Of a stretch of DNA of 64,000 bases, positions 1-64,000 are shown piece after piece. Both the position numbers and the translations under genes were made by a program. The stretch lies in the IMG/VR virus record IMGVR_UViG_3300031419_000581. One strand, written 5' to 3'. The notes below the pieces were generated by a model that made no database searches, was not told the DNA's origin, and saw only the letters and a list, made by a program, of their open reading frames with translations. Within the stretch, counting starts at the first letter, position 1. Every line of letters begins with the position of its first letter. This DNA is from a virus (Duplodnaviria > Heunggongvirae > Uroviricota > Caudoviricetes).

Positions 1-1174
1 CATAATCACGGTATTGCTTATGTAGAATAGTACCCCATTGATTCCATTTTTTATTTTTCTCAAAATAAACAGATTTTTTCAAAAGTTGTTCAATTGCTTT
101 TCCGTTGTTGACAGAAAATTTCCATTCATTAAGGTAATCAATATTTTTATCCTTACGAAGAAGCAACGTGAGAATAGCCTCTTTTTGTTTATCATCAGGT
201 TCAAGGTTATATTTATCCAGTGTCCCCATATATTTTACAATGCCAGTAACTCCATTAGTAACAAATAATTCTGCGAGTAACATTTCTTTACTGGGTAAAG
301 CAGGAAGAGATTTTTCCTCTTCTGGATTATATCGATAAAAGGAATCTGTTGCGCGAGAAGTAAGAATGGAATTTATAATAATGTTTGAAATTCCATCCTG
401 TTCCCATTGAGCAATAATTTCTTCCATTTGGTGTTCTTTCGCCTGTTTAATAAATTCATTGTAAAGGTCGTCTTTTTTCATTTTTTCCATAAGTTCAGGA
501 GAAATTTCCTGTCCAAATTTACTTTCAATGCTATCCGGGCAGTACGCAAGTGGCACCCACCATTGATTGCCAATTGTGTCAAATTCTTTTGAAGGACTAA
601 AAGACATAAAATCACAGGCAGGATGGCGAGAATGAAGGCAATCAATTTTACTTAATATCTGATAGTCATCCGTGAACTTAGCCCCATATTCTATAAGCTT
701 AAACATAACAGCAAAAGCGTCATTATGTATCGCGACCATAAGCGGCCATGTTTTAACGCCACCTTTATCATTGTTGGTTCCAGAAACTTCCCATCGTATC
801 TGTTCCTGAATCATAGCGTTAACATCTATGTTATGTGTATCGTTGAGAACGAGATTGAGAAGATTAACACTATTTTCCTTAATCGCTTCTTCGTAGAGGA
901 AATGCTGAAGGCTATCAATCAGTTTTTCATTAAAGCCTAAATTGATAAATCCTGTTTTAAAAAAAGCAAACTGCTGCTTATCCATTTCAACGAGGAATGG
1001 ATTGTCTTTATGGTGCTTGTTTTCTATAACGGTATTCTGCCAACTGTTAAACATTTCAATAAAACCTGATAATGCAGAATAATCGATGGGTTTTGTTGCG
1101 TCGGTAAGGTAATCGGTAATTTTTTCCGTTCTTTCTTCATAGAAAGCATAACTGATAATATCTGTAAATTTCAT
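1..1174 (-). CDS. Hypothetical protein, N-terminal part only; it runs off the window start
   Basis: Open frame on the minus strand from ATG (rc of 1172-1174) to position 1 with no stop; about 390 aa read by hand (MKFTDIISYAFYEERTEK...). It is absent from the ORF track because it is truncated. The plus-strand ORFs at 38-940 are its shadows. Confidence 0.55.
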   Translation of the reverse strand, partial: MKFTDIISYAFYEERTEKITDYLTDATKPIDYSALSGFIEMFNSWQNTVIENKHHKDNPFLVEMDKQQFAFFKTGFINLGFNEKLIDSLQHFLYEEAIKENSVNLLNLVLNDTHNIDVNAMIQEQIRWEVSGTNNDKGGVKTWPLMVAIHNDAFAVMFKLIEYGAKFTDDYQILSKIDCLHSRHPACDFMSFSPSKEFDTIGNQWWVPLAYCPDSIESKFGQEISPELMEKMKKDDLYNEFIKQAKEHQMEEIIAQWEQDGISNIIINSILTSRATDSFYRYNPEEEKSLPALPSKEMLLAELFVTNGVTGIVKYMGTLDKYNLEPDDKQKEAILTLLLRKDKNIDYLNEWKFSVNNGKAIEQLLKKSVYFEKNKKWNQWGTILHKQYRDY

Positions 1175-1232
1175 ATTGTTTCCTTATTTATAATCTTATC
1201 ATTATATCCGTTCAGGCAATAAAGATAAAGAG

Positions 1233-2279
1233 TTAAAGCCTGTTTACAGTGTTTTTGTTTGGTAATTGAGGCATATCTTTTTGTAAATCATAATGTATTT
1301 TTACTTTCTCATAATGTGCTGAAAGTGACTTGTTTCGACGACAGGAACTCAGATAATCTTCGTCAAAAAAGCGCATATCAAAAAAAGGATTATCGACACA
1401 AAGAAAGCGTTGCATGTCCTGATTATCATTAAGCATTTTTTGGCAAAATGTAGAACAAAAACATTCAAGATTATCCTGAATTTTATAATCATCCATATTG
1501 GAAAGAGAAGTAAAAAAATGTGTATAAATCTGTTTGATTTCATCTACTGTGAATACATCAAACATAGCTTCATGGTTGTTTTCTTTAAATTTTGAATTGA
1601 AATTTATGAGCATGAAGCATTCATGGATTGAAATATTCATTGTTTCTTTAAAAAAAGCATTTCTTAAATCCGCAGGCTGTTTCAATAATGCATTCATGTC
1701 ATCATTCATACTGAACAAGGAAGATAAAATATATTTATCGTTAATTTCTTCTTTGAAATAATCTTTAAAAAAGAAAAAATTATCAGACAGGTCTTTTGAA
1801 TAAGCGTGTTTTTTATTGAATTGACATGTCATTTCCATAAGCATATTTCGGATAAATGCGTTTTCTATAATTTTAATATCCTCAGACTGACTTCCAATCG
1901 TATAAAACAGTTGAGTGAATGAAAGGGGCTGATGAAAAGCACAGAGACTTAAGTTTATTGCTGAAAGAGAAAGTTGTCCATTAGAAAAGCCTGCTGCCAG
2001 AAAATCCATATTACCTTGTATAATAGCGACCTGAAATAAATCAATTTCACGGAAATTTGGTTCATGATCAAAAATAATGGTATCAGGTGTAATGCCTAAT
2101 AAATAAATAAGAAGGTAAAAAGTTTCATTATTCAACTTTAACCCCTGAATAAGAGGATCCATTTCATTATATTTATTAATATGTGAATAATGCTTATGTA
2201 GTTCATCACCATGTTGTTGAACATAACATTTTAGTTTTTCACTATCATTATTAATTATAATTTGAGTTAATTCATTCAT
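1233..2279 (-). CDS. Hypothetical protein, 348 aa, member of the C-terminal x-R-[LIM] tail family (ends NRL)
   Basis: Long ORF with no signal peptide; C-terminus ...NKNTVNRL. Confidence 0.6.
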   Translation of the reverse strand: MNELTQIIINNDSEKLKCYVQQHGDELHKHYSHINKYNEMDPLIQGLKLNNETFYLLIYLLGITPDTIIFDHEPNFREIDLFQVAIIQGNMDFLAAGFSNGQLSLSAINLSLCAFHQPLSFTQLFYTIGSQSEDIKIIENAFIRNMLMEMTCQFNKKHAYSKDLSDNFFFFKDYFKEEINDKYILSSLFSMNDDMNALLKQPADLRNAFFKETMNISIHECFMLINFNSKFKENNHEAMFDVFTVDEIKQIYTHFFTSLSNMDDYKIQDNLECFCSTFCQKMLNDNQDMQRFLCVDNPFFDMRFFDEDYLSSCRRNKSLSAHYEKVKIHYDLQKDMPQLPNKNTVNRL

Positions 2280-2347
2280 TTAAAAGATTTCCATTTAAAA
2301 GTCATAATCAATTATAAAATATTAATGCGTTTTGAGCCAGAAATATT

Positions 2348-2376
2348 TTGACAAATTAAGTGATTAAAGGTATACA
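2348..2376 (+). promoter_or_regulatory. Candidate sigma70 promoter, TTGACA-N17-TATACA
   Basis: TTGACA at 2348-2353 and TATACA at 2371-2376, about 30 nt upstream of the 2409 start, which has an SD (aaggaa). Confidence 0.4.
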
Positions 2377-2408
2377 TTGCATGATTTTATCTCAATAAGG
2401 AATTTATT

Positions 2409-3089
2409 ATGAAAAAAACCATGTTTGCAGTAAGTGCTATTGCATTAAGCCTTATGTCAGCTTCCGTTTTTGCAGGACCTGCTGAGAAGTCAGAAGCTGC
2501 GCAGGAAAAATTTGTAAGTTATAGTTTTTACGGTGTGGCTGTTCCAGCAGATAATGCAAAGAATATTAAATACACCGATTTACAGAAAATTAAAGACCAG
2601 AAAGCTATGGCGGCTTATCTGAAAGATATTACCAAAAGTGAAAACGCAAAGCTGATTACTTCTGGTGGAGGCATGGATCTTTCGGGAAAAGATTTGGCTC
2701 TTAGTGTAAACAAAGAAATTCCGTATACCAAAAGTGTAACAATGAAAACTGATGCTGCAGATAAAACTTTAACGCAAACTGTGACTATGAAGCAGGATGT
2801 GTTTAATGAAGGCGTTAATCTATTAATGAATTCAAAAGAAGATAATGGTTTTATTCGCACAAAAATGAATCTTAATACAAATACACTGTTATTGATAACA
2901 AAAGGTGATGTAAAAGAGGGAACGCCGGATTCACTGGATACGCATTCAGTTAAAATAGATACATCATTTATCGTAAAACCTAATCAGGTAGTTAAGTTTG
3001 ATAGCCCTGTTTACGAGCGTGAAGGTAAAGAATATAAAGATATTTATTTCATTCAACAGAGCCTGGGAACAACTGCGGTTAAAGGTTAA
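2409..3089 (+). CDS. Secreted protein of unknown function (paralogue A), 226 aa
   Basis: N-terminal signal peptide MKKTMFAVSAIALSLMSASVFA; tandem paralogue of 3221-3862, sharing the C-terminus KDIYFIQQ. Confidence 0.7.
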   Translation: MKKTMFAVSAIALSLMSASVFAGPAEKSEAAQEKFVSYSFYGVAVPADNAKNIKYTDLQKIKDQKAMAAYLKDITKSENAKLITSGGGMDLSGKDLALSVNKEIPYTKSVTMKTDAADKTLTQTVTMKQDVFNEGVNLLMNSKEDNGFIRTKMNLNTNTLLLITKGDVKEGTPDSLDTHSVKIDTSFIVKPNQVVKFDSPVYEREGKEYKDIYFIQQSLGTTAVKG

Positions 3090-3109
3090 AAATAAGAGAT
3101 TAATGACAG

Positions 3110-3135
3110 AGACCTGCTTCGGAAGGTTTTTTTAT
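3110..3135 (+). terminator. Rho-independent terminator
   Basis: acctgc-ttcg-gaaggt hairpin followed by a T7 run. Confidence 0.55.
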
Positions 3136-3159
3136 TTATTAATCTATATAACAAATCCT

Positions 3160-3189
3160 TTGACATGAAAATTGGCATGATGTTAATAT
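3160..3189 (+). promoter_or_regulatory. Candidate sigma70 promoter, TTGACA-N18-TAATAT
   Basis: TTGACA at 3160-3165; AT-rich -10 near 3184-3189; SD aaaaggaat before the 3221 ATG. Confidence 0.35.
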
Positions 3190-3220
3190 TCATGTCATTT
3201 TATCAGAAAAGGAATATCTC

Positions 3221-3862
3221 ATGAAAAAATTGATTATTGCATTATCTGTTATTTTTTCTGGCTTTGTTTCATTTTCAGCGTTGTCTGCTGATCTGTCTGA
3301 TAAAAGTGAAAAAGTTATTTATTATAATGTGATTGGAATTGAAGTACCCGTTGATAAAGCATCCAATATTAATAATACAGATTTAAAGAATATTCAGAAT
3401 GATGAAGAGCTATTTCATTATATGGAAGATTTATTGGATAAAAATACGGGAAATGTCATTCTTTTTTCTCAAGGTAAGATAATTAACAACAAACCTGTTG
3501 TCATTGAAAATTCGAATGATATTCCATATAAAGAGAAGGTTTCTATAACAAGTTTTGAAGACGGTTCACGCTTAACTGAAAACCAGGTGAATGTATTTAA
3601 AGAAGGTGTAAAAATTGTTTTAACTGCACAGGAAGAGAAAGGATTAATTAAGACAAAAATTGATTTCACTGATTCTCATGTGTTATCAACAAAAAGAAGT
3701 GAATATAGTAATACTGAGCCTGATTATATGAATATAAAATCAATTAATATGCGTCAAAATTTTATAACACAATCGGGTCAGGTTATAAAATTTAATTCTT
3801 TTGTTGTTTCGAAAGCGGGTAAGGATTATCAGAATATTTATTTTATTCAGGAAAAATTATAA
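3221..3862 (+). CDS. Secreted protein of unknown function (paralogue B), 213 aa
   Basis: Signal peptide MKKLIIALSVIFSGFVSFSALSA; paralogue of 2409-3089. Confidence 0.7.
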   Translation: MKKLIIALSVIFSGFVSFSALSADLSDKSEKVIYYNVIGIEVPVDKASNINNTDLKNIQNDEELFHYMEDLLDKNTGNVILFSQGKIINNKPVVIENSNDIPYKEKVSITSFEDGSRLTENQVNVFKEGVKIVLTAQEEKGLIKTKIDFTDSHVLSTKRSEYSNTEPDYMNIKSINMRQNFITQSGQVIKFNSFVVSKAGKDYQNIYFIQEKL

Positions 3863-3898
3863 ATCAGATTAATATCAGAAAAATACGTTGTATTAAAA

Positions 3899-3922
3899 GA
3901 CCTGCTCCGGCAGGTTTTTTGC
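3899..3922 (+). terminator. Rho-independent terminator
   Basis: Perfect acctgc/gcaggt 6-bp stem with loop tccg, then TTTTTT; near-identical to the terminator at 3110. Confidence 0.7.
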
Positions 3923-4002
3923 TTTTAGAGTTTACTTTTGCTGAGTATCCTATATATAAGGAGGTATTCCTGTCAAAATAATAAAATAAAATGGATTCCT
4001 GA

Positions 4003-6918
4003 ATGCCTTATATAAAAAATTCTCGTGGAGTCAAAGAAAAATATACTCCCGTAAAAATATCTAAAACCCTGTCTGAACTTTATTTCTATATGTATGGTAA
4101 AAAAGCCATTCAATACAGAGGTAAAGTTATAGAAATGACTAAGCGAATTTATGATCGTCTTGCTGATAGATTTGGTAATGATGAAACCAGTGAATGGCCT
4201 TTAGCTGAAATAAGAAATTACACAGAAAGAGAAGTCAGACAAAATACAAATGAAACAATCCACAAAACCTTTTTGTTATTAAATCCGCCTATTATTGATA
4301 GAAAGAATAAAGAAGAAGATGAAGATCTTTTAGGATATAGCTCCAGAAATATACTTGGAAACTTTGAAATTGATCCGGTATGGAATGTTATAACAGAACA
4401 GGAATTTGTTGAGCCTATTTTTGAAAATAATGAAACTCTTCTTGATTTAGGTACAACGATACGTATTAAAAAGCCCAGAACAGCAAAACCTGAAAAGAAA
4501 AAGAAAGAGGGTATTCGTCGCATTCATATTGCGAAGAGGCGTTCTGACTGGATCCAGTTCTGGAAAAAACTTTCTGTATTAACTGATCAAGTTTTCAATA
4601 TAAGCGTTCTGGAAAAAATTGTATCCAGAGAAGATAAACCTTATACCTTCGATTCAGAAGGTTGGTGGATATTTTGGGAAAATGCTATTTTTGAAGCCAT
4701 AAAAGAAGATCCTCGTTTATTCGTTTTATTAAGACTTGCGCAGCAAAGAAAGGCAAGAGCTTGTCTGGTGGGTCAGGATTGGTTGGATGGCTCAGGATTA
4801 AATCAAAAAGAAGGCGACATCCCCACAACGTTATATCTCATGGATCACAGTGAGCAAAACGATCTATATAGACTTTTGTGGAAGGAAAATATGAAACGTC
4901 TGGCAGAAGAAGGTCAGATAGATTCTATTCTGCTTAAAATATTTAATCTTGATAAATTATCCGTATTTATCGATCCCGGAAGAGATAAGCTTATTGACTG
5001 GCGCGGTTATCAGTATCTTAGATTAGGTGGCTGTCTCTGGGATATTCCGTCAAATCATAACTGGAATGTTATTACTTACCCTGGTATCAAAACACAGAAA
5101 GGCTCAAAAGAACCTCCTCAATGGGCATTTATGCGCCTTGCAATGGCATTGTGTGTTAATGAAGCAAACCCCTGGGGTTTTGTATTAGATTTTTATAATC
5201 AATTTTCACAACTTACGATTATTCCTTCTGAAAGTATGCTAAGGCAAGCGGGACGTAAACATGCAAATTTTCTTGAAGATAAATCAACAAAGGTTGAAGA
5301 TAAATTTGAGTCTATTTATGAAGCGATTCACCAGTCAGCAGTCGGAACAAAATGGACGGGAACGGTAAGTATGGACTGGTCAAAAGTCCGTTCAGTGGGG
5401 TCTCCTGTTAAAAATGGTGTGCGTAAATCCAGAGGAATATTACAGTTTGCCAAAACAATTAATGAATCATTGCTGGCGCAAAACAGAACCACTGATGACA
5501 GACCTGTAACAATGGCGCTTCCTCTGTGGCATTTGGAGGTATTAAAACTTATCAGAAATAAAGAAGAACAAATTCCAAATCTGCAATCTGTAATTTATGT
5601 AAGCGATTTATTTATGAAAAGACTGATGAATAACGAGTCATGGACATTATTCGATCCTGTATTTTTCCCTGAATTACAACAAAGCAGCAGTGAAGGTTAT
5701 TTGTTAGCAGAAAGTCTGGCTGATGAGCGAATGAAAATTTATAGTGGATGCGTTAAAAAAATAAGTTCACAAAAATTATGGGGAAGAATATTAAATAATT
5801 TACGTAAAGGCGAGCATTCTCTTGTTTTTGAAGATTCAAATAAAGCCTATGAGTTTTTCCCTAAAATAGCCCCAGGAATAACTGGTTTAGACGGTGTAGG
5901 TCTGTTTCCTTTGCCTGCTTCGAAAGATAATGAACTTTCATGGATAAAATGGCCGTCTATGGCGGTTAACTTATTAAAATGTATTGATGAAAAAGGCATG
6001 CCTCAATTAGATAAGTTAAATGAGATAGTCAGTTTTTCCCTAAGAATGCTGGATAATGCCATAACATTATCACTGAGTGATCAGGATAAGATAACCCATG
6101 ATTTTCGTTCTATTTGTCTGGGTAATATCGGATTTTATGAAGCTATAGATAAAATTATAGAGAATCAGGATGACGATAGAACATCGGTATTAAATCAATG
6201 GATTTCAGGTTTAACAGAAGCATGGTCTATGGCTATTTTAATAGCCGATCAGGAACTGGTAAAAGAAAGAGGTGCGGCAAAAGCATGTGAATTATATAAA
6301 TCAGATTTATCTTTATTTGACCCCATTAAAAATATGGAAAAACTGAAAGAAATGCGTGGTGGAGCATTAAAGATAAATATAAAACAGAATCCGGTCTGGA
6401 ATAGTTTAAATAAACAGGCTGAAATATCAGGATATCGTTTTATTAATAAAAGCTGCTGGGCTCCTTTTAAAAATATGGCAGGAATAGCGGGTGTTTCACC
6501 TGGTGGAATAGGTTCATTGCAGCCTGTTGAAAATATAGAAGATGAAAAAGGTATTTCTCGATGGATTCCTACTCCTTTATTATTAAATAAATGTTTTAGC
6601 TATCCTGACAAAATAAAAGAATATAATAAATCAATGAAACAACCGGGTGTGCCAAGGGTATGGGAGAGCAGTATAAACGATGTGGCGTATCCAAATGAAG
6701 AAAACTGGAAAATGCTAATGGAACAAGCTGCTTTAATACGTCCGTGGAACGATCAGGGTGTATCGGTAACATTACCTATTGGTTTACCTGTAAACAGATT
6801 GAATATATTAATACAGGAAGCCTGGTGGTATGGATTAAATGTAATAAGGTTTGAGAAAGCATTAAAACGAATTGAAAATAAAAATAATGATGAAGAAAAT
6901 GAAATTGAGGAAATATAA
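4003..6918 (+). CDS. Large hypothetical protein, 971 aa, no recognisable domain
   Basis: Uninterrupted 2.9-kb ORF immediately upstream of the HerA-like ATPase gene. Confidence 0.7.
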   Translation: MPYIKNSRGVKEKYTPVKISKTLSELYFYMYGKKAIQYRGKVIEMTKRIYDRLADRFGNDETSEWPLAEIRNYTEREVRQNTNETIHKTFLLLNPPIIDRKNKEEDEDLLGYSSRNILGNFEIDPVWNVITEQEFVEPIFENNETLLDLGTTIRIKKPRTAKPEKKKKEGIRRIHIAKRRSDWIQFWKKLSVLTDQVFNISVLEKIVSREDKPYTFDSEGWWIFWENAIFEAIKEDPRLFVLLRLAQQRKARACLVGQDWLDGSGLNQKEGDIPTTLYLMDHSEQNDLYRLLWKENMKRLAEEGQIDSILLKIFNLDKLSVFIDPGRDKLIDWRGYQYLRLGGCLWDIPSNHNWNVITYPGIKTQKGSKEPPQWAFMRLAMALCVNEANPWGFVLDFYNQFSQLTIIPSESMLRQAGRKHANFLEDKSTKVEDKFESIYEAIHQSAVGTKWTGTVSMDWSKVRSVGSPVKNGVRKSRGILQFAKTINESLLAQNRTTDDRPVTMALPLWHLEVLKLIRNKEEQIPNLQSVIYVSDLFMKRLMNNESWTLFDPVFFPELQQSSSEGYLLAESLADERMKIYSGCVKKISSQKLWGRILNNLRKGEHSLVFEDSNKAYEFFPKIAPGITGLDGVGLFPLPASKDNELSWIKWPSMAVNLLKCIDEKGMPQLDKLNEIVSFSLRMLDNAITLSLSDQDKITHDFRSICLGNIGFYEAIDKIIENQDDDRTSVLNQWISGLTEAWSMAILIADQELVKERGAAKACELYKSDLSLFDPIKNMEKLKEMRGGALKINIKQNPVWNSLNKQAEISGYRFINKSCWAPFKNMAGIAGVSPGGIGSLQPVENIEDEKGISRWIPTPLLLNKCFSYPDKIKEYNKSMKQPGVPRVWESSINDVAYPNEENWKMLMEQAALIRPWNDQGVSVTLPIGLPVNRLNILIQEAWWYGLNVIRFEKALKRIENKNNDEENEIEEI

Positions 6919-7028
6919 AATAAGCCTGGCTTAATTGACTCAAAAGCAAAATCGTTTATTCTTTTATAGAGTCTAAATTTTCATAATAATAAATTAAATA
7001 TAAATTAAATAAAAAAGGTAGGGTTTTT

Positions 7029-8363
7029 GTGCAGATAAAATTTGGTTATGATTCGGCTACGCTGAAAAGTGGTCAGCCCAAAGAAATAATATGGGATTCT
7101 CAAAGATTAATAAATGGTCACGTATTAATTATGGGTAAAAGTGGTACGGGTAAAACATTTACCCTGAAAAAGATGTTAAATCAATTATCGAGCCAGACAA
7201 ATGGAAATTTTCGTTGTCATATAATGGATGTTCATGGGGATATTGATATAGAAGGTTCTTCCACTGTAAAGTTCTCAGAATCAACGGATTATGGATTTAA
7301 TCCTTTAAAAATAAACCCAGATCCTGATTTTGGTGGAGTAAGAAAACGTATTCAATCATTTATTTCAGCCTTGGGTAGAACCGGTTTTAAGTTGGGTCCA
7401 AAACAGGAAGCAGCACTACGAAATGTATTGAATGATTTATATTCTGCCAATGGTTTTTATGACGGTGATCCTAAATCATGGAAATTAAATGATGGAGTAA
7501 AAAGAGCTTACGATAAAAAAAATCCGACAATGGAAGATGCTGTGCGTTATGCTAATTCGAAGTTAAAATCCATGATGCTTGGAACCTCTTCTGCAGCAAT
7601 TACAGCACTGGAAAAATTAAACCGTAAGCAGGCTCAGTTTTATAAAAAAATGAAGCAGGTAAATAAATCATCTCATGATCCTGTTGAAGTCGAAATATTA
7701 AAAAAAGAAGTAGAGAAACTATCGAATGAAGCTCAGACATTATTTGAAGAGCATTTAAAAAATATTCAAACAGGATTTGAATTTACTGACTTGATGAAGT
7801 ATGATTCTAAAGAGGTTATGAAATCTGTTGTGGACAGGCTGGAAAACCTGAATAATATCGGTATATTCAAGCCTAAAAATCCACCGTTTGATCCGAAGAA
7901 TCCGATATGGCGTTATGATATAAAATCATTATCAACGGATGAAAAAAGGCTTTTTGTTTCTTTTATTCTGGAAGCAATTTTTCACAAAGCGGTTCAGCGT
8001 GGTGTTCAAAGTGATGTTGTTGAAGTTGTTATTCTGGACGAAGCGCACTTATTCCTGACAGCAGATGACGATAACCCAATTAATATTATTGCGAAAGAAG
8101 CAAGAAAATTTGGTCTTGGATTATTTGCAGCAAGTCAGTCACCTACTCACTTCTCGGATGACTTTTTGTCAAACGTAAGTACGAAGATCATTTTAGGTAT
8201 TGACCAGATGTACTGGGATAATTCAGTCAGGAAACTTAAAATGGATCAGGCTGCTCTTGAATGGCTGGTGCCACATAAAAGTCTGTTAATACAATTAAAT
8301 AACAAGGGTGAAACGAGAAATCGTTTTATATGGGCAGTCAATGATGTCTATGGCAGAAAATGA
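7029..8363 (+). CDS. FtsK/HerA-superfamily (DUF87-like) P-loop ATPase, 444 aa
   Basis: GTG start. Walker A LIMGKSGTGKT; HerA-like HIMDVHGDI and NPL segments; Walker B VVEVVILDEAHLF. Confidence 0.7.
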   Translation: MQIKFGYDSATLKSGQPKEIIWDSQRLINGHVLIMGKSGTGKTFTLKKMLNQLSSQTNGNFRCHIMDVHGDIDIEGSSTVKFSESTDYGFNPLKINPDPDFGGVRKRIQSFISALGRTGFKLGPKQEAALRNVLNDLYSANGFYDGDPKSWKLNDGVKRAYDKKNPTMEDAVRYANSKLKSMMLGTSSAAITALEKLNRKQAQFYKKMKQVNKSSHDPVEVEILKKEVEKLSNEAQTLFEEHLKNIQTGFEFTDLMKYDSKEVMKSVVDRLENLNNIGIFKPKNPPFDPKNPIWRYDIKSLSTDEKRLFVSFILEAIFHKAVQRGVQSDVVEVVILDEAHLFLTADDDNPINIIAKEARKFGLGLFAASQSPTHFSDDFLSNVSTKIILGIDQMYWDNSVRKLKMDQAALEWLVPHKSLLIQLNNKGETRNRFIWAVNDVYGRK

Positions 8364-8547
8364 GTTAACAGTGAAAACGGAGGAAACAGAAAAGAATGGA
8401 CTCTCCTGTATTCCTTCACCTTGTTTAGTGCCATCTAAACGCTTATTAATGCAATTGCATAGTAAAGGTGAAAAAAGAAATAAAAGAAATGGTTTCACGT
8501 GGGTCAAAAATCGTAATGATATTTATAATATGGAGGAAATTATATGA
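8341..8547 (+). CDS. Small hypothetical protein, about 68 aa (uncertain)
   Basis: In-frame ATGs at 8341, 8344 and 8350; the stop overlaps the next start as ATGA; weak RBS. Confidence 0.3.
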   Translation: MMSMAENELTVKTEETEKNGLSCIPSPCLVPSKRLLMQLHSKGEKRNKRNGFTWVKNRNDIYNMEEII

Positions 8548-8951
8548 CCGAACAAAAAAAATCAGTAAAAAGCAGTGGTCAAAATGGAATTTTAGTAGAT
8601 ATCATCGTTCACCCTATGGTAATGCGCTGGCTTTCTCAGACGGCGCATCAGGATACAGATGGGTTTTGCAGACTGGTGGAATCCAATAATAGTCGTTTTC
8701 GTAAAATGTTTGGTGTTCCGACCTGGCATGCTGACGGGAAAGACGGCTGGACGGAAGGCTGGGCAATCAGTGAAAGTGGATTAAACTGGATGGTCTTAAG
8801 TAGTCCAAAGACTTCGACGAGTCCTGGTATAACAAAATTTAAGATAGTATTATCTATTTCTGAAGAAGAATTTAAAAATAATGCAAAAATGGCGTTAGGT
8901 ATAACAGAATATTTGCAGTATTTAATGCAAACTTTAATGGGTGAAGAATAA
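8544..8951 (+). CDS. Hypothetical protein, 135 aa
   Basis: Strong SD tggaggaaa 5 nt upstream of the ATG; the stop abuts the SD of the next gene. Confidence 0.55.
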   Translation: MTEQKKSVKSSGQNGILVDIIVHPMVMRWLSQTAHQDTDGFCRLVESNNSRFRKMFGVPTWHADGKDGWTEGWAISESGLNWMVLSSPKTSTSPGITKFKIVLSISEEEFKNNAKMALGITEYLQYLMQTLMGEE

Positions 8952-8964
8952 CGGAGGAAGAGTT

Positions 8965-9318
8965 ATGAGTTTACTTATCGATGATAGTGCAAAAAAACGA
9001 CTTGAAGAATTACATAAAGAAGATAAAGCCTCTAACCGGATATTGTTGATTGACCTAAATCAGTCAGGATGTTCTGGCTGGGCATATCACTATTCATGGC
9101 TTGTTTCTCAGGAAGCGTCAAAGAAAAAACTGATCGTTGAAGAAATTGAAATGAACGGTCATCATTTTAGTGTAGGCTATCCAGAAATGTATGCTGATTA
9201 TTTTAAAGGCGCGACATTAATTTATAAAAAAGAAGGATTAAATACGCGTCTGTTAATTGATAATCCGAATGTCATGTCTGAGTGTGGGTGTGGTGAAAGT
9301 GTCAATTTTCAGCAATAG
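8965..9318 (+). CDS. erpA: A-type iron-sulfur cluster carrier (IscA/HesB/ErpA family)
   Basis: GCSGWAY motif and C-terminal SECGCGESV; SD acggaggaag before the ATG at 8965. The track start at 8941 is an upstream GTG. Confidence 0.8.
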   Translation: MSLLIDDSAKKRLEELHKEDKASNRILLIDLNQSGCSGWAYHYSWLVSQEASKKKLIVEEIEMNGHHFSVGYPEMYADYFKGATLIYKKEGLNTRLLIDNPNVMSECGCGESVNFQQ

Positions 9319-9470
9319 TTTTAAAAAAACTAAATAGCAATCTGATAAATGAGAAGCGTTTTTAATAAAGCGCTTTTTTTTATGTTCAAAATATCAAAAA
9401 AGCTGTATTAATTGAAAAAAAGCGGTTAAAATAATAGAGATGATAATTCAAAACATAAAAGGTAATTGAT

Positions 9471-19595: not shown

Positions 19596-19607
19596 CCTCC
19601 TTTTTTA
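19584..19607. terminator. Bidirectional rho-independent terminator
   Basis: ggaggc-ata-gcctcc hairpin followed by TTTTTT. Confidence 0.7.
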
Positions 19608-21890
19608 TTATTTGAAATAGTTTCTCTGCTTTTTAGAAATAGATTTTCCTTCAAGTTCTTTTTTTCTTACTGCGGCATGAAGCATTTCTTCAATTTTAGC
19701 ATTAAGTTTTGCATGCTGAATTAAGGCATCTTCATTCCCAGTATAAACGTCAGGAAAACGCTGAGTCAGCCAGCGATAAACAGTAAGTAGTTTTACTTTT
19801 TTCTCTGCATCCAGCAATGCTTCGTCTTTACTGTGATAACTTTCTTTTTCAGTCATAGCTTCTTTAACAATTTCCCAGTCAATAATCTGTCCCTGAGAAT
19901 GACGAATCGCCCAGTTTAACAAAATTTCTTCATCATCAATATCGTTAGAATCGACCGGAGCTGTTGCATAGGAATATTGCTCAGTAATAGAAAGATTATT
20001 AAGATTAACAAGTTTATAAGAACGTTCTATTGCATCAGTCATAGGGCATGCTTTGAAAACAGGATGATTTTTCAACAAGTGATTAGCGAAGAATGATAAC
20101 CATTGTGGAAGAGTGCCACCTAATTTTTCATGCCATAATGCAATCTGATCGGGTAGAGGCTGAACCCACCATTTTAAATCACGAGGAGGCTCGTCTTTTG
20201 AATCAAGAAGCTGCCAGAGCATAGCTTCATCATTATCCGACCATGTCGTCACGCCACCTTCAACAACCCAGCCTTTTCTGCCTGCACGGTTAGCAATTTG
20301 CCACACTTCGGAAGGTTTAAGTAGTCTTTCAACGTCACCATCAAATTTTACAAGTGTTGACAGTACAATACGTTTTATAGGAAGATTTAATCCCAACCCA
20401 ATAGCATCAGTTGCAATCAGATAGTCAGTCTCTCCGTCGCGGAATTTCCTTGCTTCTTCACGTCTGACCTCAGGGGAAAGGTGTCCATAAATAACCGAAA
20501 CTTTGAGTCCTCTTTGTTCAGCTTCTTCTTTCCATGCCAACACATCTTTACGTGAGAATGCAATGATTGCATCACCTTGTTGGACACGTTTCCATGACAT
20601 AAGTGCTTTATCTCGTCTTAACTCTTTTTCTGCTGTGAGTTTAACGACATTCAGTTCATCACCTAAATATTTAACCATACGTTCCACATAGGGTAATGCT
20701 GCCTCAGAACCCGTAAGTACTAATTGATTTGTTGGTGCTGAAAGAACGGCTTGTGTCCATGCCCAGCCACGACCAGGATCCGCAAGAAGCTGAACCTCAT
20801 CAAGAACAGAAGCGCCAACACGTTTGTTCCAGCGAGCCATTTCAACAGTAGAGGAAACAAAAGTGCTACCTAATGAACGGCGTCTTTCTTCACCTGTGAT
20901 AAGATCATTAAGTACGCCTTTTTCGAGTAGGGTCTCATGACCTTCAAGTGCTAAAAGTCGTAAAGGTGCAAGGTAATAGCCACTATCAGCAGCAGTAAGT
21001 ATCTGGAATGAACGATATGTTTTTCCTGTATTCGGTGGTCCCATAAAGAAAGTCCATACACGTTTTTCACTTCTTGCTATTTTAAAATGTTGTTCGAATT
21101 TATCAAAATTAACCAGTTTTTCTGCGGCGATCATTGCTGCTTCTTTTTCCTGACGCTTAATACGTGAGCTTTCTTTTTCAATAAAAGCAGTAAAAGCTGC
21201 CGTTATTTTTTTATGTTCATCACCAGAGAAATAGACCTTAGAAATTGTTTGTGTTAACCAGCTAAGCCATGGTGATTTTTGTGCATTATTTAAAAGGCTG
21301 ACTTTTTCAGACCAAACAGAAAAAATATTCGAATGTAAAAATGAGACAAGTTCTGAAAATTTGTTTTCAACCTGCAATTCTTTTTGAATCTCAGTTGAAT
21401 CGAGTTCTTTTGTATTGTGGTAAGCAAATACCCAGTTTTCAAAGGTTTTTTTAGGAACCGGAATATAAAAGAGTGAATTGAGAACAACAGTACTATCAGA
21501 AAGGTTTTCCAGCCATTCTTTTTTGGTGATAACAGCAACCATATCTTTTTTATTATCTTTGAAGGATACGCCCTCTATAATACGATGAAGTTTAGCTGCT
21601 TCAATCCACTCATTGGTAGCCTGTTCTTTATTAAGTTGATTGATATGTTTTTTGAAGGCATTCAGAACTTTATTCCAGTCTTCTGGTTTTATCCAAAGGG
21701 AATTAACGGATATTTTATCGGTTTGGGAATGATATAACTGAGGGGTCAGGCATGTCCAGCCTTCATTAATTTTACTTTCGTAAAAGGCATTATCTTTTTT
21801 ATTAACTTTTGTGATTCCGTCCAACAGGGGTAATTCAATCCATTCTTTTTCAGTAAGGTCGTCAAAGTTTGTAACACTGGAGAATTTCAT
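19608..21890 (-). CDS. SUV3-family ATP-dependent RNA helicase, 760 aa, with an N-terminal extension of about 270 aa
   Basis: Walker A MGPPNTGKTY, DEVQ box and helicase C motifs that resemble mitochondrial SUV3/SUPV3L1. Confidence 0.75.
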   Translation of the reverse strand: MKFSSVTNFDDLTEKEWIELPLLDGITKVNKKDNAFYESKINEGWTCLTPQLYHSQTDKISVNSLWIKPEDWNKVLNAFKKHINQLNKEQATNEWIEAAKLHRIIEGVSFKDNKKDMVAVITKKEWLENLSDSTVVLNSLFYIPVPKKTFENWVFAYHNTKELDSTEIQKELQVENKFSELVSFLHSNIFSVWSEKVSLLNNAQKSPWLSWLTQTISKVYFSGDEHKKITAAFTAFIEKESSRIKRQEKEAAMIAAEKLVNFDKFEQHFKIARSEKRVWTFFMGPPNTGKTYRSFQILTAADSGYYLAPLRLLALEGHETLLEKGVLNDLITGEERRRSLGSTFVSSTVEMARWNKRVGASVLDEVQLLADPGRGWAWTQAVLSAPTNQLVLTGSEAALPYVERMVKYLGDELNVVKLTAEKELRRDKALMSWKRVQQGDAIIAFSRKDVLAWKEEAEQRGLKVSVIYGHLSPEVRREEARKFRDGETDYLIATDAIGLGLNLPIKRIVLSTLVKFDGDVERLLKPSEVWQIANRAGRKGWVVEGGVTTWSDNDEAMLWQLLDSKDEPPRDLKWWVQPLPDQIALWHEKLGGTLPQWLSFFANHLLKNHPVFKACPMTDAIERSYKLVNLNNLSITEQYSYATAPVDSNDIDDEEILLNWAIRHSQGQIIDWEIVKEAMTEKESYHSKDEALLDAEKKVKLLTVYRWLTQRFPDVYTGNEDALIQHAKLNAKIEEMLHAAVRKKELEGKSISKKQRNYFK

Positions 21891-22033
21891 ATAGTCGGTT
21901 CCTCATGTATGTTGTTTTTTTTTACTGCAAGATAGGGTCTGAGGCTACTCCTTTTTAAATCCAACATAATCTATTAATAACAGAAAAATAAATAAAGATC
22001 CAATAATAAAATGCAATATTTTAAGAGAATATT

Positions 22034-22063
22034 AAAAAAAGAGACGTTGACGTCTCTTTTTTA
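22034..22063. terminator. Bidirectional rho-independent terminator
   Basis: agagacg-ttga-cgtctct hairpin flanked by A and T runs. Confidence 0.7.
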
Positions 22064-22077
22064 TTTAGGATTATATA

Positions 22078-24081
22078 TTATTTTTTATTAAACCAAACGG
22101 GATAAACATTTTTATGTTTTTTCCAGAGTTCGGCCACATCCTGTTTATCAAGCGTTTCGTTATTCATTAATTCATTTGCCATATCTTCAACAAAGACAGA
22201 ATGGTTAGTAACCAGAAGTTTAACATCATCATACATTCGCTGAACAAGTGTTGCAGCTTCATCTTCTATTTTAGATCGTGTAATGTCACTTAGTGTACTC
22301 ATGTCAGAAACCGCAGATGTTCTGAGTACGTTTCCTAATCCCCATGAGGCAGACATTCGCATAGCCAAGTCAAATGCTTTTTCCATATCACTGGATGCCC
22401 CAGTAGTAATGGCTCCCATGAATACTTCTTCTGCCGCTCTTCCTGCCATGATAATCTTAATTGTATTTTTAATCTCCTGTTCACTGATAGATACAATCTC
22501 TCTTTCACGAACCTGAAGCATAAGTCCCAGTGCCATCTTACGGGGTGTTATAGTAACTTTTTCAATAGGGTCATGGGAAAGGATTAATGCGGCAACAGCG
22601 TGTCCTGTTTCGTGATAAGCGGTATTTCTTTTTTCGATTTCCAGCATTTCAAGATCGTGTCTTGGATCGCCTAAAAGCATTTTATCACGTGCTTCCATGA
22701 GGTGTTGCTGGGTTAAATGGTTCGCGTTTTCTTTACCTGCCCGAATCAATGCTTCATTAACAAGGTTGGCAAGTTCTGCTCCTGAGAAACCGTTGGTTAG
22801 TCTGGAAAGTGTTTTAACGTCAACATTATCCTGATCAATAACGTGCCCTTCTTTTTCCTGATTTTTAATGGCTTTATTTAGATAGACATTAAGAATATCT
22901 TCTCGTCCTTTTTGATTAGGTTTACCAACAAACACCTGACGGTCAAAACGTCCTGGTCTTAATAATGCATCATCTAATGTTTCAATACGGTTGGTCGCCG
23001 CAATAATCAGCAAATCATGTTTTGAAGCATTAAATCCGTCCATCTCAATTAATAACTGATTTAATGTTTGATCTCGTTCTCCATGTGAGTTATTTGCACC
23101 ACGCTTACCGCCTACTGCGTCAATTTCATCAATAAAAATAACAGATTTTTTAGAACGTCTTGCTTTCTTAAACAGACTTCTTACTCTTGAAGCACCTAAT
23201 CCAACATACATTTCGACAAACTCTGAACCTGAGATTTGATAAAAATCAGCATCAGCTTCTTTTGCAACAGCCTTAGCAAGCATGGTTTTACCATTACCAG
23301 GATCACCCGCAAGAATAATTCCTTTTGGAATCTGTGCTCCAAATTTATCAAAGGATTTTTTATTATTAAGAAACTGGACAACTTCCCTTACATCGCGTTT
23401 GGCATCATCAACACCTGCGATATCTGCAAATGAAATTTTTATATCTTTTGCTTTGACTTTTTTACCACTTTTACTCATAGAACGCATAGCAAAACGTTGT
23501 ACAAAAATAAGAATAAAGGCAAAGAGTGCAACCATAATTATTATATTTAAAAGGGTAATAAGCCAGTTAAGAAACGTTGACCACATACTGGATTTTTCAT
23601 CCTCTGTTGAAACAGAGATATTCATATAATCAGAAAAATCTTTTACAACTTTTATATGTGCTTTACTGCTGTTCAGTAAATCAAGGAAAGTATCACTCAA
23701 GCGACTTATTAAAAATACCTCAGCTTTGGTGCCATCTTTCATGTATACATGAACAGTCATAGCCTGCTCACGATCATTGGATAACATGATAGTATCTACT
23801 TTATCTTCTTTAAGATTACTGAGTAATGTAGAATAGTCCATTTGTTGGGCATTTGATGGCCACAAGTATTTTGCTTTATCCGCAGGTTCAGTTGTTGGAG
23901 ATTTTTTTTTATCATTCGCAATCTTTGTATTTTTCTCTGAAAACTGGGTTTGTTTATTAATCGAAATATTACTTTCAGGGGTTATTGTCTGACTTTGTGT
24001 GTCAGCGCTTGCTGAAAAGGGTAAAAGCATAACGGTAAGCGAACACGCTACGATTAAGTTTTTGATAAATTTAAAAGACAT
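22078..24081 (-). CDS. FtsH-family AAA+ zinc metalloprotease, divergent paralogue
   Basis: Two transmembrane segments flank a periplasmic domain of about 150 aa. The AAA module has an unusual Walker A GDPGNGKT and the second region of homology; zinc-binding HETGHA is present. Confidence 0.75.
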   Translation of the reverse strand: MSFKFIKNLIVACSLTVMLLPFSASADTQSQTITPESNISINKQTQFSEKNTKIANDKKKSPTTEPADKAKYLWPSNAQQMDYSTLLSNLKEDKVDTIMLSNDREQAMTVHVYMKDGTKAEVFLISRLSDTFLDLLNSSKAHIKVVKDFSDYMNISVSTEDEKSSMWSTFLNWLITLLNIIIMVALFAFILIFVQRFAMRSMSKSGKKVKAKDIKISFADIAGVDDAKRDVREVVQFLNNKKSFDKFGAQIPKGIILAGDPGNGKTMLAKAVAKEADADFYQISGSEFVEMYVGLGASRVRSLFKKARRSKKSVIFIDEIDAVGGKRGANNSHGERDQTLNQLLIEMDGFNASKHDLLIIAATNRIETLDDALLRPGRFDRQVFVGKPNQKGREDILNVYLNKAIKNQEKEGHVIDQDNVDVKTLSRLTNGFSGAELANLVNEALIRAGKENANHLTQQHLMEARDKMLLGDPRHDLEMLEIEKRNTAYHETGHAVAALILSHDPIEKVTITPRKMALGLMLQVREREIVSISEQEIKNTIKIIMAGRAAEEVFMGAITTGASSDMEKAFDLAMRMSASWGLGNVLRTSAVSDMSTLSDITRSKIEDEAATLVQRMYDDVKLLVTNHSVFVEDMANELMNNETLDKQDVAELWKKHKNVYPVWFNKK

Positions 24082-24256
24082 ATTATTCTCCTGGATATAT
24101 TCACCAAATTACATAGTAATAAAAAAATTTATAATAGCAATCAGCCTATCCTTTATTTACGTGAAATTTGCCAGTATTTCCATTTTTTTATGATTAAGTA
24201 AGGTGAAGTTTCTAAAATATTTGTTATAATAGAATAAATAAAAGAGGCAAAATAAT

Positions 24257-25969
24257 ATGGCGTTTAGTACACAAGAAAAAAAGATATATAATCTTATCAG
24301 TAAGCCTGAGATAAAAGAAAAAGAAATGAACATGATTATTTCTTTTATTAAAGAAAATCCTGAATTTTTGTTTGTTCAGACAAAAATGAATAGCACAACA
24401 AAAACTTCTTTATTGTTTCATGCAGTAGAACACAATTTATCGCTTGCAGAAAAAATAATAGATGAATGCAATCCTGACATAATTAAAATAACAAACGCCC
24501 AATCTGATAGATGTAATATAGTACATTACCTCGCAAAAAATAAAGAAGGCATAAGTGGTCAATTCATTTTAAATTTATTTAAAGAAGGTCGGCAATTGCA
24601 TTCTGAGAGATCTCAGTTAATGAATGATATTAATATGTTTCTTGACTCCCCTGTTATGCATGCACTTGAAAATGGAAATAATAAAAGAGCAAAAGAAATT
24701 ACGGATCACATTAAAAATAACCTATTAGGTGTTGGGAAAATGTTCAGTGATGAATCCCATATTGTTTATTTAACTGGTAAAAACCAAATGGATATATATT
24801 CAAGTTTTGCAGATAATTTAGCCATGGTTGAGTTTGCAGATAAAAATATTTATCCACTAAAAGACTACCTTAAATCAATAATGTTACCTTATTTTATAAA
24901 AAAAATGTTCAGTAATGATATTGATACGTTCAAAAAAATTACATATTTACACGAAAATGTTTCACAAATTAATGTTAATAAAAATTCACAGAACAAAGAA
25001 AAATTAGAGGAAATTTTTTCGCACTTTGTTAAAAAGACACAATGTGACGCACAAAGTATGGAACATTTTTTAACCTGGTTAATAAAAAATTATGGTGACT
25101 TTGATTTTAAATTGAATAAACCAGAGGCAATAGCACTTTTTCACTCAGATGTTCCATTGGATGAAAGAGTCAAGAAACTAAATGTTTTATTTGAGACATT
25201 TGGAAAAGAATGTTATCCCAGTGCGCTTTACACTGATTACCAGGGGAAATCTTCTAATGTAGATTTCACTATGATTAAATTTATGTTAGAAAAAGATATA
25301 GTGCTAAGTGTGGGAAATTATAAAAAAAATTCAGTATCAGAAGTTTATTTAAATAAATTTATTGACAGCTTTCCTTTTGATATAGAGACCGTTTGTCTTT
25401 TTATTGAGAAACATAAAGCAATTTATCAGCAACCAAATAACACAGCTTTAAATTTACTTTGCAAAGCTTATAATTACCATTATGAGGATCAACAGGAAAA
25501 TGGTATAAAAACCTCAAAAATGAATAATAAAGACGTTATATTTGCATTGTTAGAAAATAATGCAAATGCCCTTTGTAATTATTCACTGAGTCCTTATTTT
25601 GACGTTCCAAAGGCAATGCAGGAAAAGTTTCCAGATACAGAAGAATTTAAAAGAGGATTGTTTGAAAACATCATAGTCAATATTGAAGGAAAAATAAAAA
25701 ATGATATAGCAAAACAATTTAAGAACGTGTGTAAATTTACTTCTTCGGGGAAAATAAATCCTGTTATGATTTTTTTACTTGAAAATGAAAAATTCATAAG
25801 AAATGACCTTCAATGTCAGCAGTACTTGACTAAATTTTTAGAAAAGGAGCATGATATCCCAGAGGAAATTCATGACGTTATGAATTATATGCACAAAATG
25901 TATCTGAATAATAGTTTGAATAAACATGATTTAATGATACCTGATAAAATAGTAAGGAGCAGAATATAA
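24257..25969 (+). CDS. Hypothetical protein with ankyrin-like repeats, 570 aa, x-R-[LIM] tail family (ends SRI)
   Basis: -10 TATAAT at 24225-24230; SD aaagaggc; ends IVRSRI; the stop overlaps the next start as TAATG. Confidence 0.65.
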   Translation: MAFSTQEKKIYNLISKPEIKEKEMNMIISFIKENPEFLFVQTKMNSTTKTSLLFHAVEHNLSLAEKIIDECNPDIIKITNAQSDRCNIVHYLAKNKEGISGQFILNLFKEGRQLHSERSQLMNDINMFLDSPVMHALENGNNKRAKEITDHIKNNLLGVGKMFSDESHIVYLTGKNQMDIYSSFADNLAMVEFADKNIYPLKDYLKSIMLPYFIKKMFSNDIDTFKKITYLHENVSQINVNKNSQNKEKLEEIFSHFVKKTQCDAQSMEHFLTWLIKNYGDFDFKLNKPEAIALFHSDVPLDERVKKLNVLFETFGKECYPSALYTDYQGKSSNVDFTMIKFMLEKDIVLSVGNYKKNSVSEVYLNKFIDSFPFDIETVCLFIEKHKAIYQQPNNTALNLLCKAYNYHYEDQQENGIKTSKMNNKDVIFALLENNANALCNYSLSPYFDVPKAMQEKFPDTEEFKRGLFENIIVNIEGKIKNDIAKQFKNVCKFTSSGKINPVMIFLLENEKFIRNDLQCQQYLTKFLEKEHDIPEEIHDVMNYMHKMYLNNSLNKHDLMIPDKIVRSRI

Positions 25970-27075
25970 TGTATAGTAATCAATCATTAGAAGAATATTA
26001 TAATGGAAAATTAGAAGGGACTTTGGATATTTTTGCAAAATTGCGTGAAAAAAATGTTTCAAAAGAAGCGATAATAGAATTGTTTTATAAAGATTTGGAT
26101 TCTGAGAAGCTGAAAAAAGAATTTGAAGACCTATTAAATTATTTTGCTGCATGTGAGTTAATGCCGAAAACAATAGACAAGTATAAGGGCCAGGACATTC
26201 TTTTTTATTCTGATAAAGTCAATACAGCTAATTTTATTCACGAACTAGAGTTATTATTACAAGAGGCAATCGCTGAAAAACCAGAATTTTATAATGATTA
26301 CTTTGAACATTTAATAAAACTAAACGATCATGGTTTTTATCCAGAAAAACGCATTATAGATTCGTTCGCCACCATACTCACAGAAAGAAATGTTTCATAT
26401 AAAGACTTACTTACTGAAAAATTAATTGAAGGTATTGATAATTTTGAAAGAATAAACACTATTTTATATTTTCAGGATTCAACATCAGTTATAGATAATT
26501 ACCTGGTAAAAACTGAAATAAATGACGATATATTATTATTTTATATGCTGAATAGTCCTGAATTCAAATATCGTCCAGGCATATCAAATTTTTTAAAGCA
26601 TGCTGATACTGATTATTTGTTAAATCTTCGTTCATCAACTAACCAAAATTTATTGATGACATTATTGAAAATAGTGGATAAAGATCTGAAAAACAGAATT
26701 TCTTTTAAAACAACCAAGGGAATTGAAAGTAAGGAACGAAGTGATATCTATGAAGTGATAAAAAACTTAATAGAAAAATGTAAAGATTTCGAAAATTATA
26801 AAGATGATAAAGGTAATAATATAACCTATTATATGGGTAATAACATATTATTGTTAGAAGAATTTTACGTTTCGTTGAAAGAAATAAACAACTATCAGGC
26901 ATTATTCCTTAAAGAAAATAATAAAGGACTCAGTGCTTATGATTGTCTGATAAAAAACAGTGAAAGTAAAAAATCTGAAAACGCCGAATCATTAATTATT
27001 GATATTGAGAAGCAGATTCTAAAAAATCAAATTCCTCCCGATAATATCAGTAAAATGAAAGTTAACAGACTTTAA
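25969..27075 (+). CDS. Hypothetical protein, 368 aa, x-R-[LIM] tail family (ends NRL)
   Basis: Translationally coupled to the upstream gene; ends KMKVNRL. Confidence 0.65.
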   Translation: MYSNQSLEEYYNGKLEGTLDIFAKLREKNVSKEAIIELFYKDLDSEKLKKEFEDLLNYFAACELMPKTIDKYKGQDILFYSDKVNTANFIHELELLLQEAIAEKPEFYNDYFEHLIKLNDHGFYPEKRIIDSFATILTERNVSYKDLLTEKLIEGIDNFERINTILYFQDSTSVIDNYLVKTEINDDILLFYMLNSPEFKYRPGISNFLKHADTDYLLNLRSSTNQNLLMTLLKIVDKDLKNRISFKTTKGIESKERSDIYEVIKNLIEKCKDFENYKDDKGNNITYYMGNNILLLEEFYVSLKEINNYQALFLKENNKGLSAYDCLIKNSESKKSENAESLIIDIEKQILKNQIPPDNISKMKVNRL

Positions 27076-27083
27076 TGCCTTAG

Positions 27084-27548
27084 TTAAGCGGCCTGTTTTT
27101 TATTAGCAGGCTTTTTTACTTCAGCATCATTCATGAAACTGAATTTTGTTTTTTTCCAGATTATGTCAAACACGTTGCCTGAAATTTCAAACCAGCCAGT
27201 CTCTTTGTTGTAAACGATATGAACAACATGTTCCTGATTATCAAATTCGACATCAATTGAAATAGGGTCGAGGATCTCGGCACAATTGTGTCCATGAAAC
27301 CAGAAAGAAACGGCTTCAGAGAAGACAGAAGAGGAATGAACGTATAAAACAGGAGAATCTTTTTCTTTTTTGAACATATTCATTGATTTAACAGCAGCAG
27401 AACAGGAAAAAATGCGATCTTTTTCATTAAACTGTACATGCTGATTAATATGTTCAACAACATTGTTAGAAAAATAACTATCAATCAGAAATTTAAAAGT
27501 TTCGCTTACGATATTTTTAACTTGTTCTTTCATGATTCGTCTCCTCAT
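27084..27548 (-). CDS. Hypothetical protein, 154 aa
   Basis: Third gene of a three-gene minus-strand cluster. Confidence 0.5.
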   Translation of the reverse strand: MRRRIMKEQVKNIVSETFKFLIDSYFSNNVVEHINQHVQFNEKDRIFSCSAAVKSMNMFKKEKDSPVLYVHSSSVFSEAVSFWFHGHNCAEILDPISIDVEFDNQEHVVHIVYNKETGWFEISGNVFDIIWKKTKFSFMNDAEVKKPANKKQAA

Positions 27549-27611
27549 TTTTTTCTTTATAAATTCATGTTAGTGTATAAAATACAATAAGTCAATTATA
27601 TTTGAAAATAT

Positions 27612-28004
27612 TTAGAATTTAAAATTATCAGGAAATTCAGAGTTTAATTTTTGTGAATCAGGCAGCGTTTCTTGTAAGGATTTTTTTTCAAATTCAGCTG
27701 CTCGCTCATGTTGGATAGCATAAAATTCAGAAGAAATATCATTAAGTTTGGTTCCTTTTTGAGAAAAACATTCCACATTTTTAACTTTTATCGTATCTTC
27801 ATAAAAATCGACATAGAAAAAAAAGGCACCTTTTAAATCACGTTCTTTATGGCGAATTAATTGTTTTGGAATTTCCAGAGCAAATTCAGAACCTGAAATA
27901 TTCCATGGAAGATTATCTGACACAGTAAAGTGATACTGTTTATTTTCGTTCAGATAATCATTTAATATTTTATTAGCTTCCTGATTACGTATTTCTTGTA
28001 ACAT
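27612..28004 (-). CDS. Hypothetical protein, 130 aa
   Basis: ORF 4 nt downstream of the 28009-28452 gene. Confidence 0.5.
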   Translation of the reverse strand: MLQEIRNQEANKILNDYLNENKQYHFTVSDNLPWNISGSEFALEIPKQLIRHKERDLKGAFFFYVDFYEDTIKVKNVECFSQKGTKLNDISSEFYAIQHERAAEFEKKSLQETLPDSQKLNSEFPDNFKF

Positions 28005-28008
28005 GATT

Positions 28009-28452
28009 TTAGATCCTTTTTGTTAACGAATGTGTGTTATTTATATTAATGGTATCATTAAGGATTTCACGTTGATGATTAACGGTAATATCCATATAGT
28101 TTTTCAAAACCGTATTATAAAAACCGTTTTGATTTTCATGATTAAACGAAAAAGCAAAAATTTCTGCGCCTGACTTTACACTATAAACATCCACAGTAAG
28201 ATTAGTGAGAAAAAATCCATTATCAGAAACAGGCCATTCGATATGCATGGAAAGCTTATCTTCTTTAAAGTCATTTTTTTCTTCATCATAATAATGGCAT
28301 GGACATGAAAGCAGTAAAAGAGAAGGCGTATCATCTACAATACTAAAATTGTCAATATAATATGATATACGTGAAAGTTTGGTAACAATATATTCTTTTA
28401 CGCTTTCAATGACTTTTTCTTTTGTTTCACAATCGCAGAAATAATTATCCAT
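28009..28452 (-). CDS. Hypothetical protein, 147 aa, x-R-[LIM] tail family (ends KRI)
   Basis: C-terminus HSLTKRI. Confidence 0.55.
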   Translation of the reverse strand: MDNYFCDCETKEKVIESVKEYIVTKLSRISYYIDNFSIVDDTPSLLLLSCPCHYYDEEKNDFKEDKLSMHIEWPVSDNGFFLTNLTVDVYSVKSGAEIFAFSFNHENQNGFYNTVLKNYMDITVNHQREILNDTININNTHSLTKRI

Positions 28453-28578
28453 ATAATACTCATTTATTTAAATATAATTTATTTTATCATGTCATGTGTT
28501 TTTAAACAATCCATATATTCTCATTATACTGAATATCGATTATAATAATGTAAACAAATTTTAAAAGGCAATTTTATA

Positions 28579-29541
28579 ATGAATATATTTGAAAAAATTG
28601 AAAGCGAGTCAAATAATATTGAATGGATAAAATCATTAAGGCAAATGGGATTTACTTTTAACTTAGACCTGTCAAATAATCATAATCTGGCAGAACTAAT
28701 TTTATTAAAAACAGAAAACAGAGAAGTTATGAATTATGTTTTTGAAGATTATTTAAAAGAAATGTCATTTCTGTCTAAAAAAGAAATAATGGATAATACA
28801 GTCAACATTAAATTTATTTACGAATGTATTTTAACTGAAAATAACATTCCTTTATTTGAATGTTTTATTGAAAATATAAAAAAATATGAAGAAGTAAATA
28901 ATAATTTTTTTAGCCTTAAAAAGAGCTATTTTTCCAGTATGTTATTAAAAGATGTTGATCTCAAATCTGATAGCGAAAAAAGCATATTTTTACTTGATAT
29001 GATAATGAAAGAAGGTGAGATTAATAAGGTAAAAGAGTCGTGGAATAGTAATTTTATTAAATTATGCGAAGAGTTATTTGGAAGACATAAAGTATTTATG
29101 GAGATTATCACAGATACGTATATTGCAAATCTTTATAATAATACAAAAACAGTACGAGAGCCTCTGAATTTAAATAAAATGTTGAATAAATTATTTTTTA
29201 ATATGGATGAAAATTTTAGCCAACAGTTTATCTCCAAAACATTAGGTGTTTTGATTGATGAGCTTAAAGATAATAGCTCGGGTGTTGGTATAGTTTATGA
29301 AAGCTATCTTGAGGAAAATAGTGAAGTGTTATTGATTGATATGTTAAAAATGATTATAGAAAAAAATATTTTTAATGAAGACTATAAACAACATATAGAT
29401 ACATTAGTCAGAAAAAATCGTTCAGAAGAGGTGCATGAGATAATTGAGCAATTCGTTATTTATTCAGAATCAAAATTATTGAGAAATCAATTAAGTGAAT
29501 CTGTTGATAGCAGCAGTCGACAAAGTTTAAATCGTATATAA
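28579..29541 (+). CDS. Hypothetical protein, 320 aa, x-R-[LIM] tail family (ends NRI)
   Basis: SD aaaaggcaa; C-terminus RQSLNRI. Confidence 0.65.
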   Translation: MNIFEKIESESNNIEWIKSLRQMGFTFNLDLSNNHNLAELILLKTENREVMNYVFEDYLKEMSFLSKKEIMDNTVNIKFIYECILTENNIPLFECFIENIKKYEEVNNNFFSLKKSYFSSMLLKDVDLKSDSEKSIFLLDMIMKEGEINKVKESWNSNFIKLCEELFGRHKVFMEIITDTYIANLYNNTKTVREPLNLNKMLNKLFFNMDENFSQQFISKTLGVLIDELKDNSSGVGIVYESYLEENSEVLLIDMLKMIIEKNIFNEDYKQHIDTLVRKNRSEEVHEIIEQFVIYSESKLLRNQLSESVDSSSRQSLNRI

Positions 29542-29544
29542 AAA

Positions 29545-29572
29545 AATAAAGAGGCTCCTGCCTCTTTATTTA
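29545..29572. terminator. Bidirectional rho-independent terminator
   Basis: aaagaggc-tcct-gcctcttt hairpin. Confidence 0.7.
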
Positions 29573-29585
29573 AAATTGTATTAAT

Positions 29586-40354: not shown

Positions 40355-40789
40355 CTATCTTTTTCTTTTAGGAGTATTACTTATATTTTCGGCAACCTGA
40401 TTTTCTTCATTTTGTTGAAGGCGCTCTTTCATTTTTTCCAGCATAGTTTCTACTTTATGATGAGTAAAAAAATGAACTTCAGGTGATTTTAATCTTTGAC
40501 GCTGTGAAGGAACAAAATTGTTATAATCTTCATGACTGCCAACCCATAACCATAAGCAGCGATCAATACCTTCTTCACTTTTAGATTTAGCGCCTACAAC
40601 GCGATATTCTGTTCCATCAATCTTAAAGGCAATAGCGAAAACATTTCTGCTGCATCCTCCAAGCACATGACTGTTCACCATGGAAGGATCTTCTTTCCAC
40701 ATTTTAAACGTTTCTTTGGCTTTGTTTTGAACATTTTTAGGTAAACTTTGAATAAGTTTTAAAAAATTAGGGTGTCTTGCTGATTCCAT
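40355..40789 (-). CDS. RelE/ParE-fold type II toxin homologue, 144 aa, with a basic C-terminal extension
   Basis: LPKNVQNKAKETFKMWKEDP ... YRVVG ... LWLWVGSHEDY matches the RelE/ParE consensus (LpkkvqkkI...l.enP...yRi.Y...v.vl.iGhRkdvY). Confidence 0.55.
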   Translation of the reverse strand: MESARHPNFLKLIQSLPKNVQNKAKETFKMWKEDPSMVNSHVLGGCSRNVFAIAFKIDGTEYRVVGAKSKSEEGIDRCLWLWVGSHEDYNNFVPSQRQRLKSPEVHFFTHHKVETMLEKMKERLQQNEENQVAENISNTPKRKR

Positions 40790-40795
40790 TTTATG

Positions 40796-40945
40796 TTATT
40801 CCCACTCATCATCTTCTGAATAATCGATATCGTCATCACTCATAGCTTCTTCTGCAAGTTTGCCCCATACGTCTGAATCGCTATCCAGTTGAGCATCCCA
40901 TTTTTGAGATTGTTCCTGTGCAGAATCTTCTTTTTTAATCGTCAT
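40796..40945 (-). CDS. Small acidic protein, about 49 aa, candidate antitoxin-like partner
   Basis: ATG with SD aaggat; MTIKKEDSAQEQ...DDDIDYSEDDEWE; ends 6 nt upstream of the toxin gene. It is below the length cut-off of the ORF track. Confidence 0.35.
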   Translation of the reverse strand: MTIKKEDSAQEQSQKWDAQLDSDSDVWGKLAEEAMSDDDIDYSEDDEWE

Positions 40946-41062
40946 GTAAACGTATCCTTATTAGTGTATATAAAACGATTATAACAAAAAAAAATGTTAT
41001 CAGCAAGAATTACATGCTTTTAAAAAAATGATATAATAGATCAAATAACAGGAGTATGTAAT

Positions 41063-42214
41063 ATGAATTTAATAACCGCCGAAGAAATTAATGAGGCAAT
41101 GCTACAAGAAGTTTATGCAGGAAACTCATATAATTTGAGGAAAATACTGGAAAGTGAATATATAAATAACTGGCTTGATTCTGAATATTCTATGTCTGCT
41201 AAACCTACTGTTAATCCTGTATTACTCTCAGCTTCACTTTTTGATGGATTAAGTTGTCTTAAAGAGTTTGTTTATCATTATAGTGATGTTTTGAAGTGGA
41301 CATTTAAAGAAGAAAATGAAAAACAAAGTCAGCGATTAAATTTACTTTCTCTTTCAATATTGAATAAAAATATGGCAGTGATTGATTTTATCGCAGAGCA
41401 GGAAGCTTTTACAGAAATACTCAATATGTCTGATAGCTTTAACGTAAGTCCATTAGCAATCCTGTCCAATGATGGCGATGTCGAATTCTTCAAAGAAATA
41501 GTTAACCTTGCGGAGGAAAAAAAGAGAAATAAGCCCATTGATATTTATGAAAATAATAAAATATTATATATTCTCGGATATAATGCGATTCAAAGAATTG
41601 ATAAAAAAGAGAATTTTTTAGAAATGATAGATTTCGCAATTAAAAAAGGCTATGCTTTTGGTATCGAAAATGGCTTCCATGGAAACTATCATAAAGATAA
41701 GTTTCAAAATTTTTTGAGCAATATGGTGTCATTAATTAACGATAATAGAAAAAAAGGAGATTCTTTTGAAATTTTTAACGAAAAAATGGAGACCCTTTTA
41801 AGTATACACACTCGTTATAATGCCATTTATAACATTAACAGTTCTTTTTCTCATAAGCTGGGACAGAACATTCATTGTGCATTTGCAAGCAGTAGCCAGA
41901 ATTTTATAGAAAGAAAAGACTATCTTGAAGGATTTAAAAGCAGAATGGATGAATATTTGACAGAAAAGCAAACAGATAAGTTAAAGCGAATATCAAGTAA
42001 AGTAATTGCCCTATGGGAAAAATTAGATTCAGAAGAAAAAAAAGATTTAATGATTTCAGGTTTTTCCAAAGATTTTTTATCTGATGTTTTTAAAAGTATT
42101 CAAAAAAATAAGTTCAATGATTTAAATGTATTGCTGGAAAAATATGAATTGGTTAAAAAAACCAATGAGTCTAAAAATCATGATATTGTTTACAGTAAAT
42201 CAGTAAGGATATAA
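41063..42214 (+). CDS. Hypothetical protein, 383 aa, x-R-[LIM] tail family (ends VRI)
   Basis: -10 gaTATAAT at 41039-41046; SD caggag; ends YSKSVRI. Confidence 0.65.
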   Translation: MNLITAEEINEAMLQEVYAGNSYNLRKILESEYINNWLDSEYSMSAKPTVNPVLLSASLFDGLSCLKEFVYHYSDVLKWTFKEENEKQSQRLNLLSLSILNKNMAVIDFIAEQEAFTEILNMSDSFNVSPLAILSNDGDVEFFKEIVNLAEEKKRNKPIDIYENNKILYILGYNAIQRIDKKENFLEMIDFAIKKGYAFGIENGFHGNYHKDKFQNFLSNMVSLINDNRKKGDSFEIFNEKMETLLSIHTRYNAIYNINSSFSHKLGQNIHCAFASSSQNFIERKDYLEGFKSRMDEYLTEKQTDKLKRISSKVIALWEKLDSEEKKDLMISGFSKDFLSDVFKSIQKNKFNDLNVLLEKYELVKKTNESKNHDIVYSKSVRI

Positions 42215-42242
42215 AAAAAAGAGAGCATAGCTCTCTTTTTTA
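42213..42242. terminator. Bidirectional rho-independent terminator
   Basis: agagagc-ata-gctctct hairpin; nearly the same sequence as the terminator at 12450. Confidence 0.7.
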
Positions 42243-42256
42243 ATGGTTAAAATAAA

Positions 42257-42808
42257 TTATTCATGGTCTGGCTGCGGAGCCGGAGCCGGTGGAGGAGTAG
42301 GTTCACCTGCACGTGGCGAAGGCGGCATTGAATCACGTTTTTCTTCCATCCCTCTTTCTGGTCCTTTTTTAATTCTGTCCTGCATGGACTTGAATTTTTG
42401 TCTTTGTTCAGGCGTTAAGACCTGATAAATTTCGTGATCTGTTTTTGCACGATCTACTGCCCAGTCTGCGGCTTTATCTTTTTGATCGTCAATAATTGAT
42501 TTTGCTTTGTCGTCAGAGTAGTCGTCTGACCATGCTAGATCATGTAATTTTTTCTGCACATCCTGCATGTGTTCAAATGCTTCCTTGTTGTCATCGCGTG
42601 AGTCGGTCAGGATTTTATTAATTTTGTCCTGTTGCTCTTTACTGAGATCTAATCCCGCGAAAGGAGTTTTATGCCCCATAGAGCCAGGTTTAACGTGGTG
42701 AGGCTGAGGTGGCTGATTCGTTTGTTCAGCGGCATATACGGCGCTGTTAGCACCAACGATTAATCCTACAAAAAGTGCTAAGCTGGTTAGTTTTTTTGAT
42801 TTAGTCAT
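42257..42808 (-). CDS. Periplasmic Spy/CpxP-family (LTXXQ) stress protein
   Basis: Signal peptide; LTPEQRQKF LTXXQ motif; GC-rich, Pro-rich C-terminus. Confidence 0.7.
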   Translation of the reverse strand: MTKSKKLTSLALFVGLIVGANSAVYAAEQTNQPPQPHHVKPGSMGHKTPFAGLDLSKEQQDKINKILTDSRDDNKEAFEHMQDVQKKLHDLAWSDDYSDDKAKSIIDDQKDKAADWAVDRAKTDHEIYQVLTPEQRQKFKSMQDRIKKGPERGMEEKRDSMPPSPRAGEPTPPPAPAPQPDHE

Positions 42809-42987
42809 AATAAGTCCCTCATTGTTGTTAATGTAATATTCTGTGTTTCAGTAAGAAGCATACTATACTATTATTTGTAAAAAAGGTTGAAGAAAGTGTG
42901 AAGAAAATAAGGAATTAAAAAAAATATAAATTGATTTTGGAATAATTCTTATTTATTATTAACTAATTCAATAATTAAGGTATAAAT

Positions 42988-43392
42988 ATGATAAATAGCC
43001 AGATACATATTTTAATGCAGTCTTTAAATACTGCGAATGATGATATAGACAAAGAGATATTAATAAAAGAATACAGGCGTGTATTAAAAAAATTTGCAAC
43101 TGAAATACTTAGACTTACCTCGTCAGATTTTATTTTATTGAATAGCAAAGGTGGTTGGGCTTCTGAAGCAGAAGTTATTCTGCATGCTGATAATATCTAT
43201 ATTTCAGTGTGTCCAAGAAAAGGTATGAGCAAAGAAGATCATCAGGTATTATATCGAAAATGCAAAGACAGAAACGATAATTGCGGCGGTATGAATCATT
43301 TTATTTCTGCTAAAGAAGCTTTTTCAGAAAATGGTTTGGACAAATTTGCTACAAAAATTGCAATGATTAGTGGAGAAAAAACAGGCTCCTGA
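42988..43392 (+). CDS. Hypothetical protein, 134 aa
   Basis: ORF whose stop lies inside the baeR terminator hairpin. Confidence 0.5.
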   Translation: MINSQIHILMQSLNTANDDIDKEILIKEYRRVLKKFATEILRLTSSDFILLNSKGGWASEAEVILHADNIYISVCPRKGMSKEDHQVLYRKCKDRNDNCGGMNHFISAKEAFSENGLDKFATKIAMISGEKTGS

Positions 43393-43402
43393 TAGAGCCT
43401 GC
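43374..43402 (-). terminator. Rho-independent terminator of baeR (minus orientation)
   Basis: caggctc-ctgata-gagcctg hairpin; the T-run is on the minus strand. Confidence 0.6.
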
Positions 43403-43409
43403 TTCAAAA

Positions 43410-44066
43410 TTAGCCTAATTGATATCCACGGCCGTAAACGCCTTTAATCATTTCGTCATCGGGTCTTATTTCCATGAGCTTTTTGCGTAAATTTTTAACA
43501 TGACTATCCACGGTTCTGTCACTTACTACACGTTTGTCTTGGTAAAGTTTATCCAGAAGTTTTTCACGTGCAACCGGATAGCCTACATTCTGAGAGAGTG
43601 TATAAATTAAACGATATTCAACAGGCGTAAGATCAAGTCTGGTTTCATCAAGCCATACGATTTCTTTGTCATGATCAATTTTTAATCCTTTAAAGTTTTC
43701 ACTTGCAACTGTGCTTTCTCTTAACCTTGCTTTAACTCGTGCTACTACTTCACGGAAACTATCGAAAGGTTTACAGATATAATCATCTGCACCTAATTCA
43801 AGGCCAAGTATACGATCAACTTCTTCACTTTTTGCACTGATAAGAATAATAGGAATATCATATTTTGCTTTTATGTCTTTACATAAAGTCAATCCATTAG
43901 TCCCCGGAAGCATGATATCCAGAAGAATCAGATCGGGTTTATTTTTCTGAATTTCAGGTAATACGTCACTGCCATTATGAATTTGCTTTGTTTTATAGCC
44001 TGCATCGTGAAGATAATCACTTAATAAATTAGCTATTCTTTTTTCGTCATCCACTATAAATATCAT
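43410..44066 (-). CDS. baeR: OmpR-family response regulator BaeR
   Basis: LLDIMLPGTNGLTLCKDIK...ISAKSEEVDRILGLELGADDYICKPF, close to E. coli BaeR; the sensor gene lies immediately upstream. Confidence 0.85.
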   Translation of the reverse strand: MIFIVDDEKRIANLLSDYLHDAGYKTKQIHNGSDVLPEIQKNKPDLILLDIMLPGTNGLTLCKDIKAKYDIPIILISAKSEEVDRILGLELGADDYICKPFDSFREVVARVKARLRESTVASENFKGLKIDHDKEIVWLDETRLDLTPVEYRLIYTLSQNVGYPVAREKLLDKLYQDKRVVSDRTVDSHVKNLRKKLMEIRPDDEMIKGVYGRGYQLG

Positions 44067-44077
44067 AAGATAAACCT

Positions 44078-45586
44078 CTATTTTTTATTTGCATATTTAG
44101 GTAAAATTACATGTAGACACAGTCCGTCCCATTCAGAACGTTCTGCTTCTATAAATCCCTGGTGCTTATCAACAATACCTTTACATAAAGTTAAACCTAA
44201 ACCGGATCCGCCATATGCCTTGCTTCTGGAACTTTCAAGTCGATAAAATCGTTCAAACAAGTTGGGCAGTAATTCTTCTGGCACACCCGGCTTTGAATCT
44301 TTAATACTTATTTTTACTTCTTTCTTGCTATCATAAACCTTTACCACTATACGACCATTAGGATTAGTATAACGATAAGAATTTTCCAATAAATTGGTCA
44401 AAAGTTGCGTAATACGTTGTTGATCTGCCCATATTTTAATATCACTATTATCATAATGAAAATAGAAGTCCAGATTTTTTTGTTGAAAACGTGTTTCAAA
44501 AGCCTGAATAACGTTTTCCATGGTATAAATAAGGTCAACATTTGAAAAAGTATATTTCCATCCATCGGCATCCATAAGAGCAACGTCATAAACGTCATTA
44601 ATTAACCCATTAAGGTTTTCTACATCATTAAGTAATGCTTCAAGATTATGTGCTGTTGGTTTTCTTATGCCATCAAGCATTGCCTGAAGCTCACCTTTGA
44701 TAATGGTAATAGGTGTCCTGAGTTCATGAGAAATATCAGCCATCATAGACTTTCTGAATATCTCATTACCTTCAATCGTTTGAACCATTTTATTAAAGTC
44801 TTTCGCCAGCTGTCCAAATTCGTCATTTCTTTCTGCAACCACAACGCCTGATTTATAATCTCCTTCGGCTAATGCATGCGTGGCTTTCGCAAGAGCCTTG
44901 ATGGGCTTTAATATTGTTTTGGAAATCCAGTAGCAGAAAAATGCCGCCAGAATACAACCAATGATAGTTATCCACAGCATGTTGGCAATCTGTGTAGCAG
45001 CAAATCTTTCATCCAGACCAGTTAATACTTCTTCTTTCATCTTTTCAGTTACAAGCCAGCCAATAACATGCTGATTAAAATAAAGAGGATTCCATTGAGC
45101 TTTATCTGAATCAGGAATAAACCCCGCAATAATATGGTTTTTATCAGCAGAAACAAGAGCAAGGAAAGGTTTATTTAAAGCATTTAAATTAGCTGGTTTT
45201 TTAATCATATCCATATAGGCTGGATTAAAAGTATCATAGATATCAGTATTCAGAGAAGGTTCTTCTGGATATGACGGAACCTCTTTGTTTAAAATCATAA
45301 GTCTCCACCATAAATCCTGATCTTCTCTTAAAATTTGCCAGTTATTATCATGTGTAAGGTATACATTTTCAAGAGATTTACTCCATGAAGAGACGCGTTG
45401 TTCCTCACGTTTATTAACATAATCTTTAAAGCCAGTATTGAAATTATATCGAACGGCCATTTCCATAATGAAGACAAATGCGAAAACAAAAGCAAGAAAT
45501 TTAATAAATAGTTGTGTAGTTAACCCCCAAAGTGCAGGAGGTGAAGGAGACCAATACATTTTCTTTTTTTTGCTTGATTTATCCAT
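44078..45586 (-). CDS. baeS: Envelope-stress sensor histidine kinase BaeS
   Basis: Two transmembrane segments, HAMP, H-box ISHELRTP and HATPase_c; gene order baeS-baeR as in E. coli. Confidence 0.8.
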   Translation of the reverse strand: MDKSSKKKKMYWSPSPPALWGLTTQLFIKFLAFVFAFVFIMEMAVRYNFNTGFKDYVNKREEQRVSSWSKSLENVYLTHDNNWQILREDQDLWWRLMILNKEVPSYPEEPSLNTDIYDTFNPAYMDMIKKPANLNALNKPFLALVSADKNHIIAGFIPDSDKAQWNPLYFNQHVIGWLVTEKMKEEVLTGLDERFAATQIANMLWITIIGCILAAFFCYWISKTILKPIKALAKATHALAEGDYKSGVVVAERNDEFGQLAKDFNKMVQTIEGNEIFRKSMMADISHELRTPITIIKGELQAMLDGIRKPTAHNLEALLNDVENLNGLINDVYDVALMDADGWKYTFSNVDLIYTMENVIQAFETRFQQKNLDFYFHYDNSDIKIWADQQRITQLLTNLLENSYRYTNPNGRIVVKVYDSKKEVKISIKDSKPGVPEELLPNLFERFYRLESSRSKAYGGSGLGLTLCKGIVDKHQGFIEAERSEWDGLCLHVILPKYANKK

Positions 45587-45588
45587 AT

Positions 45589-46125
45589 TTATAATCTTCT
45601 CTGTTGAAAATTTGAGTTATTGTAAAGGGTATAGGCTTTTACTGTATTTTTCAATATTTTCTTCTCTTTATTTAGCTGATAAGCATTAAAAAGTGCTTTA
45701 CCAAAAACAGACTTGAGATAATCTGACTTATTATGACGATTCAGGCAGTAAGGCTGTTTGTTTTTGTAAAAAACAGGTAATCCTTCAAAATATTGAGCAA
45801 TCATAGCTTGATTATTTGCTTTGCCAGCAAATAATTTGCGTATTTCATGCAACTCTTTATTTATAGCTGACTCAGACTTTGAATTATATTCTATAAAATT
45901 AAATGAAATATCTTTTTTTATGTTTAAAAGAGGGCGCTGAATAAAAATGGTTTCAATTTCCTGAAAATTATCTAATAATTTAATTAAGCGTAAATGAAAA
46001 CACATAATATTATAAGCAGCAAACAGACGTGTATTGTTTTTTAATTCATAATAACTTGTATCGTTTTCCTGGTTAAGAAAAAAAATTATTTGCTGAATAT
46101 TGGTTGGTAACAGTTTATGTAACAT
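45589..46125 (-). CDS. Hypothetical protein, 178 aa, x-R-[LIM] tail family (ends RRL), 2 nt upstream of baeS
   Basis: Stop TAA, then 2 nt, then the ATG of baeS; ends NFQQRRL. Confidence 0.55.
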   Translation of the reverse strand: MLHKLLPTNIQQIIFFLNQENDTSYYELKNNTRLFAAYNIMCFHLRLIKLLDNFQEIETIFIQRPLLNIKKDISFNFIEYNSKSESAINKELHEIRKLFAGKANNQAMIAQYFEGLPVFYKNKQPYCLNRHNKSDYLKSVFGKALFNAYQLNKEKKILKNTVKAYTLYNNSNFQQRRL

Positions 46126-46209
46126 AAAGACCTATCAAAAGTTTATAGAAATAGTATAATGAGAATACTACAAAAAAATACAAAATAAAATTTTAATCGG
46201 AAAAGAGAT

Positions 46210-47031
46210 ATGAATGATATAGAAATATTACATCAAATAACAGCAGAAATACCTGTATTAGGCGATTACGTTAGAAAAATAAATAAAGAATACGATTTTG
46301 AAGATTCATGTATAAACCAAAATCCATTGGTAGCTCTTATAAGATTAAGAAACAGAAAAATATTAGATAAAGATGATTTAAGTTTATTTTTAGCAGAAGA
46401 GTTGTTGAAATCAAAAATAGAGAAAATAGACGTTTTTGATAATGGCACCAGTGTCATGAACCTGTTGCATTTTTCCTGTTTGCATATAAAAGATACTCAA
46501 ATGTGTAAATTGATTTTGGAATATTGCCCAGAGCAAATAAATATGCTGACAAAATGTAAAAATCCAGAAAATCCACTTGCTTATGCACTAGGTCAAAATG
46601 CTTATGAATATAACGGGCCTCATCCTATTCTGAACAGATTATTAAAATCAGGTGCAAATATTCATGAAGATATAGCAAAAAAAGCGCTGTGGAAAGCTTA
46701 TACATCGTATGGTCAAGTAAAACATCTAAGGAAATGGAATGAATGGATTATTAGTAATGGAATCGATCCATATATGAAATATCAACATGGTGAGACAATA
46801 TTTCACCACATGGCTTCAGGAAAAGAACTAGATCCTCTTTTAGATATGTGGAAAAAAGGTTTTTTAAATATTGATATAGAAGCCAATACTGGACAAACGG
46901 TAAGAAAGTTATTAACGTCCACCTCAAATAAGCAAAAATCTTTTTTTCAGAATTATATAAAGCTGGAAAAGGAAAGTTTAAATAAAGATATAAATAAAAA
47001 GATATCGACTTCCAAAATCAATAGAATATGA
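46210..47031 (+). CDS. Ankyrin-like repeat protein, 273 aa, x-R-[LIM] tail family (ends NRI)
   Basis: ANK-like segments (LLHFSCLHIKDTQMCKLILEY...); ends TSKINRI. Confidence 0.65.
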   Translation: MNDIEILHQITAEIPVLGDYVRKINKEYDFEDSCINQNPLVALIRLRNRKILDKDDLSLFLAEELLKSKIEKIDVFDNGTSVMNLLHFSCLHIKDTQMCKLILEYCPEQINMLTKCKNPENPLAYALGQNAYEYNGPHPILNRLLKSGANIHEDIAKKALWKAYTSYGQVKHLRKWNEWIISNGIDPYMKYQHGETIFHHMASGKELDPLLDMWKKGFLNIDIEANTGQTVRKLLTSTSNKQKSFFQNYIKLEKESLNKDINKKISTSKINRI

Positions 47032-47074
47032 TAAAATATAATTATATAAAGTTATCAGATAACAGGTATAAAAG

Positions 47075-47731
47075 ATGAATGAGATTCAGCAACAAAGAGA
47101 AAATTATAGAGTATTTTCACCAAATGGTAATATATTAAAAACGGCTCCTACTGATGACATAAGTATGGAAAACGCTGGTTTCGAAAAGGAAGTTAAAGTT
47201 TTCGGTCCATTTAAAGCCTATACCGCTCTCCCTGCTCTAAAACCAGAAGTTCTGGAAAAAGCACAAGTTGACGATAAAGGTAACATTCTTGACGAACAAG
47301 GTCAGCCTATAATTAATGAAAGTACTCTGTCAGATAGTTTGAGTGGTTCAGTAGGTGCATTAATACTGGGGCCGGTAATAGGCACCGCATTAGGTCAAAA
47401 TTTACATCTGGGGCCACATATGACAGAAAAAGTAGTTGGCTTTACTGAAAAGGCGATTCACATAGGCTTAGATGCCGTTGAAATATCTGATTCTTCGAAA
47501 GAAAATAAGGTAAATAAAAGTACGGTACAGGTAGCAAATGCAACGGTAAATACGAACTATGTATTTGGTGCAAGTGGTGTTCAGATTCCTGACAGAATGG
47601 AAGCAACGCAAAGAGTAGAAGATAAGGTAGCTATGCAGGCAAAAGAAGATAAAACAAGTAAAGTAAATATGTCAGAAAATGATAAGTTTAAGGCTCGTCA
47701 TTCAACATTTGGAAAAAGTGGTAAAAAATAA
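47075..47731 (+). CDS. Hypothetical protein, 218 aa
   Basis: ORF with a terminator downstream. Confidence 0.55.
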   Translation: MNEIQQQRENYRVFSPNGNILKTAPTDDISMENAGFEKEVKVFGPFKAYTALPALKPEVLEKAQVDDKGNILDEQGQPIINESTLSDSLSGSVGALILGPVIGTALGQNLHLGPHMTEKVVGFTEKAIHIGLDAVEISDSSKENKVNKSTVQVANATVNTNYVFGASGVQIPDRMEATQRVEDKVAMQAKEDKTSKVNMSENDKFKARHSTFGKSGKK

Positions 47732-47741
47732 CATAAATAAA

Positions 47742-47767
47742 AGAAGGTCGAGAGGCCTTTTTTTTAT
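47742..47767 (+). terminator. Rho-independent terminator
   Basis: aaggtc-gaga-ggcctt hairpin followed by a T9 run. Confidence 0.65.
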
Positions 47768-47832
47768 ATCTGTAAATTGCCTTCTTTAAGATATATGTTA
47801 TATCTTTTTTAATAAAAAAATAAGGAAAAGTT

Positions 47833-48435
47833 ATGACAAAAAATTATGAAAACGATACAGATGTTGTGAACAATCTTGATCCTGATGAACATCTTATAGC
47901 AGTTGCCAGAATATCTTTATGGAATTATCGCTATAATTTTATATTTATAGGATTCTGGTTTCTTATTTTCTTCTTTTTGTTGTTCGGTGTCACCCAAAGC
48001 AATCTTAATATATGGGCAGGCGATGGCGTTAATGGTATTCTCGCTGCTCCTCGTTATGAATATTTAACGATGCTTGCTCCTTACGCAAATAAATGGTGGT
48101 TCTGGATTCTGAAATTTATTCCACTCTGGTTTGTATGGTCAAGTCTGAGCAGTCTTCTTTATGGTTATGCTGCAATAAAATTGATTTTAACAGATCAGAG
48201 AGTAATTGCTTCTTCTAATTTTTTTCAACAGGACGTTGAATACTATAGATTAACCAAATTAGAAAGTGTAGTATTATCTCAGGATATGAATGGAAAAATA
48301 TTTGGTTATGGTGATTTACGTTTACGAGGAGAAGGTGGCAACATTACGCTTTTACAGGGGTTTAAAGACGTTCATGGATTTAGAAAAAAATTAATTACCG
48401 CACAAAAAAAAGCACTTGAAAAAGAAAAATCATAA
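47833..48435 (+). CDS. Membrane protein, possibly with a bacterial PH-like (YdbS/DUF304-type) domain
   Basis: Two transmembrane helices followed by a soluble domain (GYGDLRLRGEGGNITLLQGF). Confidence 0.45.
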   Translation: MTKNYENDTDVVNNLDPDEHLIAVARISLWNYRYNFIFIGFWFLIFFFLLFGVTQSNLNIWAGDGVNGILAAPRYEYLTMLAPYANKWWFWILKFIPLWFVWSSLSSLLYGYAAIKLILTDQRVIASSNFFQQDVEYYRLTKLESVVLSQDMNGKIFGYGDLRLRGEGGNITLLQGFKDVHGFRKKLITAQKKALEKEKS

Positions 48436-48439
48436 AATA

Positions 48440-48472
48440 AAAAAACAGAGGATGAGTTCTCTGTTTTTTATT
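48440..48472 (+). terminator. Rho-independent terminator
   Basis: acagag-gatgagtt-ctctgt hairpin followed by TTTTTT. Confidence 0.6.
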
Positions 48473-48512
48473 TTAGGTTATAATAGTAGAAATACAAAAA
48501 GAGTAAAAAAAT

Positions 48513-49586
48513 ATGAATGAAGAACTTAACAGGCTAATAGAAAAAAATACCACTGGAATATTTGGTCAAAAAGGAAGTAAGCTAACATTTGGCAATAAAG
48601 ATTTACTGAATTTTATTGAAAAACAAAAAGATCATGCGACAAAATCAGATTTTTTTTATCAGGTTATGGACGCTCATATTATAGAAAAAAAAGGCATTCA
48701 AAACATTCGCAAGCTTATGAAGGAGTTTTCAAGTAATCATGATCTGAATGACAATATTGCAGTAGAGTATATAAAAGAGCATGTTGCGAAAAAATATAAA
48801 GAGAACGACATTAATGAGATATTACATAGTTTACAACTATTAAAAGATGAAGTCGATTTTAAAATATCTGATTACGATTTATCTTATCAGTTTATGTCTT
48901 CGGCTCGCCTAAGAAAAGAACAAATTCAGTCAGTAAAGCCTGAGTTTGCAGTCATGGCATTAGCATATTTAAGCGAGAATCTTAGTTTATGGAATAGTTT
49001 TAATGGTCATGAACAAACACGATTTTTGAAAGATTGTATTTCACATATGCCTTATGTTGGCAGTCAATATTATCGAAAACATGTTAATGTGTTAATAAAA
49101 AAAGCAGACATTAACTGGTTTGATAACAAAACTGATAATTTATTAATAATCTGTTGTAATCTTGATCAAATTAAAATATCGAGTTTTATTATTTCACGAA
49201 TGAAGAAAGAAATACCAGAAAATCTTATGGATACAAGTGAACTTTTTGCAAATGTATCCCGTTCAGATAGCGTATCTCCTGTCTACGACTTTTTAATGGC
49301 TAACAGCAATATACAAAAAATCTATGAACAAAATAGTATAAATAAAGAAAAACTGAATATAGAATTAATTGCTGAGAAAAGACAATCATTTAAAAATCAG
49401 GATGTCGATATTATTGAATATTACATAAATCATATGAATTATGAAAAACGTATATCTGATGCTATTTCGGTATGGTTTGAGAAAAATAATTTACCAGAAA
49501 TAGAAAGAATAAAAATAGAAAATATGCTTTTGAAAAAAGATTCAGAAAGTATAAAATTTAATGTAAAAACAACAAATAGATTATAA
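48513..49586 (+). CDS. Hypothetical protein, 357 aa, x-R-[LIM] tail family (ends NRL)
   Basis: -10 TATAAT at 48479-48484; ends VKTTNRL. Confidence 0.65.
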   Translation: MNEELNRLIEKNTTGIFGQKGSKLTFGNKDLLNFIEKQKDHATKSDFFYQVMDAHIIEKKGIQNIRKLMKEFSSNHDLNDNIAVEYIKEHVAKKYKENDINEILHSLQLLKDEVDFKISDYDLSYQFMSSARLRKEQIQSVKPEFAVMALAYLSENLSLWNSFNGHEQTRFLKDCISHMPYVGSQYYRKHVNVLIKKADINWFDNKTDNLLIICCNLDQIKISSFIISRMKKEIPENLMDTSELFANVSRSDSVSPVYDFLMANSNIQKIYEQNSINKEKLNIELIAEKRQSFKNQDVDIIEYYINHMNYEKRISDAISVWFEKNNLPEIERIKIENMLLKKDSESIKFNVKTTNRL

Positions 49587-49591
49587 TGAAT

Positions 49592-49621
49592 GAAAAAAGG
49601 ACTTTTCAAGTCCTTTTTTAT
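49592..49621. terminator. Bidirectional rho-independent terminator
   Basis: aaggactt-ttc-aagtcctt 8-bp stem followed by TTTTTT. Confidence 0.75.
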
Positions 49622-49631
49622 TTTAGTTATT

Positions 49632-50258
49632 TTAGTTTTTAAAAGGATCGGGAATACCTAATTGGTCATAAATTTTAGGTCCAAGATTACCATCTTTCCA
49701 GTGTTTCCTGCATACCGAACGATAAAGAGATTCAGATCCTACTACAATAGAACTTCCTCCTCGTTGTATGTTTCCTTGATTGTCATAACGCAAAACCATA
49801 TTGGCTTTTTTTGTACAATGACACACCTGCTTTAATTCACGTATATCCGTAGTGATTGCAAGCAGTCGGGCTATACTATCAAAAAGTTCACCTTTAAAAT
49901 TAGTTTTAAGGCCATAGCACATAACTGTAATATCAAAATCATCAACAACGTCAGACAACTGCATAATTTGATCAACGGTATAGAACTGAACTTCATCAGC
50001 GAAAATACAATCAATCTCACCCTGTTCACGTAGCTGAGATTGGACATATTCATAGATATTAGTGTTTTCGTCTATGCTAACGCATGGAGAAGATAATCCT
50101 AGTCTCGATGCAATAACACCTTCTCCAAATCGATTATCTATTTTATGAGACAACAGGATTGTTTTTTTATCTTCATTAATATAATTGTAATTGGCCTGAA
50201 GGAGAGAAACACTTTTTCCAGAATTCATAACGGCATGGGTAAAAATAAGTTTTGACAT
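49632..50258 (-). CDS. tdk: Thymidine kinase
   Basis: MSKLIFTHAVMNSGKS aligns with the E. coli Tdk N-terminus; the Zn-ribbon cysteines are present. The ATG at 50258 is preferred over the upstream TTG at 50300. Confidence 0.9.
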   Translation of the reverse strand: MSKLIFTHAVMNSGKSVSLLQANYNYINEDKKTILLSHKIDNRFGEGVIASRLGLSSPCVSIDENTNIYEYVQSQLREQGEIDCIFADEVQFYTVDQIMQLSDVVDDFDITVMCYGLKTNFKGELFDSIARLLAITTDIRELKQVCHCTKKANMVLRYDNQGNIQRGGSSIVVGSESLYRSVCRKHWKDGNLGPKIYDQLGIPDPFKN

Positions 50259-50381
50259 GAAAGTATCCAGTTTTTTATAGTTATAAAGGGGGGCTATCAA
50301 AATTATAATAAATAAAAAATAAAAATCAAATAAAGACGGATAAATAAAATTGAGATATAATTAGAGATATAAAATTAAGAA

Positions 50382-64000: not shown

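Follow-up and report, generated by a model that had tools for sequence, protein, structure and literature searches.

A predicted catalytically dead ribonucleotide reductase in conserved linkage with a HerA/DptH-clade ATPase and a small protein

Introduction

What kind of system is encoded where a HerA-like ATPase stands beside a large protein to which no domain had been assigned? This question is raised by a 64-kb stretch of DNA (in the following, the window), in which the first-pass annotation described a domain-less 971-aa protein, a P-loop ATPase and a small coupled ORF as a candidate novel two-gene system, possibly of the anti-phage defence type. The answer depends on three points: which of these ORFs are genes, what the large protein is, and how far the genes stay together in other genomes.

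Organization of the locus

Both large plus-strand ORFs are real. The first spans 4003–6918 and encodes 971 aa; the second spans 7029–8363, begins with a GTG start codon and encodes the 444-aa ATPase, with a gap of 110 nt between them. The small coupled ORF (8308–8547, 79 aa), on the other hand, is not a gene. No homologues and no domains were found for it, and its residues 40–73 resemble the C-terminus of the ATPase (aa 413–441). It was left behind when a 160-bp segment at the 3′ end of the ATPase gene was duplicated in tandem on the plus strand (8268–8547), with copy 1 starting at 8268 and copy 2 at 8428. Residues 40–73 copy the ATPase C-terminus because 8428–8481 repeats 8268–8321 with 74% identity at a spacing of 160 nt—a repeat that was also read directly in the sequence—and copy 2 thus gives rise to the spurious ORF. 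The ATGA in which the ATPase stop ancestrally overlapped the start of the next gene (8544) is preserved in copy 2; in relatives, which have no such gap, this small-protein gene abuts or overlaps the ATPase stop codon.

The gene at 8544–8951 (plus strand) is the third gene of the module and encodes a conserved 135-aa protein without known domain, whose motifs include D-x-x-x-HP, GF-x-RL and GLNW. At least three genes make up the unit and not, as first described, two and a small overlapping ORF. The third gene is followed, with an overlap of 11 nt, by a plus-strand gene for an A-type Fe–S carrier of the IscA/ErpA-like kind (8941–9318; Pfam Fe-S_biosyn, 3.1e-10). Downstream Fe–S genes had been announced in the plural, of which this single one is present. 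It reaches 59.9 bits against the TIGR00049 cutoff of 58.8, keeps the three Cys ligands of A-type carriers (C-x-n-C-G-C) in all copies, and is a divergent paralogue, since it scores far below the equivalog cutoffs of ErpA, IscA and SufA. An IscA-like gene lies 0–6 kb from the module in the window and at loci L001, L002, L008, L090, L094, L097, L098 and L121; the carrier is tied loosely to the module, in many relatives but not in every one.

The four same-strand genes end at a terminator-like hairpin and T-run (9351–9378, plus strand), a pure pattern match from a consensus scan. The same scan gave no intergenic plus-strand terminator-like site within 4003–9318, where its sole other plus-strand match (4898–4919) falls inside the first ORF. 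Upstream of the module lie two paralogous proteins with signal peptides, as the first-pass annotation had noted.

The 971-aa protein is a ribonucleotide reductase homologue

The 971-aa protein, far from being domain-less, is homologous over its full length to the class Ia ribonucleotide reductase (RNR) α subunit, NrdA. Pfam places both Ribonuc_red_lgN (2.8e-07) and Ribonuc_red_lgC (5.2e-36) above cutoff, a search of the PDB finds the NrdA 5im3 at 2e-41, and hhalign against true NrdA aligns columns 36–970 with 28–894 at a probability of 100 (E 1e-65). The structure prediction that had been suggested for this supposedly unknown partner leads to the same fold: the AF2 model (pLDDT 86, pTM 0.80) retrieves Pseudomonas aeruginosa NrdA 5im3 in Foldseek (E 9e-46, TM 0.65–0.72) and contains the all-α N-domain and 10-stranded α/β barrel of NrdA. 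Identity to true NrdA is only ~25%, and the NCBIfam equivalog cutoffs for NrdA stay out of reach (NF005544, the best, 174 vs 965 bits; TIGR02506, 142 vs 341).

A degenerate ATP-cone (aa 1 to ~95) opens the protein, followed by a family-specific insert (aa ~96–280), the all-α domain and 10-stranded barrel (aa ~281–954) and a disordered acidic tail (aa 955–971). For the most part, the insert cannot be aligned with true NrdA, where this place is taken by ATP-cone 2. Most family members share the disordered acidic tail, which is missing in several (L005, L092, P0025). The consensus common to this family and true NrdA peaks at aa 301–330 and 361–540, which include the loop-1/loop-2 specificity-site region; the best-kept part is hence the one that forms the dimer interface and dNTP specificity site in real RNRs. 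Nucleotide binding is putative, as the canonical K–R pair of the ATP-cone is lost in the hhalign register.

Loss of the catalytic residues

Judged by its sequence, the RNR-like protein is catalytically dead. We checked 22 family members and the RNR-like partners at 12 related loci: C225, N437/C439/E441, C462, Y730/Y731 and the C-terminal Cys pair are gone in every relative examined and are replaced by family-specific invariant motifs. In the finger loop, SNLCTEI of true NrdA (N437-x-C439-x-E441 in E. coli numbering) aligns with GLDGVGxFP in 22/22 members, and no NxCxE motif occurs in the partners at the 12 loci. At the redox Cys sites, LSSC aligns with LEDx and CNLGS with WPSMAV; the proton-coupled electron transfer tyrosines, TTYY in true NrdA, align with NVRF, and the acidic tail carries no Cys.

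There is no Ribonuc_red_sm-annotated gene (nrdB) within 7–10 kb at any locus, Pfam lists show no nrdA adjacent to the RNR-like gene at any locus, and no second NrdA was found within the window. More than 20 cluster representatives, at 31–77% identity, have intact ORFs of 913–989 aa. About 90 positions are invariant among these representatives, and such a number of family-specific invariant positions indicates purifying selection.

The ATPase and its plasmid relatives

All motifs read from the ATPase in the first pass are in place: Walker A GKSGTGKT (aa 36–43), HIMDVHGDI (64–72), NPL (91–93) and ILDEAH (335–340), with the Walker B DE at 337–338. Walker A and B are invariant in an alignment of 33 ATPases with a mean column identity of 64%. 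The assignment to the HerA/DUF87 clade within the HerA/FtsK superfamily likewise stands, with DUF87 (PF01935) at 3.7e-12 and 47.3 bits (cutoff 23.2), PDB profile matches to 8yho, DptH (7es4) and HerA chains, and partial PADLOC matches to the DndH C-terminal domain (5e-23), mad8 (1e-18) and HerA models. It is no canonical HerA: a HAS barrel is absent, with Walker A beginning at residue 36, and the NCBIfam HerA cutoffs are missed by far (NF042943, 48 vs 800; NF040819, 45 vs 970). Residues 22–80 align to residues 142–201 of 8yho, so that ~120 N-terminal residues of the latter have no counterpart. We also considered a conjugative VirB4/TraC fragment and rejected it—TIGR00929 reaches 35 bits (cutoff 643), 444 aa compare with a ~800-aa architecture, and no type 4 secretion system genes flank the trio. 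TrwB_AAD_bind reaches only 23 bits in Pfam. By these profile scores, the ATPase belongs to the HerA/DptH clade and not to VirB4.

Outside the trio clade, the ATPase is most closely related to backbone genes carried by proteobacterial plasmids. Homologues occur in 145 plasmid records, the best at 44–51% identity over 97–98% of the query, and the similarity to the plasmid DUF5710–DUF87 ATPases extends over the full-length core. The N-terminal DUF5710 extension is absent from the window ATPase, with no DUF5710 among its best 25 Pfam matches. HU, primase, topoisomerase III and MobH/TraD are among the neighbours in the seven mobile-element contexts inspected and suggest a task related to DNA; the context in the window, unlike these, is chromosomal and syntenic. 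In a neighbor-joining tree without support values, the ATPases of the trio loci group into a single clade that is nested within the plasmid and phage homologues. Because this clade lies inside an otherwise plasmid-carried family, the ATPase was apparently domesticated from a mobile-element backbone gene.

Conservation of the trio

In a group of uncultured bacteria, genes for the RNR-like protein, the ATPase and the small protein are found side by side at 14 of 15 independent loci with GC contents of 27–70%, which bears out the expectation that the pair is conserved together. Since the ATPase is no VirB4 and the pair is conserved, neither of the two grounds named in advance for giving up the pair applies. 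Neither inversions (L005) nor inserted genes (L008, L120) have broken up the trio. The exception, L090, carries the ATPase, small-protein and IscA-like genes with no RNR-like gene within 7 kb, and more distant ATPase orthologues stand alone beside BamA or TopA. The flanks of the trio are syntenic and comprise ankyrin genes, PilD, SLT, thioredoxin, ClpP and FtsH. ATPase identity is 58–84% across trio loci; between lineages it amounts to 64–78%, compared with 68–82% for ClpP, and the ATPase thus evolves about as slowly as ClpP. Its two partners, the RNR-like protein and the small protein, evolve fast by comparison (31–48% identity). We found no description of this combination in the literature; the combination of a dead RNR, an ATPase of this type and a small protein is novel.

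Possible function

The reading that we prefer, tentatively and at a probability of roughly 0.4, is a vertically inherited three-protein machine of a noncatalytic RNR scaffold, a motor ATPase of plasmid origin and a small protein. Its genes would form an operon, with the A-type Fe–S carrier paralogue as an optional addition, on the chromosome of an uncultured proteobacterial lineage that is probably host-associated. The motor would be the HerA/DptH-clade P-loop ATPase, presumably hexameric and apparently recruited from a mobile-element backbone. Its fixed partner would be a full-length class Ia α subunit with the fold kept and all radical-chemistry residues lost. As the fold is kept, and kept best around the dimer interface and dNTP specificity site, we propose that the dead RNR serves as a nucleotide-binding scaffold or sensor; it might recruit or gate the ATPase, with the 135-aa protein as adaptor. 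The three might hence assemble into a complex that senses nucleotides and acts on DNA. The module has no domain recognisable as DNA-binding or as an effector.

The defence role suggested in the first pass would make the dead RNR a sensor of infection by phages or plasmids—responding, for example, to a phage RNR β subunit, RNR inhibitors or a shift of the dNTP pool—that triggers the ATPase and small protein as effector. A HerA-type ATPase with an unrelated partner is a recurrent defence architecture, the ATPase family is borne on mobile elements and matches DndH, mad8 and HerA models as well as PDB HerA chains of defence complexes, and the partners evolve fast. However, we find this unlikely. 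The predicted difference of the partner from known defence types is confirmed, as neither the RNR-like nor the small protein has any match in PADLOC-DB 2.0. Domain searches gave no effector domain of the nuclease, NADase, TIR or any other type, and a HAS barrel is missing from the ATPase. The neighbourhoods, for which an occurrence in defence islands had been considered, show housekeeping or ankyrin flanks kept in all lineages and no known defence gene among the nearby genes scanned. Vertical inheritance across 27–70% GC and the ClpP-like conservation of the ATPase argue in the same sense, as does the fact that no relatives were found on IMG/VR viral contigs. A role in tuning the dNTP supply is improbable to a slightly greater degree: the dead α would enter mixed complexes with genuine α/β, as in the analogous case of yeast Rnr4, and the ATPase would remodel them. 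Such a regulator would explain why the dimer-interface and specificity-site region is best shared with true NrdA and why the full-length architecture, including the ATP-cone-like N-terminus, is kept, and a Fe–S/iron-handling paralogue is predicted to be co-transcribed. Against it stand the low identity to true NrdA, the replacement of the ATP-cone 2 region by residues 96–280 and the absence of adjacent nrdA or nrdB at every locus; HerA-clade ATPases are moreover known as nucleic-acid motors or scaffolds and not as protein remodellers.

We regard as very improbable that the dead RNR is a secreted effector by which a host-associated bacterium targets the nucleotide metabolism of its host, in a way comparable to the inactive herpesvirus R1 homologues, with the ATPase and small protein as dedicated export or chaperone factors. 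The genome abounds in ankyrin-repeat proteins and ORFans, most family members have the disordered acidic tail, and plasmid relatives of the ATPase are located in MPF_I (Dot/Icm-like) conjugative plasmids. Yet no secretion-system genes occur in the window regions scanned, several members lack the tail, the TrwB_AAD_bind score gives no support for a coupling protein, and a 971-aa cytoplasmic-type fold tightly operon-coupled to a slow-evolving ATPase is atypical of effectors. A decaying nrdA pseudogene that lies beside an unrelated ATPase by chance would account for the loss of every catalytic residue, but is effectively refuted by the intact ORFs with their family-specific motifs, the confident AF2 prediction and a linkage kept in 14/15 loci despite rearrangements.

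Comparison with known systems

Like the module described here, the anti-phage systems Sir2–HerA and DUF4297–HerA and archaeal HerA–NurA place a HerA/DUF87 ATPase beside a large unrelated partner, with which it presumably works. In contrast to these, the window ATPase lacks the HAS barrel and falls far under the HerA cutoffs, its partner is a dead RNR with no NurA, Sir2 or DUF4297 nuclease/NADase domain at any locus, and the locus is syntenic, vertically inherited and outside defence islands. DptH/DndH of the DndFGH phosphorothioate-dependent restriction system gives the best PADLOC match (to the ATPase part at the C-terminus of DndH), and DptH 7es4 is a top PDB profile match for the N-terminal half of the window ATPase. 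DndH, however, carries further domains on its ~1700 aa, and dndFG genes are absent from the locus; the ATPase module alone is in common.

The nearest relatives beyond the trio clade, full-length and of the same core size at 36–51% identity, are the DUF5710/DUF87 ATPases of plasmids (Pseudomonas, Xanthomonas, Yersinia, Salmonella MPF_I) and a homologue in cyanophage Dfl-JY45. Many of these bear the DUF5710 extension at the N-terminus; they neighbour HU, primase, topoisomerase III, LPD1 or relaxase/T4CP genes, and a gene for an RNR-like protein or the small protein stands beside none of them.

Inactive RNR subunits with a new or regulatory role exist elsewhere, namely herpesvirus R1 (M45/UL45) and yeast Rnr4. 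These are viral or eukaryotic and have no ATPase partner, and to our knowledge they share no sequence relationship with the RNR-like protein beyond the RNR family. The closest match in sequence and structure is P. aeruginosa NrdA (5im3), a multi-ATP-cone class Ia α subunit of the same full-length architecture. Compared with it, the loop-1/loop-2 region is partly conserved, whereas the thiyl-radical Cys, N437/E441, C225/C462, Y730/Y731 and the C-terminal Cys pair are missing, a family-specific insert takes the place of the second ATP-cone, and an acidic tail ends the protein. In place of an nrdB neighbour, the RNR-like gene has the ATPase and the small protein as its partners.

A noncatalytic RNR alpha subunit beside the ATPase

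The 971-aa ORF lies on the + strand at 4003–6918, 110 nt before the ATPase ORF at 7029–8363, as the first-pass annotation had placed it. Its product, described there as domain-less, matches the Pfam models Ribonuc_red_lgC (5.2e-36) and Ribonuc_red_lgN and many NCBIfam NrdA models, every score among the latter falling far under the equivalog cutoff. The top PDB match is 5im3, the class Ia NrdA of P. aeruginosa (2e-41, residues 282–956 versus 247–911). A family profile built from 22 members aligns with 16 genuine NrdAs at a probability of 100 and an E-value of 1e-65, and since this alignment reaches over columns 36–970 versus 28–894, the homology takes in the N-terminal ATP-cone. Structure prediction, a check proposed at first pass, finds an NrdA fold as well: the AlphaFold2 model (pLDDT 86, pTM 0.80), in which disorder is confined to residues 99–120, 142–165, and the tail 955–971, has 5im3 as its first structural match (E 9e-46, TM 0.65–0.72), followed by E. 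coli NrdA.

None of the residues of the radical mechanism is kept in any family member when aligned with true NrdAs. In E. coli numbering, LSSC (C225) is replaced by LEDx, SNLCTEI (N437, C439, E441) by GLDGVGxFP, CNLGS (C462) by WPSMAV, and TTYY (Y730, Y731) by NVRF, while the C-terminal Cys pair gives way to a D/E-rich tail in most members. The catalytic residues are likewise gone in the RNR-like partners at 12 further related loci, including two very divergent ones of 835–844 aa from organisms of 62–70% GC. The partner of the ATPase is, in short, a noncatalytic RNR alpha subunit.

The consensus common to the family and true NrdA peaks at aa 301–330 and 361–540—a span that holds the loop-1/loop-2 specificity-site region and the dimer-interface helices. 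An insert peculiar to the RNR-like family occupies residues 96–280. In the hhalign register, the N-terminal ATP-cone no longer shows its canonical K-R pair. About 90 invariant positions plus motifs of its own indicate that the family is under purifying selection and is no decaying nrdA pseudogene.

The family is small. A word-indexed search returned 25 family clusters at 417–2197 bits, with true RNRs following, after a gap, at ≤150 bits. When 1.84 billion representatives were searched exhaustively by profile, only about 23 full-length family representatives scored ≥677 bits; below these, scores fall to 370, with true RNRs at ≤290. The profile found no relative among the GTDB species representative genomes, a set in which the family must therefore be rare or missing. 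Neither the RNR-like protein nor the ATPase had a relative on IMG/VR viral contigs. Nine RNR-alpha-like representatives of the 50% library (P0240, P0242, P0246, P0247, P0248, P0251, P0252, P0256, and P0258) also lack NxCxE and the C-terminal Cys pair, and may represent further, more divergent dead-RNR families.

The HerA-type ATPase and its wider relatives

The ATPase gene (7029–8363, + strand, GTG start) encodes 444 aa, and the motifs read at first pass are all in place: GKSGTGKT at aa 36–43, HIMDVHGDI at 64–72, NPL at 91–93, and ILDEAH at 335–340. The proposed HerA/DUF87 assignment holds, with 47 bits for Pfam DUF87 against a cutoff of 23. PADLOC matches comprise the C-terminal ATPase of DndH (5e-23), mad8, and HerA models, and PDB matches comprise HerA-clade chains and DptH. 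The protein belongs to the HerA/FtsK superfamily and is an intact HerA/DptH-clade motor. A VirB4/TraC fragment, the identity that the annotation had named as fatal to its proposal, was rejected at 35 bits versus a VirB4 cutoff of 643.

The ATPase is strikingly conserved: its homologues form 1107 clusters, and identity in the 120 best of these is 61–100%. In an alignment of 33 sequences, mean column identity is 64% and the Walker motifs are invariant. Rates were compared as pairwise identity of the window proteins to their counterparts in three related genomes: the ATPase shows 64–78% and ClpP 68–82%, the dead RNR 43–46%, and the small protein encoded downstream 32–48%.

More distant chromosomal homologues (34–54% identity) occur without RNR-like or small-protein genes and neighbor either BamA plus a Tad2-like ORF or TopA. 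The large ORFs beside them were considered as diverged RNRs and turned out to be BamA or TopA. The Tad2-like ORF (PF11195, Thoeris anti-defence 2-like; 101 aa) is found at 3206–3511 in locus L099 and 9571–9876 in locus L101, directly upstream of stand-alone ATPase homologues and with BamA adjoining.

A tblastn search detected full-length homologues in 145 plasmid records. The best of them share 44–51% identity and belong to plasmids of Pseudomonas, Xanthomonas, Yersinia, Salmonella, Burkholderia, and others; a further homologue is encoded by one jumbo cyanophage. Annotation of the plasmid proteins goes no further than DUF5710, DUF87, or ATP-binding protein. On roughly 110-kb plasmids of Pseudomonas, Xanthomonas, and Bordetella (L113, L116, and L117), the order of small regulator, DUF5710-ATPase, and HU-family protein is kept, with genes for LPD1 large polyvalent proteins close by on those of Pseudomonas and Xanthomonas. 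Other plasmid settings feature a MobH relaxase with TraD, or primase with topoisomerase III on MPF_I conjugative plasmids. No RNR-like or small-protein neighbor was seen in these plasmid contexts. In a distance tree, which carries no support values, the ATPases accompanied by RNR-like and small proteins form one clade nested among mobile-element homologues.

The 3′ end of the unit

The small ORF overlapping the ATPase stop (79 aa, 8308–8547) had been taken for a coupled gene, a view that does not hold: it is without homologues, and its residues 40–73 repeat the ATPase C-terminus. On the DNA level, 8428–8481 copies 8268–8321 at 74% identity and 160-nt spacing. The ORF is the relic of a tandem duplication, 160 bp in length, that affected the ATPase 3′ end and spans 8268–8547. 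Its second copy lies out of frame and retains an ATGA stop/start overlap with the gene that follows, which is the ancestral arrangement. The duplication is absent from more distant relatives; these show no gap at this place, and a 122–142-aa gene abuts or overlaps their ATPase stop.

The true third gene lies at 8544–8951 (+) and encodes 135 aa. Its product is kept in every related locus at 25–48% identity and has no match in Pfam, NCBIfam, PADLOC, or PHROGs; its structure prediction is of poor quality, and the fold search gave no informative match. This third, uncharacterized protein is part of the unit. It is followed, with an 11-nt overlap, by a gene for a divergent A-type Fe-S carrier (8941–9318) whose three Cys ligands are all present. 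Pattern matching places a terminator-like hairpin after the carrier gene, at 9351–9378, and none between the four genes. In some relatives, ORFs of 61–86 aa separate the RNR-like gene from that of the ATPase; these were discarded as low-complexity and unconserved, and the window lacks them.

Linkage and genomic setting

Fifteen independent loci, anchored on the RNR-like protein or the ATPase, were compared: the window, L001, L002, L005, L007, L008, L090, L092, L094, L096, L097, L098, L120, L121, and L122. The RNR-like protein, the ATPase, and the small protein occur together in 14 of the 15, so the pair put forward at first pass is conserved across genomes, and with a third member. This linkage spans a GC range of 27–70% and outlasts an inversion of the ATPase (L005) and insertions of unrelated genes (L008 and L120). 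The exception is L090 (5051–6230), where the ATPase and the small protein are joined by two IscA-like genes, one canonical-looking and one of the module type, with no RNR-like gene within 7 kb; the neighboring 523- and 479-aa proteins gave no matches.

Recurrent flanks are a divergent ankyrin gene upstream and PilD, SLT, and thioredoxin downstream, with ClpP, FtsH, and a SUV3-type helicase nearby. They point to a chromosomal neighborhood passed on vertically, not to a mobile island; the linkage of the three genes is stable and vertically inherited. In the window, no defence genes were seen close to the locus. Upstream of the 971-aa ORF lie tandem paralogues (2409–3089 and 3221–3862; 31% identical, no known domain), each with a clear signal peptide, in agreement with their first-pass description as secreted. 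The source genome is that of a proteobacterium of low GC (32%), rich in ORFans and ankyrin proteins, whose ClpB is ≤66% identical to any of the best 80 GTDB representative loci in a pattern scan (Beta/Gammaproteobacteria).

Further features of the surroundings deserve mention. The SUV3-type DEXQ RNA helicase, of a mitochondrial-type family, adjoins the FtsH homologue in the window (19608–21890 and 22078–24081, both on the − strand), and the pair is also close to the three genes in L002 and L003. A GH5 cellulase-like protein is encoded at 17735–18910. A same-strand run of ORFans at 32316–36774, with one weak LPD29 match and a C5 cytosine DNA methylase as its last gene (35803–36774), may be a mobile-element remnant. 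In L001, L005, L007, L092, L120, and L122, the gene immediately after the small one is PilD (prepilin peptidase, A24), PilMNOP adjoins the three genes in L121 (8944–12538), and a Yersinia plasmid carries an ATPase homologue beside type IVb pilus genes; this proximity to pilus genes may reflect synteny or hint at a function.

Possible functions

We give a probability of roughly 0.4 to a reading in which the dead RNR, the ATPase, and the small protein form one complex. Herein, the dead RNR would provide a scaffold, putatively nucleotide-binding or oligomeric, and the action of the ATPase would be on DNA—an activity suggested by its mobile-element relatives, which sit among DNA-processing genes. 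More tentatively, the three proteins might constitute an undescribed bacterial machine, in which an RNR alpha turned noncatalytic nucleotide sensor or scaffold controls a HerA-type DNA motor domesticated from plasmids, be it as a new system of immunity or mobile-element control or by newly coupling a chromosomal DNA transaction to dNTP status.

That the module is a defence system of the HerA type, its dead RNR being the sensor, appears rather unlikely: synteny weakens this reading, as do the missing effector domain, the slowly evolving ATPase, and the lack of neighboring defence genes. Somewhat more doubtful still is a role of the dead RNR as regulator of a genuine RNR, and a secreted effector with dedicated helpers is very improbable. 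A pseudogene or a chance adjacency is effectively excluded. The complex of the three proteins is the reading we prefer.

Comparison with known systems

In the literature searched, neither a bacterial dead-RNR family nor its pairing with an ATPase is described, and searches on DUF5710 and plasmid DUF87 proteins yielded nothing relevant. RNR alpha is among the most intensively studied allosteric enzymes. If true, this would be the first described bacterial family of dead RNR alpha subunits, and a whole RNR fold kept without any catalytic residue would offer a natural experiment in the re-use of allosteric nucleotide sites. Being linked with a HerA-clade ATPase that evolves slowly, the family also gives a first functional handle on the widespread DUF5710/DUF87 backbone ATPase of plasmids.

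Unlike HerA proper, the ATPase bears no N-terminal HAS barrel, because its Walker A motif starts already at residue 36, and it scores far under the NCBIfam HerA cutoffs. The folds themselves are known, as is the architecture of a HerA-like ATPase plus partner; should the module prove to serve immunity or regulation, these HerA-partner systems would gain a new type of sensor.
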